Shown here: positions 1 through 64,000 of the stretch, piece by piece | Layout: the number at the start of each line of letters is the position of its first letter | Numbering within the stretch: the first letter of the stretch is position 1 | DNA from: Gammaproteobacteria bacterium | GTDB taxonomy: Bacteria > Pseudomonadota > Gammaproteobacteria > Steroidobacterales > GCA-2729495 | Direction: 5' to 3' | Assembly: GCA_031395645.1 (NCBI GenBank) | Contig: JANNJM010000014.1 | Span: forward strand, 2,594-66,593 | Length of the DNA: 64,000 bases | Notes under the pieces: model-generated | What the model saw: only the letters and a program-made list of their open reading frames with translations | The model's database searches: none | What the model was told of the DNA's origin: nothing | Translations under genes and position numbers: made by a program

Positions 1-187
1 GGATCCCTATTGCCCTGTGCTTGTCGGTAACGCGAACGGACCACAGTTCGCCAATACGCTTGAGGTGCAGCGAAGGATGCCTGGGGTCGGCCTTCAGTAG
101 CCGGAAGCTTTTATCTGCGAGCGCACGAATGTCTGCTGGCAGTTGGTCGTATCGCTCCCAGAACCGCCGTGTGGCAATGTGCCTCAC
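1..187 (-). CDS. RelE/ParE-family toxin, 3' end cut by the window edge
   Basis: Not in the ORF track because it runs off the edge. A minus-strand GTG at 187 overlaps the antitoxin stop (GTGA). The translation MRHIATRRFWERYDQLPADIRALADKSFRLLKADPRHPSLHLKRIGELWSVRVTDKHRAIGI shows the HPSL..K...WS.R pattern of RelE/ParE-type toxins. Confidence 0.6.
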   Translation of the reverse strand, partial: MRHIATRRFWERYDQLPADIRALADKSFRLLKADPRHPSLHLKRIGELWSVRVTDKHRAIGI

Positions 188-384
188 AGGTCGCGGACTC
201 GTCCAGTCCGGAGGTCGCGTAGTCCTTCTGCCACGACATCATCAAGACGCCCAGCCTTCACATCATCTGCAATCTGGCGGTCCCACGCATCCGCGTCGAA
301 CGCATAGAACCAGTCGCGGAAGCGCGCAAAGTCGCTGGCTGGCAGGCGCCGGACCGCATTTTCCAGTTTCTCGATATCAGTCAT
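184..384 (-). CDS. small antitoxin partner of the RelE/ParE-like toxin
   Basis: 66-aa ORF with AGGAGA 8 nt upstream of ATG 384. Its stop overlaps the toxin start. It is a small acidic protein (MTDIEKLENAVRRLPASDFARFRDW...) in the canonical upstream antitoxin position. The family is not resolved. Confidence 0.55.
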   Translation of the reverse strand: MTDIEKLENAVRRLPASDFARFRDWFYAFDADAWDRQIADDVKAGRLDDVVAEGLRDLRTGRVRDL

Positions 385-464
385 CGTGGAGTCTCCTGAC
401 GTGTCCCCTTCAAAGCTTCGTGAATGGCCCCTCGGTTTTCACTTTCCGATTCTGATTGCCTGGC

Positions 465-680
465 TCAGGCCGCCCGAACCTCGACGAGTGCGGCACGCGA
501 GGAGGGCGCCGGAATCTGCTCGCCGTCCTTCAACATGCTCTGGATATGCAGCTCAATCGCTTCTTCAATCAGTGCCAGAACAACCTCGGGCGAGGCGCCG
601 ACTGACACACAGCCGGGAAGGTCGGGAACATAGGCACCAAAGCCTTCCTGACCTTCCTCGATGACTACCAGGTACTTCAT
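465..680 (-). CDS. hicB: HicB-family antitoxin
   Basis: 71 aa. MKYLVVIEEGQEGFGAYVPDLPGCVSVGASPEV... is the typical HicB/UPF0150 N-terminal fold signature. There is a 4-nt overlap with hicA. Confidence 0.8.
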   Translation of the reverse strand: MKYLVVIEEGQEGFGAYVPDLPGCVSVGASPEVVLALIEEAIELHIQSMLKDGEQIPAPSSRAALVEVRAA

Positions 681-877
681 CGCCGTTCCTCTTTCTTCAG
701 GCCCGCCTGTTTGAGTACGCTATTCAAGGTGCCGGGGGTCACTTCAGAGCCAGTATTTCCGGACACAGTGACTGTACCGCGTTTGACCGGATGCTGGTAC
801 TGACGGTGACTGCCTCGCCACCGAGCCAGGCGCCAGTCCTCCTCGTGGAGGATCTTGATCAGGTCGCGAACGCGCAC
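677..877 (-). CDS. hicA: HicA-family mRNA interferase toxin
   Basis: The track ORF 677..955 is trimmed to the internal GTG at 877. The 66-aa product VRVRDLIKILHEEDWRLARWRGSHRQYQHPVKRGTVTVSGN... matches the HicA (YcfA) pattern. It is coupled to hicB. Confidence 0.75.
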   Translation of the reverse strand: MRVRDLIKILHEEDWRLARWRGSHRQYQHPVKRGTVTVSGNTGSEVTPGTLNSVLKQAGLKKEERR

Positions 878-961
878 CCGTCCAGTTTGGGCAGCGCGGC
901 GTGGCGGGCAATTCGAGAAAGTGGTGCCTTCGTCGGGTAATGACCTCGGTCTCACGTCTCT

Positions 962-2038
962 TCAGGGGACACTTCCCCCCGCACACCGGCACTCCGGATC
1001 CGGCGCAATCGCCACCTCGTGAAAGGTCATGGTCAGCGCATCGAAAATCAGTAGCCGCCCGATCAGCGATTCGCCGATGCCGAGGATGAGCTTCAGTGCC
1101 TCGGTGGCCTGGAGCGTGCCAAGGATTCCCGGCAGCACGCCCAGCACGCCGGCTTCCTGGCAGGACGGCGCAAGTTCCGGTGGCGGGGGCGCGGCGAAGA
1201 GACAGCGGTAGCACGGGGCGCCGCCGGCAGAAAAGGTTGTGAGCTGGCCTTCGAAACCCAGGATCGACGCGTGCACCACCGGCGTGCGCAACTGCAGGGC
1301 TACATCGTTGATCAGGTACCGGGTGCTGAAGTTGTCGCAGGCGTCGACGATGACATCGTAGCCCTGGAGCAATGCCTCGGCGTTGGCCGCGGTCAGCCGC
1401 TCGTGGTGCGTCGTCACGCGCACGTCGGGATTGAGTGCCGCAAGGGTGGTGGCGGCACTGTCGACTTTCGGGGAGCCGATCCGGTCGGTCGTGTGCAGCA
1501 CCTGCCGGTGCAGATTGGAGAGCTCCACCACGTCGCTGTCCACGATGCCGAGGGTGCCGATGCCGGCGGCGGCGAGATACAGCGCGACGGGCGAGCCCAG
1601 GCCGCCGGCCCCGACACACAGGACGCGTGCTTTGCGGAGGCGCTCCTGGCCCGCGACGCCGATCTCTGCGAGACGGATGTGCCGCGAGTAACGCTCCAGT
1701 TGCGTGGTGCTCAGCGTGCCTGCGGGTGGTGCCACCCAGGGCAGACCGGCGGCCTTCCAGGCCAGGAAGCCACCGGCCAGGGACTGCGCTTCGATACCGT
1801 CCGCGCGCAATCTCGCCACGGCGAGTCGCGAGCGCTTGCCGGAGGCGCAGTAAACGATGACCCGGCGTTGCAGCCCGGCGACCGCCTGCAATAGAGAGTC
1901 CGGGGACACGCAACGGGCACCATTGATGATCCCGGACGCCGTTTCGTCGGCTTCCCGGACGTCGATCAGCAGCGGGCGGGACGGAAGCGCTGCCGCCAGT
2001 TCGGCAAGCTGGATCTCGTCTGGCAACTCCGTAGACAA
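962..2038 (-). CDS. rhodanese-domain::MoeB/ThiF-type E1-like adenylyltransferase/sulfurtransferase
   Basis: 358 aa with a TTG start 6 nt after the carrier-gene stop. The N-terminal rhodanese module has the active-site loop VYCASGKRS. The C-terminal E1 module has GAGGLGSP, CYRC and the PSCQEAGVLGV catalytic-Cys loop, as in MoeB/ThiF/MoeZ. Confidence 0.85.
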   Translation of the reverse strand: MSTELPDEIQLAELAAALPSRPLLIDVREADETASGIINGARCVSPDSLLQAVAGLQRRVIVYCASGKRSRLAVARLRADGIEAQSLAGGFLAWKAAGLPWVAPPAGTLSTTQLERYSRHIRLAEIGVAGQERLRKARVLCVGAGGLGSPVALYLAAAGIGTLGIVDSDVVELSNLHRQVLHTTDRIGSPKVDSAATTLAALNPDVRVTTHHERLTAANAEALLQGYDVIVDACDNFSTRYLINDVALQLRTPVVHASILGFEGQLTTFSAGGAPCYRCLFAAPPPPELAPSCQEAGVLGVLPGILGTLQATEALKLILGIGESLIGRLLIFDALTMTFHEVAIAPDPECRCAGGSVP

Positions 2039-2044
2039 CTGGCG

Positions 2045-2311
2045 CTAGCCGCCGCTGAGCGCCTGGACGATGTGCACGGTGTCAGCCGGGCCCAGCGACC
2101 GCTCGAGCTCAGACACCTGGGCGCCATTGATAAAGATTCGCATGTGGGGTCGCACGTGATCCTGCTCGTCCACCATCCGGAAGCGGATGCCCGGGTACTG
2201 ACGGTCCAGGTCCAGCAGCACCGCGCCGAGTGTCTGGCCCGCCGCTTCCACCTGCCGTTGCCTCGTGTAAGACAGGAGCGGACCGGGAATCAGTACTTTG
2301 CTGCCGCCCAT
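2045..2311 (-). CDS. MoaD/ThiS/CysO-like ubiquitin-fold sulfur-carrier protein ending in Gly-Gly
   Basis: 88 aa from ATG 2311 with AGGA just upstream. The 163-aa track ORF is an upstream extension. It ends ...GPADTVHIVQALSGG followed directly by the stop, and the overall pattern resembles CysO/MoaD. Confidence 0.8.
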   Translation of the reverse strand: MGGSKVLIPGPLLSYTRQRQVEAAGQTLGAVLLDLDRQYPGIRFRMVDEQDHVRPHMRIFINGAQVSELERSLGPADTVHIVQALSGG

Positions 2312-2325
2312 TCCTGACAATCCAG

Positions 2326-3474
2326 CTAGCGCTCCGCCACTTCCACGGAGTAGATCTCCGGCAGGTGCCGGACGATGCCCGCCCATTTCCTGCCTTCGTC
2401 CCGGCTCAGCCACAACTCGCCACTGGTCGTGCCGAAGTACAGTCCGACCGACGCTTGCGTGTCGCACGTCATGGCCTGGCGCTTGACGGTCCAGAAGGCC
2501 TGGGTCTTCGGCATGCCCACAGCCTGCCGCTGCCACTTGGTGCCGCCGTTGCGAGTGACGAAGACGGCAGGCTTGCCGGCAGGCGCCGTGCGCGGCCAGA
2601 CCATCGTGCCGTCCATCGGCATGACCCAGGCGACGTTTTCGTCACGCGGATGGACAACCATCGGGAAGCCCACGTCGCCGACTTTCTTCGGCATGTTGTC
2701 ACCGATCCTCAGCCAGATTGTCGCGGGGCGGTCGAGGCGATAGATGCCACAGTGGTTCTGCTGGTAGAGGCGGTCCGGGTTGCTAGGGCAGAGGCGGACA
2801 CAGTGGGGATCGTGGCAGCTGATCACGGCGGGATCCAGACCGTCGACGACCGCCATGCCATCGACCAGCACGGACCAGCTCCGCCCGCCGTCGCGGGATT
2901 CGTGCACGCCGCCGCTCGACATGGCCATGTACATGTGGGCGGCGTCCCGCGGATCGATGAGTATGGAATGTAGCTTCGGCCCGTCCGGCGTGCCGTCCTG
3001 CTCGCCGCCCATCCAGCCGCGGTATTGCGCGTTATCGTGCAGGCCGGGCAGCAGTTGCCACGTATCGCCGCCATCGTCGGTCCGGAAGATGGCCTGGGGC
3101 GACGTGCCGGCGAACCACACACCCGGCTGCGAGTGATGGCCCGGTGTCAGCCAGAAGGTGTGCTTCACGGTCCGACCCGGCAGGCCGTTGGCGTCGAGCT
3201 GGCCGGCTGGCAGCTTCGGGAACGCCGGCGGTTGCGTTGCTTCCCGCCAGTTCTTGCCACGGTCGGCAGAGCGGAAGATGGTGGGTCCGAGGTGGCCCGT
3301 GCTGACCGCCGCAATCAGCGTTTTGCCGTCGCGGGGGTCCATCACCAGATGGTGGATGATAGACCCAAGAAAATGCGGGCCATCGACGCGCCAACTTCGC
3401 CGGGCGCTATCGCCATGGAAGAGCCAGGCACCCTTCCGGGTGCCCACCAAAACAGTGATTTTCCGGGTCTTCAT
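2326..3474 (-). CDS. cytoplasmic BNR/Asp-box repeat beta-propeller protein (function unknown)
   Basis: 382 aa. ATG 3474 overlaps the PLP-gene stop (ATGA). It has five Asp-box motifs (SADRGKNW, TDDGGDTW, SRDGGRSW, TRNGGTKW, SRDEGRKW) and no signal peptide. Confidence 0.8.
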   Translation of the reverse strand: MKTRKITVLVGTRKGAWLFHGDSARRSWRVDGPHFLGSIIHHLVMDPRDGKTLIAAVSTGHLGPTIFRSADRGKNWREATQPPAFPKLPAGQLDANGLPGRTVKHTFWLTPGHHSQPGVWFAGTSPQAIFRTDDGGDTWQLLPGLHDNAQYRGWMGGEQDGTPDGPKLHSILIDPRDAAHMYMAMSSGGVHESRDGGRSWSVLVDGMAVVDGLDPAVISCHDPHCVRLCPSNPDRLYQQNHCGIYRLDRPATIWLRIGDNMPKKVGDVGFPMVVHPRDENVAWVMPMDGTMVWPRTAPAGKPAVFVTRNGGTKWQRQAVGMPKTQAFWTVKRQAMTCDTQASVGLYFGTTSGELWLSRDEGRKWAGIVRHLPEIYSVEVAER

Positions 3475-4757
3475 GCAGGAACCGCCTGGAGTGCCTGCTC
3501 CAAGTCTGCAACAAGATCGTCCGCATCCTCAATACCGATCGAGATGCGGATGAGGGCGGGCGTGATCGAGAAGCGCTTGAGTTCCTCGACGGGCATGCCT
3601 GAATGCGTCATGGAGGCGGGGTGCGAGGCGAGCGTTTCGGTACCACCGAGACTGACGGCGAGTTTGATTACCTCCAACTGGTCGAGCAGCGCGAAGGCGC
3701 CGCGTTCGCCGCCCTTCACCTCGAAGGAGAACGTGGAACCGGCGCTCGTGTTCTGCCGCTCGTGAAGTGCGCGATCGGGATGGTCGGCCGGTAGAAAATC
3801 CAGGTACCAGACGTTTTCGATCTTCGGGTGATCGCGCAGGTAGAGCGCCACCGTGCGCGCACCCAATGCGCTTGCCTCCATGCGCAGCTTCAGCGTTTCG
3901 AGCGAGCGCATCAGCAGCCAGGCCGTGTGTGGATCGCACATGGTGCCGAGCGTCGAGCGCATGCGACGCACGGGCGCGAGCATGATGCCGGCACCGGAGG
4001 CGCCGCCGGCGATGAGGTCCGAGTGGCCGCCCACGTACTTGGTGAGCGAGGTGACCACGAGGTCGGCGCCATGCCGAATCGGACTGCAGAACACAGGGCC
4101 GAGCATGGTGTTGTCCACGATCACGGGCGGGCGCCTGCCGTCGACGGCCAGTTCATCCGAGATCGCGCGCGCGGCGGCAATGTCGACGAGGCCGTTGGTA
4201 GGGTTGGCGGGTGTTTCCACGTAGATTGCGCCGATCCGGCCGACGGATTTTGCCTTCTTTGCAGCGGCGCGCATCGCGGCGACGCCGGCTTCGACCTCGA
4301 AACCGACCTGGGAGACGCCGAATTCCGGGAGGACGGAATGGATCAGGGTTTCCGTGCCGCCGTAAATGGGCTGGCTCTGCAACACCACGTCGCCGGGGCG
4401 CAGGTAGGCCCACAGGCAGGTGGAAATCGCCGCCATGCCCGACGCGAAGGCCAGACTGGCCTCTGCTTCGTCCCACAGCGCGAGTCTGTCTTCCAGCACC
4501 TCGAGATTCGGATTATTGAAACGCGAATAGACGAGGCCGGGTTCCTCATCCGGGCCGAGCTTGCGGCGGCCCTGGATCGTTGCAAAAAACTTCTTGCCGT
4601 CCTCTGCCGACTTGAACACGAAGGTTGAGGTCTGGAATTGCGGCGGCTTCAGCGAACCCTCAGACAGCATGGGATCGTAGCCATAGCCCATCATCAGCGT
4701 CTCGGGCTTCAGCTTGCGCGTGCCGATCGTGCGCTTGCGCCAGGATTTGTCAGCCAT
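3471..4757 (-). CDS. Cys/Met-metabolism PLP-dependent enzyme (MetB/MetY/MetZ/MGL family)
   Basis: 428 aa from ATG 4757 with GGAGG 6 nt upstream; the track ORF extends to 4820. It carries the SLTKYVGGHSD PLP-lysine motif and NPTNGL, typical of the trans-sulfuration family. Confidence 0.85.
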   Translation of the reverse strand: MADKSWRKRTIGTRKLKPETLMMGYGYDPMLSEGSLKPPQFQTSTFVFKSAEDGKKFFATIQGRRKLGPDEEPGLVYSRFNNPNLEVLEDRLALWDEAEASLAFASGMAAISTCLWAYLRPGDVVLQSQPIYGGTETLIHSVLPEFGVSQVGFEVEAGVAAMRAAAKKAKSVGRIGAIYVETPANPTNGLVDIAAARAISDELAVDGRRPPVIVDNTMLGPVFCSPIRHGADLVVTSLTKYVGGHSDLIAGGASGAGIMLAPVRRMRSTLGTMCDPHTAWLLMRSLETLKLRMEASALGARTVALYLRDHPKIENVWYLDFLPADHPDRALHERQNTSAGSTFSFEVKGGERGAFALLDQLEVIKLAVSLGGTETLASHPASMTHSGMPVEELKRFSITPALIRISIGIEDADDLVADLEQALQAVPA

Positions 4758-4777
4758 GCCGGCCTCCGCGTGCGTTG

Positions 4778-4828
4778 CCCGCAGCTTGCGCCAGCGTCGG
4801 TCGGTGACGCAAGGGCGCAAGCTGCGGG
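4778..4828. promoter_or_regulatory. 15-bp perfect inverted repeat (stem-loop) between the urcA stop and the PLP-operon start
   Basis: CCCGCAGCTTGCGCC (4778-4792) is the exact reverse complement of GGCGCAAGCTGCGGG (4814-4828), with a 21-nt loop. No U-tract follows on either strand. Confidence 0.5.
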
Positions 4829-4858
4829 GTCACGCGGCGGCCGGAGCAGGCTCCTCTG

Positions 4859-5200
4859 CTAGCCGGCCCGACTGCGTATCGATCGCGCGTCCTTTATGGC
4901 TGCCAGCCGGGGAATACCGGCCGCGGCTACGGCGCGCGCGACGGACGCATCCTGGCAGGCGCGCACGATCTGCAACCGTGCCAGATCACGGATCCCGACA
5001 GATGGGCACACCCTGCTGGCGGCGCGGACGATACGGTTGTACAAGGCGAGGGCACCCGCCTCGGTCTCGACGTTGAGGTCACCGTAGCGGACGACGACCT
5101 GCGGAACCTGGTCGTGCTTGGGGGCGGCGCCGGCGTGAGCGGGCAGTGTGCTGATGGCCGTAAGCAGCGCTAAGGCCAGTACGGTAGCTGAAGTGTGCAT
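4859..5200 (-). CDS. UrcA-family periplasmic protein
   Basis: 113 aa from ATG 5200 with AGGAGA upstream. A signal peptide is followed by VRYGDLNVETEAGALALYNRIVRAASRVC, the characteristic UrcA core. Confidence 0.6.
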   Translation of the reverse strand: MHTSATVLALALLTAISTLPAHAGAAPKHDQVPQVVVRYGDLNVETEAGALALYNRIVRAASRVCPSVGIRDLARLQIVRACQDASVARAVAAAGIPRLAAIKDARSIRSRAG

Positions 5201-5356
5201 GGTGGTCTCCTGTAGCTGAGTGATGTGACGACGGGCATATAAGACTCCCAGGGAACCCTGCACCGCGACGGGCCGTCTACGTATTCGTCCCCGCTGCCAA
5301 CGAGTTGGTACCGGCCCACCCCGACCAGCGAGCCAATTGCGCTACCCTTGAGTCCC

Positions 5357-6487
5357 ATGAAGAAGCACCTGGGTACGAGCGGTCTTGAGCCAAGGCCGTT
5401 TCTCGCCATCGCCTGCCTGTTCTGGCTCTACGCGACCCTGTCGGCCGTGCTCTACACCTATGGATTGAGTGTCACCTTTTCAGAACTGACCGACGAGCCG
5501 CTCTTCGCCGCGTGGCCGATGCGCGTTGCGCAGTACTTGCTACTCCTGCCGCCGTTGCTTGGCTGCTATGGGCTTTCGCTGCGTCTCGGGTGGCAGCCCG
5601 TCGGTCGAACACTGCCGCTGCAGATTGGCCTGGGGGTGGTGTTCGCCCTGCTGGCGCGTCCGGCTCTGGCTGTAGCCATGATGCTGTTCGGAGCCCCCGA
5701 CGAGCACGACAATTCGGATCTCGATGAGAGCCTCAACTGGATCGGCCCTGAGCTCTTCACGGCGTGGCTGGCGAGCTTCACTGATTTCCTCGTGCGCTAC
5801 GGCTTTGGCCTGGCACTGCTGAATAGTTTCGCCGGTTACAAGCGGCTTCGGGACGCCGAGCTGCGGGTGACCGCTCTCGAACAGCAATGGGGCAGCGCCC
5901 GGCTGGCAGCGCTGCGTCAGCAGCTTTCGCCACACACGCTGTTCAACCTGCTGCACACGATTCGCGGTCAGATCACCTGGGACCCGCCAGCCGCACAGGC
6001 GATGGTCGTGCAGCTGGCCGATCTGCTGCGCCGCCTGCTCAACGCCGGTGAGCGGGAGTTCTCAACGCTGGCCGACGAATTGCAGTTTGTTCGCCTGTAT
6101 CTGGAGCTGCAGTGCCAGCGGTTTGCGGACCGGTGCAGCTTTGAACTGCCAGATCCGCAGTCCGTGCCGGCGGCCTGGGTCCCCAGCCTGATCCTCCAGC
6201 CCCTCGTGGAGAACGCGGTGACGCACGGGCTTGCGGGGCACGACGGACCCGTGCAGGTCGGGGTGACGGCCAGGGTCGAGGGCGACGTTCTGCGGCTCAC
6301 TATCACGAACCAGACCGCGGGCCGGGATTCCGGCGGGGCAGAGGGCATTGGCCTGCGCAATGTGCGGGAACGGCTGGCGGTGCAATACGGTGACCGCGCA
6401 AGTTTCACTGCCGGGCCGCAGGCGCCCGGTCGCTGGGTTGCCGAACTTGAACTGCCCCTGCTGCGAGACCCGCCGCAGTCCGCATGA
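5357..6487 (+). CDS. LytS/YehU-type sensor histidine kinase
   Basis: It has a multi-TM N-terminus, the His_kinase motif LRQQLSPHTLFNLLHTIRG, and an HATPase region (ILQPLVENAVTHG, GIGLRNVRERL). ATG 5357 is preferred over TTG 5348. Confidence 0.85.
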   Translation: MKKHLGTSGLEPRPFLAIACLFWLYATLSAVLYTYGLSVTFSELTDEPLFAAWPMRVAQYLLLLPPLLGCYGLSLRLGWQPVGRTLPLQIGLGVVFALLARPALAVAMMLFGAPDEHDNSDLDESLNWIGPELFTAWLASFTDFLVRYGFGLALLNSFAGYKRLRDAELRVTALEQQWGSARLAALRQQLSPHTLFNLLHTIRGQITWDPPAAQAMVVQLADLLRRLLNAGEREFSTLADELQFVRLYLELQCQRFADRCSFELPDPQSVPAAWVPSLILQPLVENAVTHGLAGHDGPVQVGVTARVEGDVLRLTITNQTAGRDSGGAEGIGLRNVRERLAVQYGDRASFTAGPQAPGRWVAELELPLLRDPPQSA

Positions 6488-7269
6488 GACCGATGCGGGT
6501 CATTATCGTCGACGACGAGCCCGCCGGCCGGCGCACCCTGCGGGAGTGCTGCGCACTGCATCCTGATCTGGAGGTGATTGGTGAGTATGCGGATCCACGC
6601 CTGGCCCTGGCAGCGATTCGGGACGCTTCGCCCCAGTTGCTGTTCCTGGACATCAGGATGGACACCATGACCGGTATCGAACTCGCCCGGTCACTGGATC
6701 CGGCCACGTTGCCGCTGATCGTGTTCGTCACCGCCTACGATCACTACGCTCTCGAGGCCTTCGAGGTGAGCGCTACGGACTACCTGCTGAAACCGTTCGA
6801 CGACGAGCGCTTCGGTGGGATGCTCGAGCGTGTTCGCAGGCGCCATGGCGCCGAGACCGCTGCGGAGCGGGCCGCTGCCCTGGAGGCCCTCGTCGTACGG
6901 CTGGAGAGCGGGACGCGAGCGGTTGCGGCGGGGAGTCAGCGGCTGATCGCTGAGGCCTATGGCCGCCAGCACGTGCTTGATCCGGCGCTGATCGAAGTGG
7001 TGGAGGCCGATCGCAACTACGTCAGGATCCGGATCGGAGCGGAAACCTACCACGCCCGCAGCACGCTGCAGCAGGCCGAGCAGATTCTTCAGACTCAGCC
7101 CATGCTGAAGGTCAGTCGCTCATGCCTCGTCAGCATGAATCACGTTCGGGAATTGAGCCGCACCCCGCGGGGTGACTTCATTCTCGTGCTCGCCGGCGGC
7201 GCCACCGTGACGAGCAGCGAGGGCTTTCGCGACCGCGTGCGGGCTTATCTCGAGCAGATGAAGCTGTAG
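6484..7269 (+). CDS. LytTR/AlgR-family response regulator
   Basis: 261 aa. The ATGA overlaps the kinase stop. The receiver domain (VIIVDDE...LFLDIRMD...) is followed by a C-terminal LytTR DNA-binding domain (VEADRNYVRIRIGAETYHARSTL). Confidence 0.85.
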   Translation: MRPMRVIIVDDEPAGRRTLRECCALHPDLEVIGEYADPRLALAAIRDASPQLLFLDIRMDTMTGIELARSLDPATLPLIVFVTAYDHYALEAFEVSATDYLLKPFDDERFGGMLERVRRRHGAETAAERAAALEALVVRLESGTRAVAAGSQRLIAEAYGRQHVLDPALIEVVEADRNYVRIRIGAETYHARSTLQQAEQILQTQPMLKVSRSCLVSMNHVRELSRTPRGDFILVLAGGATVTSSEGFRDRVRAYLEQMKL

Positions 7270-7278
7270 GCGCAACGC

Positions 7279-8559
7279 TCAGCGCCTCCGCCGCAGCAAC
7301 GGATAAAGCGCGCTGCCAGCAAGCAGTGCGACGCCACCCCAGAGCAGCTCGGGCGGCGAGCTTTGCGAGAGCAGGACCGTCACCCCGGCGATACCGGCCA
7401 GCGGGATCAGCGGGCCGAAGGGCGCACGGTAGCCCCCGACAGTCGGGTCAGTCGCCCGCAGGCGCAGCACGGCCGCACAGGTGACCCCGGTGACGATCAG
7501 CCGGGCCAGCACGTTGACGAGCACCAGCGAGAAGAAGTTCAGGCTCACCGCCAGCGCCCACGTGATGATCCCGTGCACCGCAATGGCGACCCAGGGACTG
7601 TGGTAGCGCTCGTGTACCCGGGAGAAGATGGCGGGGAACTGACCCTGTTCAGCCAGCGCGAACGTGACCCGTGGCACCACGAGTGATGCGCCGAGCACGT
7701 AGCCGCTGGTTGATATCAGGGCGGCGGCGCCAATGAGTGCGGCGCCGGTCGGGCCGATCAGTACGATCGCAGCATCCGCCAGGGGCCGGGTTGAGGTTGC
7801 AAGGTCGGGGTAGAGAGCGAACAGCACCCACTGCAGGACTACGTAGAGAAGCATCGCCCCGGCAATCGATATGAACAGTGCCCGCGGCACGTCCCGCTGC
7901 GGGTCCGCAGATTCACCGCCGGGCACGGTCGCAACCTCGAAGCCGCCGAAGGCAAACGCGACCAGCAGCACCGCACGCCAGAAGTCATCCGCAAGCAGTG
8001 GCGCTGCCGCCGACAGCGGCTTGCCAGCAATGACCAGTGCACCGCCGACTGCCAGCACGATAAGCGGAGCGAGCTTGGCCACGGTGAAGATGTTGGTCAG
8101 CGTCGAGCCGGTGCGTGCCCCGCGCAGGTTGATGAGCGTGACGGCAAGCACGAGGCTCGTGATGACGGCGATTCGCGGCCCCGGCTCCGCAGCCGCAGGT
8201 ACGAACAAGGCGAGATAACTGAGAAAAATATTGCACGCCGCGCCGACCGCCGCGAGACGCGACAGCCAGAAGATCCACGCGACTTCGAAGCCCACGAAGC
8301 CCCCAAATGCCGCCTTGGCCGCCAGATAGGGCCCACCCGTCGAGGAGAACCGGCCGGACGCTTCGGCAAAGGACATGGCGAACAGTAGCGACATCAGCCC
8401 TGCCACCAGAAAGGCGAGCGGCGCCCACAGACCCACCGCCGCGGCCGCGGTTGCCGGCAGCAGGAAGATGCCGCTGCCGACGATCGTGTTCAGCGATATC
8501 GCGGTGAGATCCCAGGGACCAAGTGTGCGGAGCAGTTGCGGCTGGTCTTCGGGGCCCAT
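7279..8559 (-). CDS. APC-family amino acid permease
   Basis: 426 aa with about 12 TM segments. The N-terminal LGPWDLTAISLNTIVGSGIFLLP motif is typical of APC transporters. Confidence 0.8.
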   Translation of the reverse strand: MGPEDQPQLLRTLGPWDLTAISLNTIVGSGIFLLPATAAAAVGLWAPLAFLVAGLMSLLFAMSFAEASGRFSSTGGPYLAAKAAFGGFVGFEVAWIFWLSRLAAVGAACNIFLSYLALFVPAAAEPGPRIAVITSLVLAVTLINLRGARTGSTLTNIFTVAKLAPLIVLAVGGALVIAGKPLSAAAPLLADDFWRAVLLVAFAFGGFEVATVPGGESADPQRDVPRALFISIAGAMLLYVVLQWVLFALYPDLATSTRPLADAAIVLIGPTGAALIGAAALISTSGYVLGASLVVPRVTFALAEQGQFPAIFSRVHERYHSPWVAIAVHGIITWALAVSLNFFSLVLVNVLARLIVTGVTCAAVLRLRATDPTVGGYRAPFGPLIPLAGIAGVTVLLSQSSPPELLWGGVALLAGSALYPLLRRRR

Positions 8560-8604
8560 GGCCGGATGGTGCCAGAACGGCGGACCGCAGAGGTGGTTCG
8601 TGGT

Positions 8605-8879
8605 TTACAGCCGCTGCACGTCCGGCAGTCGCGCGAACTGCCTGTCGAAGGTTCCGAGGGGCAGATGGCCAGCGAGTGATGGTTGAGCAGCATTTCGACG
8701 GCCAGTGCAATCTGCCGTCGCCCGAGTGCATAGACCGCATCGAGTACCCACATGGTCTCAACCAGAACGATGTGCGGTACCCACGCGCCCGAATTCACAA
8801 AGTTCTCGGCTGATGCGATCTGCGCCTCATCGTCCCGGGTAATCAACCAGACGAGAATATTGGTGTCAGCCGCGCGCAT
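8605..8879 (-). pseudogene. vapC: VapC (PIN-domain) toxin remnant with internal deletion and frameshift
   Basis: The N-terminus MRAADTNILVWL...VLVETMWVLD...AVEMLLNHHSL is PIN-like. The conserved C-terminus AGHLPLGTFDRQFARLPDVQRL-stop (stop at 8605-8607) lies in another frame, immediately after residue ~70. About 35-40 central residues appear to be missing. The track ORF instead reads through as low-complexity sequence into the permease gene. Confidence 0.55.
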
Positions 8880-9006
8880 GCCGTCGGCGGACGTAGGCGC
8901 GGATGCCCTCAGCCGGACTGGCTGGCTTCCTGGGCTTGACCGGGCGGCCGGCGAACAACGCGGCGTGGATTTCTGCCGAGGTGTACCGCTTGGCGCGACG
9001 GACCAT
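8866..9006 (-). CDS. 46-aa ORF in the antitoxin position upstream of the vapC remnant
   Basis: Below the track size cutoff. ATG 9006 overlaps the stop of the upstream oxidoreductase gene (TGATG), and the ORF end overlaps the vapC start by 14 nt. MVRRAKRYTSAEIHAALFAGRPVKPRKPASPAEGIRAYVRRRHARG. No family was recognised. Confidence 0.3.
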   Translation of the reverse strand: MVRRAKRYTSAEIHAALFAGRPVKPRKPASPAEGIRAYVRRRHARG

Positions 9007-11210
9007 CACTTCTCCGTCACCAGCGCAATCGCCCGCCCCACCACGCGCCCAAACCCCGCCTCACCGCGGGACCAGGCATGCAACGCACTGGAAAGCGCCA
9101 GCTTGCCCTCCGTCGCCGTCGTGCGCTTGTACACACCGGCGGCATACTTGTTGGCCTCGGCGAGCGTGGGATAGGTGTGGATCGTGCTGAGGATGCCTTC
9201 CAGACCGAAGCCGTGTTTCATGGCGGCGACGAACTCGATCAGCAGATCGCCGGCATGCTCGCCGACGATCGTCGCACCGAGGATCTTGTCCGTGCCCTTC
9301 GCGGTAAGCGCTTTTACGAAACCGTGGGCTTCGCCGTCGGCAATTGCGCGATCGAGATCATCGATCCCGTAGACGTGCACGTCGTGGGGCACATTCTGTG
9401 CCCGTGCTTCCTGCTCGTTCAGGCCTACCCGGGCGACCTCCGGGTCCGTGAAGGTCGTCCAGGGGACCACGCGGTAGTCGACCTTGAATTTACGGAAGGC
9501 GCCGAACAGCGAGTTGACGGCCGCGTACCAGGCCATGTGCGCAGCGGTGTGCGTGAACTGGAACGGCCCGGCCACGTCGCCGCAGGCGTAGATGTTCGGG
9601 TAGCTGGTCTGCAGGTATTCGTTGACCGCCACCACCTTGCCGGCCGGAATGCCCAGTTCCTCCAGTCCGAAGCCGGAAGTGTTGGCCACGCGGCCGACGG
9701 CGCAGAGGATTTCGTCGAAGGGGACGCGCAGAACCACACCGTCGTGCTCGACCAGCAGTACGTTCTCGCCATTCGCCTGCACGACACTCGTTGCTTTGTA
9801 TCCGGTCAGTACGCGGATACCTTCGGCCTGAAAGCGGGCCCTGACGGTAGCAGAGACGTCCTCGTCCTCGCGGGGCATCAGGCGCGAATGGCTTTGCACC
9901 TGTGTCACGGCCGAACCGAAGCGCGCAAAGCACTGCGCCAGTTCACACCCGATCGGTCCGCCACCGAGCACGACGAGGCGCCGTGGCAGCTTGCGGAGGG
10001 CCCAGATCGTGTCCGAGGTTAACGGGTTGACCTCGGCGAGACCCGGGATCGGCGGCACGAACGGCCGGGCGCCGGTCGCAATCACGATATTGCGCGTGGT
10101 CAGCCGCTGCAGGCTGCCGTCCGCCTTGCGAATCTCGACTTCCCAGGGCGTGACGATGCGCGCGGTACCCGCAATGCAGTCGACGCCGAGACCCGTGTAA
10201 CGCTGGACTGAATCATGGGGCTCGATCTCAGCGATCACACGCTGGACCCGCTCCATGACGTCCGCAAAATTCCACTCGGCACTCGCCGATGCAATGCCGA
10301 ATTCCTTTGCCCGCGAGATGTGGTTCAGCAGCTTCGCCGAGCGGATCAGTGCCTTGGAAGGTACGCAGCCCGTGTACAGGCAGTCGCCGCCCATCCGGTG
10401 GCGTTCCACCAGTGTCACCTTCGCCCGTACGGCCGCCGCGATGTAGCTGGTCACCAGGCCCGCAGAGCCCGCGCCGATGACGACCACGTTCCGGTCGAAG
10501 CGCGCGGGTCTGCGGCCGGCCCACGGCGCATAGACCCGGCGAGCCCGGAAGGCGTCGATGATTTTCTTCGAGATGATTGGCAAGATACCGAGGGCCACGA
10601 ATGCAAGGAGAATGCGGGGCGACAGGATGCCCTTGAGGGACGTGAGCCTGGCGAGTTCGGTGCCGGCATTCACGAAGGCCGCCGTGCCGAGCAGCATGCC
10701 GAGCTGTGACACCCAGTAGAACGTCCAGGTCTTCATCGACGTCAGGCCCATGACCAGGTTGACGACAAAGAAGGGGAAGGCCGGGACCAGTCGCACGGTG
10801 AACAGATAAAAGCCACCCTCCTGGTCGACGCCCCGGTTGATCGCTGCCACCGTGGCTCCGAACCGCGCACGCATCGCATCACGCAGCAGGAAGCGCGACG
10901 TGAGGAATGCCAGCGTGGCGCCGATCGACGAGGCAAAGGAGACCAGAACCAGCCCGACGGCCAGGCCGAAGATGGCGCCGGCAGCGAGGGTGAGCACTAC
11001 CGCGCCGGGGACCGACAGGGCGGCCAGTGCCACGTAGATAAGAAAGAACAATGCGGCAGTCCGCAGCGGGTTAGCCGCGTAGTAGGCGGCGAGGGCGGCC
11101 TGTTGTGACTGGACGAAGTCCAGCGTGAAGTATCGGCCAAGGCCGAGGCCGAAGAACAGCAGCACAGCAGCGGCCACTGCGACGAGGAGAACCAGTCGAC
11201 GCCTGTTCAT
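9006..11210 (-). CDS. TVP38/TMEM64 (DedA/SNARE-associated) membrane domain fused to a pyridine-nucleotide-disulfide oxidoreductase
   Basis: 734 aa from ATG 11210 (MNRRRLVLLV...); the track ORF extends to 11459. The N-terminal ~230 aa are DedA-like TM helices. These are followed by VVVIGAGSAGL, the redox-active GGDCLYTGCVPSK disulfide and a C-terminal dimerisation domain, as in dihydrolipoamide/mercuric reductase relatives. Confidence 0.8.
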   Translation of the reverse strand: MNRRRLVLLVAVAAAVLLFFGLGLGRYFTLDFVQSQQAALAAYYAANPLRTAALFFLIYVALAALSVPGAVVLTLAAGAIFGLAVGLVLVSFASSIGATLAFLTSRFLLRDAMRARFGATVAAINRGVDQEGGFYLFTVRLVPAFPFFVVNLVMGLTSMKTWTFYWVSQLGMLLGTAAFVNAGTELARLTSLKGILSPRILLAFVALGILPIISKKIIDAFRARRVYAPWAGRRPARFDRNVVVIGAGSAGLVTSYIAAAVRAKVTLVERHRMGGDCLYTGCVPSKALIRSAKLLNHISRAKEFGIASASAEWNFADVMERVQRVIAEIEPHDSVQRYTGLGVDCIAGTARIVTPWEVEIRKADGSLQRLTTRNIVIATGARPFVPPIPGLAEVNPLTSDTIWALRKLPRRLVVLGGGPIGCELAQCFARFGSAVTQVQSHSRLMPREDEDVSATVRARFQAEGIRVLTGYKATSVVQANGENVLLVEHDGVVLRVPFDEILCAVGRVANTSGFGLEELGIPAGKVVAVNEYLQTSYPNIYACGDVAGPFQFTHTAAHMAWYAAVNSLFGAFRKFKVDYRVVPWTTFTDPEVARVGLNEQEARAQNVPHDVHVYGIDDLDRAIADGEAHGFVKALTAKGTDKILGATIVGEHAGDLLIEFVAAMKHGFGLEGILSTIHTYPTLAEANKYAAGVYKRTTATEGKLALSSALHAWSRGEAGFGRVVGRAIALVTEK

Positions 11211-11227
11211 AGGGGTGCCAGCGGCGG

Positions 11228-12562
11228 TCAGGCGTAGAGGCCGCGCATCGCCGAGGCCTCGGCAACCCGCTGTATCGCGACCATGAAGGCGGCAATTCGC
11301 ATGGTCACCCGCCGCTTGCGCATCGTCGCGTAAACTTCGTCGAAGGCCGTATCCATGATCCGCTGCAGGTCCTGGTTCACGCGTTCCTCGGTCCAGTAGT
11401 AGCCAATGCGGTTCTGCACCCACTCGAGGTAGGAAACGGTAACCCCGCCGGCATTGCACAGGATATCCGGGATCAGGAACACTCCCTTCCGGGCGAGAAG
11501 CTCGTCCGCATCCGGCGTGGTCGGCCCGTTGGCACCTTCTGCAAGGATGCGCGCGCGGATGCGCGGTGCGTTTTGCGCGGTGATCTGGTTTTCCAGGGCC
11601 GCCGGCACGAGGATATCGACCGGCAGCTCGAGCAGCTGCATCGGCCGGCGCATCTTTGTCGCCCCCTTGAACCCCCGCAGTGATCCCCGCCTGGCGACAT
11701 GGGCCACCGCCGCGGCAACGTCGATGCCAGCCGGATTCCGGAAGGCGCCCTCGACGTCACTGATGGCGATGATCTTCACGCCATCGTCGGCGAGGAACCG
11801 CGCGGCGTAGCTACCGACGTTGCCGAAGCCCTGGATGGCCGCCGTTGCGCCGCGGAGTTCGACACCCAGGCGCGCCGCCGCCTTGCGGATGCAAACGACA
11901 ATGCCACGGGAGGTGGCGCTCTGGCGCCCCGCCGAGCCGCCCAGTTCTGTGGGTTTGCCGGTGATGACGCCAGGCAGATGGTCGTGCTTGTGCATGATGT
12001 AGGTGTCCATCATCCAGCTCATCACCTGGGGGCCCGTATTCACGTCAGGTGCCGGCACGTCCCGGTCGGGGCCAAACAGGTCGATCATCTCGGCCATGTA
12101 GCGCCGCGAGAGCCGCTCGCGTTCACCGATCGAGAGCGTGCGGGGATCGACCACGACGCCACCCTTGGCTCCGCCCATCGGGATGCCCACGACCGCGCAT
12201 TTGTAGGTCATCCAGAAGGCCAGCGCCTTCATCTCGTCCAGATTGACGTCTTGATGGAAACGGATGCCGCCCTTGCCCGGCCCGCGGGCAAAACTGTGCT
12301 GCACCCGAAAGGCCTGGAAGTTGCGAATGCTGCCGTCATCCATACGGACCGGCAGGCGTACCTCGGTGATGCGCCGGGGCAGCTTGATCATCGCGATCTG
12401 GTTGTCGGAGAGGTGCAGCCGGCGGGCGGCCGTGTCGAACTGCTCGAGCGCGTTCGCGAAGGCCGAGACGTGCCATTCCTCGAGAGAGCCCGCGATCTGC
12501 CGGCGGCGCGCGGCGCTGCCTGCGAGGCGCCGGCGGTCGCTCGCTGTAGATTTCACTGGCAT
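11228..12562 (-). CDS. Glu/Leu/Phe/Val dehydrogenase (glutamate dehydrogenase type)
   Basis: 444 aa with GGIRFH, the GIPMGGAKGGVVVDP catalytic-Lys region and GFGNVG NAD(P) loop. It starts 7 nt after the putA stop. Confidence 0.85.
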   Translation of the reverse strand: MPVKSTASDRRRLAGSAARRRQIAGSLEEWHVSAFANALEQFDTAARRLHLSDNQIAMIKLPRRITEVRLPVRMDDGSIRNFQAFRVQHSFARGPGKGGIRFHQDVNLDEMKALAFWMTYKCAVVGIPMGGAKGGVVVDPRTLSIGERERLSRRYMAEMIDLFGPDRDVPAPDVNTGPQVMSWMMDTYIMHKHDHLPGVITGKPTELGGSAGRQSATSRGIVVCIRKAAARLGVELRGATAAIQGFGNVGSYAARFLADDGVKIIAISDVEGAFRNPAGIDVAAAVAHVARRGSLRGFKGATKMRRPMQLLELPVDILVPAALENQITAQNAPRIRARILAEGANGPTTPDADELLARKGVFLIPDILCNAGGVTVSYLEWVQNRIGYYWTEERVNQDLQRIMDTAFDEVYATMRKRRVTMRIAAFMVAIQRVAEASAMRGLYA

Positions 12563-12569
12563 GAGCAGC

Positions 12570-15500
12570 TCACTCCATCGACAGCAGGCTGGCGTTACCG
12601 CCGGCTGCCGTCGTATTGGTGCACGTTACACGCTCGACCGCGAACCTCTGCAGGTAATGCGGGCCACCGGCTTTCGGTCCGGTTCCGGACAACCCTTGCC
12701 CTCCAAACGGCTGGGCGCCGACGACCGCACCAATCTGATTGCGGTTGACGTAGAGGTTACCCACTCGGGCCTTCGCCTGAACGAGGTCTATCGTTGCCTG
12801 GATCCGCGAATGCACGCCGAGTGTCAGTCCATAGCCGGTTGCGTTGATAGCATCGCACACCTGCGAGAGCTGTGAGGCGCTGAAACGTACGACGTGCAGC
12901 ACGGGCCCGAACACCTCGCGTGATAGCTGGGCAATACTCCCGATCTCGAAGGCCTGCGGGGGGAAGTAGGTGCCGTGGGAGCAGTCGGCCGGTAGCGGCG
13001 TGCGCGCAATGAGCCTGCCTTCGCGTTGCATGCGCTCGGCGTGGGCCACGAGCAGTGCGCGTGCCGCCTCGTCGATGACCGGCCCGATGTCCGTATCGAG
13101 ACGCAACGGGTCGCCGACGCGGAGCTCTGTCATGGCGCCGGCCAGCAGTTCGAGCACGCGTTCCGCGACATCCTCCTGCACGAACAGCACCCGCAAAGCA
13201 GAACACCGCTGACCGGCGCTGTCGAATGCCGAGCTGAGCACATCGTGAACCAGCTGCTCAGGCAGTGCGGTGGAGTCGGCCAGCATGGCGTTCTGTCCGC
13301 CGGTTTCGGCGATCAGGGTTGCAATCGGACCAGGACGGGCAGCAAGGTTCCGGTTGATCAGCTGCGCCACCTCCGTGGAGCCTGTGAACACGACGCCGTC
13401 GACGCCTGGATCGTTCACCAGTGCGCCACCGATGGCTGTCCCGGCGCCCGGCAGGAATTGCAGCACCGAGCCGGGTACGCCGGCCTCGTGCAGTAGTCGC
13501 ACCGCTGTGAAGGCGGTCAGCGGAGTCTGCTCTGCGGGCTTTGCGACCACGGCATTGCCCGCCGCGAGGGCTGCCGCCACCTGGCCCGTGAAGATGGCAA
13601 CCGGAAAGTTCCAGGGGCTGATGCAGGCGAAGACGCCCCGCCCGTGCAGTGCAATCTCATTGCGTTCCCCCGTCGGACCCGGGAGTGGCTTGGGGCCCGC
13701 GAAGTCGGCGCGGGCGATCATCGCGTAGTAGCGCAGGAAGTCGATGGCCTCACGCACGTCACCCACGCCATTCGCGACCGTCTTGCCCGCTTCCCTGACG
13801 CAGAGCCCGACGAGGAGCGGCATGTCGCGCTCGAAAAGCTCCGCGGCGCGCTCCAGGATTGCCGCCCGACCAGATCCACCCAGTGCATCCCAGGCAGGCT
13901 GGGCCTCGCGAGCGCCAGCAACGGCGCGCTGCACGTGAGCGGCGGTGGCATGCACCACCTTGCCGGCTTCACTGCGCGTATCGGCCGGATTGACCACGGG
14001 CTCGATGCGCCCGTGCTGTGCTTCGCCGCCGACCAGGGGCCGTGCGACCACCTCGGACGCGAGGGTGCGCTGGACGGCAGTCAGGAACGGCTGCGCCTCT
14101 GCCGGATCGCTCAGCAGCAGGCCGCGCGAATTGCGGCGCCCGGGGAAAATATCGGCGGGCAGCGGGATGCGCGGGTGGGCCTTTGGCTGTGCGGCCATGA
14201 TCTGCCCGACCGGGTCCCCAATGATGTCCTCGATGGGCGCATCGTCGTCGGCCAGGCGATTGACGAAGGAGGTATTGGCGCCGTTTTCCAGCAGGCGCCG
14301 GACCAGATACGCGAGCAGGTCTTCGTGCGCGCCAACCGGGGCGTAGATGCGGCAGGGCACAGCCAGCCCGTCTTTGGCAATCACCTGGTCGTAGAGTTCT
14401 TCGCCCATGCCATGCAGGCGCTGGAACTCATAGTCCGTAGCCTCACCGGCGAGCACGTGCACGGCGGCCAGTGTGTGCGCGTTGTGGGTTGCGAACATCG
14501 GAAAGAACGCCGCGGGGTCAGCCAGCAGCGCGCGGGCGCAGGCGAGGTAGGAGGTGTCGGTGGCCGCCTTGCGCGTGAAGACCGGATAGCCGGCCAGACC
14601 CTGCTCCTGGGCGCGCTTGATTTCGGTATCCCAGTAGGCGCCCTTCACGAGCCGTACGGGAATGCGCCGCTGCTGCTGACGTGCCAGTGCGCCGAGCCAG
14701 TCGATGACGGCGGTGGCCCGCTTGCCATAGGCTTGTACGGCAATCCCCAGACCGTTCCAGCCGGCGAGATCCGCGTGCGCTCCCGCCGCCTGCAGGACCT
14801 CCAGCTGCAGCTCCAGCCGGTCGGCCTCCTCGGCGTCGATGGTGAGGCCTATGCCAGTCGTTCTGGCCGCTCGGCCCAGCGCGACGAGGCGGGGAACCAG
14901 CTCATCCAGCACACGCCCGCGCTGGCTGTATTCCAGGCGCGGATGCAGTGCCGAGAGTTTCACCGAGATTGAATTGCGGGTGAAAACGTTCTGCCCGCCG
15001 TCCTCGTGGGCGCCGATACCCGCAATAGCCGACTCGTAGCTTAAGAAATAGCGCTGTGCATCCGCCGCCGTCAATGCCGCCTCGCCGAGCATGTCGAAGG
15101 AGAACCTGCAGCCGCGCGTGGCCCACTCGTTGCCACGGCTCAATGCCTCGCTGATCGTGCGACCCAGTACGAATTGCCCGCCCATGATGCGCATGGCGAA
15201 AATCATCGCCTGGCGGATGACGGGTTCGCCGGTGCGGGCAATGATCCGCCCGAAGATCGTGGTCCAGTCGGTGCGGTCATCGCCGAGCTGCACCACCCGA
15301 CCGGTGAGCAGCAGCGCCCAGGTCGAGGCATTGACGAACAGCGATGAGGATTGCCCCAGGTGCTTTTCCCAGTGCGCCTGCTCGATCTTGTCGCGGATCA
15401 GCTTGTCGGCGGTTTCGGCATCGGGCACCCGCAGCAGCGCCTCAGCCAGGCACATGAGCACCACGCCTTCGTCGGTCGTCAGAGCGTACTGACTGAGGAA

Positions 15501-15710
15501 CGCGTCGAGACCACCGCGCCGGCGCCCGGCCCGGACCCGGGTGACCAGGTGGCGAGCCAGCGACCCGGTGCGCGAGTGTTCGTCTGGTGTCAGGCGTGCG
15601 CGTTCGATGAGCGCTTCAAGCACTTCAGCCTCATCCGCCCGATAGGCGGCAGACATCGCGGTCCGGGCCGTCTGCAGGGGATCTGCCTTGGCGGTGGTGA
15701 CCATGCTCAT
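12570..15710 (-). CDS. putA: bifunctional proline dehydrogenase / glutamate-gamma-semialdehyde dehydrogenase PutA (no N-terminal RHH domain)
   Basis: 1046 aa. The N-terminal PRODH barrel is followed by an aldehyde dehydrogenase domain (FTGSTEVA, AETGGQNA, GQRCSALR). Confidence 0.9.
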   Translation of the reverse strand: MSMVTTAKADPLQTARTAMSAAYRADEAEVLEALIERARLTPDEHSRTGSLARHLVTRVRAGRRRGGLDAFLSQYALTTDEGVVLMCLAEALLRVPDAETADKLIRDKIEQAHWEKHLGQSSSLFVNASTWALLLTGRVVQLGDDRTDWTTIFGRIIARTGEPVIRQAMIFAMRIMGGQFVLGRTISEALSRGNEWATRGCRFSFDMLGEAALTAADAQRYFLSYESAIAGIGAHEDGGQNVFTRNSISVKLSALHPRLEYSQRGRVLDELVPRLVALGRAARTTGIGLTIDAEEADRLELQLEVLQAAGAHADLAGWNGLGIAVQAYGKRATAVIDWLGALARQQQRRIPVRLVKGAYWDTEIKRAQEQGLAGYPVFTRKAATDTSYLACARALLADPAAFFPMFATHNAHTLAAVHVLAGEATDYEFQRLHGMGEELYDQVIAKDGLAVPCRIYAPVGAHEDLLAYLVRRLLENGANTSFVNRLADDDAPIEDIIGDPVGQIMAAQPKAHPRIPLPADIFPGRRNSRGLLLSDPAEAQPFLTAVQRTLASEVVARPLVGGEAQHGRIEPVVNPADTRSEAGKVVHATAAHVQRAVAGAREAQPAWDALGGSGRAAILERAAELFERDMPLLVGLCVREAGKTVANGVGDVREAIDFLRYYAMIARADFAGPKPLPGPTGERNEIALHGRGVFACISPWNFPVAIFTGQVAAALAAGNAVVAKPAEQTPLTAFTAVRLLHEAGVPGSVLQFLPGAGTAIGGALVNDPGVDGVVFTGSTEVAQLINRNLAARPGPIATLIAETGGQNAMLADSTALPEQLVHDVLSSAFDSAGQRCSALRVLFVQEDVAERVLELLAGAMTELRVGDPLRLDTDIGPVIDEAARALLVAHAERMQREGRLIARTPLPADCSHGTYFPPQAFEIGSIAQLSREVFGPVLHVVRFSASQLSQVCDAINATGYGLTLGVHSRIQATIDLVQAKARVGNLYVNRNQIGAVVGAQPFGGQGLSGTGPKAGGPHYLQRFAVERVTCTNTTAAGGNASLLSME

Positions 15711-16624
15711 GCCCTCCGCATAAGTGTGCTCTTGCCGAACAGCGACGCGATCAGCTCGACCGTGACCTCCGCGGTGCGATTGCGCACGTCAAGGGCCGGG
15801 TTCAGCTCCATGATGTCGAGCGAGCCCAGGCGGCCCGTATCCGCGATCATCTCCATGCACAGCTGCGCCTCGCGATACGACGGCCCGCCGGGCACCGTCG
15901 TGGCGACTCCCGGCGCGATGTCCGGGTCGAGGAAATCCACGTCGAAGCTCACGTGCAGGTGGGTCTCAGCAGACATGCCCTTGAGGGCCCGGTCGAGTGT
16001 CTGGCGCATGCCCACTTCATCGATGAAGCGCATGTCGAATACTTCCAGGCCAGCTGCGTGCACGAGGCGCTTCTCGCCCTCATCGACGCTGCGGATGCCG
16101 ATCTGGCGGATCGCGTCGGGAGGGAGTGCCACGTCGTTGCCGCTCAGTGTGGTCAGTTCCCGAGGTCCGCGGCCGCTCAGGCACGCCACCGGCATGCCGT
16201 GCAGATTACCGCTGGGTGTGAGTCCGTTGGTATTGAAATCCGCGTGGGCGTCCAGCCAGAGTACCCGGAGTTGCTTACCCACAGCACGGCAGTGGTGGGC
16301 GACCGCGCTGATCGAGCCGATGGCGAGGCAGTGATCGCCACCGAGCAGGACGGGCAGTCGCTGCGCTTCGAGCTCGCTCTGCACGGCGTCACGCACCAGC
16401 GTGTTCCAGGCGGTGACCTCGGCCAGGTGCCGGTAGCCGTTGACGGGCGGCAGACACGGATTGGCGGGCCCATGGAGGTTGCCGCGATCCTGCACGTCGA
16501 TCCCTAAGGACTCGAGTACTGCCTGCAGTTGTGCGACCCGCAGCGCCTCGGGTCCCATGGAGGCACCGCGACTTCCTGCGCCGATGTCGGTTGGCGCGCC
16601 TATTAGTGCGACTGTGGCTTGCAT
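15707..16624 (-). CDS. rocF: arginase
   Basis: 305 aa from ATG 16624 with AGGAAAG upstream; the track ORF is extended to 17029. It carries the ureohydrolase Mn motifs GGDHCLAIG, DAHADFN and SFDVDFLDP. Its stop overlaps the putA start (ATGA). Confidence 0.85.
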   Translation of the reverse strand: MQATVALIGAPTDIGAGSRGASMGPEALRVAQLQAVLESLGIDVQDRGNLHGPANPCLPPVNGYRHLAEVTAWNTLVRDAVQSELEAQRLPVLLGGDHCLAIGSISAVAHHCRAVGKQLRVLWLDAHADFNTNGLTPSGNLHGMPVACLSGRGPRELTTLSGNDVALPPDAIRQIGIRSVDEGEKRLVHAAGLEVFDMRFIDEVGMRQTLDRALKGMSAETHLHVSFDVDFLDPDIAPGVATTVPGGPSYREAQLCMEMIADTGRLGSLDIMELNPALDVRNRTAEVTVELIASLFGKSTLMRRA

Positions 16625-16640
16625 GGCGGTCTTTCCTTGA

Positions 16641-17705
16641 CTAACTGGCGAGCCGGAGGCGGGCTTTGCCGGCTCCGAGCGCCCCGCCAAACAGGTCCTT
16701 GGGGTCCTCGAGTTCCGGCACGAGATCGATCTCGCGCCGCTGGCCGGACTGCTCGCCCTGCAGTCGGTATAGGAAGCGCAGCGCCGAGTAGTCCTCCAGT
16801 GCGAAGCCAACGGAGTCGAAGATGGTGATGTCGTCACGGCCGGTTCTCCCCGGCGAGAGGCCGCGTACCACATCGGCGAACTCGATAACCGGAAAGCCGG
16901 GCTCCATCTGCTGGATCTCGCCCTCGATGCGCGACTGCGGCTCGTATTCCACGACCACCCGTGCGCCGGGCAGGCGGAGAATGTCGGCGTGCAACTCCGT
17001 CTTGCCGGGGCAGTCGCCGCCGACGGCATTGAGGTGCATGCCAGGTGCGACCATCGGCGGGGTGAGAATCACGGCATTGCGCTTGTCGGCAGTCACCGTG
17101 GTGACGATGTCGGCGCCACGGCAGGCCTCGGCGGTCGACGCGGCGCGCGTGACCTTGAGGTCGGCAAGTTCCGGCAGGCTGCGAAGATTGCGCTCGAGTT
17201 TGGCGATCGCCAGCGGATCCACGTCGAACAGGCGCAGCTCGCGGATGCCGAGCAGCCTGTGAAAGCCGATGGTCTGGAATTCGGCCTGGGCGCCACAACC
17301 GATCAGCGCCATCACCCGGCTGTCGGGGCGTGCGAGGCGTCGCGCGACGAGCGCGGACATCGCGGCCGTGCGCAACGCCGTGGTGACAGTCAGTTCCGAG
17401 AGCAGCAGGGGATAGCCCGTCTCCACATCGGCGAGCACACCAAAGGCCGTGACGGTGAGCAGCCCGGCCGCGGTGTTCTGCGGGTGACCATTGACATACT
17501 TGAAGGTGTAGAGCCGGCCGTCGCTGGTGGGCATCAGTTCGATCACGCCAACCGGGGAGTGGCTGGCCAGCCGGGCCGACTTCTCGAATTCTGCCCAGCG
17601 CGCGTAGTCGGCTTCGATCTCGCCAGCGAGGCGCTCGATGAAGGTTGCCGGCCCGACCTGGTTGACGAGCCGCTGGATATCGCTGACGCCGATGTAGCTG
17701 ACCAT
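16641..17705 (-). CDS. ocd: ornithine cyclodeaminase
   Basis: 354 aa from ATG 17705. Mu-crystallin/OCD family: YTFKYVNGHPQN, LIGCGAQAEFQ Rossmann loop, NAVGGDCPGKTEL. It is the first gene of the operon. Confidence 0.8.
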   Translation of the reverse strand: MVSYIGVSDIQRLVNQVGPATFIERLAGEIEADYARWAEFEKSARLASHSPVGVIELMPTSDGRLYTFKYVNGHPQNTAAGLLTVTAFGVLADVETGYPLLLSELTVTTALRTAAMSALVARRLARPDSRVMALIGCGAQAEFQTIGFHRLLGIRELRLFDVDPLAIAKLERNLRSLPELADLKVTRAASTAEACRGADIVTTVTADKRNAVILTPPMVAPGMHLNAVGGDCPGKTELHADILRLPGARVVVEYEPQSRIEGEIQQMEPGFPVIEFADVVRGLSPGRTGRDDITIFDSVGFALEDYSALRFLYRLQGEQSGQRREIDLVPELEDPKDLFGGALGAGKARLRLAS

Positions 17706-17840
17706 GCACGAACTCCTGTGGACGGGGCTATCATCCTGCTGTTGCGGGATAATCAGAACCCCCAAAAGTGAACAGAATGCACGCTATGTTAGTCATAAAG
17801 ACAGCTATAGTTGGTCAATACGCCAAACCGAGGGCAAGCC

Positions 17841-18263
17841 GTGGATGACCTGGACCGCGAGTTGATCAGCCTGCTGCGCGCGGACGCGCGTGCGTCGGTG
17901 GCGTCGCTCGCCAGTACCCTGAAGGTGGCCCGGGGCACGGTCCAGAACCGCATGGCGAGGCTCGAGCAGGACGGCACGATTGCCGGTTACACCGTCCGGC
18001 TACGACCCCAGGTCGACGAGCACCGCATCCGCGCGCAGATGACGATCGCTGTCGAGGGTAACAGCGCGGACGCGGTCCTGCGTACCTTGCGCGGAGACCC
18101 GGCCGTGGAGACGCTGCACACCACCAACGGCCGCTGGGACATCATTGCGGAGTTGCGCGCCAACAGCCTGGAGGATTTCGACAAGGTGCTCCGTCGCATC
18201 CGCCTCGTCGCCGGCATTACCAATTCGGAAACCAATCTGCTGCTGTCGACGTATAAGCTCTAG
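17841..18263 (+). CDS. Lrp/AsnC-family transcriptional regulator
   Basis: An HTH (LDRELISLLRADARASVASLASTLKVARGTVQNRMARLEQDG) is followed by a RAM/AsnC_trans_reg domain. GTG 17841 has GAGGG 6 nt upstream; the alternative start is TTG 17811. It is divergent from ocd. Confidence 0.8.
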   Translation: MDDLDRELISLLRADARASVASLASTLKVARGTVQNRMARLEQDGTIAGYTVRLRPQVDEHRIRAQMTIAVEGNSADAVLRTLRGDPAVETLHTTNGRWDIIAELRANSLEDFDKVLRRIRLVAGITNSETNLLLSTYKL

Positions 18264-18289
18264 CAATCCTTCCGCGAGAGGCTGCAGCT

Positions 18290-19114
18290 ATGACATCTCC
18301 GGTTACCGCCGGCGGCACGCTGGTTCGACGCCACCGCCTGTCCACCCGCCTCTGGCACTGGATCAACGCGGTCACGATCTTCATCATGCTGATGAGCGGG
18401 CTCATGATCTTCAACGCTCACCCGCACCTGTACTGGGGGAAGTACGGCGCCAATGCGGACCCAGCCTGGCTCAGCATTGGCTCCGATGGGAACCGGGGCT
18501 TCGTCGACCTTGGCTCCGCCCGCATCCCGACCACCGGTGTCCTCGGCCGCTGGACTGACCCGAACGGCCAGGTTCAGCGCCGCGCTTTTCCTTACTGGGC
18601 AACGATTCCGTCCCGCTACAACTTGGCGCTGGCCCGACGGTGGCACCTGGCATTTGCCTGGGTGCTGGTATTGGGCGGGCTGGGCTACTGGGCGAGGAGT
18701 TTTGCCAACGGCCACGTACGGCGTGATCTGGCACCGAGCCGGGGCGAGCTTGCACCGGCGCACATCTGGCACGACATCAAGAACCATGCGCGGTTGCGTT
18801 TTCCGACCGGCGCGGCCGCGCTCAAATACAACATCCTGCAGAAGTTCGCCTACCTCGGTGTGCTATTTGTGCTACTGCCACTGGTCGTGCTGACGGGCAT
18901 CACGATGTCCCCGGGGATGAATGCGGCCTGGCCGTGGTTGCTGGATCTTTTCGGCGGACGTCAGTCCGCGCGTTCGATTCATTTCATCGCCATGGCACTG
19001 ATCACGGCGTTCATCGTCGTGCACCTGCTGATGGTGATTCTTGCAGGCCCGTGGAACGAAGTGCGGTCCATGATCACCGGTCGCTACCGGCTGCCAAAGG
19101 AGCGGGCATCGTGA
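18290..19114 (+). CDS. membrane b-type cytochrome (PF01292-like) partner of a Mo-oxidoreductase
   Basis: 274 aa. It has RLWHWINAVTIFIMLMSG and further His-containing TM helices, as in Ni/Fe-hydrogenase-type cytochrome b and thiosulfate-reductase cytochrome b subunits. Confidence 0.7.
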   Translation: MTSPVTAGGTLVRRHRLSTRLWHWINAVTIFIMLMSGLMIFNAHPHLYWGKYGANADPAWLSIGSDGNRGFVDLGSARIPTTGVLGRWTDPNGQVQRRAFPYWATIPSRYNLALARRWHLAFAWVLVLGGLGYWARSFANGHVRRDLAPSRGELAPAHIWHDIKNHARLRFPTGAAALKYNILQKFAYLGVLFVLLPLVVLTGITMSPGMNAAWPWLLDLFGGRQSARSIHFIAMALITAFIVVHLLMVILAGPWNEVRSMITGRYRLPKERAS

Positions 19115-19866
19115 TTACGCGACGCAATCTGATCGTTGGTCTGGGCGCGGGCACCGGCAGCCTGCTCCTCAGTGGGTGCGACCGGCTTGGCCAGTCGCCG
19201 CGCTTCCAGTCCCTGCTGGACCTGGGGGAGAAGCTCACCTTTCGCGTGCAGCGGGGGCTAAGCGACCGCACGGCCCTGGCTGCGGAATTCAGCCCGGCCG
19301 ACATGTCGCCCGTCTTCCGCTCCAACGGCAACACCATGCCGCGCTCCACCGCTTATCGGCAGCACCTGGCGAGTAACTTCCGAGACTGGCGCCTCGTACT
19401 CGACGGGCTGGTTGGGAACCCCTTGTCCCTGTCGCTTGCGGATCTGCGCCGACTGCCAACCCGCACCCAGATCACGCGCCACGACTGCGTCGAGGGCTGG
19501 AGCGCGATTGGCAAATGGCACGGCGTGCCCCTCGGCATGCTGCTGCAGCAGGCGCAGTTGAGCAGCCAGGCGCGCTATCTGGTGTTTCACTGCGCCGACG
19601 ATTTCAGCGGCACGAACTACTACGAGTCCATCGATCTGGTCGATGCCTTCCACGCCCAGACCATCCTGGCCTGGGGCCTGAATGACCAGGCCCTGCCGGT
19701 TGCTAACGGCGCACCGCTGCGGCTGCGCGTTGAGCGGCAGCTGGGCTACAAGCACGCCAAGTACGTGATGGGGGTCGAGGCAGTCGACAGCCTGCAGGGC
19801 TTTGGGCAGGGCAGGGGCGGGTACTGGGAAGATCAGGTCAACTATGAGTGGTACGCGGGGATCTGA
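19111..19866 (+). CDS. molybdopterin-dependent oxidoreductase (sulfite-oxidase/YedY fold) with a Tat-lipoprotein signal
   Basis: 251 aa from GTG 19111, which overlaps the upstream stop (GTGA) and has AAGGAG upstream. It carries TRRNLIV followed by the LLSGC lipobox. The core motifs are TRHDCVEGWSAIGKWHGVPL and NGAPLRLRVERQLGYKHAKYV. Confidence 0.75.
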   Translation: MITRRNLIVGLGAGTGSLLLSGCDRLGQSPRFQSLLDLGEKLTFRVQRGLSDRTALAAEFSPADMSPVFRSNGNTMPRSTAYRQHLASNFRDWRLVLDGLVGNPLSLSLADLRRLPTRTQITRHDCVEGWSAIGKWHGVPLGMLLQQAQLSSQARYLVFHCADDFSGTNYYESIDLVDAFHAQTILAWGLNDQALPVANGAPLRLRVERQLGYKHAKYVMGVEAVDSLQGFGQGRGGYWEDQVNYEWYAGI

Positions 19867-19869
19867 GGG

Positions 19870-20868
19870 CTATTTCTGCGCTGGCAGGGGCGTGTTCTCG
19901 CGGGCGTAGACGCTGAAGCTCGAATCGTTCTTGCTGCCCCAGGTGTCCGGTGACGGCGCCTGAAAATACGCGGGCAGACGCTCCTTGATAATTGCCTTGA
20001 GATCCGGCGGCAGTTGATCCGCCGACTGGAGTTTCGTCATGAAGGTGCGGAACACCAGGCTGCCGTCGGCCTGGCCCTGACGCATCCACGGCAACCAGGG
20101 GCCGACGCGGGTCCACGTGCCGGAGAAATCGGCGCTCGTGGTGTCCGGGTTTTCCGCATCAGCGAGGCTGGCAACGCGCTGAAAGATTTCCGCAATGCGC
20201 AGCACCGTGCCGGCGGACTCCCGCGGCCACTTTTCCGGGGTGAGTTCGCTCGGAAACGCAGTGTGCACCTCGAAAGTCGAGAACAGTTTGTCGCCGAAAA
20301 CATTCCAGCCCAGCGGCAAAGGCACCTGCATGAGCTTGCCGTCGAAATCCATCTCGATGGCAGTGCCAAATTTCGGACTCACGATCAGGTGCGCATTGAC
20401 CGTCATGTTGTGGATGGATTTAACGTCACACATCTCGCCGGTGTATGGGTTTTTCCACTGGTCGATGAACTTGCCGGTCTTGAGGTCCGTATAAAACGCG
20501 CATTCCCGGTTGAAAACCCGGAATGAGCCGTCCGGTTGCGCTTCGGTGCGCACTACGCCGAAACCCTGTATGCCAAGCAGCGGCTGCAGCGGACGATCGC
20601 GCCGTGTATCGCCGAAGATGGTGCCGCCAAACCAGCCTGGCGTTTCCTTCGTCGGGTCGAGATCCCCCGTTAGCTTGATAAATGACCGCAGGCTCTGCAC
20701 CGGATCGGCGAAATCCACCGGCACACGCTTTGCCCCGGCCACCGGCGGCCGGCTGGCAGTGGCGCAGGCACCCAGCAGCATGCTGCCAGCGGCCATGCCG
20801 CCGATGCCAAGAGCTGACTGCAGGGTTGCACGCCGGCTCTGCGGCTGGTTCATCCAGTTACTGTCCAT
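19870..20868 (-). CDS. DUF1838-family protein, Tat/lipoprotein-type signal (paralogue 1)
   Basis: 332 aa. It has SRRATLQSALGIGG...LLGAC at the N-terminus. It shares the block FYTDLKTGKFIDQWKNPYTGEMCDV with the ORF at 27256-28080. Confidence 0.6.
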   Translation of the reverse strand: MDSNWMNQPQSRRATLQSALGIGGMAAGSMLLGACATASRPPVAGAKRVPVDFADPVQSLRSFIKLTGDLDPTKETPGWFGGTIFGDTRRDRPLQPLLGIQGFGVVRTEAQPDGSFRVFNRECAFYTDLKTGKFIDQWKNPYTGEMCDVKSIHNMTVNAHLIVSPKFGTAIEMDFDGKLMQVPLPLGWNVFGDKLFSTFEVHTAFPSELTPEKWPRESAGTVLRIAEIFQRVASLADAENPDTTSADFSGTWTRVGPWLPWMRQGQADGSLVFRTFMTKLQSADQLPPDLKAIIKERLPAYFQAPSPDTWGSKNDSSFSVYARENTPLPAQK

Positions 20869-20940
20869 TGTGTCTCTCCATCAGGGCTACCAATCAGCGG
20901 CGTACCACGGTCTTCACGCCACTCTAGTGTAACCGACAGG

Positions 20941-21060
20941 CAGGTCGGGCTCGACTCGAAGAGTGACCCGGCAATCGAATCACTAACTACAGAGGAGCGC
21001 GAGGATCTTGTCGGGTTTATCCGCGCATTGACTGATCGGCAGTTCGTCAGCGCGCGGTAG
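20941..21060 (+). pseudogene. orphan C-terminal fragment resembling a di-haem cytochrome c peroxidase/MauG-type tail
   Basis: The reading frame ending at TAG 21058-21060 gives ...GLDSKSDPAIESLTTEEREDLVGFIRALTDRQFVSAR. The L(T/S)xEExxDLVAFLxxLTD ending is typical of that family. No start codon or upstream body is present. Confidence 0.3.
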
Positions 21061-21102
21061 TCAGCACTGGCGAAACGGCTGGTGCGGCGCTATCTTGCAG
21101 GC

Positions 21103-21492
21103 ATGGACGGCGGCACCGGCGGCAACCCACAGGTCAACGTGTTTGGCGAGCCGCTCGTGACCTGTGGCACCCGCCCGATGACCGGGTGGTATCGCAACGG
21201 CTGCTGCGAAACGGCTGCGGACGATTTCGGTTCCCACACGGTGTGTGTGGCCGTCACTGCCGAGTTTCTGGCCTTCTCGAAGGCGCAGGGCAACGATCTC
21301 AGCACGCCACAACCGGCGTCCGGCTTTCCCGGCCTGCAGCCCGGTGACCGCTGGTGCCTGTGCGCGGCGCGCTGGCTCGAAGCGCAGCAGGCCGGCAGTG
21401 CACCCCGGGTCTACCTGCGGGCGACCCATCGTCGCGCACTGGAGATCATCGACCTGCATGTTCTCAAGGCCAACGCGCTAGACCTTTCCTGA
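21103..21492 (+). CDS. DUF2237-family protein
   Basis: 129 aa from ATG 21103. [58 protein letters not shown]...[11 protein letters not shown] is the characteristic DUF2237 core. Confidence 0.7.
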
Positions 21493-22179
21493 CCGGTCGC
21501 CCATCACCACCATCTTCCGCGCTTCCTCCACGAACTTGTCGGCGGAGCCGTCTCCCGTAGGCATCGGCCGGCCGACCGGCACCTCAATGCCCCGCTGACA
21601 GGCCGGCCGCGCGGCCAGTTGTGCAACCCAGCGGCTCAGATGGGGCAGGCCGTCCAGCGACACGCCGGACCAGTTGTGTGTGCGCACCCAGGACCAGTTC
21701 GCAATGTCGGCAATCGAGTATTCGCCTGCCAGGAACTGCCGGTCAGCAAGGTGCGTGTCGAGCACACCGAACAGGCGGCGGACTTCCGTCTGGTAGCGGT
21801 CGATGGCGGGCTGGATCTTTTCCGGAAAGTAGCGGAAGAAGACATTCGCCTGGCCCATCATCGGACCGATGCCGCCCATCTGGAACATCAGCCACTGAAT
21901 CACCGTGGAACGGCCGTGCGGGTCGGTAGGCATCAGGCGCCCGGTTTTTTCCGCGAGGTAGATGAGGATAGCGCCGGATTCGAATACGGGAAAATTGTTC
22001 GCGTCCCGGTCGACGATAGCCGGGATCCGGCCGTTCGGATTGATGCGCAGGAACTCCGGGCGCTTCTGCTCGAGCTTGCCCATGTCAATCGAGTGCACGG
22101 TGTAGGGGAGGCCGAGCTCCTCCAGCGCGATGGAAATCTTGTGGCCATTTGGTGTGGCAGCGGTGTAGAGGTCGATCAT
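21478..22179 (-). CDS. glutathione S-transferase family protein
   Basis: 233 aa from ATG 22179; the track ORF is extended to 22296. It has a thioredoxin-like N-domain ([24 protein letters not shown]...[12 protein letters not shown]...[11 protein letters not shown]) and an alpha-helical C-domain. Confidence 0.8.
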
Positions 22180-22276
22180 CGGGACTCTGGCTCCTGGTTG
22201 GAAAAACGCGGGGATCGCCTCATACAGCGAGGACACAAAGTCGGCGGGGCACGGGTTACCCGATGGCGAGAGGCAC

Positions 22277-22305
22277 TGGCACCCGAATGGTGCCACAGGT
22301 TTTTT
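22277..22305 (+). terminator. terminator-like hairpin plus T-run inside a divergent intergenic region
   Basis: TGGCACC (22277-22283) pairs with GGTGCCA (22289-22295) across a 5-nt loop. CAGG and then TTTTTT (22300-22305) follow. No obvious plus-strand gene ends here. Confidence 0.3.
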
Positions 22306-22441
22306 CTGGTTTCAGCCCGTGTGCCTGATCCAGAGGTAACGGCTACGTGCACTAACGTACAGAGATCGTTCCGTTGTCCGACCAGAATGCGGCCTGCGAC
22401 TCATCCGACCCTTACCAGGGCCATGTCCAGGAGGACACTCA

Positions 22442-23152
22442 ATGCTTCATGAACGAAAGTTACTGCTACGCACCGTGCTGGCTACGGCGATCGCTATCCC
22501 GCTGGCCCTGCCTGCGACTGCCTTCGCGGCCGCGGACCTCAGCTACACCTACTTCGAGGCCAACTACATCAACCTCGATATCGATGACTTCAATGACGAC
22601 GACGGTCTCGCCGAGGACTTCGATGACGGTAATGGCTGGGGCCTGAGGGCCTCCATTGCGTTCACACCCATGTTCTTCGGCTTCGCCACCTACTCGGAAA
22701 CCGACTCGGACGTGAGCTTTACCAGCGACGGCACCACGTTCTTTAGTTCGAGCCAGGATGTTGCGCGTCTTGACGTCGGCCTGGGACTCAATAAGCAGCT
22801 CAATATCGGCCTGCTCAAGGATCCGGATCTCGTGGTACGCGCGGCCTACGTGGACATCGATGTCGGCAACCTGGATATCGGCGGCAGCTCCGACCCGGCC
22901 ATCGACGACCTGAACGACGACGGGTCGGACGGCTGGTACACCGACGCCGCGCTGCGCTCGCAGATCCTGCCCCAGCTGGAAGTCAGTGCCGGCCTGCGCT
23001 ACACCGATGTCCAGGAGTCCAACGAGCTCAGTTTCATCGGCAATGCGATGTTCGAGTTCACCCCGAACTGGGGCGTGAACCTGACTGTCGATGCGGGTGA
23101 CGACATCCGCACGTATGCACTGGGCGTGCGCTACTCCTTCGCCCGCTTCTGA
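22442..23152 (+). CDS. outer-membrane beta-barrel protein
   Basis: 236 aa with AGGAGG upstream. It has a signal peptide (...ALPATAFAAAD), alternating beta-strand pattern, acidic loops and the C-terminal OMP signature ...YALGVRYSFARF. Confidence 0.7.
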   Translation: MLHERKLLLRTVLATAIAIPLALPATAFAAADLSYTYFEANYINLDIDDFNDDDGLAEDFDDGNGWGLRASIAFTPMFFGFATYSETDSDVSFTSDGTTFFSSSQDVARLDVGLGLNKQLNIGLLKDPDLVVRAAYVDIDVGNLDIGGSSDPAIDDLNDDGSDGWYTDAALRSQILPQLEVSAGLRYTDVQESNELSFIGNAMFEFTPNWGVNLTVDAGDDIRTYALGVRYSFARF

Positions 23153-23158
23153 TCGGCC

Positions 23159-23201
23159 GCCGGCGCCGCGACGCCCGTCTCCGGGTGGTCGCGGCGCCGG
23201 C
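23159..23201. terminator. bidirectional stem-loop between the convergent OMP and katG genes
   Basis: GCCGGCGCCGCGAC (23159-23172) is the exact reverse complement of GTCGCGGCGCCGGC (23188-23201). The loop itself contains the inner pair CCCG/CGGG. Confidence 0.55.
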
Positions 23202-23243
23202 TTCAACCGTTCGCTGAATGATAAGGACCCGGTCCTGCCCGAC

Positions 23244-25589
<2,346 letters not shown>

Positions 25590-25603
25590 CTATACTCCGA
25601 CTG

Positions 25604-27223
25604 ATGCCGAAGCGATTCCCCTCATCGGGATCATCCGCCCCCCGTTACCAGGGCCCGGCCCTGGCCAATCCCGTCCCGGAGACGACCGTGCCGCGATTCA
25701 TCCGGCAGCAGGCGAAGCAGTGGCCGGATGCCATTGCGCTGGTGGAGGCCGCCACTGGCCGTGAACTGAGCTTCGCAGCGCTCGACCGGATGATTGGCCG
25801 CGTCGCCGCCGGCCTGGCGATGCATGGGCTGCGACCCGGCGACACCCTGCTGATGTTCGCGCCCAACCTGCCCGAATGGCCGGTGATGGCCCTGGGCGCA
25901 ATGGCCGCCGGCGGGGTGTTGAGCGGCGCGAATCCGCTGTATGCCGTGGACGATCTGGCACACCAGATGCGCGACGCCGGAGCGCGCTTCGTCTGTACCC
26001 TGCCGCCGCTGCTCGCCAAAGTGCGCGAGGCCGCCGCGCTGGCCGGATGCGGGCACATCGTGCTCATCGGTGGCGAGGCCGAAGGCACCATCAGTTTCGA
26101 CTCGTTACTCGCCTGCACCGGCCCCGAACCCGAAGTGCCGGACGACCCCGACGCGGTCGCGGCGCTACCGTACTCGTCCGGGACGACCGGCAGGGCCAAG
26201 GGCGTGGTGCTGACCCACCGCATGATCGTCGCCAACGTCTGCCAGCTCGGGCAAGCCGCTGCAGACGAGCCGCGCAGTATCGGGCTCGCCTTCCTGCCGA
26301 TGTTCCACATCTTCGGCTTCACGGTGGTCACGCTGCACGGGCTCGCGCGCGGCAACTCGCTCGTGACGTTGCCGCACTTCGAACCTGAGTCGTTCCTGCA
26401 GGCGATCGCGACATACCGCGTCAACCAGCTGCTGCTAGTGCCCCCGGTGCTGCAGTTTCTGGCGGCCCATCCGCTCGTGGACCGTTACGACCTGTCGTCG
26501 CTCGAGAGCATCGGCTGCGGGGCCGCGCCGCTCGGCGCAGCGTTGCAGCAGAAGGCCGCCGCACGGTTGAGGTGCGAAGTATTCCAGGGCTTCGGTATGA
26601 CCGAGTCCTCGGGTTGTCTCGCGGCCGGGCGCTCCGACCAGCAACGCGTCGGCGCAAGCGGGTGCCTGTTGCCCGGAACAGCAGCCCGTATCATCGAACC
26701 GGCCAGCGGCAACGACCTGCCACCGGGGGAAGCGGGTGAGCTGTGGTTCCGCGGCCCGCAGGCATTCAAGGGCTACCTGAACCAGCCCGAGTCGACCGCG
26801 GCGACGATTACTCCCGACGGCTGGGTACGCACGGGCGACATCGGCTTCATCGACGCCGACGGTTATCTGTTCATCACCGACAGACTCAAGGAACTGATCA
26901 AGGTCAAAGGCTTTCAGGTGGCTCCAGCCGAACTCGAAGCACTCCTCATCACCCACCCTTTGGTGGCCGACGTGGCGGTGATCGGTCGCCCCGACGAGCG
27001 CGCCGGCGAGGTGCCCGTGGCGTACGTCGTCCCGCGGAACGGCTTCGATGCCGCGGCACTGATGGCCTGGATGGCCGAGCGGGTGGTGACCTACAAGCAG
27101 GTCGCCGACGTGGTGGTGTGTGACGCGATCCCAAAGAGCCCCTCGGGAAAGATCCTGCGACGCGTCGTGCGCGACCTGGACGCGCAGCGTCCTGCCACGG
27201 GCCGGGCAGCACCGGATCTCTGA
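25604..27223 (+). CDS. AMP-dependent acyl-CoA synthetase/ligase (4-coumarate-CoA-ligase-like)
   Basis: 539 aa with the AMP-binding motifs LPYSSGTTGRAKGVVLTH and GWVRTGDIG, and SPSGKILRR at the C-terminus. Confidence 0.85.
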   Translation: MPKRFPSSGSSAPRYQGPALANPVPETTVPRFIRQQAKQWPDAIALVEAATGRELSFAALDRMIGRVAAGLAMHGLRPGDTLLMFAPNLPEWPVMALGAMAAGGVLSGANPLYAVDDLAHQMRDAGARFVCTLPPLLAKVREAAALAGCGHIVLIGGEAEGTISFDSLLACTGPEPEVPDDPDAVAALPYSSGTTGRAKGVVLTHRMIVANVCQLGQAAADEPRSIGLAFLPMFHIFGFTVVTLHGLARGNSLVTLPHFEPESFLQAIATYRVNQLLLVPPVLQFLAAHPLVDRYDLSSLESIGCGAAPLGAALQQKAAARLRCEVFQGFGMTESSGCLAAGRSDQQRVGASGCLLPGTAARIIEPASGNDLPPGEAGELWFRGPQAFKGYLNQPESTAATITPDGWVRTGDIGFIDADGYLFITDRLKELIKVKGFQVAPAELEALLITHPLVADVAVIGRPDERAGEVPVAYVVPRNGFDAAALMAWMAERVVTYKQVADVVVCDAIPKSPSGKILRRVVRDLDAQRPATGRAAPDL

Positions 27224-27255
27224 CTCCCGACAGGCAAACACGCAGCAGTTGCGCA

Positions 27256-28080
27256 TCAAGCGGTCAGCACTCCCAGGGGATCCTTCAGCACGTCGGGGTG
27301 AAGTCGCCGCGTCAGCTCGAGGAAGTAGGGCGGCAGTTCGGCAACGCTCGCCACGCGCATGCCGGCGCCTCTGGCCAGCGTGTGTCCCGGCGTGTCGCCG
27401 AACCCCATCCAGGGGCGGTATGTGATGAGGCTCTGGTATTGCACCTGGGTGGGCACCGTGGCCCGGGCGGGATCGTCGAGCTCCGATTTGCGCGCCTGAA
27501 AGGTGCTGAGCTCGTTGTAGACGAAAGGCCGTGGCCCCGGCGGCCCGTCGATATTGATCTGCTCGGTCACCCAGACGTTGTCGCCCACGACGACCGGCGG
27601 CTGGAAAATGTGCTGCAACTGCATTCCCGCTGCTTCGCCGGAGAGCCTCGGCACCGTCAGCCCGTCGGCCGTGAGCACGATGCGGGACGGCCCCATACGG
27701 GTGAGCGGCACGTCGACCGTCGTGCCGGTGACCGGGTTCTTCCACTTCTCCAGCAGTTTGCCGGTGTTCAAGTCGGTGAAATAGCCAATCTCCAGCGCAC
27801 GGGCCTCGAAGGCATCGGCGCTGATGCGCCGGTACTGGCTGAAAGTCGCGGCGAGGATACCCATCATCGGGATCGCCCGGTGTTCCGGCAGGGCGTAGCG
27901 CGCGCCGACTACGTAGCCCAGCACGAGGCGGTCATCGGTGGCGCCCCGCAGTTTGGCGAGTGCGGTGAGCAGGTCGCGCTTGTTGCCAAGGTCAAGCCCG
28001 GCAAGGGGCCAGGCCGGTCGCATGGCCATGGCAAACGTGAGACCACCCAGACCGGTCAGGAGGGATCTGCGATCGAGCAT
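27256..28080 (-). CDS. DUF1838-family protein, Tat signal (paralogue 2)
   Basis: 274 aa. It has MLDRRSLLTGLGGLTFAMA at the N-terminus and the block YFTDLNTGKLLEKWKNPVTGTTVDV, parallel to the ORF at 19870-20868. Confidence 0.6.
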   Translation of the reverse strand: MLDRRSLLTGLGGLTFAMAMRPAWPLAGLDLGNKRDLLTALAKLRGATDDRLVLGYVVGARYALPEHRAIPMMGILAATFSQYRRISADAFEARALEIGYFTDLNTGKLLEKWKNPVTGTTVDVPLTRMGPSRIVLTADGLTVPRLSGEAAGMQLQHIFQPPVVVGDNVWVTEQINIDGPPGPRPFVYNELSTFQARKSELDDPARATVPTQVQYQSLITYRPWMGFGDTPGHTLARGAGMRVASVAELPPYFLELTRRLHPDVLKDPLGVLTA

Positions 28081-28172
28081 CGGCTAACACTCCGTGAAAG
28101 CGTTGCGGGCGCGTGTCGGCAATATTACAGTTCCCGGCCTCGCCTGAGGGTGCAACCGGAGTGCAACCCAAG

Positions 28173-28694
28173 ATGAGCTACCTTCCGGACGGGCCAGCCC
28201 GCCCAGACGCCGCGGCGCTCGACCGGTTCTGGCAGGCGGCACGTTCGGCGCTGACCAGCGTGGGCCCTGGCGACAGCTACCAGGTGCGCTGGATCGGCCT
28301 CGACTACGCCAGTACCGAGGAGGTGCTCGCGCTCATCGAGGCGGGGGACAAGACCGGTACTTTCACGCTCCCGTGGATCGTCGCGAACACCAGTCAGCCC
28401 GCACCGCGGCTTGGAGACCTGATCATTCTCATCGACTTTCTTGGCAAGCCCCGGTTGCTCGTGCAGCTGACCGGTATAGAGGTAGTGACCTTTGGTGCCC
28501 TCGATGAGCGCCATACGGCGGTGGATGGCCCGCCGGTCAGGGCGCTCTCGGTCTGGAAGCCGCTGCACACGCGCTACTGGAACGCGATGCTCAAACCCTT
28601 CGGTCTGCAGGTGACGGATGTCATGCCGGTACTCGTTGAGCAGCTCGACGTGCTGTACGGGGCAGAGCTTGCAGCCCCAGATGACCTGAGGTGA
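28173..28694 (+). CDS. ASCH (PUA-like) domain protein
   Basis: 173 aa from ATG 28173. The layout ...FWQAARSAL...EVLALIEAGDKTGTFTLPW...GDLIILIDFLGKPRLLVQLTGIEVVTF resembles ASCH-domain proteins. Confidence 0.5.
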   Translation: MSYLPDGPARPDAAALDRFWQAARSALTSVGPGDSYQVRWIGLDYASTEEVLALIEAGDKTGTFTLPWIVANTSQPAPRLGDLIILIDFLGKPRLLVQLTGIEVVTFGALDERHTAVDGPPVRALSVWKPLHTRYWNAMLKPFGLQVTDVMPVLVEQLDVLYGAELAAPDDLR

Positions 28695-29473
28695 AGAGCC
28701 GGGCCCTGCGAATCGCCGCCACGGCGGCTGCAGTTTCCGGCCTGCTGGTCGGTGCACTGGAGATCTATGCGCGCCAGCCGGTCACGGTGCCGACGCTGGC
28801 GCTAAACCTGCCACCCGACGTAGCCACACTGGTGCTGGTGATCCACGGCAGCGGCGATGCCGACAGTCCGCTTCTGGCTGAGATCGTTGCCGGTATGAAG
28901 GCCCGCTATCAGGATGTGCCCGATAGCGCCGTGCGGTTCGTGCGCTGGTCCCCCGCGTCCGATCAGCGCCTGCGGGCGGCAGCCACGGCGCAGGCCGCCG
29001 GCAGGCGGCTTGGAACAACGCTGGCCGGAGTTACCACATTGCGCGAACTGCACCTGATCGCGCACAGCTCGGGAGCTTTCATGCCCGACGCGATCTGCGG
29101 GGCCTGGCGGGCAGGCAATCCGACGCCTGCCCGCGTCACGATGGTGCTGCTGGATCCCTTTCAGATTCGCGGCTTCGCGGACTGGACCTGGGGTGCGCGC
29201 CAGCACGGCCGCTGCGCTGACTTCGCGCTGGCTCTCATCAACACCGACGATCCCGCGCCCTCTACGAACCGGCCACTCCTGCAGGCGTTCAACCTGGACG
29301 TGACCGGCCACCCGGAGCGCGCCACGTTTACCCGCAATGGCCACTACTGGCCGGTGCAGTACTACCGGAAGCACCTGGTCGCGAAGGAATCCGAAATTGG
29401 CCTGAGGACCCACGCTACGGAAGCGCGTGGCGCGGTGCGGCTGGTTTCGGAGTTTCCAGCGAAAGAGAGGTAA
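28691..29473 (+). CDS. alpha/beta-hydrolase-like (lipase/esterase-type) protein with N-terminal anchor or signal
   Basis: 260 aa. GTG 28691 overlaps the upstream stop (GTGA). It has LVLVIHGSGD and a nucleophile-elbow-like LIAHSSGAF. The family assignment is tentative. Confidence 0.4.
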   Translation: MKSRALRIAATAAAVSGLLVGALEIYARQPVTVPTLALNLPPDVATLVLVIHGSGDADSPLLAEIVAGMKARYQDVPDSAVRFVRWSPASDQRLRAAATAQAAGRRLGTTLAGVTTLRELHLIAHSSGAFMPDAICGAWRAGNPTPARVTMVLLDPFQIRGFADWTWGARQHGRCADFALALINTDDPAPSTNRPLLQAFNLDVTGHPERATFTRNGHYWPVQYYRKHLVAKESEIGLRTHATEARGAVRLVSEFPAKER

Positions 29474-29588
29474 TTGTCCGCTTCCTCTGCGGAGGTCGAG
29501 TAACAGCGGCATGCCCAGAAGAAGCGTCGGCCGAAAATTCAGCGACTGCCGACTGACACCGCAGCCGCCCGGGGCCTGCGGAGAGACC

Positions 29589-30512
29589 CTAGCCGCTCTT
29601 CTTGTTGAGCGCTGCGAGAAACTCCGGGTCGATCTCGGTCACCCCCCGCGCCTTGGCCTGCCACACGATGCCCTCCAGCACCTGGCGCAGGAAGGGGCGA
29701 GGAATTCCGGTGAGTTGCTTCGACGCGTCCAGCGTGAAACGCACCACGTCGTCAATGCGGTTCGCCTCGTAGTGCACCACCTCGTGGCGCGCACCCAGGT
29801 CCGGGATCGGCAGCTTGTAGGCTGGCTGGGTCTCGCCGAACCAGAACGTTGCCCCGCCGCGGAAGCCGTAGGTCAGGGGCACGCGGGGCATCTCGTCGCC
29901 GCTGCCGTCGATCAGGCTCTTCCAGCGCGCCTTGACGAGGATGCTGTCGATGTTCAGCAGCAGGTGGGCCGAGGCTGAGTCCCTGAGGATGGGGTTTGCT
30001 GCGATTCTCTCCACGTCCAGTGTGCATTCGAAAACCTGATAGGCCTCGCTGATGATCTGGGGCAGGCCAGGCCCCGTGCGGCCCGGCGTCGGGCTGTCGA
30101 CAAGCGTGAAGGTGTTGTAGGCCGTTTTCTCCGCAGTCGTCTGCCCCGGATAGCCAAACTTCAGGATGGTCTCGATCTGCGCCCGGTCGTACTCGACGAA
30201 ATTCAGCGCGCACTTCAGGTTGCGCCGCACGTTGGCGACTGTGTTGGAACTTGGCCTGCTGATCACCATCCAGGACCGCCGCTTGATGACCTCGAAAGGG
30301 AAGCTCAGCTGATAGGGGCCGATGTTTGTGACGCCCGTCTCGTCCACGGATGTGATGAGCGCGAAGGACGAGCCGTAGAACGCACTGGACTGGTACCAGT
30401 TGTCCCGCAGCGGGCTTGGTACGAAGTCGTCGGTGACATTGTCGGGGGGCATCTGTTCTGGCTTTCTTCCGGTGGAGAGCGCTAATGCAGGACGGGCACG
30501 AGCCGTTCCCAT
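29589..30512 (-). CDS. flavin-reductase-like (FMN-binding split-barrel) protein with a PCP-reductase-like C-terminal tail (paralogue A)
   Basis: 307 aa. ATG 30512 overlaps the hydrolase stop (TGATG); the alternative start is ATG 30452. The core is ALITSVDETGVTNIGPYQLSF. The tail is FTLDASKQLTGIPRPFLRQVLEGIVWQAKARGVTEIDPEFL. Confidence 0.55.
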   Translation of the reverse strand: MGTARARPALALSTGRKPEQMPPDNVTDDFVPSPLRDNWYQSSAFYGSSFALITSVDETGVTNIGPYQLSFPFEVIKRRSWMVISRPSSNTVANVRRNLKCALNFVEYDRAQIETILKFGYPGQTTAEKTAYNTFTLVDSPTPGRTGPGLPQIISEAYQVFECTLDVERIAANPILRDSASAHLLLNIDSILVKARWKSLIDGSGDEMPRVPLTYGFRGGATFWFGETQPAYKLPIPDLGARHEVVHYEANRIDDVVRFTLDASKQLTGIPRPFLRQVLEGIVWQAKARGVTEIDPEFLAALNKKSG

Positions 30513-31453
30513 CAGATCGGCGTATCCAGCCAGGCCCGCACATCCTTGCCGATTCCCGGTCCCGCTTCCTCGACAGCCATGTGTCCCACGCCCGGATAGC
30601 TGATGAAGGTCAGCGACGGGACGTTCTCGAGCAGTTCCCGGAACTCGACTGACTGCGAGAAGACCGCCGTGGTGTTGGCCTCGCCCCAGAGCAGCAGCAC
30701 GGGCACGCGAATCGAACGCACCAGTCCCTCGATGTCGCCTGCTTTGTACTGCGACAGGCGGTCAAGCTGTGCTTCGCGCTGGCCTTCGCGCATCCACAGG
30801 TCATACCAGCGATCGATCAGTGCCTCCGGCAACTTGGTAGGGTCGCCGAAGCCACTGCGAAGCATGGCGGCCGGCAGCGCCCGGGGCAGGATGTACTTGA
30901 GGACATAGCCCACCTTCGGGACGCCACCGCTGCGCATCTTCTCCTTGCCTTCCAGGGAGCCGGGGCTGAGGAGGATGAGGCGCTCCACCCGGTCCGGGTG
31001 CGCGGCGGTGTAGTGGATGGCCACCGTGCCGCCCATCGACGTGCCCCCAAGCGAGAGTTTTTTAATGCCCAGCGCATCGATGAAGCGTTCTGTGAGGGCC
31101 AGCGTGCGCTCCTGGGTGTAGTCACCCGTCGGGTCCGGGCCCGTGAGTCCGTGGCTGCTCATGTCCAGGCGCACGACACGGTACCGGTCCTTGAGCGCTT
31201 CGACCCAGGGATCCCAGTCGATCAGGTTGGAAAAATTCGCGTGCAGCAGGAGAACGACAGGGCCTGTGCCCTCGTCCCGGTAGTGGAAGCGCACGCCGTC
31301 GATAGTGATGAAGCGTGACGTCGGCCCGGCATACCGGGCTTCGAGTTCGGCCGCCGGAATATCCTGGTACGCCCACAGGGCGATGCCGAGACCGATGAGG
31401 CTGGCCAGGGCCAGCACGCCAAGGCTCCGGATAACAAAACGCCCAAGGGTCAT
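30512..31453 (-). CDS. alpha/beta hydrolase with N-terminal membrane anchor
   Basis: 313 aa. It has the HANFSN oxyanion region, the nucleophile elbow LGGTSMGG and a C-terminal GVGHMAVEE His motif. Confidence 0.8.
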   Translation of the reverse strand: MTLGRFVIRSLGVLALASLIGLGIALWAYQDIPAAELEARYAGPTSRFITIDGVRFHYRDEGTGPVVLLLHANFSNLIDWDPWVEALKDRYRVVRLDMSSHGLTGPDPTGDYTQERTLALTERFIDALGIKKLSLGGTSMGGTVAIHYTAAHPDRVERLILLSPGSLEGKEKMRSGGVPKVGYVLKYILPRALPAAMLRSGFGDPTKLPEALIDRWYDLWMREGQREAQLDRLSQYKAGDIEGLVRSIRVPVLLLWGEANTTAVFSQSVEFRELLENVPSLTFISYPGVGHMAVEEAGPGIGKDVRAWLDTPI

Positions 31454-31468
31454 AGAGCTCAGCCCTAA

Positions 31469-32302
31469 TCAGGCCGTCTTCTTTTTCTTCTGAAACCGCT
31501 CCATCAGCTCGGGTGTCATGCCCTGGTCCAGCGCGTGCTGGTCCATGCGTGCCTTGCTCACCTTCTCATCGCCCTTCGCGCGGCAGTACTCCTCGGTCTG
31601 GTCCGTTACCATCTTGCGGACCATGGGCGGTATCGTCATCAGCGACTGCAGGGCATCCGCGTCCCAGGCCATGCCCAGCCGCACTTCACTGCCCTTGGTG
31701 GAGCCCGGCGCTTCCGCCAGCTGGTGCACGGACAAATGGCCGATGGTGGTGTGAAAGTAATCCTGGCGATCTTCATCGCCCAGGCCGATCGGCAGGTTCA
31801 TCTTGCGGATACGATCTTCACGGCCCATCTCGAGCAATTCTTCGTCAAAGACCAGCGCCTTGATCTTCGCGATCACGATGCCGCTGCTCTTGTCGAGTTT
31901 CACGATCTCTTCCGCGACACACTCGGCGATCTGCGGGCACTCCTGGATGGTCGGCGGCTTCACGTGCAGGGAAGGGATCATGGTGAAGCGGGTGTGCTCC
32001 AGCTCGTTGACGCCTTCCGGATAAAAGCGCGCGGTCTCCATCATGTCGTCCAGGTACTCGGCCGGCGGGCAATTGACGACGAATTCCTTCGTCTCGCAGA
32101 TGTTCTGGAAGGTGTGGGAGTCCTGGCGGAAGCCGACAATCATGCGCGGGTTCTTGGTCATCACGTCGTACTGCATGATGTGGGAGTAGGGCGCCGCATT
32201 GATCCTGCCGTCTTTGTCGAGGCTCGTGATGATAGTGATGAGCTTCGGGAACAGCCAGACGTCGGAATACCAGAAGGGGCGGATCTTGGCTTCTTTTTTC
32301 AT
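31469..32302 (-). CDS. flavin-reductase-like protein with a PCP-reductase-like C-terminal tail (paralogue B)
   Basis: 277 aa from ATG 32302 with AGGAG 8 nt upstream. The core is IITSLDKDGRINAAPYSHIM. The tail is MAWDADALQSLMTIPPMVRKMVTDQTEEYCRAKGDEKVSKARM. GC content is lower (about 53%) than in the neighbouring genes. Confidence 0.55.
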   Translation of the reverse strand: MKKEAKIRPFWYSDVWLFPKLITIITSLDKDGRINAAPYSHIMQYDVMTKNPRMIVGFRQDSHTFQNICETKEFVVNCPPAEYLDDMMETARFYPEGVNELEHTRFTMIPSLHVKPPTIQECPQIAECVAEEIVKLDKSSGIVIAKIKALVFDEELLEMGREDRIRKMNLPIGLGDEDRQDYFHTTIGHLSVHQLAEAPGSTKGSEVRLGMAWDADALQSLMTIPPMVRKMVTDQTEEYCRAKGDEKVSKARMDQHALDQGMTPELMERFQKKKKTA

Positions 32303-32449
32303 GCGGATGCTCCTGGTGGGTGGGTCCAACGCTAGCCGCGGGGCGGACGCGTCACTCTATCAAACTGTAACCCGCTCGCGGTTCCCGCGACACCTGGGCC
32401 ATACTCGTTGCGCACTGGTGACCTCGCCGCGGACACGGAGACACAAGAC

Positions 32450-33817
32450 GTGAACAACAGCCTGTCTACCGGGGTGGCCCCTGGCTACCGCCTGGGACCC
32501 CTGGAATTCGCCAGCGGCATGAGCGGCCGCAACGCGTGGACGTATTTATATGTGTGCATGGCAATCATGCCGGTCGCCAGTTTTCTGAGCTTTTCCCAGC
32601 CCTATGTTTTGACCGAGATCATTGGTATCCCTCCGGACAGGCACGGGCAGGCGACATCCATGCTGATCCTGATGCACGAAATCGTGGTGCTGGCCCTGAT
32701 CAGCTTTGCGGGCGGCCTGTCCGACCGCATTGGCCGCCGGCCACTGTATGCCGCGGGCACCCTCGTTGCCGGCGCCGGCTTCGTCCTCTACGGACTTGCC
32801 CATAGCGTCACCGATCTCTACGTCGGTCGGTTTGTCTACGCGATTGGTCTCGCGTTCGTCGGTGTGATGATCGCGGTGACGGCGGCCGACTACGCGGCAG
32901 AGTCGTCGCGCGGCAAGCTGGCCGGCTTAAGCGGCGTGCTGAACGGTCTTGGCATCGGTGTTGCGACGGCACTCTTTGCGACACTACCAACTGTCTTCAA
33001 GGCACAGGGCCTGAGCAGCGCGGACGCCGGCCGGTACATGCTGTTCGTGATGGGCGGCCTTGCGGCGGTTACCGCGCTGATCATGCAGGTGGGGCTCAAG
33101 GGCGGCACCCCGACCGGCACGAGAGCCCGCATCGGCCTGCGCCGCATCCTGCAGATCGGTATTGCGCAGGGCCGGGAGAACCGACGTCTGCTGGTCTGCT
33201 ATGCGGGCTCGTTTATTTCCCGTGCGGACCTCACGCTGGTTGCCACCTTCGTGTCGCTGTGGCTGCAGCGGGTGGGGCGCGATGAGGGTCTGGACGGCCC
33301 CGAGGCACTCGCCAAGGCCGGCCTCATGTTTGCGTTGATCCAGGGTTCGGCGCTGCTCTGGGCGCCGGTTGCCGGCTGGCTGATCGACAGCTACGACCGG
33401 CTGGCCTGCGTGGTGGGCGCACTCTTTCTCGGCGCGCTCGGCTACACAGTGTTCGGTCTGCAGGACCAGCCGTTCTCCCCCCTGGGCTACGTCGGGTGTG
33501 TGCTGGTGGGCATCGGCCAGATGAGTGTGATTCTGTCGGTGACGGGTCTGCTTGGGCAGGAGACGCCGCTGGATGTCCGCGGCTCTGTGATCGGCCTGGC
33601 GGGCCTTTGCGGGGCGCTCGGTATTCTCGTCACCAGCCTCGCGGGTGGCTACCTGTTCGACCACTGGAGAATCTCGGGTCCGGTCATCCTCGTCGGCATG
33701 GCCAACCTGGCCGCCTTCGTCTTTGCTCTGTTGGTCTGGCTGCGCAGTGGCCGGAAAGTCACATTTGATCCCGCCGAGGTGCGCCCCTCCAGCATGCTCG
33801 GGCTCGCACCGCACTGA
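32450..33817 (+). CDS. MFS transporter
   Basis: 455 aa from GTG 32450 with GGAG upstream; the track start is TTG 32408. It has about 12 TM helices and the MFS loop motif GGLSDRIGRRPL. Confidence 0.8.
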   Translation: MNNSLSTGVAPGYRLGPLEFASGMSGRNAWTYLYVCMAIMPVASFLSFSQPYVLTEIIGIPPDRHGQATSMLILMHEIVVLALISFAGGLSDRIGRRPLYAAGTLVAGAGFVLYGLAHSVTDLYVGRFVYAIGLAFVGVMIAVTAADYAAESSRGKLAGLSGVLNGLGIGVATALFATLPTVFKAQGLSSADAGRYMLFVMGGLAAVTALIMQVGLKGGTPTGTRARIGLRRILQIGIAQGRENRRLLVCYAGSFISRADLTLVATFVSLWLQRVGRDEGLDGPEALAKAGLMFALIQGSALLWAPVAGWLIDSYDRLACVVGALFLGALGYTVFGLQDQPFSPLGYVGCVLVGIGQMSVILSVTGLLGQETPLDVRGSVIGLAGLCGALGILVTSLAGGYLFDHWRISGPVILVGMANLAAFVFALLVWLRSGRKVTFDPAEVRPSSMLGLAPH

Positions 33818-33854
33818 TGACGGACACGGCGCACTCTGGAGTTGCCGGGTGACC

Positions 33855-34889
33855 ATGCCCACCCCTGAATTCGGCATCGTGATGGAGCCTTCGCCCGGCT
33901 ACACCGCGCCACTCGCCGCAGAAATCGAGGCGCTGGGCTTCGACGCCCTGCTGTGTCCCGATACGCAGTGCCTGAGTCCGGACCCCTACGGGCAACTCAG
34001 TCTTGCGGCTGCGCGCACGACGCGCCTCTACCTTGGCACCGGTGTGACCAATCCGGTCACCCGCGAGGCGTCCGTAACGGCCGGAGCGCTGGCCACTCTG
34101 CAGCAGGAGTCCGGCGGCCGGGCCCGCTGTGGCATCGGCCGGGGCGATTCATCCGCGGCACACATTGGCCGGCGTAGTGCCACCACGGCGGAGCTGCGGA
34201 CCTACGTGGAGCAGGTGCGGGGCTATCTGCGGGGCGAGACGGTCATGCGCGGGGCAACCAGTTCGCGGCTGCGCTGGCTCGAGCCCGGCGAATTGCCCAC
34301 CGTGCCGATGGATATCGCCTGCACCGGGCCCGCAACGATCCGCATGGCGGCCGACGTGGCAGACCGCGTGACCTTCGCGGTGGGCAGCGCACCGGAACGC
34401 ATCGAGTGGGCGCTGAACACCCTGCAGGCGCGGCTCAGGGAAACGGGCCGGGAACGTTCGACGCTGCGCGTCGGCGCCTACATCAACCTCGTGTGTGATC
34501 CGGACGAGAAACGCGCTATCGATCTCGGGCGCATGATCTCCGGGATGGTCGCGCATTTCGCCGGCATGAAAGACTCGCCGGTGGAGCACCTGCCACCGCA
34601 GCTCAAGGCGCTGGCGATCCAGATGAAGTCGGGATACGACATGGCCCGGCACGCGCAGAATGAGGGTTCGCACCTGCAGATGGTGGACGACGGGTTCGTC
34701 GACTGGTTTTCGATTTGCGGGCCGCCTGCAAAGTGCCTTGATCGCCTGCAGGCGCTTATCGGGATGGGACTGGAGCACGTCTATCTGCTCGGTGGCTCCC
34801 CGGTGCCTGTGCCGCACGGCGCACGCCAGGAGGCGATGGTCAGGCAGACGCGTTTGTTTGCGGAGCAGGTGCTGCCGAAGCTGCGCTGA
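33855..34889 (+). CDS. luciferase-like (LLM-class) flavin/F420-dependent oxidoreductase
   Basis: 344 aa from ATG 33855; the track ORF is extended from 33645. It has the TIM-barrel LLM pattern (FGIVMEP...ALGFDALLCPD...LGTGVTNPVTR...GIGRGDS...). Confidence 0.7.
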   Translation: MPTPEFGIVMEPSPGYTAPLAAEIEALGFDALLCPDTQCLSPDPYGQLSLAAARTTRLYLGTGVTNPVTREASVTAGALATLQQESGGRARCGIGRGDSSAAHIGRRSATTAELRTYVEQVRGYLRGETVMRGATSSRLRWLEPGELPTVPMDIACTGPATIRMAADVADRVTFAVGSAPERIEWALNTLQARLRETGRERSTLRVGAYINLVCDPDEKRAIDLGRMISGMVAHFAGMKDSPVEHLPPQLKALAIQMKSGYDMARHAQNEGSHLQMVDDGFVDWFSICGPPAKCLDRLQALIGMGLEHVYLLGGSPVPVPHGARQEAMVRQTRLFAEQVLPKLR

Positions 34890-34902
34890 GGCTTTGCCGA
34901 CC

Positions 34903-35283
34903 TCAGGGGTCTCGCGGATAGGCGAGGTCGTAGTCCATGAACGTAAGCTGCTTCTGCGCGTCGAAGATCATGAAGATCTGCAGGTCGCCCTGGCCGAGCC
35001 ACCAGTTGTGGCCGGGAAGGGGGACGACGGCGACGGTGCTGTAAGCACAGCCGGTGTGTTCGTGGGTCCTTAAGCCGCAGCCATCCTGGAGGACGGCGTC
35101 GGAGTCGTGCCTGGCGAGGAAGCCGCGCACGTCCCGGAACGTCATCTGGAGCTGCAATTCCCGGCCAATCAGGTGCTCCGCGTAGGCCCGGTCGCTCTTG
35201 ACGGTGCTGTCGCTACAGCCGGTGCAAAACGCCGCGATGCCGAGCCACAGCCATGACCGGGGCTCCGGAAGCTTCAGGCGCAT
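34903..35283 (-). CDS. hypothetical lipoprotein
   Basis: 126 aa from ATG 35283. It has the signal and lipobox WLWLGIAAFCTGCS. No family was recognised. Confidence 0.5.
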   Translation of the reverse strand: MRLKLPEPRSWLWLGIAAFCTGCSDSTVKSDRAYAEHLIGRELQLQMTFRDVRGFLARHDSDAVLQDGCGLRTHEHTGCAYSTVAVVPLPGHNWWLGQGDLQIFMIFDAQKQLTFMDYDLAYPRDP

Positions 35284-35396
35284 GACGTTACGAACGGTGT
35301 CCACACTTCAGTGTCTACCCATCGTGGCAGCAATCCAAGACTCTGCATTGTATTCTCAGGCCCTGACACCAGATGACAGTGGGGGCTCCAGGAACC

Positions 35397-36026
35397 GTGA
35401 GCAAGGCTTTTACCCGCGAGACCGATCAGGACGAGGAGTCCGACCCGGCCGACCGCGAGCCGGCGAGTCCGCTGCCCGCGGGGTCTAAGAACTACATCAC
35501 GCCGGGTGGGCTAAAGCGGCTCAGGGATGAGCTCGAGTACCTGCTGCGGAAAGACAGGCCAGCCGTCACTGCCGTGGTTTCGTGGGCGGCGAAAAACGGT
35601 GATCGCAGCGAGAACGCGGACTACCAGTACGGCAAGCGGCGGCTGCGCGAAATCGACCGGCGCATTCGCTTCCTGACGCGGCGGGTGGATGCCGCGGAGC
35701 TCGTAGAGGTGACCAGTGCACAGGATCAAAAGCGGGCCGGCCGGGTGTTCTTCGGCGCAACGGTGACGTATGCAGACGGGCAAGGCGCCGAGAGCACGGT
35801 CACCATCGTTGGCGTGGACGAGATCGACCTGAAGCGGCACCACATCAGCTGGGTGTCTCCACTGGCGCGGGCGCTGATGAAGGCGAAGGTGGGAGACGTC
35901 GTGGTCGTGCAGGTACCAGGCGGCACCGACGAACTCGAGGTCATCGGCATCCGCTACCTGCCGATCGAAACGCCGCCCTTCGTGCCGGTAACCGCGCCAC
36001 TGGTCAGCGCACCCGATCGCAGCTAG
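35397..36026 (+). CDS. greB: transcript cleavage factor GreB (with short N- and C-terminal extensions)
   Basis: SWAAKNGDRSENADYQYGKRRLREIDRRIRFL is nearly identical to the GreB coiled-coil tip region. GTG 35397 (MSKAFTRE...) has AGGA upstream; the alternative start is ATG 35373. Confidence 0.85.
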   Translation: MSKAFTRETDQDEESDPADREPASPLPAGSKNYITPGGLKRLRDELEYLLRKDRPAVTAVVSWAAKNGDRSENADYQYGKRRLREIDRRIRFLTRRVDAAELVEVTSAQDQKRAGRVFFGATVTYADGQGAESTVTIVGVDEIDLKRHHISWVSPLARALMKAKVGDVVVVQVPGGTDELEVIGIRYLPIETPPFVPVTAPLVSAPDRS

Positions 36027-37408
36027 CCGGGAGGCCTCCCCGGACCCGCTCGTTCCAGCCAGGCTGCCACGAAGAGCCCGAGCGCCAGCACGCCGATTCC
36101 TGCGACAGCGCCAACCCGCACGTACGCGAGGCTGGACCAGAGCACGAAGAGGCTGCTCGCCGTAAACAGCAGCGGCAGCACGGGGTACAGCGGCGCGCGG
36201 AACGGCCGCGGGGCGTCCGGCTGACGACGCCGCAGGATCATGAGTGCAATGCCACTCAGTGCCATGAACAGCCAGTACACCGGCGCGGTGTAATCCACGA
36301 GCGTGGCGAAACCCTGCCGGGTGGCGGTGCCGAGACCGATCAGGAACAGCGCGACGATGCTTTGCGCGGTGATCGCGGCGGCTGGCACGCCGCGCGAGTC
36401 GTTCCAGTCGCCGAGCCTGCCCAGGCCCGGCCAGTCCCGCGCTGCTGCAAACGTCGTTCTGGCGCCGACAATGATGGTGGCATTGATGGAGGTCACGACG
36501 GCCGCGAAAACGACGGCGATCACCGGCAGGTCGGCACCCTCGGTGAACGCGATTTCCATCAGCATTGAGGCGGGGGCCGACGCGGACGCCAGGCCGGTCA
36601 GTCCGAGGCCGCGCCACAGCGCCCAGTTGATCACCAGGTAGAGCACGGTTACCGTCCCCAGCCCGAACATCAGCGCGCGGACCATGCCGCGTTTCGGATC
36701 GCGCATTTCCGACGAGAGCGTCGCAATCTCCGTCCAGCCGCCGTAGGCCAGCATCACGAACACCATGGCCAGGCCGAACGACGCCAGGCTGCCGTCGGTC
36801 GCGGGCGCCGGGTCGAGCGGCGGCATGCCCCGGACGACGAACAGCACGCCGATCAGGCCGATCAGCAGCATGCCGGCGACCAGTGCCAGCGTAAGCCCGA
36901 CCTGCGTGTCGATGGCCGTCGACCGGCTGCGCAGGTTCAGCACGGTGTAGATGATCAGGGTGATTGCGGCATAGACGGATGACCCCAGCGTGCCGATCGG
37001 CCACGCCGCCTGCAGGTAGTCGCCGAGCACGAAGGACAGCAGCGCCAGCGACCCCGTATTGATCACTGCGAAGCGCGCCCACGCAAACAGAAAACCCACG
37101 CGGCGCCCGTAGGCCAGGGTCAGGAACCGGTAGTCACCGCCCTGGCTGGGAAAGGCGGCCGCGAGCTCCGCGTAGCAGGTGGCGCCGAGCAGAGCGAGCA
37201 GCCCGCCCAGCAGCCAGGCGCCAAACAACGCGGCGTCCGAGCCGACATTGGCGGCCACGAGGGCTGGTGACTTGAACAGTCCGGCGCCGATCACCATGCC
37301 GACGGCCACCGAGGCTGCCGCGCGGGCTGTGAGGAGCCCGGCCGCCTTTTCCGTCTCCGGGGTGATGCGCTCGTGATTCATTTTGCGGGATACTACAAGC
37401 TCCGTCAT
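36023..37408 (-). CDS. APC-family amino acid permease
   Basis: 461 aa (alternative start ATG 37381) with about 12 TM helices and VAVGMVIGAGLFKSPALVA. It overlaps the greB end convergently by 4 nt. Confidence 0.75.
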   Translation of the reverse strand: MTELVVSRKMNHERITPETEKAAGLLTARAAASVAVGMVIGAGLFKSPALVAANVGSDAALFGAWLLGGLLALLGATCYAELAAAFPSQGGDYRFLTLAYGRRVGFLFAWARFAVINTGSLALLSFVLGDYLQAAWPIGTLGSSVYAAITLIIYTVLNLRSRSTAIDTQVGLTLALVAGMLLIGLIGVLFVVRGMPPLDPAPATDGSLASFGLAMVFVMLAYGGWTEIATLSSEMRDPKRGMVRALMFGLGTVTVLYLVINWALWRGLGLTGLASASAPASMLMEIAFTEGADLPVIAVVFAAVVTSINATIIVGARTTFAAARDWPGLGRLGDWNDSRGVPAAAITAQSIVALFLIGLGTATRQGFATLVDYTAPVYWLFMALSGIALMILRRRQPDAPRPFRAPLYPVLPLLFTASSLFVLWSSLAYVRVGAVAGIGVLALGLFVAAWLERAGPGRPPG

Positions 37409-37425
37409 TCCTCCGGAGATTCAAA

Positions 37426-39924
37426 GTGCGGATTCGCCCCTGGTCGCTCGTCGTTGGTCTTGCCGTGGCCGCTCTTGCTCTGCCTGTGCCGCAGGTGCTG
37501 GCCCAGAGCCAGGCAGGACCAAAAAAGGATGACCTCGACACCGTCATCGTGATCGGCTCCCGGGTGGGCGAGCGCACTGCACTGGATACGCCAGTCCCTG
37601 TGGATGTCCTCGGCGGCAATGAGTTGCGCGCCACCGGGGCCGTCGGCGGCGAACTCGGCCAGGCATTGTCGGTGCTGGCACCGTCGTTCAACTTCCCGCG
37701 CCAGTCCAACTCCGGCTCCTCCGACCTGGTGCGCGCCGGGCAGTTGCGGGGCATGAGCCCGGACCAGATGCTGGTCCTCGTGAACGGCCGAAGGCGCCAC
37801 ACCTCCGCGATCGTCAACACCGAAACCAAGATCGGGCGGGGCACGGCGGCGGTGGATTTCAACAACATCCCGCTGAATGCGATCCAGCGCGTCGAAGTCC
37901 TGCGTGACGGCGCCGGTGCACTCTACGGCTCGGATGCAATTGCCGGTGTGGTGAACCTGGTGCTGGATGACCGTCCCGGGTTTGACAGCAATGTCTCCTA
38001 CGGGCAGCACCGCACTGATCTGCAGCCGGTCAATCAGACTATCAATGACGGCGAGACGTTTACGCTCGATGCGAAGTACGGCTGGCAACTGGCCGACGCT
38101 GGCTTCTTCAAGGTGGGGGCGGCTTTCAGGGACCGGAACGGCACGAATCGGGCTGGCTTCGATCAGGTGCCGTTCTTCGAGGAGCAGACGCCCGATAACC
38201 TGGCGCTCGCTGGTCAGCGCAACTACGCCGAGGGCGATCCGAATCTGGACGAGCTGAACCTTTGGTTCAACGGCGTCGTGCCGCTCAGTGGCAGCGTCGA
38301 GCTGTACACCTTCGGTACTTACGGCAACCGTGACAGTGATGGCGGCGGCGCCTTTTTTCGCTATCCCGACAGCTTCAGCACCGTGAAGTCGGTCTATCCC
38401 CAGGGCTTCCGCCCGGAGACCTACGGTGAAGACGAAGACTACGCCGGCACTGTCGGCCTGCGCGGGGAGGCCGGTGGGTGGGATCTGGAAACCGCCTTGA
38501 GCTATGGTCGTAACGAGTTCGTGTTTGGTGTCGATCAATCGATCAACGCTTCGCTGGGCCCGGACAGTCCCACCTCCTTCGAGTCCGGGACCTTCGAGAG
38601 CGAGCAGGCCATCCTCGGCCTCAACGCCAGCCGCAACTTTGCCGTGAGCTGGCTGCAGGCGCCCCTTGCAGTAGCTCTGGGCGCCGAGTACCGCACTGAG
38701 GACTACTCCACGCAGCGCGGTGACCTGGCGTCCTACCAGGCAGGCAGCTATGGGAATGCCGGTTGCAGTACGCTGGATGATCCCATTGACCCCGACGACA
38801 TCGACTTTTTCTGCGCCATTGGCGCCCAGGCTGCTCCGGGCCTTACTCCCGAAGACGAGATAGCCATCGATCGGCGTGTGGTCAGCGTATTCGCCGAGGC
38901 AGGTGCCGAACTGACGGAGCGCCTCTTTGTCGATATAGCTGCACGCTTCGAGGACTACGACGATTTTGGTTCCGCCCTCACCGGCAAGCTGGCCGGCCGT
39001 TACGAACTGACGGACGCGGTGGCGCTGCGTGCGGCCGTTTCCAACAGCTTCCGGGCACCGAATATTGCCCAGCTGGGCTTTTCGGATACCACCCTTAACT
39101 TTGGGAATGATCGCGAGCTGATTCGCACCCGCACTCTGCGCGTTGACGACCCGATTGCCCGGTCACTCGGTGCGCAGGACCTGGATGAGGAGACCTCTTT
39201 GAATCTGAGCGCCGGTGTGGTGGGCCAGTTTGAGGGCCTGCGCTTCAGCCTGGACGTGTTCCAGATCGACGTCGACGACCGTATAACGTTGTCAGAACGG
39301 CTGTTCGGTGACCTCGTTACGCCATTCATCAATGCACAGCCAGGCGGCGCTGATATCGATTCCGTGCGCTTTTTTACCAACGCTGTGGACACCCAGACGC
39401 GCGGCTTCGATGCGGTGCTCAGTTACGCGGCTTCGTGGCTGGGCGGGGACTTCCAGGTTTCCACGGCCTACAACTATTCGCAGGTCGATGTGCAGACGGT
39501 GCGCAATTCGCCAGAGCTCGTTGCTGTCGACCCTGCGCTCAGTCTGGTCGGCGTGGAGGAACTCAACACCCTGGAGGACGCGAGCCCCGACAGCAAGCTC
39601 ATCCTGAGCGGTACCTGGTCGGGGGATCACCTGGACCTGCAGGGTCGCGTGTCGCGCTACGACAGTGCCGTGCGCGTCTTCAACTTCGGCGGCGGCTTCG
39701 AACCGCGCCAGGAGTACGGCGCGGAGTTCCAGGTGGACGTGGAAGCAGGATTCCGGTTTACGGAGCAGCTGGCGCTGTACGTCGGCGCCGCGAATCTGCT
39801 GGATGAGTACCCTGACCTCTCATCCGACGACATCAACTACTTCGGGAATCTGCCGTATGACATCCTGTCGCCAATCGGCGTGAACGGCCGCTATCTCTAC
39901 GCACGAGTGAATTTCAAGTACTAG
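37426..39924 (+). CDS. TonB-dependent receptor
   Basis: 832 aa with a GTG start and GGAG upstream. It has a signal peptide, a plug domain (DTVIVIGSRV..., RVEVLRDGAGALYGSDAIAGVVNLV) and a C-terminal barrel ending ...GRYLYARVNFKY. Confidence 0.9.
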   Translation: MRIRPWSLVVGLAVAALALPVPQVLAQSQAGPKKDDLDTVIVIGSRVGERTALDTPVPVDVLGGNELRATGAVGGELGQALSVLAPSFNFPRQSNSGSSDLVRAGQLRGMSPDQMLVLVNGRRRHTSAIVNTETKIGRGTAAVDFNNIPLNAIQRVEVLRDGAGALYGSDAIAGVVNLVLDDRPGFDSNVSYGQHRTDLQPVNQTINDGETFTLDAKYGWQLADAGFFKVGAAFRDRNGTNRAGFDQVPFFEEQTPDNLALAGQRNYAEGDPNLDELNLWFNGVVPLSGSVELYTFGTYGNRDSDGGGAFFRYPDSFSTVKSVYPQGFRPETYGEDEDYAGTVGLRGEAGGWDLETALSYGRNEFVFGVDQSINASLGPDSPTSFESGTFESEQAILGLNASRNFAVSWLQAPLAVALGAEYRTEDYSTQRGDLASYQAGSYGNAGCSTLDDPIDPDDIDFFCAIGAQAAPGLTPEDEIAIDRRVVSVFAEAGAELTERLFVDIAARFEDYDDFGSALTGKLAGRYELTDAVALRAAVSNSFRAPNIAQLGFSDTTLNFGNDRELIRTRTLRVDDPIARSLGAQDLDEETSLNLSAGVVGQFEGLRFSLDVFQIDVDDRITLSERLFGDLVTPFINAQPGGADIDSVRFFTNAVDTQTRGFDAVLSYAASWLGGDFQVSTAYNYSQVDVQTVRNSPELVAVDPALSLVGVEELNTLEDASPDSKLILSGTWSGDHLDLQGRVSRYDSAVRVFNFGGGFEPRQEYGAEFQVDVEAGFRFTEQLALYVGAANLLDEYPDLSSDDINYFGNLPYDILSPIGVNGRYLYARVNFKY

Positions 39925-39975
39925 GAACGCCAAACGTCGCGGCCGGAGCCGTAGCGACCGGAGTCCGTGCCCCGC

Positions 39976-40293
39976 TTAGCGGGCCACGGACTTCAGCAAT
40001 GCGCCCAGCACGCTTTCGGGCGAAACAGACTGCGGCAACTCACCCTTCGGCGTGAACTGGTTGATCAGCTCCGGCAGCATCTTGGCTAGCGCACCGCCGG
40101 CCTCGCCCACGGGCAGGTTGGCGTGCTTGGCAAACTCCTGCAGCGTGCCGCTTCCCAGGACGTCCGTGATCTGCTTGGCGGACACTGGTTTGTTCGGTCC
40201 TGTGGAGAGCCACGATTGGGCGAGGTCGCCGAGGCCCTTGCTGTCGAAGGCCTTGATCAGGCCGGCGAGCCCACCAGTGCCGCCGGTTACAAT
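39976..40293 (-). CDS. YidB/DUF937-family protein, start codon unresolved
   Basis: GGLAGLIKAFDSKGLGDLAQSWLSTGPNKPVSAKQITDVLGSGTLQEFAKHANLP matches the YidB pattern. There is no in-frame ATG, GTG or TTG before the divergent trmO start; the 5' coordinate given is an ATT codon. The only nearby ATG (40314) is in a different frame. Confidence 0.45.
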   Translation of the reverse strand: MVTGGTGGLAGLIKAFDSKGLGDLAQSWLSTGPNKPVSAKQITDVLGSGTLQEFAKHANLPVGEAGGALAKMLPELINQFTPKGELPQSVSPESVLGALLKSVAR

Positions 40294-40311
40294 CTGCTCC
40301 CGAGCCGCACC

Positions 40312-41151
40312 ATGATCTCCAGCAAACCGCCATCCCGTCTCACCCTCGAACCCATCGGCGTGGTCCGCAGCCTGCTCAAATCCAAGGCGGAGGCCGCCCG
40401 GCAGCCGGCCGCGGCGACCGACACGACCGCGCGTATCGAGCTCTATCCGGATCGACACTTCGAGCACGCGCTTGAAGATCTGGAGGGCTGGGGGCGGATC
40501 TGGGTGCTGTTCTGGTTTCATCTGAACGACTCCTGGCGCCCCAAGGTGTTACCACCCCGCAGTGCCTCGGGGCGCAAGGGCGTGTTTGCCACCCGGTCGC
40601 CGTACCGGCCCAATCCGCTGGGGTTGTCGGCGGTCCGGCTGGAACGCATTGAGGGCCTGACGCTGCACATCCGCGATGTGGATCTCGTCGACGGGACTCC
40701 CGTGCTCGATATCAAGCCCTACGTGCCTTACACGGATGCCTACCCCGACGCGGCCACGGGCTGGCTCCACGACGAGGCCATGGCTGACCGGCACGTCGTT
40801 GGCCTCACTACGCCGCCCGATCCCATCGCCGCCTGGGCAGTCCACTTCGAGCCGCTGGCCGCGGAGCAGGCCGCCTGGATCGAGGCCCGCTCAGGCTTTC
40901 CGCTGCGGGCACGAGTGACCGCCACGCTGATGCTCGGTCCCCAGCCGCACGCCTACCGGCGTATCCGGCGCGACGGACCGGACTACCGCCTCAAGGTGAA
41001 GGAGTGGCGGGTGCGGTTTGCGCTAGCGCAGCGCGACGTACGGGTGCTGGCCATCAGCTCGGGCTACCGGCCCGCCGAAATCGCCAAGTCGGCCGGCACG
41101 GGCGAGGATCCGCTCGCCATCCACCGTGACTTCCGGGCGGGGTGGAAGTAG
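40312..41151 (+). CDS. trmO: TsaA/TrmO-family tRNA (t6A37) methyltransferase-like protein
   Basis: 279 aa from ATG 40312. It has the UPF0066 core IGVVRS...LEGWGRIWVLFWFH...GVFATRSPYRPNPLGLSAVRLERIEG..VDLVDGTPVLDIKPY plus a C-terminal domain. Confidence 0.75.
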   Translation: MISSKPPSRLTLEPIGVVRSLLKSKAEAARQPAAATDTTARIELYPDRHFEHALEDLEGWGRIWVLFWFHLNDSWRPKVLPPRSASGRKGVFATRSPYRPNPLGLSAVRLERIEGLTLHIRDVDLVDGTPVLDIKPYVPYTDAYPDAATGWLHDEAMADRHVVGLTTPPDPIAAWAVHFEPLAAEQAAWIEARSGFPLRARVTATLMLGPQPHAYRRIRRDGPDYRLKVKEWRVRFALAQRDVRVLAISSGYRPAEIAKSAGTGEDPLAIHRDFRAGWK

Positions 41152-41177
41152 GCTCGCTGCATCAACGGGAGACCACC

Positions 41178-42494
41178 ATGAGCAGCAACAAAGAACTGCA
41201 ACAGCGCCGGGAGCTGGCCATGGCACGGGGCATGCCAAGCCAGTTGGCCGTCTACGTGGACCGGGCGGCGAACGCCGAGCTCTGGGACGTCGAAGGCCGC
41301 CGCTACATCGACTTCGGCACCGGCATCGCCGTGCTGAACACCGGCCACCTGCACCCGGGCGTACAGGCCGCCGTCCGCCAGCAGCTCGACCGCTTCAGTC
41401 ATACCTGCTTCATGGTGACGCCCTACGAGTCGGCCGTTGCCCTCGCCGAGAAACTGAACGCGCTCGCGCCGGGCAAGACGCCGAAGAAAACGCTGTTCGT
41501 CACGACCGGCGCCGAAGCGGTCGAGAACGCGGTGAAGATCGCGCGCGTACACACGGGCCGCACCGGGGTTATCAGCTTCGGCGGCGCCTTCCACGGCCGC
41601 ACGTTGCTGGCGATGGGGCTCACCGGCAAGGTCTCGCCCTACAAGGCGGGCTTCGGGCCGTTCCCGGCGGAAATCTTCCACGCGCCGTTTCCGGTTGCGT
41701 ATCACGGCGTGAGCGTAGCCGACGCGCTGGCCGGGCTGGACCGGCTGTTCGCCGAGGACATCGAGCCGGCACGGGTGGCTGCGATTATTGTGGAGCCCGT
41801 GCAGGGGGAAGGTGGTTTCTATATTGCCCCGCCGGAATTTCTGCGGGCCTTGCGCGCGCTGTGTGATCAGCACGGCATCGTATTGATTGCCGATGAGATT
41901 CAGACCGGCTTCGGTCGCACGGGTAAGATGTTCGCGATGGAACACGCCGGCGTAGAGGCGGACCTGATGACCGTTGCCAAGAGTCTCGCCGGCGGCTTCC
42001 CGCTGGCCGGGGTCATCGGCAAGGCGACCATCATGGACGCACCTGCGCCCGGCGGCCTCGGCGGCACCTACGCAGCCTCGCCGATCGGTTGCGCCGCGGG
42101 ACTGGCCGTGCTTGAAGCCATGCACAAGGAGCAGCTGCCGGCGCGTGCGAATCAAATCGGCGAGCTCATCACGGGCCGACTCCGCAGCCTCGCCAGCCGG
42201 TTCAATTGTATCGGCGACGTGCGCGGCCTCGGCGCGATGGTTGCCATGGAGTTGGTGCGGGACGGCCAGGCTGATCAGCCGAATGCCGAGCTAACCCGGG
42301 AGCTTACGCTGACGGCCGCCTGCAACGGCCTCATCCTGCTCTCCTGCGGCCAGCACAAGAACGTGGTGCGCTTCCTCGTTGCGCTGACCGCCAGCGACGC
42401 GGTGATCAGCGAAGGGCTGGATATTCTCGACCGCACGCTGGCCGAGTTGATGACCTCAGCTGCCGCACCGGCAGCCCGCCAGCGGCAGGCCTGA
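41178..42494 (+). CDS. gabT: 4-aminobutyrate--2-oxoglutarate transaminase
   Basis: 438 aa from ATG 41178 with GGGAGA upstream. It is collinear with E. coli GabT from [11 protein letters not shown] onward ([51 protein letters not shown]). Confidence 0.9.
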
Positions 42495-42498
42495 GCGG

Positions 42499-42942
42499 GT
42501 GAGTCTCGCGTGGTTCGCACTGGCGGTGCTGATCGGCGCCGGCCTCTCCGTGCAGGTCGGACTGAACGCCCAGCTGCGGCAGCAATTCGGCGATCCCGCT
42601 TTGGCCGCGCTGGGAAACTTTCTCGTTGGCACGGCGGCGCTGTTGGTCTATCTCATCGTGATGCGCGCTAACTGGCCCTCGGTCGGAACGCTCCGCGCGG
42701 TGCCTGCGACCCAATGGCTGGGCGGGCTGCTGGGTGCCTCCTACGTGGCAGCGGCCGCGCTGCTGGGGCCGCGACTCGGCTCCGCGACACTGCTTGCACT
42801 GATCGTCGCCGGGCAGCTGCTCATGTCGCTGTTGCTGGACCACTACGGCTGGGTTGGCTTCGAACCGCACGCAATGAACGGGTGGAGGTTGCTGGGTGCG
42901 GCGTTGTTGATTGTGGGAGTAGTGCTGATCGTGCGGTACTGA
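42499..42942 (+). CDS. DMT-superfamily small membrane protein (YdcZ/DUF606-like)
   Basis: 147 aa with a GTG start 4 nt after gabT. It has 4-5 TM helices and resembles DUF606 (LSVQVGLNAQL...GQLLMSLLLDHYGW). Confidence 0.6.
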   Translation: MSLAWFALAVLIGAGLSVQVGLNAQLRQQFGDPALAALGNFLVGTAALLVYLIVMRANWPSVGTLRAVPATQWLGGLLGASYVAAAALLGPRLGSATLLALIVAGQLLMSLLLDHYGWVGFEPHAMNGWRLLGAALLIVGVVLIVRY

Positions 42943-42955
42943 TGTCCACGCTCAG

Positions 42956-43375
42956 TTACCGACTCCAGTCCGCGACCTCAAGGTCCTGAAACGCTGCGAA
43001 GTGCCGCGTGTTCGACGTTACCAGCACAAGATTCTGCGTACTGGCGATAGCCGCGATCTGGCCATCAATAAATGGGGTGGCTTTGCTGGTTGCTTCGAGC
43101 CGCACCCTCTCCCGCGCATGCCATTCGGCAGCCGACAGGTCGTAGGGGAGGATGGGAAACCTGTCCCGGACAACGCTCTGCACGTAAAAATCGAGAGTGC
43201 TGCGTCGCTTCCCATCCGCCAGGCGTGCTACGCCGAAAATGAGCTCATGCCAGACCAGTGCCGCGATGGCGCACTGCCCCGCGCGTTGCTCCAGCCGGCG
43301 AACGAGGCGTGCATTGGGCGACGCCAGGGTTGGTTCCGCTACCACCGAAGTGTCCAGCAGGAAACGCAGAGTCAC
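42956..43375 (-). CDS. vapC: VapC (PIN-domain) toxin
   Basis: 139 aa. The GTG start overlaps the antitoxin stop (GTGA). The PIN acidic residues sit in LLDTSVV..., ...DGQIAAIA... and LVTSNTRHF. Confidence 0.8.
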   Translation of the reverse strand: MTLRFLLDTSVVAEPTLASPNARLVRRLEQRAGQCAIAALVWHELIFGVARLADGKRRSTLDFYVQSVVRDRFPILPYDLSAAEWHARERVRLEATSKATPFIDGQIAAIASTQNLVLVTSNTRHFAAFQDLEVADWSR

Positions 43376-43650
43376 AGTCGGACTTTGCGTGCTGGCCGCG
43401 GGTCACGCAGTGCCTGGAAAAAGCCTCTGTCCAGGCCAAGGTCCTGGACGCCAAACCGCTCACGAAACTCGGCGCAGGCCTCGCCAAAAGTGGACTGCCG
43501 CCGCTCAAGAGTGGCGTACTCGGCCGGCGACATGATGACGGCGACGGGCTGGCCGCGCCGGGTGACCTGAACCACCCGCCCGGACTGCACGTCGTCCAGA
43601 ATGGCAGGCAGGTTGGCACGGGCCGAACCCACTGAGTAAAGCTTCTTCAT
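43372..43650 (-). CDS. Phd/YefM-family antitoxin
   Basis: 92 aa from ATG 43650; the 221-aa track ORF is an upstream extension. MKKLYSVGSARANLPAILDDVQSGRVVQVTRRGQPVAVIMSPAEY is the Phd/YefM pattern. Confidence 0.75.
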   Translation of the reverse strand: MKKLYSVGSARANLPAILDDVQSGRVVQVTRRGQPVAVIMSPAEYATLERRQSTFGEACAEFRERFGVQDLGLDRGFFQALRDPRPARKVRL

Positions 43651-43658
43651 TTCTAAAG

Positions 43659-43677
43659 TGTACATGACGTTGTACAT
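43659..43677. promoter_or_regulatory. two TGTACAT repeats (12-bp period) immediately upstream of the yefM-like antitoxin: putative operator
   Basis: The palindromic hexamer TGTACA occurs at 43659-43664 and at 43671-43676. These lie 9-27 nt upstream of the antitoxin ATG on the transcribed strand, in an unusually AT-rich patch. Confidence 0.35.
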
Positions 43678-43795
43678 CGGCAGGAAACGAGGCGCTAACA
43701 TTCTGGGGTTAAAGCTGCGACGCCTCCAGAAGCAAATCCTTGCAAAATCGCGGGATTCTCCGACCGGCAGGGGAGCGCTGTGACAGAATATCGGG

Positions 43796-45301
43796 GTGCT
43801 TCCACCGCCATCCCGACACGCCAAGCCCGTCTCCCAGTCGTCGTTCAACGGCCAGTTGCAGTCGCCATCCCAACCCACTTCGGCGGTCGTCATCGGCGGC
43901 GGCCTGGCTGGCCTCGCGGCCGCTGTGGTCCTCGCCGAGCGCGGGGTCCGGGTGACGGTGCTCGAACGGGAGAGCTTCCTTGGCGGTCGTGCGGGTGCCT
44001 GGACCGACCGGCTCCGGGACGGCACGAGCTTCGACATGGAGCGGGGCTTTCACGCCTTCTTCCGCCAGTATTACAACCTGCGCCAGCTGTTACGGCGGGT
44101 TGATCCGGAACTGGGGTTCCTGAAACCCACCACCGACTACCCGATCCTGACGCCCTTAGGCAACGAATCCTTTGCCGGACTCACCCACGCGCCGCTGTTC
44201 AACGTGGCGAAGCTCACCTGGCGCACCGATACCCTTGGTATTCGCGATCTGATGAAGGTCAACGTGCCGGCCGCCATGGCCATGCTGCGTTTCAATCGCC
44301 CGCACACCTACGCGGAATTCGACGAGCGCACCGCCGGAGCCTACCTGGACTCACTCAATTTTCCGCCGCTCGCCCGCCAGCGCCTGCTGCACGTGTTCGC
44401 GCACTCCTGCTTCAATCCACAGGCAGACATGTCGGCCGCCGAGCTGCTGCAGATGATGCACTTCTACTTCACGGCCAATTACGACGGGCTCGTGTTCGAC
44501 GTGGCAGACCGGCCGTTCTCCCGCGGCATCTTTGCTCCGCTTGGCGCGTTGCTCGGCCGGCTCGGCGCCAGCGTGCGTACTGGTGTCAGTGCGCGAGCCC
44601 TTGAGCGACAGGACTCAAGCTGGGTCGTGGAGACGGACGCCGAAGCGCTGACAACTGATCTGGTCGTTCTCGCTACTGAAGTGACGGGTATCAAGACCAT
44701 CGTCGCTGCCTCCCGCGATCTAGATGACGCTGACTGGCGCCGACGCATCGACTCCCTGCGCGTGACCAACGCCTTTGCTGTCTGGCGCCTGTGGCTGGAT
44801 CGCCCCGTCGCGGCTGGCCGGTCGGCCTTTGCCGGTACGGCAGGCGTAGGGCCGCTCGATAACATTTCCATCTACGAGAATCTGGAGGACGAGAGCCGCG
44901 CCTGGGCCGGCCGCACCGGCGGCTCGGTGGTCGAGCTGCACGCCTACGCATTGCCCACCGGATCCGACGAGACGGCGCTGAAACGGCAGTTGCTCGCAGG
45001 CCTGCACACCCTGTATCCGGAAACCGCAGCTGCATCGATCGTTGAAGAGCGCTTCCTTCTGCGGCAGGATTGTCCGGCCTTCGCGCCGGGCAGCCACGCG
45101 CTGCGGCCGGAGGTTCGGACGCCTTTCCGTGGGTTGAGTCTGGCTGGAGATTTTGTGCAGTTACCGTTTCCCACCGCGCTCATGGAGCGCGCCGCCTCTG
45201 CCGGCATCCTGGCGGCGAACACGCTGCTGGATCCACTGGGCGTCGTGCCAGAGCCGCTGTGGTCTGTCGCCGTGCGTGGCCCCTTCGCGAGGTCGGCATG
45301 A
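43796..45301 (+). CDS. FAD-dependent oxidoreductase of the amine-oxidase/phytoene-desaturase superfamily (CrtU/CruE-like)
   Basis: 501 aa with a GTG start. It has the dinucleotide fold VVIGGGLAGLAAAVVLAERGVRVTVLERESFLGGRA and the C-terminal FAD motif GLSLAGDFV. Confidence 0.7.
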   Translation: MLPPPSRHAKPVSQSSFNGQLQSPSQPTSAVVIGGGLAGLAAAVVLAERGVRVTVLERESFLGGRAGAWTDRLRDGTSFDMERGFHAFFRQYYNLRQLLRRVDPELGFLKPTTDYPILTPLGNESFAGLTHAPLFNVAKLTWRTDTLGIRDLMKVNVPAAMAMLRFNRPHTYAEFDERTAGAYLDSLNFPPLARQRLLHVFAHSCFNPQADMSAAELLQMMHFYFTANYDGLVFDVADRPFSRGIFAPLGALLGRLGASVRTGVSARALERQDSSWVVETDAEALTTDLVVLATEVTGIKTIVAASRDLDDADWRRRIDSLRVTNAFAVWRLWLDRPVAAGRSAFAGTAGVGPLDNISIYENLEDESRAWAGRTGGSVVELHAYALPTGSDETALKRQLLAGLHTLYPETAAASIVEERFLLRQDCPAFAPGSHALRPEVRTPFRGLSLAGDFVQLPFPTALMERAASAGILAANTLLDPLGVVPEPLWSVAVRGPFARSA

Positions 45302-46254
45302 GCGAGCTCATCCTCTTCGGGCGCCCGCTGCCCGGGTTGCCCCCCGCGTCGACGCTTCCGGACTGGCAGCAGGCCGACCCGCGCTGGATGGCAAGCGCCC
45401 TGCAGACTGCGCTGGGACGATCCGGTGGCGGCTGGTTCGTGGTGGACGAGCGGCGCCGCTTTGGATCGCAACCGCGGCGCTACCGGATCGACGACCGGGA
45501 GTTCGTTTTCTGGCACGGAACGAACGGGCTTATGGCCGCGCCGGATGCGTGCCCACACATGGGCGCTTCGCTCGCCGGCGGTTGTGTGCGGCAGGGCCGG
45601 CTCGTGTGCCCGTGGCACGGCATGGAGCTCGGCGACAAGCCGCAGGGCGCCTGGCGCCCGCTGCTGGTGTACGACGACGGCGTGCTCGTCTGGGTCCGGC
45701 TGGATGACGCCGGCGAGGCCCCGACGGATTTGCCATTGCTGCCCGTGCGTCCCGCCCGCTACATCGACGCGGTCGTGCGCCTGGAGGCCCGCTGTCGTCC
45801 CGAAGACCTGCTCGCGAACCGGCTCGATCCGTGGCACGGCGTGCACTACCACCCGCACACCTTTCGCCGCCTGCGCGTCGTTGAACGCCGGGACGACGAG
45901 ATCACGGTGCGCGTTGCTTTTGCCGTTCTCGGGCGCCTGGCCGTCGAGGTGGACGCGCGCTTTCACTGCCCCGACCCGCGCACCATCGTCATGACCATCG
46001 TCGAAGGCGACGGCGCCGGCTCGATAGTGGAAACCCATGCCACGCCCATCGACGAAAGGCGCTGCGCAGTGATCGAGGCCACGCTCGCCACCTCCGACCG
46101 GCCACAGATGAAGTATGTCCTGCCGCTGGCCCGGTGGGCGCGACCCTGGCTCGAGCGACGCGCGTCGCGCCTGTGGGTCGAAGACGTGGCGTATGCGGAG
46201 CGTCGCCGCGTGGTGATGGACCAGCAGCCGGGTGGGCGTAGCGCCAGGGGGTAG
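45298..46254 (+). CDS. Rieske [2Fe-2S] domain protein with an uncharacterised C-terminal domain
   Basis: 318 aa. The ATG overlaps the upstream stop (ATGA). The Rieske ligand motifs are CPHMGASL and CPWHG. The C-terminal ~200 aa contain DPWHGVHYHPH. Confidence 0.75.
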   Translation: MSELILFGRPLPGLPPASTLPDWQQADPRWMASALQTALGRSGGGWFVVDERRRFGSQPRRYRIDDREFVFWHGTNGLMAAPDACPHMGASLAGGCVRQGRLVCPWHGMELGDKPQGAWRPLLVYDDGVLVWVRLDDAGEAPTDLPLLPVRPARYIDAVVRLEARCRPEDLLANRLDPWHGVHYHPHTFRRLRVVERRDDEITVRVAFAVLGRLAVEVDARFHCPDPRTIVMTIVEGDGAGSIVETHATPIDERRCAVIEATLATSDRPQMKYVLPLARWARPWLERRASRLWVEDVAYAERRRVVMDQQPGGRSARG

Positions 46255-46295
46255 GTAATTCCCCGGATGCTGGCGGGTGTTGCGGAGTTTAGTCC

Positions 46296-46835
46296 TCAGT
46301 CCTTCCACTCGAACAGTTCAACCTTATCTCCGGACATCACGTAGTCAGTGTCTGCCATGTCGCCCGTCCAGGGCTTGGTGGTGATCGTGCCGGTGATCCA
46401 GTAGGGATCCGCCATGGATTTCAGGTTGAAGGGCTTCTTCAGTTTTACGTAGACGATCTGGTTGGGCGGCGGGGGTGGCACGTGGATGCACGCCCCGAAG
46501 TAGGGAACCAGCAGGAACTCATCCAGCATGCCGCCAGCATCGGATTCCAGGGGCACGATATAGCCAGGCAGCTTCACGAACTTGCCGTCCAGCGATTTGA
46601 CCGGGTTGTAGGAATAGAGGGGTACGTAGGCCGAGTCCGGTTTCTGGTCAGGTCCGCCCTTGCCGGGCCCGCCGGTGCCGGGGGCACCCAAGCCCGGAAA
46701 AGCCGGGGGTGGCGGTGCACTGACTGGTGGCATCAGGTCGTCCCAGCTCAGCTCTTTCGGTTTGGCTCGTGCGCCACTCACCGTGGTCGCTGCAAGCGAC
46801 AGGCCCAACACTACGGCGATGACAAGTCTGTACAT
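46296..46835 (-). CDS. DUF3299-family periplasmic protein (ZrgD/PA4066-like position)
   Basis: 179 aa from ATG 46835 with AGGAGA upstream; the track ORF is extended to 47270. It has a signal peptide, a Pro/Gly-rich linker and the core FLLVPYFGACIHVPPPPPNQIVYV. Confidence 0.65.
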   Translation of the reverse strand: MYRLVIAVVLGLSLAATTVSGARAKPKELSWDDLMPPVSAPPPPAFPGLGAPGTGGPGKGGPDQKPDSAYVPLYSYNPVKSLDGKFVKLPGYIVPLESDAGGMLDEFLLVPYFGACIHVPPPPPNQIVYVKLKKPFNLKSMADPYWITGTITTKPWTGDMADTDYVMSGDKVELFEWKD

Positions 46836-46846
46836 GTCCTGATCTC

Positions 46847-48118
46847 CTATACCCGAATCGTGAGTCCATCCGCGAGCGCGTTGCGATACGCCCGCCAGGC
46901 CGGCAATACACCCATGAGCAGTGCGGCCCCGATGACCACGCCGGCGATCGTCAGGTCCCACTGACCCGGCGGCCGCAGCGCCACGAAGATACCGAAGCGC
47001 TCCTCGATCAGCGGTGCGGCGATGGCGAGCAGCAGGTAAAGCATGGCGAAGCCCAGAGCCACGCCGGCCGTGGCCAGCAGTCCGGCCTCGCTTACCAGCA
47101 GTCCGAAGATGTGCCAGGGCCGAGCGCCCACCGAGCGGAGAATCGCCATCTCCCGGCGGCGCTCGTTGAGGCTCGTGAGAATGGCGGTCAGCATACCCAG
47201 CAGGCCGCCCAGGACGACAAAGCCGCTGATCGCGAGCAGGGCGATCTCGACGACGCCGACGAGATCCCACAACTGGGCAAGTGCTACTCCCGGGATGATT
47301 GCCGACAGCGGCTCCTCCGGGTACTCGTTCACGGCACGCTGCAGGCGGAAGGACGCGGCCCGGGACTTGAGGCCGATGAGCACCGCTGTGATCGCCCTGG
47401 GTGTGAGGTCCATGCCGCGCACCTGCTCCGGCGAAATCTCCTGCCCGCGGAGGCGGGTGCCGCTTTGCCAGTCGGCGTGGATGGCCTCGATGGCCTCGAG
47501 GCTCACGTGTACTGTCCGGTCCACGGGCGTGCCCGTCTTCTTCAGGATGCCCTTGATCACAAACGGCTTGTCGTCATGGTTCATGAAGCTTAAAGCGCCG
47601 AGGCCGTGGGCGATGACGACTTGCTGACCGGCCTGATAGCCAAGCTTGCGGGCGACGTCGGCGCCGATGACCGCATCGAACAGGTCCGCTACAGGTTCGC
47701 CTGCCGTAAATTGCAGCGTGCGATCACCGGCAAAGCGGTAGTGCTGGTAGTAGTCCGCGCTGGTGCCCAGCACCCGGAAGCCCCGGTGCGAGTCGCCCAG
47801 CGATAGCGGGATCGTCCAGGCCACTTCGCGACGCTGCGCCAGGTCCTTGTAGGTCTGCCAGGTGATGTTGTTGGTCGCGTTGCCGATGCGGAACACGGAG
47901 TAGAGCAGCAGGTTCAGGTCGCCGCTCCGGGCGCCGACGATCAGGTCGGTGCCCGAGATCGTGTTCGCAAAGCTTAAGCGGGCCTCAGTGCGCACCCGCT
48001 CGACACCCAGCAGCAACGTGACGCTGATGGCTATCGAGAAGATCGTGAGGAGTGCGGTTGCGCGCCGGTTCCACAGGCTGCGGACGGCCAGGCCGACAAT
48101 GGTGCGCAGGCCGGTCAT
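46847..48118 (-). CDS. ABC transporter permease, FtsX/MacB type
   Basis: 423 aa. An N-terminal TM helix is followed by a large periplasmic domain and a C-terminal FtsX 3-TM bundle (MLTAILTSLNERRREMAILRSVGA). Confidence 0.8.
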   Translation of the reverse strand: MTGLRTIVGLAVRSLWNRRATALLTIFSIAISVTLLLGVERVRTEARLSFANTISGTDLIVGARSGDLNLLLYSVFRIGNATNNITWQTYKDLAQRREVAWTIPLSLGDSHRGFRVLGTSADYYQHYRFAGDRTLQFTAGEPVADLFDAVIGADVARKLGYQAGQQVVIAHGLGALSFMNHDDKPFVIKGILKKTGTPVDRTVHVSLEAIEAIHADWQSGTRLRGQEISPEQVRGMDLTPRAITAVLIGLKSRAASFRLQRAVNEYPEEPLSAIIPGVALAQLWDLVGVVEIALLAISGFVVLGGLLGMLTAILTSLNERRREMAILRSVGARPWHIFGLLVSEAGLLATAGVALGFAMLYLLLAIAAPLIEERFGIFVALRPPGQWDLTIAGVVIGAALLMGVLPAWRAYRNALADGLTIRV

Positions 48119-48819
48119 GCGGCACGCGGCCTGGCAAGCTCGTTGAGTTCCAGCAGGTCAATCTGTCTGTCGAAGCGCGCCGCCAGCGAGCGGTCGTGGC
48201 TTACAAACACGATGGCGCTACCCGCGGTCTGGCACTCGGCCATGAGCAGTTCGAGAAAGCTGGCGCGTGCGTCCGCATCGAGAGATGAGGTGGGTTCATC
48301 CGCAATCAGTAGTTCAGGCTGGCCGATCAACGCCCGTGCCGCCGCCACCCGCTGCTGCTGGCCGATGCTGAGTTCCGTTACCCGTCGGTCAAGAAGGGCC
48401 GGGTCATCGAGGCCGAGCCGTCGAAGCAGACGCTCGGCTTCCGCCTGCACGCCAATGCCGCCGGCTGTGGCCCGTTCGCGGCGGCGTATCGAGAACTGGC
48501 AGGGCAGGGCGACGTTGTCCCGGACCGACAGGTAGGGCAGCAGGTTGAACATCTGGAAGATGAAGCCGATCCGGTCCACGCGCAGCGCGTCCCGCCGGGC
48601 GGCACCGATTTCGCCAAGCGACTCACCAAGTACGCGCACTGTGCCGCTACCAGCAGTGAGCACCCCGCCGATCAGGCCCAGCAATGTGCTCTTGCCACTG
48701 CCGCTCGGGCCGCGGATAAATACTCGCTCGCCAGCGGCGACTTCAAAAGCTGAAATTTTCAACAGCGGCGGGCCTGTTCGCCAACTGAAGTTCACATCGT
48801 TCAGTGCAACGACGCTCAC
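48115..48819 (-). CDS. ABC transporter ATP-binding protein
   Basis: 234 aa from GTG 48819, which overlaps the upstream stop (GTGA). It has Walker A GPSGSGKST, the signature LSIGQQQRVAAARA and Walker B LLIADEPTSSLD. Confidence 0.85.
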   Translation of the reverse strand: MSVVALNDVNFSWRTGPPLLKISAFEVAAGERVFIRGPSGSGKSTLLGLIGGVLTAGSGTVRVLGESLGEIGAARRDALRVDRIGFIFQMFNLLPYLSVRDNVALPCQFSIRRRERATAGGIGVQAEAERLLRRLGLDDPALLDRRVTELSIGQQQRVAAARALIGQPELLIADEPTSSLDADARASFLELLMAECQTAGSAIVFVSHDRSLAARFDRQIDLLELNELARPRAA

Positions 48820-49349
48820 CGGGAGGCTGAAGAGCGCGGCAGCAGCACCCGGGGCGTGCCCGGCGTGAGGACGACGGCCTTCTGACCTGCGGGCGTGACG
48901 ATACTGGTGGTGAGCTTCTCTATGCCCGGGAATTGCACCAGGAGCTGTACGTCCACCCACTGCAGTGCTGCGGGATTGCCGCAGCGGAATTCCCAGGACG
49001 CCTCCAGATCCGAGTGGTCGTCCGTACCGAAGGCAGGTGGCGAGACGGCTGAAGAAATCATCCTGCAATCGGCACCGGGTGGAGTGAGGAACAAAGTGTT
49101 CCCGGCGTTCAGGCTGCTCACCACCTTGGCGAGCACGGCGTTCTGTTCGGGACTGGAGGGGGCGTGCTCAAAGCCCAGGAGGTTGCCGGCCGGACCATCC
49201 AGGTCGATGGCCATGTCATTGCCATCAATGGCAATAGCGAGGCTGCTGGTGCCATGCTCGTGCCTGGCGGCAGACCGGGTCTCTGCCAGGAGTTCCGCTG
49301 GGACGGTTATGGTCGCGACCAGCAGTGCCACCAGAATGGTTGGTTTCAT
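48816..49349 (-). CDS. DUF2796-family periplasmic protein (ZrgA/PA4063-like position)
   Basis: 177 aa. It has a signal peptide and His/Asp/Glu-rich motifs (ARHEHGTS, GFEHAPSS, TDDHSDLEASWEF). It is the first gene of the four-gene operon. Confidence 0.6.
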   Translation of the reverse strand: MKPTILVALLVATITVPAELLAETRSAARHEHGTSSLAIAIDGNDMAIDLDGPAGNLLGFEHAPSSPEQNAVLAKVVSSLNAGNTLFLTPPGADCRMISSAVSPPAFGTDDHSDLEASWEFRCGNPAALQWVDVQLLVQFPGIEKLTTSIVTPAGQKAVVLTPGTPRVLLPRSSASR

Positions 49350-49401
49350 TCGCAGCGTACCGTCAGCATAAAATGACTATAGCATCGCAAGGAGAACACT
49401 C

Positions 49402-49920
49402 ATGAGCATCGCCTACCGCTGGGTCGAACCGCCCTGGCCCCTCACCGCATTGCCCCGTGACCAGCTGGAGGACCGCATCCAGCAACTGTTGGGCGTCACC
49501 AACATGTGCGTGATGGCGACCGTCACCGCCAAGGGTCAGCCGATGGCGAGTCCCATCGAGTTCTACGCGGATGGTCTCGAGCTGTACATGCTGCCCGACC
49601 CCGGCACGCCAAAACTCAAAGCGCTGCAGCGCGACCCGCGCATCTCGGTCGCTGTGCACGGCGCCTATCACGGCTGGCACAGCGCCCGCGGCGCCCAGAT
49701 CTTCGGCACGGCCAAGATCATCGAGCCGCACACGCCGGGCTGGGAGCGGGGCATGCAGGTGTTTCGCTGGCACGAGTGGGTCAGCGATCTCGCCATGGAC
49801 ACGAGTAAACCCTTCGAGCGGCAGGTTCTGAAAGTAGTCCCTGACCGGATTCTCTACACGGAAACCTGGCTGTGGAAGCTGGGCTTTGGCGCGAAGCAGA
49901 AGTGGCTGAAGGCGGGCTAG
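49402..49920 (+). CDS. pyridoxamine 5'-phosphate oxidase-family (FMN split-barrel) protein
   Basis: 172 aa with AAGGAG upstream. The pattern is ...MCVMATVTAKGQPMASPIEFY...LKALQRDPRISVAV.... Confidence 0.6.
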   Translation: MSIAYRWVEPPWPLTALPRDQLEDRIQQLLGVTNMCVMATVTAKGQPMASPIEFYADGLELYMLPDPGTPKLKALQRDPRISVAVHGAYHGWHSARGAQIFGTAKIIEPHTPGWERGMQVFRWHEWVSDLAMDTSKPFERQVLKVVPDRILYTETWLWKLGFGAKQKWLKAG

Positions 49921-50321
49921 AATTTCGGTGCGAGGTGGAGCCACAGTTCCCGGGGCGACACTATCGGCATTCCGGCTTGTGCTTTCAGCTGTAGCAGTTC
50001 CCGATCCCCCGTAACGAACACGGCTGCCTGGCCCCCAATGGCGCAGGCCAGTATCGGCAGGTCGTCCGGATCAATCAGTTCGGTGCCCCGGAAGCTCCCG
50101 GGGCCGAGCACCTGGCCACGGTGCCGGAGTACCTTTTCGAAGCCCCGGATTACAGCTGACGGCATTGAGAACTTCAGCGGAAGCACGCGGCGCAGTTCCT
50201 CCAGCACGACTTCACCGACCAGGAGTTCGTGCTCGACGAAGATCATTTCCAGCAACTCGCTGCAGAGTCCCCGTGTGGTCAACGCACTGATGAGCACGTT
50301 GGTATCCAGGAAGATCTTCAC
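49917..50321 (-). CDS. PIN-domain toxin
   Basis: 134 aa. The GTG start overlaps the antitoxin stop. It has KIFLDTNVLISAL... and ...VFVTGDRELL, typical of PIN toxins. Confidence 0.75.
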   Translation of the reverse strand: MKIFLDTNVLISALTTRGLCSELLEMIFVEHELLVGEVVLEELRRVLPLKFSMPSAVIRGFEKVLRHRGQVLGPGSFRGTELIDPDDLPILACAIGGQAAVFVTGDRELLQLKAQAGMPIVSPRELWLHLAPKF

Positions 50322-50566
50322 GATACGTCGCGAAAGACATCCTCGTCAGTGAGATAGCCTGCGGCGGCGGCGTAGGGCATGGCGGCACGACGAAGGACCC
50401 TGAACTCCTCGACGACCAACTGATTGCGCAATGCTTCCCTGGCGACTTCGCTCTTGGTCCGGCCGGTTTCCCTGGCGAGGCGCGCCAGCAGTCGGTCCAG
50501 CTTGGCGTCGAGACGTATGGTGAGTGTGCTCACGGGTATTACCGGCATAGGATTTTCGTAAGACAT
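50318..50566 (-). CDS. ribbon-helix-helix (CopG-like) antitoxin
   Basis: 82 aa. LTIRLDAKLDRLLARLARETGRTKSEVAREALR is an RHH motif. It sits upstream of and is coupled to the PIN gene. Confidence 0.7.
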   Translation of the reverse strand: MSYENPMPVIPVSTLTIRLDAKLDRLLARLARETGRTKSEVAREALRNQLVVEEFRVLRRAAMPYAAAAGYLTDEDVFRDVS

Positions 50567-50640
50567 CGTAACACACCCGTCGGGACGCTGAGCTACTGCA
50601 GGTTGCAGACTACCCGCGGCTGCCGGGCAGGGATACCAGT

Positions 50641-50784
50641 GTTTCCCGGCATTTCCTCAGGATTCGCCGCGGCCTCTGCCCGCGCTGCGGTGCCCGGCGC
50701 ATGACGGAGAGTGCCGCCCTGCTGGTCGATGAAGTGCTGCCCTAGGAGCCGATCCGGCAGTGGCTGCTCTCCGTGCCCTTCCCT
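50641..50784 (+). mobile_element. IS91-family transposase gene fragment (N-terminal zinc-binding region) with an in-frame stop
   Basis: The frame reads ...HFLRIRRGLCPRCGARRMTESAALLVDEVLP-TAG-EPIRQWLLSVPFP. This matches the conserved C(P)xCGxRRM...LVD.VLP.VP(V/I)RQWVLS.P region of IS91/Y2 transposases. The TAG is at 50743-50745. No remainder of the gene is present. Confidence 0.6.
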
Positions 50785-50962
50785 CGGCCACCACGGCAAT
50801 CTGCTGATTCTCAACCCGGGACAGTACCGCTTCGGGGATTTCCTGCGGGTCGGTATACCGCTGACCGCCCTGACAGGCCTCACGAGTGCGTGGTTGTCCC
50901 AGTGGCTGTGGCTGGAGGGGCCGCTGTTGCCTTTCCCGGTGACCTGGCCGGCCTTTCCGTGA
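50783..50962 (+). pseudogene. C-terminal fragment of an SLC13/citrate-transporter-like permease
   Basis: GHHGNLLILNPGQYRFGDFLRVGIPLTALTGLTSAWL... matches the conserved ...TNLxVxGPGGYRFxDFxRVGxPL C-terminus of that family. The upstream part is replaced by the IS91 fragment in another frame. It overlaps the mscS-like gene end. Confidence 0.5.
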
Positions 50963-52022
50963 GATGCACTTCCTGCTGGGGAATGGGCATCACGATGCCT
51001 TCGCGGGCAAACACACGATAGATGGTGCAGTTCAGTTCGTGCAGCACCAGTCCCCGGTTGGCGGGATCGTCAATCCAGCAGAGCATCTCGAAATCTAGCC
51101 CAAAGTCCCCGAAGGTCCGCAGCCGCATGCGGGGCTCCGGAACCACACAAACCTGTGGATGATCGGCGGCCGCCAATAACATCAGTGCCATCACCTGATC
51201 GATGTCCGAACCGTAGCTGACCCGCACCGGGACCCGCAGACGGTACTTGCGGGTCGGGCTTCCCGACTCGTTCACGATCTTTGCGCGACCCATCACACCA
51301 TTTGGAATGCTGACTTCGACGTCGTCACGGGTGAGTAACCGCGTGCTACGCAGCCCGATCGCCGTGACGGCGCCCCGCTCCCCCGTATCAAGCACGATGT
51401 AGTCCCCGATGCGGTACGGCTTGTCGGTGAGGATGGCAATGCCCGCAATGAGATTGCCCAGCGTGTCCTGGGCGGCCAGGGACAGCGCGAGCCCGATGAT
51501 GCCGGCAGACGCCACCAGGCCCGTGATGTTGACGCCCCAGGCAATCAGTACGGCATAGAGACTCGCAAGACCCAGGATGACGACCAGGGCATTCCGTACC
51601 AGCGTGGCGGTGGTTGCCTGCGCAATGGCGGGGGGAGACGGCAGACGGGCCAAAGCTTCGAGAACGATGCGCACGATGCGCACCCCGAACACGAGCCACG
51701 CGATGATCACGACGGTCTGGCTGAGGGCCAGCGCAATGCGTTCCGGACGGGCGGCAAGCTCGACAGCGGCAATGATCCACATAACGCCGAAAAGGACGAT
51801 GGTGAAGAACACTGCCTGTCTGGCAATTCGTCCCAGTCGCTCGATCGACCATTCCGGCCAGTGACCTACCGACCGATGGAGCGCCTGACGCACCAACCAG
51901 TCGGCCAGGCTGGCAACCACCACGCACGCCACCACCGCCAGTGCGGCTTGCACGAAGGGCCGGGCCCCGACGAACGCAGCCCAGTGAGTCAATAGACTCG
52001 CCAGCTCACTCATGGGGAGCAT
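50880..52022 (-). CDS. MscS-family mechanosensitive channel
   Basis: 380 aa. The N-terminal TM helices are followed by the MscS core SAGIIGLALSLAAQDTLGNLIAGIAILTDKPYRIGDYI and a beta-domain. Confidence 0.85.
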   Translation of the reverse strand: MLPMSELASLLTHWAAFVGARPFVQAALAVVACVVVASLADWLVRQALHRSVGHWPEWSIERLGRIARQAVFFTIVLFGVMWIIAAVELAARPERIALALSQTVVIIAWLVFGVRIVRIVLEALARLPSPPAIAQATTATLVRNALVVILGLASLYAVLIAWGVNITGLVASAGIIGLALSLAAQDTLGNLIAGIAILTDKPYRIGDYIVLDTGERGAVTAIGLRSTRLLTRDDVEVSIPNGVMGRAKIVNESGSPTRKYRLRVPVRVSYGSDIDQVMALMLLAAADHPQVCVVPEPRMRLRTFGDFGLDFEMLCWIDDPANRGLVLHELNCTIYRVFAREGIVMPIPQQEVHLTERPARSPGKATAAPPATATGTTTHS

Positions 52023-52655
52023 TCAAGCTGTTTTCTGCTTCATGTAGCTGCAGACCTCCGCCTTGTGGCAGAAGCCGCCAACCTCACCGACTGGCGGTAT
52101 GCCTACAACGAAGCATGCTACGAGTCCGGGAGAACATACAGCGCCACTCTGCTGTGGTCGCCACAACAGAATGGTCAGCCAGACAACGGACGCTAGCGCA
52201 GACCAAGAAATCCGGCGACAAACAATACGACGACGATCAGGCCCACGATATAGATGATGCTGTTCATGACGGCTCCCTGCAGGCGGTGGTAATGGATTAA
52301 GATCACTACCTATACTCCGGCGCTCCGCCACGCACTGTTCGCCAACCCACAAACGAGGCCTGCGGCCGCCACCGGGCGCCCGCCATCGACCATGGGGAGT
52401 GGGCTTCGCTGCGCGGTTGCCGGAAAACGAGGAGGCAACCAGGCAGATTGCCGCCGCAAACCCACAGGCGGCCATCCAGACCAACGAAAGCCCCGCCCTG
52501 CGGGCCTCCAGTGTGGCCAGTTCCAGCAAGCCGGCGACTCCCGAGCGGGCCGACGCAAGTGCGCCGGACAGCTCGTCGAGAACGCCGGGCGCTGGCGGAC
52601 CGGTGCCGTTGGACCCCGGGTCGGAACCTGGGCGTGCCTCTGCCTCTGCAATCAT
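52023..52655 (-). CDS. YqjE/DUF1469-like (holin-superfamily-III-like) membrane protein; only the N-terminal ~85 aa are convincing
   Basis: ...GVLDELSGALASARSGVAGLLELATLEARRAGLSLVWMAACGFAAAICLVASSF resembles the amphipathic helix plus TM1 of YqjE-type proteins. After that the open frame loses membrane-protein character, and it overlaps a well-formed small ORF in another frame. The true 3' end is unknown and the gene may be decayed. Confidence 0.3.
   Translation of the reverse strand: MIAEAEARPGSDPGSNGTGPPAPGVLDELSGALASARSGVAGLLELATLEARRAGLSLVWMAACGFAAAICLVASSFSGNRAAKPTPHGRWRAPGGGRRPRLWVGEQCVAERRSIGSDLNPLPPPAGSRHEQHHLYRGPDRRRIVCRRISWSALASVVWLTILLWRPQQSGAVCSPGLVACFVVGIPPVGEVGGFCHKAEVCSYMKQKTA
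52193..52267 (-). CDS. 24-aa hydrophobic peptide (single TM)
   Basis: Below the track cutoff. ATG 52267 has GGGAG 5 nt upstream. The product is MNSIIYIVGLIVVVLFVAGFLGLR with a TAG stop at 52193-52195. Confidence 0.4.
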   Translation of the reverse strand: MNSIIYIVGLIVVVLFVAGFLGLR

Positions 52656-52667
52656 GGGGGCAGGGCG

Positions 52668-52784
52668 TCAGCGCAGGATGATGCGGCTCAGGACGAAACC
52701 GGCAACCACGGCGATACCGACGGACTTGAGCGGGTTCGCCGAAACGTAGCAGCAGGTGTCGTCCTGTTTGAGATTGCGATCCAT
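52668..52784 (-). CDS. 38-aa ORF equal to the C-terminal membrane anchor of a DUF883 (ElaB/YqjD) protein
   Basis: MDRNLKQDDTCCYVSANPLKSVGIAVVAGFVLSRIILR matches the ...Y(V/I)xxNPWK(A/S)VGIAAxxGFLLG... tail of YqjD-type proteins. An in-frame TGA lies 6 codons upstream, so the usual ~60-aa N-terminal part is absent. It ends 12 nt before the YqjE-like ORF. Confidence 0.4.
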   Translation of the reverse strand: MDRNLKQDDTCCYVSANPLKSVGIAVVAGFVLSRIILR

Positions 52785-52958
52785 GACGGCAAGCCTTGCT
52801 AGCCGTCACATCAAGTGACGGGCGAACCATACCTGGCTTGCTCGGCATGATCCGTTCGCTGTCGCACCGACGCTGACGATTGGCGCCTGCGGTCCGCCAC
52901 GCTCACCCCACCCAGCAACACTCCCAGGAGAACAACCCGAGGCACATGGCCTCTTGAG

Positions 52959-53159
52959 TTACTCGGTCTTGATTTCGACATCCACGCTGTCGCCACCGCC
53001 ACCCTCGTCCTTCTTGAACTCGATGGCGCCATTCTGCGTGTCGAGCTTCAGCTCGACGTTGGGCTTGTCGTCACTCGCGGGCTGCGCTGCCGGCGCCGGG
53101 GGTTTCCCGCCGCATCCCGCCATGATGACCAGTGCCAGGGCAAAAACCGTGCGTTGCAT
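52959..53159 (-). CDS. small lipoprotein
   Basis: 66 aa with AGGAG 7 nt upstream. It has the signal and lipobox MQRTVFALALVIMAGC. Confidence 0.6.
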   Translation of the reverse strand: MQRTVFALALVIMAGCGGKPPAPAAQPASDDKPNVELKLDTQNGAIEFKKDEGGGGDSVDVEIKTE

Positions 53160-53186
53160 GGAAAGCTCCTAATGAGTGTTGAATAG

Positions 53187-53380
53187 CTAGCCTAACCCCG
53201 AATCGGCCAGTTTTGACAGGGGCGTGGAATTTACCTGCTCACCCTTCACCTCCATCACCCGCGTCGCCAGTGACGCTACGAACTCCCGGTCGTGCTGAAG
53301 AAGATCAGCGTACCGGGATAGTTCTCCAGCGCCAGGTTGAGTCCCTCGATGTATTCCATGTCCAGGTGGTTGGTCGGTTC
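53187..53380 (-). pseudogene. ABC-F ATPase (YbiT-like) C-terminal fragment with a 1-nt frameshift
   Basis: The minus strand reads [29 protein letters not shown]. After a missing base near 53291-53296 the next frame continues [18 protein letters not shown]. Together these reproduce the Walker-B-to-H-loop region of NBD2 of YbiT-type ABC-F proteins. Nothing upstream of the Walker B region is present. Confidence 0.6.
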
Positions 53381-53545
53381 TTTGCCGCGATCATCGTCTG
53401 GATGACCTGGGTCGAGTTCTTCTACGTGTACTACGGCTGCAAGAACTTCGGCTCTGTTCGCCCGATATTCGCGACTTTTCCGCTTTAACTGGTGGGTCTG
53501 GTCAATCCACTGGAATCGGGCAACGTGCGGTGGGGCTGCCGTGGG

Positions 53546-54313
53546 CTATTGCGCGGCTGTGCCCGCGCGGACGTCGCGCTTGGCGGCGCCCTGGATGATC
53601 GAGATCAGGCTGACGACCACCATCACCGCGCAGCCCGCTACTGCTGCCAGCCGAACGGCATGCGCCGTTGCCAGCGTCTGCAGCACGATGCCCAACGCCC
53701 AGGCAAACACCGAGGTATAGATGGCATCCTGGGTACGCACGCCCACGGCCGTATAGATGGCGGTTGCCGTCACGACAGTGAGAATCGCCCAGTCATCCAT
53801 TGGCACCGCAAACGGGTAGACGCCCAGATCGAAAAACCAGGCCGCCAGGTTGGCAAGCGTCGCGGTGGTGATCCAGCCAAAGTACAGGCTGAAGGGCATA
53901 TCCACGCAGATGCGCTCGCTCATGGAGGACGCTGGCGTCACTCGCAGGCGCAGGTAAACCATGAGCAGGCTGCCGAGCAATACGAGCATGAGCAACAGAC
54001 TCTCGAGAATACGCTCGTAATGCCACATGAATATCCAGGTCGCGTTCGCCAGGCAGCTCACCAGATAGGCCGGTTCTATCCCCCGCACTCGCGCGGCCCG
54101 ATCCGCCGGCACGCGGGCCGCGAAAACGGCGAACGCCATCAGACCAAGGTAGATAAGGGACCAGATTGCAAATACCCAGCCGGCCGGCGTAAAGCCCGTC
54201 GGGTAGCGGGCACTGAGCTCGCCGGTGTTGACGCCATTGATGGGAACGATATTGGCCGCGGCATTGACCGCAATCACAGCCAGCGTCGCGATGAGCGCAA
54301 GATATCTTCGCAT
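53546..54313 (-). CDS. TspO/MBR-related tryptophan-rich membrane protein (long form)
   Basis: 255 aa from ATG 54313 with GGGGAG upstream. It has INGVNTGELSARYPTGFTPAGWVFAIWSLIYLGL and further Trp-rich TM helices. Confidence 0.5.
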   Translation of the reverse strand: MRRYLALIATLAVIAVNAAANIVPINGVNTGELSARYPTGFTPAGWVFAIWSLIYLGLMAFAVFAARVPADRAARVRGIEPAYLVSCLANATWIFMWHYERILESLLLMLVLLGSLLMVYLRLRVTPASSMSERICVDMPFSLYFGWITTATLANLAAWFFDLGVYPFAVPMDDWAILTVVTATAIYTAVGVRTQDAIYTSVFAWALGIVLQTLATAHAVRLAAVAGCAVMVVVSLISIIQGAAKRDVRAGTAAQ

Positions 54314-54379
54314 GGCGTTACTCCCCAACAGCATTTTACTTCCCGGCGGCAAAAGCGCTAAATCAGGCAGTTGCACACT

Positions 54380-55057
54380 ATGACTCACAGTCAGCGATTG
54401 CGCATCGGAATCCGGCTGGTTGCTCCGGGGGCTTGGTTGCGGGCACTTTTGCTTGGCTCCATGCTGGTCCCGGGAGGTAACGCCATGAGCTACGAAGAAC
54501 CGGGCTACAGCGTCATCACGCAGTCAGGACCCGTGGAGTATCGCCGGTACCAGGCTTACCTTGTGGCCGAGACCCTCGTGGCGGATCGGGCCGATTTCGA
54601 CAGCGCGGGTAACGAGGGTTTTCGGCGCCTGTTCAAGTACATCGCCGGTGGCAATACCAGCCAGTCCCGCATCACGATGACCGCTCCGGTCTCCCAGGCC
54701 GCTCAGCCAGAAAAAATTGCCATGACGGTGCCGGTCCAGCAGCAGGGAGCCGCCGCCGGGTGGCGCATTGCCTTCATGCTGCCCACGCAGTACACCCTTG
54801 AAACTGCGCCGAAGCCCAGCGACCCGCGCGTGCAGCTCACTGCCGTGCCTGCACGCCTTGTCGCCGTTCTACGTTATTCGGGCCGCTGGACCGAGAGCAA
54901 TTACCTGCAACACCGCGATGAGTTGCTGCGGGGACTATCGCAGGCGGGCATCAAGTCTTTGGGAGAACCGTGGCTGGCCCGCTATAACGCGCCGTTTTCC
55001 CTGCCGTTTCTACGCCGTAATGAAGTGCTGATTGAAGTCGACAGGGTGCCCGACTGA
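54380..55057 (+). CDS. SOUL/HEBP-family haem-binding protein with signal peptide
   Basis: 225 aa from ATG 54380. It has YEEPGYSVI...VEYRRYQAYLVAET...GFRRLFKYIAGGN...ITMTAPV...RYNAPFSLPFLRRNEVLIEV, the SOUL-domain pattern. Confidence 0.7.
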   Translation: MTHSQRLRIGIRLVAPGAWLRALLLGSMLVPGGNAMSYEEPGYSVITQSGPVEYRRYQAYLVAETLVADRADFDSAGNEGFRRLFKYIAGGNTSQSRITMTAPVSQAAQPEKIAMTVPVQQQGAAAGWRIAFMLPTQYTLETAPKPSDPRVQLTAVPARLVAVLRYSGRWTESNYLQHRDELLRGLSQAGIKSLGEPWLARYNAPFSLPFLRRNEVLIEVDRVPD

Positions 55058-55097
55058 TCCCAGTCACTAAATTTATCAGTAGCCTGGAGAGCCGTGT

Positions 55098-56345
55098 TTA
55101 CTCAATTGGCTTGGGCATTGACCTATCTTCCGGCGCCATGCCCCGGATTGCCGCATTCACCAGGTAGGTCACGTCGAACCCCGGTCTTATGGGCTGGCGC
55201 CCAAGGGCCGGCCCGAGACGCACGATAACGAGCTGGCGCGAGGGCACCACGAACACATGCTGCTGCCCGCGGCCCCAGGTCATGAAGGTATCGCGCGCGA
55301 GGAAAGGTCCTGGCACGATGGCGCCGGACGAACCGGCCTGGTCAGGCGGCACCGCCGGATCGCCGTAACCGAGCCAGACCTGCAGACCGTAGTAGGCGGC
55401 CGCCGGCGACGGCGTGATCATCTCGCGTAGCCATGCTGCAGGCACGACGCGTTTGCCGTTCACCTCGCCCTGGCCGAGCAGCAGCATGCCCACGCGGACC
55501 CAGTCCATGGCCGGGGCTGCCAGGCAGCAGGAGGTAAACGCGCGCCCGCCAGGCCGGTCCGTGTGGATACGCGCGCGCTCGCCGCCCATGGGCAGCCACA
55601 GCTTGTCGCGCAGGATCTGCGAGTAGCGCTGCCCGTACGCCCGCTCCAGCACCATGCCGAGCAACTCGGAGTTGATGTTGTTGTAGTCGTAGCGGGAACC
55701 GGGCAGCCAGTCAGCCGCGGGTGTGCGCAGGATCACGTCGCCGGAATGGCCGGAGTTCAACCAGCGGTTGTCGTCGGTGAAGGGATTCAGCGTGAACCGG
55801 TACTGCGCCAGGCCCGAACTCATCTGCAGGAGCTGGCGCAGGGTGATGCGACCCCGCGGATCATCCCGCCATTCGGCCAGATACTTGCCGACCGGATCCT
55901 CCGCAGACGCAATGCGCCCGTCGGCGATGGCCACGCCAACGAACAGCCCCATGAGCGACTTGTGCATGGACTGGGACTGGGTGAGCAGGTCCCGGCCCCA
56001 GTACGGGGCATACCACTCGTACTGGATGCTGCCGTTCTGGACCAGGATCAGGGCGTGTGTGCCGAACCCGGCCGCATAGCGTTGCATGTCATCGAATGCC
56101 GCGGCAGAAACCGTCCGCTCGGACGGCGCCGCAACCGGCAACACGTAGGAGGCATCACCCCGGATCTCCTCATCCGGCGGCAGCAGCTCCTCAGCGATCG
56201 GATCGCCGCTGTTGAAGAAGCGCACGTAATTGCGCCACAGCCAGGGGTCCTGCCAATAAATCACGTTGGCAATGATGGCCACGGCCAGCAGCAGCCAGAG
56301 CCCGACGCGGGGCTTGCGCCGGCTATCGACATTGGTAACCATCAA
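55098..56345 (-). CDS. serine hydrolase (beta-lactamase/PBP-like, class C fold) with N-terminal anchor
   Basis: 415 aa. The SxxK motif is SMHK in LTQSQSMHKSLMG, and the overall layout is AmpC/esterase-like. Confidence 0.7.
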   Translation of the reverse strand: MMVTNVDSRRKPRVGLWLLLAVAIIANVIYWQDPWLWRNYVRFFNSGDPIAEELLPPDEEIRGDASYVLPVAAPSERTVSAAAFDDMQRYAAGFGTHALILVQNGSIQYEWYAPYWGRDLLTQSQSMHKSLMGLFVGVAIADGRIASAEDPVGKYLAEWRDDPRGRITLRQLLQMSSGLAQYRFTLNPFTDDNRWLNSGHSGDVILRTPAADWLPGSRYDYNNINSELLGMVLERAYGQRYSQILRDKLWLPMGGERARIHTDRPGGRAFTSCCLAAPAMDWVRVGMLLLGQGEVNGKRVVPAAWLREMITPSPAAAYYGLQVWLGYGDPAVPPDQAGSSGAIVPGPFLARDTFMTWGRGQQHVFVVPSRQLVIVRLGPALGRQPIRPGFDVTYLVNAAIRGMAPEDRSMPKPIE

Positions 56346-56379
56346 GTACTCAGTACAACAACGTCAGAAACTATAGCGC

Positions 56380-56499
56380 TTAACGCCATGACGCATGCCG
56401 TTGAGAAAAAAGCAGCAGGTTGCCCGCCTCCGGGTAGTGGCGCTCGACGAGACGTCGGAGTTTACGAAGTCGGGAGAACAGAGTTGCTCCCACGGCCCC
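56380..56499 (-). mobile_element. IS5-family (DDE) transposase C-terminal fragment
   Basis: GAVGATLFSRLRKLRRLVERHYPEAGNLLLFSQRHASWR-stop parallels the conserved C-terminus ...ERxFxRLKxFRRIATRYDKxAxNFLAFVxLA... of IS5-group transposases. No upstream DDE body is present. Confidence 0.45.
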
Positions 56500-56536
56500 A
56501 AGTCGAGGTCGCGCCTTCATTGTCATGTTCTTGAGA

Positions 56537-57058
56537 TCAGTCCAGCGCGGGCCATCCAGAAGCATCCAGCGTCTCGCGGTAGGCGTGCCAGGTGGCGTAG
56601 GCCAACCAGGGCATGATGATGGCGAGGCCAAGGAAGGCTGTCAGGAAGCCGACCGCTGTCAGCAGCGCGATCAGCGTCGCCCACAGCAGCATGACCGCCT
56701 TGTTGCAGAGGACGGCACGGATACTGGAGACGCAGGCCGTGACCATGTCCACATCCCGATCAGCGATCATCGGCAGCGAAAACGCCGTTACGGCAAACGT
56801 TATCGCCGCGAAAACCGAGCCTACCGCCGAGCCGATTGCGAGAAACTCCAGCAGTGCGCGCAGGTTGCCGTCCGCAAGAGGCACGAACGCGCTGACCAGC
56901 ATGATCACTGCCCCGAACAGCAGGGTGAGCCCCGGTGCCCGGCGGACGTCCTGCCAGCCCAGGCGGAGCCAGCGGCGCGGCGCATCCATGGCCAGCGTGG
57001 CGCAGGGCACCACGAATGGGCGTTCCTCTGGCGGCGATGTTGGTGCTGTGGATTCCAC
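56537..57058 (-). CDS. DUF2189-like integral membrane protein (short form)
   Basis: 173 aa. The N-terminal ...RRWLRLGWQDVRRAPG... and C-terminal ...FSLPMIADRDVDMVTACVSSIRAV...WHAYRETL blocks resemble DUF2189. As I recall, typical members are about 250 aa, so a central segment may be missing. Confidence 0.45.
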   Translation of the reverse strand: MESTAPTSPPEERPFVVPCATLAMDAPRRWLRLGWQDVRRAPGLTLLFGAVIMLVSAFVPLADGNLRALLEFLAIGSAVGSVFAAITFAVTAFSLPMIADRDVDMVTACVSSIRAVLCNKAVMLLWATLIALLTAVGFLTAFLGLAIIMPWLAYATWHAYRETLDASGWPALD

Positions 57059-57092
57059 GGGCTACCCCACAGTGGAGCCCGAAGTGTATGCC

Positions 57093-57245
57093 GGAAGACG
57101 TGCGACCGTCCTTGCGTTGCCCCCGGTCACGCTCTTGCTGGGCAACCCAGTTGGCGATCGACTGCGCGGTCGGTTCGAACGCGCGGGTCAACTCGGCTGT
57201 CGTTAAGTCGTCAACGGGATGCTCGCGGGGACGCCGACGCTTGAT
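57093..57245 (-). mobile_element. IS3-family transposase OrfA (HTH) fragment
   Basis: IKRRRPREHPVDDLTTAELTRAFEPTAQSIANWVAQQERDRGQRKDGRTSS matches the ...ELAREFEPSAQ(S/T)IRNWV(A/K)QA(D/E)RDEGRRxDGLTS... helix-turn-helix region of IS3 OrfA proteins. There is no start codon, no OrfB and no inverted repeats. Confidence 0.55.
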
Positions 57246-57274
57246 CTGGCCTGCAGCTGTAATGTATATTGACC

Positions 57275-57290
57275 ATGTTGATATCAACAT
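57275..57290. promoter_or_regulatory. 16-bp perfect palindrome ATGTTGATATCAACAT upstream of vapB: putative operator overlapping the promoter
   Basis: It is an exact palindrome 14 nt upstream of the vapB ATG. It is preceded by the -35-like TTGACC (57268-57273) and followed by the GGAGG RBS. Confidence 0.5.
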
Positions 57291-57303
57291 TCCGGAGGCT
57301 AGC

Positions 57304-57552
57304 ATGGCGCTGCAGATTGCCAACCCCGTCGTCGTTGCCAAGGTGGAAAGGCTCGCCAGGGCTACAGGCTTAACCAAGACGGCGGTTGTCGAACGAGCCA
57401 TCGACCGGCTCGCCAGCGAAACGCAAGGTGCTTCCGACCCCGGGCAGAAGGCCGAGCGGATGGCGGCGCTGCTGGCCCAACTGGACCGCGTTCCCGAGCG
57501 CACTGACGCCTTCGATCCGCTGGAGTGGGACGACCAGGGCTTGCCGAAATGA
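57304..57552 (+). CDS. vapB: VapB-type antitoxin
   Basis: 82 aa from ATG 57304 with GGAGG upstream; the 205-aa track ORF is an upstream extension. MALQIANPVVVAKVERLARATGLTKTAVVERAIDRL is the typical VapB (Rv0623-like) N-terminus. Confidence 0.75.
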   Translation: MALQIANPVVVAKVERLARATGLTKTAVVERAIDRLASETQGASDPGQKAERMAALLAQLDRVPERTDAFDPLEWDDQGLPK

Positions 57553-57983
57553 TCGTGGTAGACACCTCGGCCATCGTGGCGATGGCCTTTGGCGAGCCCG
57601 AGCGTGCGGCCTTTGTCCAGGCCATTCAGCAAGCCGACAAGGCCTTGATCAGCACGGTGTCGGTGCTCGAAGCGCGCATGGTGGTTCACGGCCGGCGCGG
57701 GCAGCGCGCGGTGGTGCTGGTTGATGATCTCCTGCGGCTGCCGGCCTTCGAGTTGGTCGCGCCGGGGGTGGCGGAGATGGACGCGGCCTATTCGGCATTC
57801 GTGGCCTTCGGCAAGGGCAGTGGTCACCCCGCGGCCTTGAATTTCGGCGACGTGTTCAGCTATGCGCTGGCCAAGGTGCGCGGTCTGCCCTTGTTGTACA
57901 AGGGCGACGATTTCACCCAGACCGATGTGGTCAGCGCCGTGTTCGCTATGCAGGCGAGTTCACCCACCGCAGGGAAATCGTGA
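57549..57983 (+). CDS. vapC: VapC (PIN-domain) toxin
   Basis: 144 aa. The ATG overlaps the vapB stop (ATGA). It has MIVVDTSAIVAM...E..., ...NFGDVFSYALA... and LLYKGDDF, the canonical VapC motifs. Confidence 0.85.
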   Translation: MIVVDTSAIVAMAFGEPERAAFVQAIQQADKALISTVSVLEARMVVHGRRGQRAVVLVDDLLRLPAFELVAPGVAEMDAAYSAFVAFGKGSGHPAALNFGDVFSYALAKVRGLPLLYKGDDFTQTDVVSAVFAMQASSPTAGKS

Positions 57984-58053
57984 GCACGGAGAGTAATTGC
58001 CAGATTTCATGGCGTGGCTGGCCGCGCTATCACGGGGTGTTCGCGCTGCACGG

Positions 58054-58929
58054 CTATGGACGAAGCAATTCGATCACCGTATATGAAATGAAGTACTCGC
58101 CAATCAGCGGCATCTTCATCAACGTGCGCCCAATTGCTCTTCTGAGTGGCGAGCCGCCAAAAGAGCGCGTCTCGAAGCGCGCAACCACGAAGCCCGCCGC
58201 CGCAGCCAGGGATCGGAACTTCTTGATGTCAAGCTCATTGATATAGCCCTGTTCCCGGAACGACGACCAGTTCTTCCACTTATTGGGCTTTTTGTGGCCG
58301 CTCGCATCCAGGTCCCAGTGTCTTGGAACAAACTGGGGTAACTCGTAGACCCGCTCAGCTGCCCGAAACATTGCGTTTTGCCCGAATAGCACGTGGGCCC
58401 ATGGAACAGGAATTAACGACTCCATATGTGGTCCCCAAGGACCCCTGTACGGAAACCATTCCAGAAGGCACCTGCCTCCGGGTCGTAGCACCCGGAACCA
58501 ATCGCGGAAGATAGGCAGGGGAGACATGACGTGCTCCAGGCAATCAAATGCCACCAACACATCAATAGACATATCGGCGACGGGCAGTCCATCAACTACA
58601 CCCGGCAGGAACTCGACTCGCACTGAAGCCGGTAGTTGCGTTGCGTCCCGGGCAACTTTGGCGCGTTCAATGGCTGCATGAACCAGGTCGACCCCCACTA
58701 CGCTAGCGGGCGCCATCTCTGTCGCGAGGAACAAGCTAAGTGCGCCATCGCCGCAACCAAAGTCGAGGACGTCCTTGCCGCGAAGGTCAGTATCGAGAAA
58801 AGCACTCCAACTGGTGGAAAGAGACTGCTTACGCCAGTCCTGATAGGCCTTGTAGTCAACGGTTCGCGTTGCTGGTGCAGGGAGCCGCCGGCGGCTGATT
58901 TCAAATAGCAAGTCAGAGCGCAAGTTCAT
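58054..58929 (-). CDS. class I SAM-dependent methyltransferase
   Basis: 291 aa with motif I VLDFGCGDGAL and the post-I acidic GVDL. GC content is about 55%, lower than the window average. Confidence 0.75.
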   Translation of the reverse strand: MNLRSDLLFEISRRRLPAPATRTVDYKAYQDWRKQSLSTSWSAFLDTDLRGKDVLDFGCGDGALSLFLATEMAPASVVGVDLVHAAIERAKVARDATQLPASVRVEFLPGVVDGLPVADMSIDVLVAFDCLEHVMSPLPIFRDWFRVLRPGGRCLLEWFPYRGPWGPHMESLIPVPWAHVLFGQNAMFRAAERVYELPQFVPRHWDLDASGHKKPNKWKNWSSFREQGYINELDIKKFRSLAAAAGFVVARFETRSFGGSPLRRAIGRTLMKMPLIGEYFISYTVIELLRP

Positions 58930-59023
58930 GGGGACTCCTGAAACCTGGAAGTGGGATGGCCACAGTCGACGTCGCCATTATCGGGCCCGCGCTGCCCGCG
59001 ATTCAATCTGACATCAGTGCAGA

Positions 59024-60217
59024 TTACCTCGGCATGAACGCGATGCTTACAGGCTTGTTGATCTTCAGATCATTACCGGTGTTGGTGAGCCTGCCGGTCC
59101 CGGTGTCGATCTTGAGGACCGCGATGTTGTCCGATTTCTGACCTTCGACGAGAAGGTACTTGCCGGTGGTGTCGATTTTGAAATCGCGGGGCCAATCAAC
59201 ACCAGCAGGTGTTGTCTCGATGAAGGCGAGCTTGCCATCCTCCTGGTTGACCGAAAAGACAGCGATGCTGTTCTCGCCGCGGTTCGACACGTACGCGAAC
59301 TTGCCGTCGTGACTGAGCTGGATCTCGGCGGTGTTGTTGTCGTCTTCGTACCCTTCGCGCAGCGTGCTGATGTACTGAATCTCCCGCAGTGCCCCGGAAG
59401 CGTCCATGGCCAGCACAACAACGTGTGAGGAAAGCTCTGCGTTCGCGTAAACGAACTTGCCATCAGCGCTGAACGCGAGATGACGGGGGCCAGCGCCTGC
59501 CGCGGTCTTGCCGGTTGCCGCCGTCGCCTCGCTGAGCCTGGCGCCGCTGGTCACGTCGTACGCAAACACGCGGTCGGCGCCGAGATCAGCCGCATACACC
59601 TTGCCCGACTTTGGACTCTCCGCGATGAAGTGAGCGTGTGGAACCGGCTGGTTCTTATGTGGGCCGGACCCCGTGTGCTTTACATGGTCAGCGGCAGAGA
59701 GGCTCCCGTCGCTGCCAATGGTGTAGCTGGCAATGCTGCCGCCGCTGTAGTTCGCAACGAAAAGGTGGTCACCCGCACGGTTGATCGAGAGGTGGCAGGG
59801 ATCTGCACCGTGTGAAGCGACCTGGTTAATGAGTTGCAGTTCGCCCGAGGCCTCTATCCTGAACGCGCTGACACCACCGGTCTCTTCACCATTGTAGTCA
59901 TTAACTTCGTTGACCGCGTACAGGAACTCGCCATTCCTGCTGATGGTCAGGTACGAGGGGTTCTCGGTCTCAGCGACGAGCCTGGCCTCCGACAAAGTGC
60001 CTGTTTCGGGGTCGAACATTGAACGATAGATGCCGGAGCTGCCGCATGCACCTTTGCCGCCGTTCCTGACTTCGCAAGCCCAGCCTTTGGTGTAGGTGCC
60101 GATGTAAAGAGGAATCCTCTTGGCCTCGGGTTGGCGACACCCGGTATTGGAAGCAAGAAGAGCCGAAAGTAAAAAACCCGAAATGAAGAACTTTGATCGA
60201 GAAATGGCAGTCTGCAT
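59024..60217 (-). CDS. lactonase-family 7-bladed beta-propeller lipoprotein (Pgl/YbhE-like)
   Basis: 397 aa. It has the signal and lipobox LLSALLASNTGC, and repeated ...G.PRH...S.DGKF.Y..NE... blades as in the 6-phosphogluconolactonase/lactonase family. GC content is about 55%. Confidence 0.7.
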   Translation of the reverse strand: MQTAISRSKFFISGFLLSALLASNTGCRQPEAKRIPLYIGTYTKGWACEVRNGGKGACGSSGIYRSMFDPETGTLSEARLVAETENPSYLTISRNGEFLYAVNEVNDYNGEETGGVSAFRIEASGELQLINQVASHGADPCHLSINRAGDHLFVANYSGGSIASYTIGSDGSLSAADHVKHTGSGPHKNQPVPHAHFIAESPKSGKVYAADLGADRVFAYDVTSGARLSEATAATGKTAAGAGPRHLAFSADGKFVYANAELSSHVVVLAMDASGALREIQYISTLREGYEDDNNTAEIQLSHDGKFAYVSNRGENSIAVFSVNQEDGKLAFIETTPAGVDWPRDFKIDTTGKYLLVEGQKSDNIAVLKIDTGTGRLTNTGNDLKINKPVSIAFMPR

Positions 60218-60343
60218 GGCTCGCGACCATAGGGGTTTCGTTCACGCTTCGCAATCGCCGACTCTTCCGGGCTGATGAGGGGCTGCGCTCCCGGTGCCGG
60301 CAGTGCCACAATGGCAGCGTCCTCCGGGCAACGGAACTACAGC

Positions 60344-62410
60344 ATGAAACGCGGACCGGCTCTCTTTCTGGTACTGACGCTCAGCTCGGCGGCGATGGCC
60401 GACGAAGGCATGTGGACATTCGACAATTTTCCGAGTGAAACCGTGCGCAACCGCTACGGTGTGAGCATCGACCAGAAATGGCTCGACCGCACGCGCGGTG
60501 CCGTGGTCCGGCTGGAAGGCGGCTGCACGGGTTCCTTCGCCTCGGCTGACGGCCTGATCCTTAGCAACCACCATTGCGCCGTCGATTGCCTGAGCCGTAT
60601 TTCCACCCAGGGCCGCGATGCCGTCACTGCAGGCTTTTTAGCGCGCACGCGGGCGGAGGAGGAGCGCTGCGCGGCTGAGCAGGTCTCTGTGCTGGAGCGA
60701 CTGGAGGACGTGACAGGCAAGGTGACCGAGGCCGTCGGGGCCGAAATTGGTCCGGCTGCCAACGAGAAACGCAAGGCCAGGCTTACGCAGCTGGAGCAGG
60801 CCTGCGAGGACAGCTACCGCGGGCGGCGCGACCCGCACTCCTGCGAGGCGGTCACGCTCTACGGTGGCGGCCAGTACTTCCTCTATCACTATCGGCGCTA
60901 CACCGACGTGCGGCTGGTGTTCGCGCCGGAAGCCGACGTGGCCTTCTTCGGCGGCGATATCGATAACTTCGAGTTCCCGCGCTGGAACCTCGACTTCTCG
61001 GTGCTGCGGGCTTACGACAATGGCAAGCCCGCCAGGACGCCGAACTTCCTGCACTGGCGGCGCGCCGGCCCGGAGCCCGGCGAGGCGGTATTCGTCGCCG
61101 GACATCCTGGTAGCACGGAGCGGCTGAGCACCGTGGCGCAACTGCGCTTCCAGCGTGATCCGGTGCTGAGCCACTGGCTGCTGCGCGCGTCGGAGCTGCG
61201 CGGGCGGATGTTGCAGTTTTCCGCGAGCGGCGGGGAGCAAGCCCGCATCGCGCGGGAGTCCCTGTTCGGACTGGAGAACAGTTTCAAGGTGTTCCGCAAC
61301 CAGAACGAGGTACTCCTCAACGAGGATTTCATGGCGACCCGCAGGCAGCAGGAGGAGCAGTTGCGGGCCGCGGTGGCCGCCGATCCCAAACTGAAACCCT
61401 ATGCGCAGGCCTGGCCGGAAATTGAAAGCGCGCTGGCGCGCTATCGGGGATTCTACGACCGGCATAACTATCTCGAGGACGGCGCGGCCCTTCGCGGTGA
61501 CCTCGCCGGCGCAGCTCGGGCGCTGGTGCGGGCTGCGATGGAGCGGGAGAAGCCCAACGAGCAGCGGCAGCGCGAGTACAGCAACGCGGCATTGCCAAAG
61601 CTGCGCCAGCAGCTGCTGGCACCATTTCCGGTTTATCGCGATCTGGAGACGCTGCGTCTGACCGCGTCGCTCGAGAAGTTCGTGGAATTTCTCGGCATCG
61701 ACGACCCCGCCGTGCGTCTCGTCCTGGGCCGCGAGTCCGCGGCGGTGGTCGCAGCGCGCGTGATCCGTGACACGCAGATTGGTGACCCCGAGGTGCGGCA
61801 GCGTTTGTGGGATGGTGGCCGCATTGCCCTCGAGCAGTCTGCGGATCCGCTGATCGCGCTGGCCCTGCGCGTCGAGCCGGAGGCACAACTCCTGCGCAAG
61901 CAGTATGAGGACGAGGTCGAGGCCGTGGTGCTGGCAGCCCAGGAACGACTGGCCTTGGCCCGATTCGCGGTGCTGGGCAAGGGCACCTATCCGGACGCGA
62001 CCTTTACGCTGCGGCTGAGTTACGGCGCCGTGCAGGGGTGGCGGGAGGGCGACCGGGACGTCGCGCCTTACACAACAACCGCAGGGCTGTTCGCCCGCAC
62101 CACCGGGCAGCAACCTTTTGCACTGCCGCAGCGCTGGATCGATGCCGAGCGTCTTGTCAGTCCGGACACACGCTTCAATCTGGTGACCACGAACGACATC
62201 GTTGGCGGCAACTCCGGCAGCCCACTGCTCGATGCGCGTGGCCGGCTGGTCGGGCTGGTATTCGACGGCAACCGACATTCGATCGGTGGCAATTACTGGT
62301 TCGACCCGGCACTGAATCGCACCGTGGCGGTACACCCGGCTGCGCTGCTGGTGGCGCTCAGCGACGTGTATGAGGCCCGCGAGCTGGTGCGCGAACTCAC
62401 CGTCGACTAA
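60344..62410 (+). CDS. S46-family serine peptidase (dipeptidyl-peptidase 7/11-like)
   Basis: 688 aa from ATG 60344. The signal peptide is followed by the hallmark ADEGMWTFDNFP, the catalytic His region SNHHCA, and the Ser region GGNSGSPLLDARGRLVGLVFDGN. Confidence 0.85.
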   Translation: MKRGPALFLVLTLSSAAMADEGMWTFDNFPSETVRNRYGVSIDQKWLDRTRGAVVRLEGGCTGSFASADGLILSNHHCAVDCLSRISTQGRDAVTAGFLARTRAEEERCAAEQVSVLERLEDVTGKVTEAVGAEIGPAANEKRKARLTQLEQACEDSYRGRRDPHSCEAVTLYGGGQYFLYHYRRYTDVRLVFAPEADVAFFGGDIDNFEFPRWNLDFSVLRAYDNGKPARTPNFLHWRRAGPEPGEAVFVAGHPGSTERLSTVAQLRFQRDPVLSHWLLRASELRGRMLQFSASGGEQARIARESLFGLENSFKVFRNQNEVLLNEDFMATRRQQEEQLRAAVAADPKLKPYAQAWPEIESALARYRGFYDRHNYLEDGAALRGDLAGAARALVRAAMEREKPNEQRQREYSNAALPKLRQQLLAPFPVYRDLETLRLTASLEKFVEFLGIDDPAVRLVLGRESAAVVAARVIRDTQIGDPEVRQRLWDGGRIALEQSADPLIALALRVEPEAQLLRKQYEDEVEAVVLAAQERLALARFAVLGKGTYPDATFTLRLSYGAVQGWREGDRDVAPYTTTAGLFARTTGQQPFALPQRWIDAERLVSPDTRFNLVTTNDIVGGNSGSPLLDARGRLVGLVFDGNRHSIGGNYWFDPALNRTVAVHPAALLVALSDVYEARELVRELTVD

Positions 62411-62472
62411 GCGTGCGGCGAACAGTTCGATGTGCCACAATCAGGAATTCTGTGACACATGGAGGGGTGGTG

Positions 62473-62700
62473 GTGAAGAGTCTCAGTATCCGGGAAGTCC
62501 GCAAAGAACTGGCCCAGCTTGATGATCTGGTGTCGCGCGAGGGTGAGGTGGTGGTCACGCGCCGCGGCAAGCCGATTGCGCGCCTGCTCCCAATGCGCAG
62601 CGAGCGGCGGATGCCGTCGCACGCCGACCTTCGTGCGAGCATGTCGCGCCTGAAGGCTGGCAGCGAAAGGCAGATCCGTGCCGAGCGTGACGAGCGGTGA
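62473..62700 (+). CDS. Phd/YefM-like antitoxin
   Basis: About 75 aa from GTG 62473, with GGAGG at 62461-62465. (M)KSLSIREVRKELAQLDDLVSREGEVVVTRRGKPIARLLP is the prevent-host-death pattern. Confidence 0.7.
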   Translation: MKSLSIREVRKELAQLDDLVSREGEVVVTRRGKPIARLLPMRSERRMPSHADLRASMSRLKAGSERQIRAERDER

Positions 62701-63131
62701 TGGGGCCATACCTCGACACCAGCGCACTTGCGAAGTGGTATCTCAACGAGCCTTTCTCAGCCCAATTCGAGGCATTCATTCAGGAGCAGCCGACGGCGGC
62801 TATCAGCCGCCTGACTGTCGTTGAGTTCCGCTGTCTCCTCGCCCGGCGCCGGCGGGCGGGCGAGATCACGAAAAGCATCGAATCGCGGGTCTACTCGGCA
62901 TTCGAAAAGGATGTCGGTGCAGGATTCCTGCAGGTATACCCGGTCGCGGACGAGCATCTGATCGCGGCACTGGGTCTGATCACACGACTAGGCCGGTATC
63001 CATTGCGAACCCTGGATGCCTTGCATCTGGCCGTGGCCCAGGGCATTCATTCCCGACGCCTGGCCACCGCAGACAAGACCATGGCTGTGGCGGGGAAGGC
63101 AGCTGGTTTCGGCGTCGTGCGTTTCTTCTAA
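62697..63131 (+). CDS. vapC: VapC (PIN-domain) toxin
   Basis: 144 aa. The start overlaps the antitoxin stop. It has YLDTSALAKWYLNE..., ...RTLDALHLAVA... and LATADKTM. Confidence 0.8.
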   Translation: MMGPYLDTSALAKWYLNEPFSAQFEAFIQEQPTAAISRLTVVEFRCLLARRRRAGEITKSIESRVYSAFEKDVGAGFLQVYPVADEHLIAALGLITRLGRYPLRTLDALHLAVAQGIHSRRLATADKTMAVAGKAAGFGVVRFF

Positions 63132-63149
63132 CCAGTACTTCTCGCCGTC

Positions 63150-64000
63150 GATGACCTCCTTCCCGAACAGTTCCGGACTTGATGGTTTGCGCCAGGCCAT
63201 GGCCTTGCACCGCGCAGGTCGGGCCGCGGAGGCCGATCTGCAGTACTCCGCCGTCCTGCAAATCGAGCCGGCGCAACCCCACGCGCTGCGTCTGCAGGGA
63301 ATTCTGGCGCGGGACCTGGGTGATCTCGACCGTTCACTGAAGCTGCTCCGGAAGGCTTCCCTGGCCGCACCACTTGATCCGGAACCCGCGGCCGAACTCG
63401 GCCTGAGCTACCTCGCTGCCGGCTATCTGCACCTGGCCGAGGCCGCGTTTCGTCAGGCCCTCAGACGGGATCCCCAATCCAGCAAGGCGCTGGCAAATCT
63501 GGGTGCGCTGCTGCAGCACCGGGGGCACGTGCAGGAAGCCATCGAGTGTCACCGGCGAGTGCTTGCACTCGACCCCGGCGACCTGGAGGTCCGCTGCAAT
63601 CTCGCGACGACGCTCGTCGAAGCGGGGCGGGGCGACGAGGCGCTGGCTGAGTGCGATGTCGCGCTGGCCGACGCACCGGCCCGACCCGAATTGCTGGGCA
63701 CGAAGGGCGCGGTGCTCGTTGGCCTCGGGCAATATGCTGCCGCCGTGCCACTGCTCGAGGCCGCACTCGAGGCGGGACCCGACGACATGGCGCTGATCAA
63801 TCTGGGTCTGGCCCACCAGCAGCTTGGCCAGGCGGGCGAGGCGATGGCAGCACTGGACGCTGCGGTGCGCGTCAATCCGGACAACGCGCGGGCCACCGCC
63901 GATCTCATCGCACTGTGCTCTGCTGCCGGGCGCAGCTCGGCAGCGCTTCGCCTGAGTGACGACTTTCTGCAGCGTCATCCGGGCGAGCGACTCGTGCTTG
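63150..64000 (+). CDS. tetratricopeptide-repeat protein, 3' end beyond the window
   Basis: Not in the track because it is open to the window end. From ATG 63150 the translation is MTSFPNSSGLDGLRQAMALHRAGRAAEADLQYSAVLQIEPAQPHALRLQGILA..., with at least 7 TPR units (A..YRRAL..DP...A..NLG pattern). Confidence 0.7.

Follow-up and report, generated by a model that had tools for sequence, protein, structure and literature searches.

A Gly-Gly-terminated ThiS/MoaD-like carrier is paired with a 3B7F-family Asp-box propeller across bacterial phyla

Gene content of the locus

Four tightly packed genes on the minus strand of the window (the whole stretch of DNA analysed, 64,000 nucleotides) encode, in this order, a PLP enzyme, an Asp-box propeller, a ThiS/MoaD-like carrier and a rhodanese::ThiF E1. 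The PLP and propeller genes overlap, the propeller-carrier gap is 14 nt and the carrier-E1 gap is 6 nt, as described in an earlier, sequence-only reading of this DNA, all of whose sequence-level statements on this packing were confirmed. The features are as follows.

3471..4757, minus strand: PLP enzyme of Cys/Met metabolism, PRK07049 family, 428 aa (Pfam PF01053, NCBIfam NF005455)
4017..4049, minus strand: SLTKYVGGHSD motif with the PLP-binding lysine (located in the sequence)
3471..3474, minus strand: ATGA overlap at the PLP-propeller junction, 4 nt shared by the stop of the PLP gene and the start of the propeller gene
2326..3474, minus strand: seven-bladed cytoplasmic Asp-box propeller, 3B7F/Reut_B4987 family, 382 aa (sequence and Foldseek matches to 3B7F)
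3430..3444, minus strand: GTRKG, loop 2-3 of blade 1, with T12, R13, K14 and G15 superfamily-invariant (alignment and DSSP of the model)
3286..3300, minus strand: TGHLG, loop 2-3 of blade 2, with H61 invariant (alignment and DSSP of the model)
2962..2976, minus strand: KLHSI, start of strand 1 of blade 4, with H169 invariant (alignment and DSSP of the model)
2746..2814, minus strand: HDPHC ... QNHCG, blade 5, with H224 and H241 superfamily-invariant (alignment)
2045..2311, minus strand: ThiS/MoaD-like carrier, 88 aa, free C-terminal Gly-Gly (Pfam ThiS; closest solved relative CysO)
2048..2065, minus strand: QALSGG tail, invariant in both propeller-linked clades (alignment)
962..2038, minus strand: E1-like adenylyltransferase with an N-terminal rhodanese domain, PRK08762 type, 358 aa (NF006444, Pfam Rhodanese and ThiF)
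1829..1849, minus strand: rhodanese active-site loop CASGKRS (located in the E1)
1148..1168, minus strand: PSCQEAG with the conserved E1 cysteine (located in the E1)

The PLP gene was assigned an ATG start, with GGAGG some 10 nt ahead of it; the longest ORF begins at a TTG and extends to 4820. Its product, in which the previously reported SLTKYVGGHSD lysine motif was confirmed, matches Pfam Cys_Met_Meta_PP (PF01053; 3.4e-101) and passes the NCBIfam model of PRK07049 (NF005455; 604 bits, cut-off 504), a separate and widespread family. It scores under the NCBIfam cut-offs for MGL, MetZ and MetY (MetY model TIGR01326: 269.7, cut-off 495.1), and its closest PDB entries, 5IJG and 7SWH, are both without assigned function.

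The carrier matches Pfam ThiS (34.8 bits, cut-off 22.5) and has CysO as its closest solved relative (3DWG_C, E = 2.9e-7). Although carriers of this kind are titled 'molybdopterin converting factor small subunit' in public sources, it lies under every curated MoaD/ThiS cut-off of NCBIfam (best moaD_arch, 32.9 vs 49.5), and its weak best NCBIfam matches are SAMP1 (38.6, cut-off 60) and Urm1-like (23.3, cut-off 70). The C-terminus reads ...VQALSGG and is followed at once by a TAG stop. Since the protein already ends in GG, no JAMM protease is needed, and no JAMM gene was found in the operon or its flanks; the earlier view of a ready-made carrier is thus borne out.

The E1 gene starts with TTG, a second TTG four codons downstream being also possible. 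Residues 13–97 match Pfam Rhodanese (49.7 bits, cut-off 22.2), residues 117–352 match Pfam ThiF (291.1 bits, cut-off 28.1), and the full protein passes PRK08762 (NF006444, a model named MoeB; 484 bits, cut-off 449). The nearest PDB entries are Uba4, ThiF and MoeB, with Uba4 at the top. The MoeB/ThiF catalytic features and rhodanese Cys loop claimed for this protein were all located, namely GAGGLGS, DSDVVELSNLHRQ, CYRC, CASGKRS and PSCQEAG, the last of which probably lies in the crossover loop, as in MoeB and ThiF.

An independent assembly (L081) shows the identical four-gene order, and members of the same PLP and propeller protein clusters recur in other samples on contigs of identical size; an assembly artefact can therefore be ruled out.

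Conservation of the propeller-carrier pair

The carrier gene was found directly downstream of the propeller gene in 80/80 genomes from at least eight phyla, the loci covering Beta-, Gamma- and Alphaproteobacteria, Myxococcota, Binatia, Nitrospinota, Gemmatimonadota, Acidobacteriota and Bdellovibrio. The two genes are separated by a median of 12 nt and overlap by 4 nt in 15 of 76 loci, and in the reverse look-up each of the three carriers immediately followed a propeller gene. Of the 76 complete carrier orthologs, 74 terminate in GG and a stop. The distance matrices of the two proteins are correlated (Mantel r = 0.47; 0/999 permutations as high). Co-conservation across genomes, a check proposed in the sequence-only reading, was thus strongly positive. 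The flanking genes are variable: the commonest neighbour family, YCII, lies within three genes in only 13 of the 80 loci, and the other recurrent neighbours are likewise small stress-type proteins (VOC/PhnB, DUF1428, SRPBCC, DUF899/AhpC-TSA). In P. aeruginosa, the pair is accompanied by a thioredoxin-family protein and an RNA polymerase sigma factor.

The pairing extends to a distant clade (about 34% identity; Ralstonia, Pseudomonas, Burkholderia, Cupriavidus), where the gene order is inverted and the QALSGG tail is identical in 4/4 cases. Two fused architectures were also seen: 1) a Ser/Thr kinase::propeller fusion with a ThiS gene 8 nt downstream, whose product ends in PAVSGG, and 2) a ThiS-propeller single ORF (P0463), known from one 2.3-kb contig and possibly a frameshift error, whose GG linker scored below 50 in an AlphaFold run (pLDDT and pTM output). 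A Streptomyces propeller homolog has no ThiS neighbour.

The other two genes of the operon behave differently. In most of the 80 loci, E1, rhodanese and PLP genes are all absent nearby; an E1 adjoins the pair in only 5 of them, with a rhodanese domain in 4 of these 5 (a count that includes L082), and the PLP ortholog adjoins it in none. Conversely, 80 metagenome loci of PLP orthologs (58–93% identity), 49 of them with at least 1.5 kb downstream, all lacked propeller, carrier and E1 nearby. The closest relative outside the lineage (L082; propeller 84% identical) has propeller-ThiS-E1 and no PLP gene. Taken together, these three observations indicate that the propeller is not an accessory of a PLP pathway, contrary to the role first proposed for it. 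As the operon is not a single conserved unit, the original interpretation of one four-gene pathway is only partly supported: propeller and carrier belong together, and E1 and PLP enzyme do not share their conservation. What is conserved as a functional unit is a module of two proteins, a GG-terminated carrier and a 3B7F-family propeller, the latter being the carrier's constant partner. The PLP gene is, to judge from these comparisons, a recent local addition specific to this lineage. Its translational coupling ahead of the module suggests that the local product may be a homocysteine- or cysteine-type thiol.

Fold and invariant residues of the propeller

The propeller reaches the cut-off of Pfam BNR/Asp-box and is about 70% identical across phyla. 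It is 55% identical to PDB 3B7F (sequence E = 6e-149; Foldseek 1.4e-41, TM 0.87), a seven-bladed protein of the same family, deposited by structural genomics as 'glycosyl hydrolase, BNR repeat' (Reut_B4987 of Ralstonia eutropha JMP134) and never assigned a function. The paper analysing its structure describes it as functionally uncharacterised, with an open tunnel of 9 x 11 Å (PMC2716378); this was the only paper found to discuss 3B7F, and it does not note a link to a ThiS-like carrier. After 3B7F, the closest folds are GH74 propellers, and the structural neighbours include sortilin, Ycf48 and DAIP, with entries such as sortilin with neurotensin and PGRN peptides and a complex of Ycf48 with a D1 peptide.

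The superfamily-invariant residues in the alignment include R13, K14, H61, H169, H224, H241, R295 and R332; C225 and C242 are conserved in the main clade only. According to strand positions in the model, that is, secondary structure rather than coordinates, the invariant residues map to loop 2-3 or to the beginning of strand 1, and hence probably lie on one face. The loop 2-3 face is the functional face in all characterised Asp-box propellers (PMC2716378).

Function of the pair

We tentatively favour a reading in which an E1-charged carrier meets in the propeller a dedicated docking partner; as judged from sequence, the propeller most likely docks the Gly-Gly tail and performs a carrier-specific step. 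The rhodanese::E1 would adenylate the C-terminal glycine of the carrier and convert it to a thiocarboxylate; in genomes lacking an adjacent E1, a shared MoeB/MoeZ-type E1 would do so, for which MoeZR is a precedent (PMC3227635). The invariant QALSGG tail may then be accepted at the His/Arg-lined entrance of the central tunnel. The step that follows could be either a) passage of the sulfur to an acceptor, or b) hydrolytic release or regeneration of the carrier, which Mec+ of the CysO system and HcyD of the HcyS system, both JAMM enzymes, carry out. Because E1, rhodanese and PLP genes are missing near the pair in most loci, the sulfur chemistry is deduced from the family to which the carrier belongs and from a minority of loci.

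The pair resembles MoaD-MoaE in that the carrier always lies beside one dedicated partner, with MoaE receiving the GG tail, but Moco genes are not nearby and the carrier is under the MoaD cut-offs; to our knowledge, MoaE is not a propeller. The ThiS-propeller ORF parallels MoaX, an occasional MoaD-MoaE fusion that is cleaved at GG (PMC4326299). A literature search yielded no experiment on any member of the propeller-carrier module, and no searchable paper joins MoaD-type carriers with BNR propellers. The earlier statement that described thiocarboxylate systems are without a BNR/Asp-box propeller still holds, as we know of none and found none in the literature. The constant pairing across many phyla points to an undescribed partner for GG-ending carriers.

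It is less probable, and in our view unlikely, that the pair serves ubiquitin-like conjugation or signalling, with the activated carrier attached to proteins or sensed and the propeller acting as receptor, target or removing enzyme. Urm1-Uba4 of eukaryotes and SAMP-UbaA of archaea, both sulfur carriers and protein modifiers, share with the present system an E1 with a rhodanese domain (Uba4 being the closest solved relative), a GG-terminated carrier with weak SAMP1 and Urm1-like similarity, and stress-related gene neighbourhoods, including the thioredoxin-family protein and sigma factor of P. aeruginosa. The kinase::propeller fusion with its downstream ThiS gene is at least as compatible with a sensor or binding role as with catalysis, and the structural neighbours include complexes of non-enzymatic Asp-box propellers (Ycf48, sortilin, DAIP) with peptides or protein fragments. 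However, the carrier scores far under the family cut-offs, E2, E3 and JAMM genes are absent, an Ncs6/NcsA-type tRNA thiolase gene is not adjacent, those systems have no counterpart of the propeller, and PADLOC gave no match for propeller or carrier. Moreover, most propellers stand alone without an output domain, and their identity across phyla and invariant His/Arg residues resemble an enzyme more than an adaptor.

Somewhat more doubtful still is a dedicated thiocarboxylate pathway of all four genes to homocysteine, cysteine or a related thiol, in which the PLP enzyme would form the C-S bond and the propeller would assist in delivery, docking or persulfide handling. The 4-nt overlap, the gene order recurring in independent assemblies of the lineage and the kinship of the carrier with CysO are consistent with it. 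The CysO-CysM-Mec+/MoeZ system, which makes cysteine via a protein thiocarboxylate in Mycobacterium tuberculosis, also has a GG-terminated carrier, an E1 fused to rhodanese that need not adjoin (MoeZR, PMC3227635) and a PLP enzyme, which in the query locus is part of the operon. It differs in that CysM is of fold-type II (PALP) whereas the PLP enzyme here is of fold-type I (Cys_Met_Meta_PP) and not conserved with the carrier, the rhodanese domain is C-terminal rather than N-terminal, JAMM Mec+ is present, and no propeller is known from it. HcyS-HcyF-HcyD-MetY of Wolinella succinogenes and MetO-MetM of Streptomyces, which make homocysteine via a protein thiocarboxylate, likewise combine a carrier and an E1 with a PLP enzyme of the gamma-family or related to it, and neither is known to have a propeller. 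The present enzyme belongs, with MetY, MetZ and MetB, to the gamma-family and shares its Pfam family with MetY, but it is under the MetY cut-off and no JAMM protease occurs here; MetM is related to threonine synthase. In one locus (L016), a true MetZ (NF006003, 721 bits) precedes the pair by 38 nt in the same orientation, and in another (L062), a MetY-type gene is located 1.8 kb from it, but a Cys/Met PLP gene of any kind within 7 kb in 2 of the 80 loci is about the chance level (rough estimate: one). The absence of PLP orthologs beside the pair, their stand-alone occurrence and the PLP-free L082 locus all argue against such a pathway, and the 83–87% identity to stand-alone orthologs offers no hint that the PLP enzyme has adapted to a protein-bound sulfur donor.

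Housekeeping molybdopterin or thiamin synthesis, with carrier and E1 as MoaD/MoeB or ThiS/ThiF beside unrelated propeller and PLP genes, is highly improbable: the MoeB-named model, the ThiS match and the public carrier titles speak for it, but MoaE, ThiG and other cofactor genes are absent from the operon, L081 and L082, the carrier is under all curated cut-offs, the 80/80 adjacency with variable flanks is beyond chance, and the QALSGG tail is confined to propeller-linked carriers of two clades. Least credible is the annotation itself, i.e. a glycoside hydrolase or sialidase with the beta-grasp protein as a structural subunit without sulfur chemistry, since, despite record titles ('glycosyl hydrolase, BNR repeat' or 'exo-alpha-sialidase') and the GH74 folds ranking next after the functionally uncharacterised 3B7F, the propeller falls short of sialidase-type BNR_2 (19.7 bits, cut-off 31.4), lacks the RIP motif and, judging by its N-terminus, a signal peptide, sugar-metabolism genes do not recur near the pair in the 80 loci, the matched GH74 chains have 685–778 aa and form two tandem propellers (PMC2716378) as opposed to a single one of 382 aa, and a rhodanese::E1 is adjacent in the clade of the query operon.

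Organization of the four genes and their surroundings

The operon consists of four minus-strand genes:

3471-4757, minus strand: PLP enzyme, 428 aa; ATG start preceded by GGAGG
2326-3474, minus strand: propeller, 382 aa; start within the ATGA (3471-3474) shared with the stop of the PLP gene
2045-2311, minus strand: carrier, 88 aa; 14-nt gap upstream; ends VQALSGG, followed by TAG
962-2038, minus strand: E1, 358 aa; TTG start 6 nt past the carrier stop, with an alternative TTG four codons on

The tight packing of these genes described in the sequence-only reading was confirmed (ATGA overlap at 3471-3474, gaps of 14 nt and 6 nt). The motifs cited there are all present, including SLTKYVGGHSD in the PLP enzyme and the catalytic features and rhodanese Cys loop in the E1, and no JAMM gene was found near the window operon or in L081, an independent assembly of the same lineage. 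L081 carries the four genes in identical order, with a propeller 91% identical to that of the window. At the gathering threshold, Rfam returned no RNA element in the whole window; a SAM riboswitch upstream, which would have tied the operon to methionine, was rejected on the lack of an Rfam match. Scans of positions 600-5400 gave no promoter-like site and one terminator-like site, fewer than shuffles predict.

Directly downstream of the E1 gene (465-955, minus strand) lie genes for a toxin, HicA (677-955), and for a HicB-like antitoxin (465-680), and in L081 a phage-type integrase follows; the operon therefore adjoins a region that is variable or mobile. The ORF at 8490-8879 (minus strand) has a VapC-like PIN domain and is probably part of another toxin-antitoxin module. 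Upstream of the operon, the opposite strand encodes a LytS-type histidine kinase (PF06580) and, overlapping it by 4 nt, a LytTR response regulator (5348-7269, plus strand); an amino-acid permease (7279-8559) follows, and the arrangement is syntenic in L081. Just upstream of the PLP gene, a 134-aa ORF (4859-5263, minus strand) is hydrophobic over an N-terminal stretch and matches no Pfam family; the equivalent position in L081 is occupied by a 113-aa gene, also with no Pfam hits.

Both the carrier and the E1 are ordinary proteins of known kinds. The carrier matches the ThiS family of beta-grasp proteins (PF02597, 34.8 bits vs a cut-off of 22.5), and its nearest solved relative is CysO. It ends in a free Gly-Gly (QALSGG directly before TAG), bearing out the earlier description of a ready-made GG-terminated carrier; 74 of 76 orthologs are alike in this respect. 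A gene for a cognate rhodanese::ThiF protein begins 6 nt downstream. None of the curated NCBIfam models matches the carrier or the propeller above cut-off. The E1 has a ThiF adenylation domain by Pfam, scores 484 bits (vs 449) with the MoeB/MoeZ-type model NF006444 (PRK08762) and contains the motifs GAGGLGS, DSDVVELSNLHRQ, PSCQEAG (with the conserved cysteine) and CYRC, as well as a rhodanese domain (PF00581, residues 13-97) with the active-site loop CASGKRS. This domain is N-terminal in the window E1, whereas it is C-terminal in MoeZ and Uba4.

Conservation of the propeller-carrier pair

All four window proteins were searched for at eighty loci, each from a different species-level genome and with a propeller homolog of 65-82% identity. 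The loci span Beta-, Gamma- and Alphaproteobacteria, Myxococcota, Binatia, Nitrospinota, Gemmatimonadota, Acidobacteriota and Bdellovibrio. The carrier gene lies directly downstream of the propeller gene in all 80, with a median gap of 12 nt and a 4-nt overlap in 15 loci. Among the 76 carrier ORFs readable to a stop, 73 end in ALSGG and one in ALTGG; of the other two, one is longer by four residues and the other belongs to a frameshifted assembly. Starting in reverse from the carrier, three of three carriers from different lineages, one of them annotated Candidatus Cybelea, were found directly after a propeller gene. Pairwise distances of propellers and carriers correlate with a Mantel r of 0.47, a value reached in 0 of 999 permutations. 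The commonest flanking family within three called genes on each side, YCII, occurs in only 13 of the 80 loci, followed by PhnB-like VOC, DUF1428 and SRPBCC; a conserved third partner, sought by ORF clustering and among the called genes within three genes at the 80 loci, was rejected, there being no universal neighbour. Since the flanks are not conserved, the adjacency of propeller and carrier is not due to general synteny. The propeller is the carrier's dedicated partner.

An E1 gene is beside the propeller at 5 of the 80 loci, in four cases downstream and with a rhodanese domain, and in one upstream, on the opposite strand and without it; an ortholog of the PLP enzyme is beside the propeller at none. 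In L082, the closest relative outside the window's lineage (84% identity), the order is propeller-ThiS-rhodanese::ThiF, with no PLP gene. The sequence-only reading had taken all four genes as one variant sulfur-carrier pathway and had proposed co-conservation across genomes as a check. That check was positive for propeller and carrier, whose pairing is constant, but the four genes are not conserved as one unit, and the object of interest is the pair rather than a four-gene pathway. Given its ThiS fold, its free and strictly conserved Gly-Gly, its kinship with CysO, the rhodanese domain on four of the five adjacent E1s and the precedent of MoeZR, the carrier is likely to be a thiocarboxylate-forming sulfur carrier. 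The MoeZR shared in mycobacteria is the precedent for a carrier without an adjacent E1 (PMC3227635).

The PLP enzyme matches Cys_Met_Meta_PP (PF01053) and passes the PRK07049 'cystathionine gamma-synthase family protein' equivalog (604 bits vs 504), retaining SLTKYVGGHSD, but falls below the curated cut-offs of MGL, MetZ, MetY and MetB. Methionine gamma-lyase was rejected on TIGR01328 (353.6 vs 549.7) and on the reading YGGT in the window enzyme; the active-site Cys of MGL sits in a YGCT motif. The nearest structures, 5IJG and 7SWH, carry generic names only, with methionine gamma-lyases next, and many proteins labelled Burkholderiaceae, Hyphomonadaceae, Ideonella and Rubrivivax are 83-87% identical. 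It is an ordinary member of a named, large and very conserved family without assigned function. No propeller, carrier or E1 was found near PLP orthologs (58-93% identity) at 80 metagenome loci, 49 of them with at least 1.5 kb downstream. The neighbours of this family vary and include, by our reading of the ORF sequences rather than by family-model matches, a DMT-type permease, a 3-methyladenine glycosylase-like ORF and, at 11 loci, a homocysteine S-methyltransferase-like ORF. Another Cys/Met PLP gene is near the pair at 2 of the 80 propeller loci: in the betaproteobacterial MAG L016 (3532-8401), a housekeeping cvpA-purF-metZ cluster, with MetZ at 721 bits (cut-off 522), runs on the propeller's strand and stops 38 nt short of that gene, and in L062 a MetY-type gene lies 1.8 kb from the pair on the other strand. 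Since two loci are close to the one expected by chance on a rough estimate, PLP genes near the pair were taken as a weak hint. On these neighbourhoods the PLP enzyme is a local add-on to the pair; from its translational coupling, a homocysteine- or cysteine-type local product is a reasonable guess, which the comparative data do not require.

Two known pathways with similar components were considered for the operon. In the CysO-CysM cysteine pathway, CysM is a PALP-type O-phosphoserine sulfhydrylase, whereas the window PLP gene belongs to PF01053; as there is also no Mec+ JAMM gene near the operon or in L081, membership was rejected. In the HcyS-MetY homocysteine pathway, MetY is an O-acetylhomoserine sulfhydrylase, whereas the window enzyme scores 269.7 vs 495.1 with TIGR01326, and no HcyD JAMM gene is present; this membership was likewise rejected.

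A protein search of plasmids and chromids yielded a second clade of propellers, about 34% identical to that of the window. Its members in Ralstonia solanacearum, Pseudomonas aeruginosa, Burkholderia sp. and Cupriavidus metallidurans CH34 are each immediately preceded by a ThiS-like gene, inverting the order of the main clade of window-like propellers, and every carrier product ends in QALSGG. The carriers of the two clades are 32% identical overall and have the entire six-residue tail in common. A Streptomyces propeller homolog has no ThiS neighbour. Altogether the pair is known in three gene architectures from no fewer than eight bacterial phyla, with over 8000 sequence clusters.

When 1.84 billion representative proteins were searched with a profile, 789 matched at E <= 1e-30, and two among the matches listed have fused architectures. 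L173 (1050-3453) encodes a cytoplasmic Ser/Thr protein kinase with a 3B7F-family propeller fused to it, and 8 nt downstream is a ThiS gene whose product ends in PAVSGG; this third architecture of the pairing hints at a sensing role. In L172 (602-1966), a single ORF joins ThiS (ending PAVSGG), the eight-residue linker ASDVRKGS and a propeller. It has no in-frame stop, an out-of-frame TGA lies just past the GG, and it is known from one 2.3-kb contig; it may be either a real fusion that needs cleavage or a frameshift error. If real, it parallels MoaX, a MoaD-MoaE fusion active only after cleavage at the GG (PMC4326299). As a test of docking, AlphaFold2 with a split alignment of the natural ThiS-propeller fusion gave a linker pLDDT below 50 and a pTM of 0.79, a value reachable by the propeller alone.

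The pair is repeatedly found among small unknown or stress-related proteins (YciI, VOC/PhnB, DUF1428, SRPBCC/AHSA1, DUF899/AhpC-TSA, DUF1801 and DoxX), as in three further pair loci (L164, L166 and L169) and several of the 80. On the P. aeruginosa plasmid pZYPA1927 (L164, 1-8640), genes for an RNA polymerase sigma factor and a thioredoxin-family protein are near the pair.

Fold and conserved residues of the propeller

The propeller belongs to the family of PDB 3B7F (Reut_B4987 of Ralstonia eutropha JMP134) by both full-length sequence (E = 6.4e-149 over residues 6-380) and fold, its AlphaFold model (pLDDT 78.6) superposing on 3B7F with a Foldseek TM of 0.87; it also matches the Pfam BNR/Asp-box. 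The one paper found to treat 3B7F describes it as a seven-bladed Asp-box propeller of uncharacterised function whose open tunnel measures 9 x 11 Å, and states that in all characterised Asp-box propellers the loop 2-3 (top) face is the functional one (PMC2716378). Next in fold to 3B7F and GH74 come DAIP, Ycf48 and sortilin, for which the Foldseek matches listed include complexes with peptides or protein fragments. No functional study of 3B7F, Reut_B4987 or the P. aeruginosa homologs was found in the searchable literature.

Residues T12-R13-K14-G15, H61, H169, H224, H241, H275, R246, R295, R332 and D338 are invariant in both clades and the Streptomyces protein. With the strand positions of the model and the Asp-boxes as markers of the strand 3-4 hairpin, the secondary structure would place R13, K14, H61, H241 and R295 in loop 2-3, and H169, H224 and R332 at the start of strand 1, the top tunnel entrance. 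The conserved histidines prompted the idea of a metal cluster like those of nitrous-oxide reductase or thiocyanate dehydrogenase, which was dropped, since no such enzyme is among the 50 Foldseek matches listed and the propeller cysteines are not conserved beyond the main clade.

Proposed function of the pair and alternatives

The sulfur of molybdopterin, thiamin, thio-tRNA and several natural products, and that used in some routes to cysteine and methionine, is donated by protein thiocarboxylates, in which ubiquitin signalling also has its evolutionary root. To our knowledge, all known carrier systems pair the carrier with a specific partner enzyme, and the Asp-box propeller fold has never before been linked to thiocarboxylate chemistry; among the papers searched, with most subscription journals outside the search, none brings ThiS/MoaD proteins together with BNR or Asp-box propellers. 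The new element is the constant partner, in a sulfur-carrier or Ubl system whose partner is of an undescribed class.

We propose that the propeller docks the QALSGG tail of the carrier at its His/Arg-lined tunnel entrance and would then perform a carrier-specific step. In one version the thiocarboxylate sulfur would be passed to an acceptor, analogous to MoaE, ThiG or CysM; in the other the carrier would be released by hydrolysis or regenerated, a task performed in the cysteine and homocysteine systems by the JAMM enzymes Mec+ and HcyD. Tentatively, and with somewhat less than even confidence, 3B7F-family propellers would be a new class of enzyme or receptor acting on the C-terminal Gly-Gly (thio)carboxylate of a dedicated ubiquitin-like carrier, and the pair a widespread, unrecognised module for sulfur transfer or Ubl processing whose chemistry would be unlike that of all known thiocarboxylate users (MoaE, ThiG, CysM, MetY, MetM, TtuA and TfuA).

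The main alternative is a Ubl-type binding or conjugation role for the pair, which is favoured by the kinase::propeller fusion and by stress-type neighbours (YCII, VOC, DUF1428, SRPBCC, DUF899/AhpC-TSA and, in P. aeruginosa, the thioredoxin-family protein and sigma factor). Housekeeping molybdenum cofactor or thiamin synthesis is poorly supported, as the carrier falls below the curated MoaD models (best moaD_arch, 32.9 bits vs 49.5); with no MoaE gene in the window operon, L081 or L082 to pair with, it was rejected as the small subunit of molybdopterin synthase. A glycosidase, as 3B7F has been labelled since 2007, is also poorly supported: with the sialidase-type model BNR_2 the propeller scores 19.7 vs a cut-off of 31.4 and it has no RIP motif, against GH33 sialidases, while GH74 enzymes form a cleft from two tandem propellers and their matches are of 685-778 aa vs the single 382-aa propeller of the window. 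The propeller is wrongly annotated in databases. An anti-phage E1/E2-Ubl system (CBASS Cap2, Bil and similar) is poorly supported as well, PADLOC giving no match for the propeller, carrier or PLP enzyme and at most 80 bits for the E1 with E1-E2 defence models, a generic E1 similarity compared with 484 bits for the MoeB model.

The proposed action on the carrier tail concerns a very widespread carrier subfamily whose constant partner has a fold new to this chemistry and an existing crystal structure (3B7F). Direct action on the Gly-Gly tail, if true, would bring sulfur-carrier and Ubl biology a new scaffold for catalysis or recognition, correct thousands of annotations ('exo-alpha-sialidase', 'glycosyl hydrolase', 'photosystem II assembly factor-like') and provide a function to test for genes in P. 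aeruginosa, R. solanacearum, C. metallidurans and Burkholderia.

Two weak matches to NCBIfam models were also observed, one of the E1 rhodanese domain to 'rhoda_near_glyco' (E = 1.1e-05) and one of the N-terminal propeller blades to 'F510_1955 family glycosylhydrolase' (53 bits, cut-off 175). Going by its name, we guess that rhoda_near_glyco is a rhodanese family defined by an adjoining glycosylhydrolase-like gene; if so, further BNR-like proteins may be tied to sulfur transfer.
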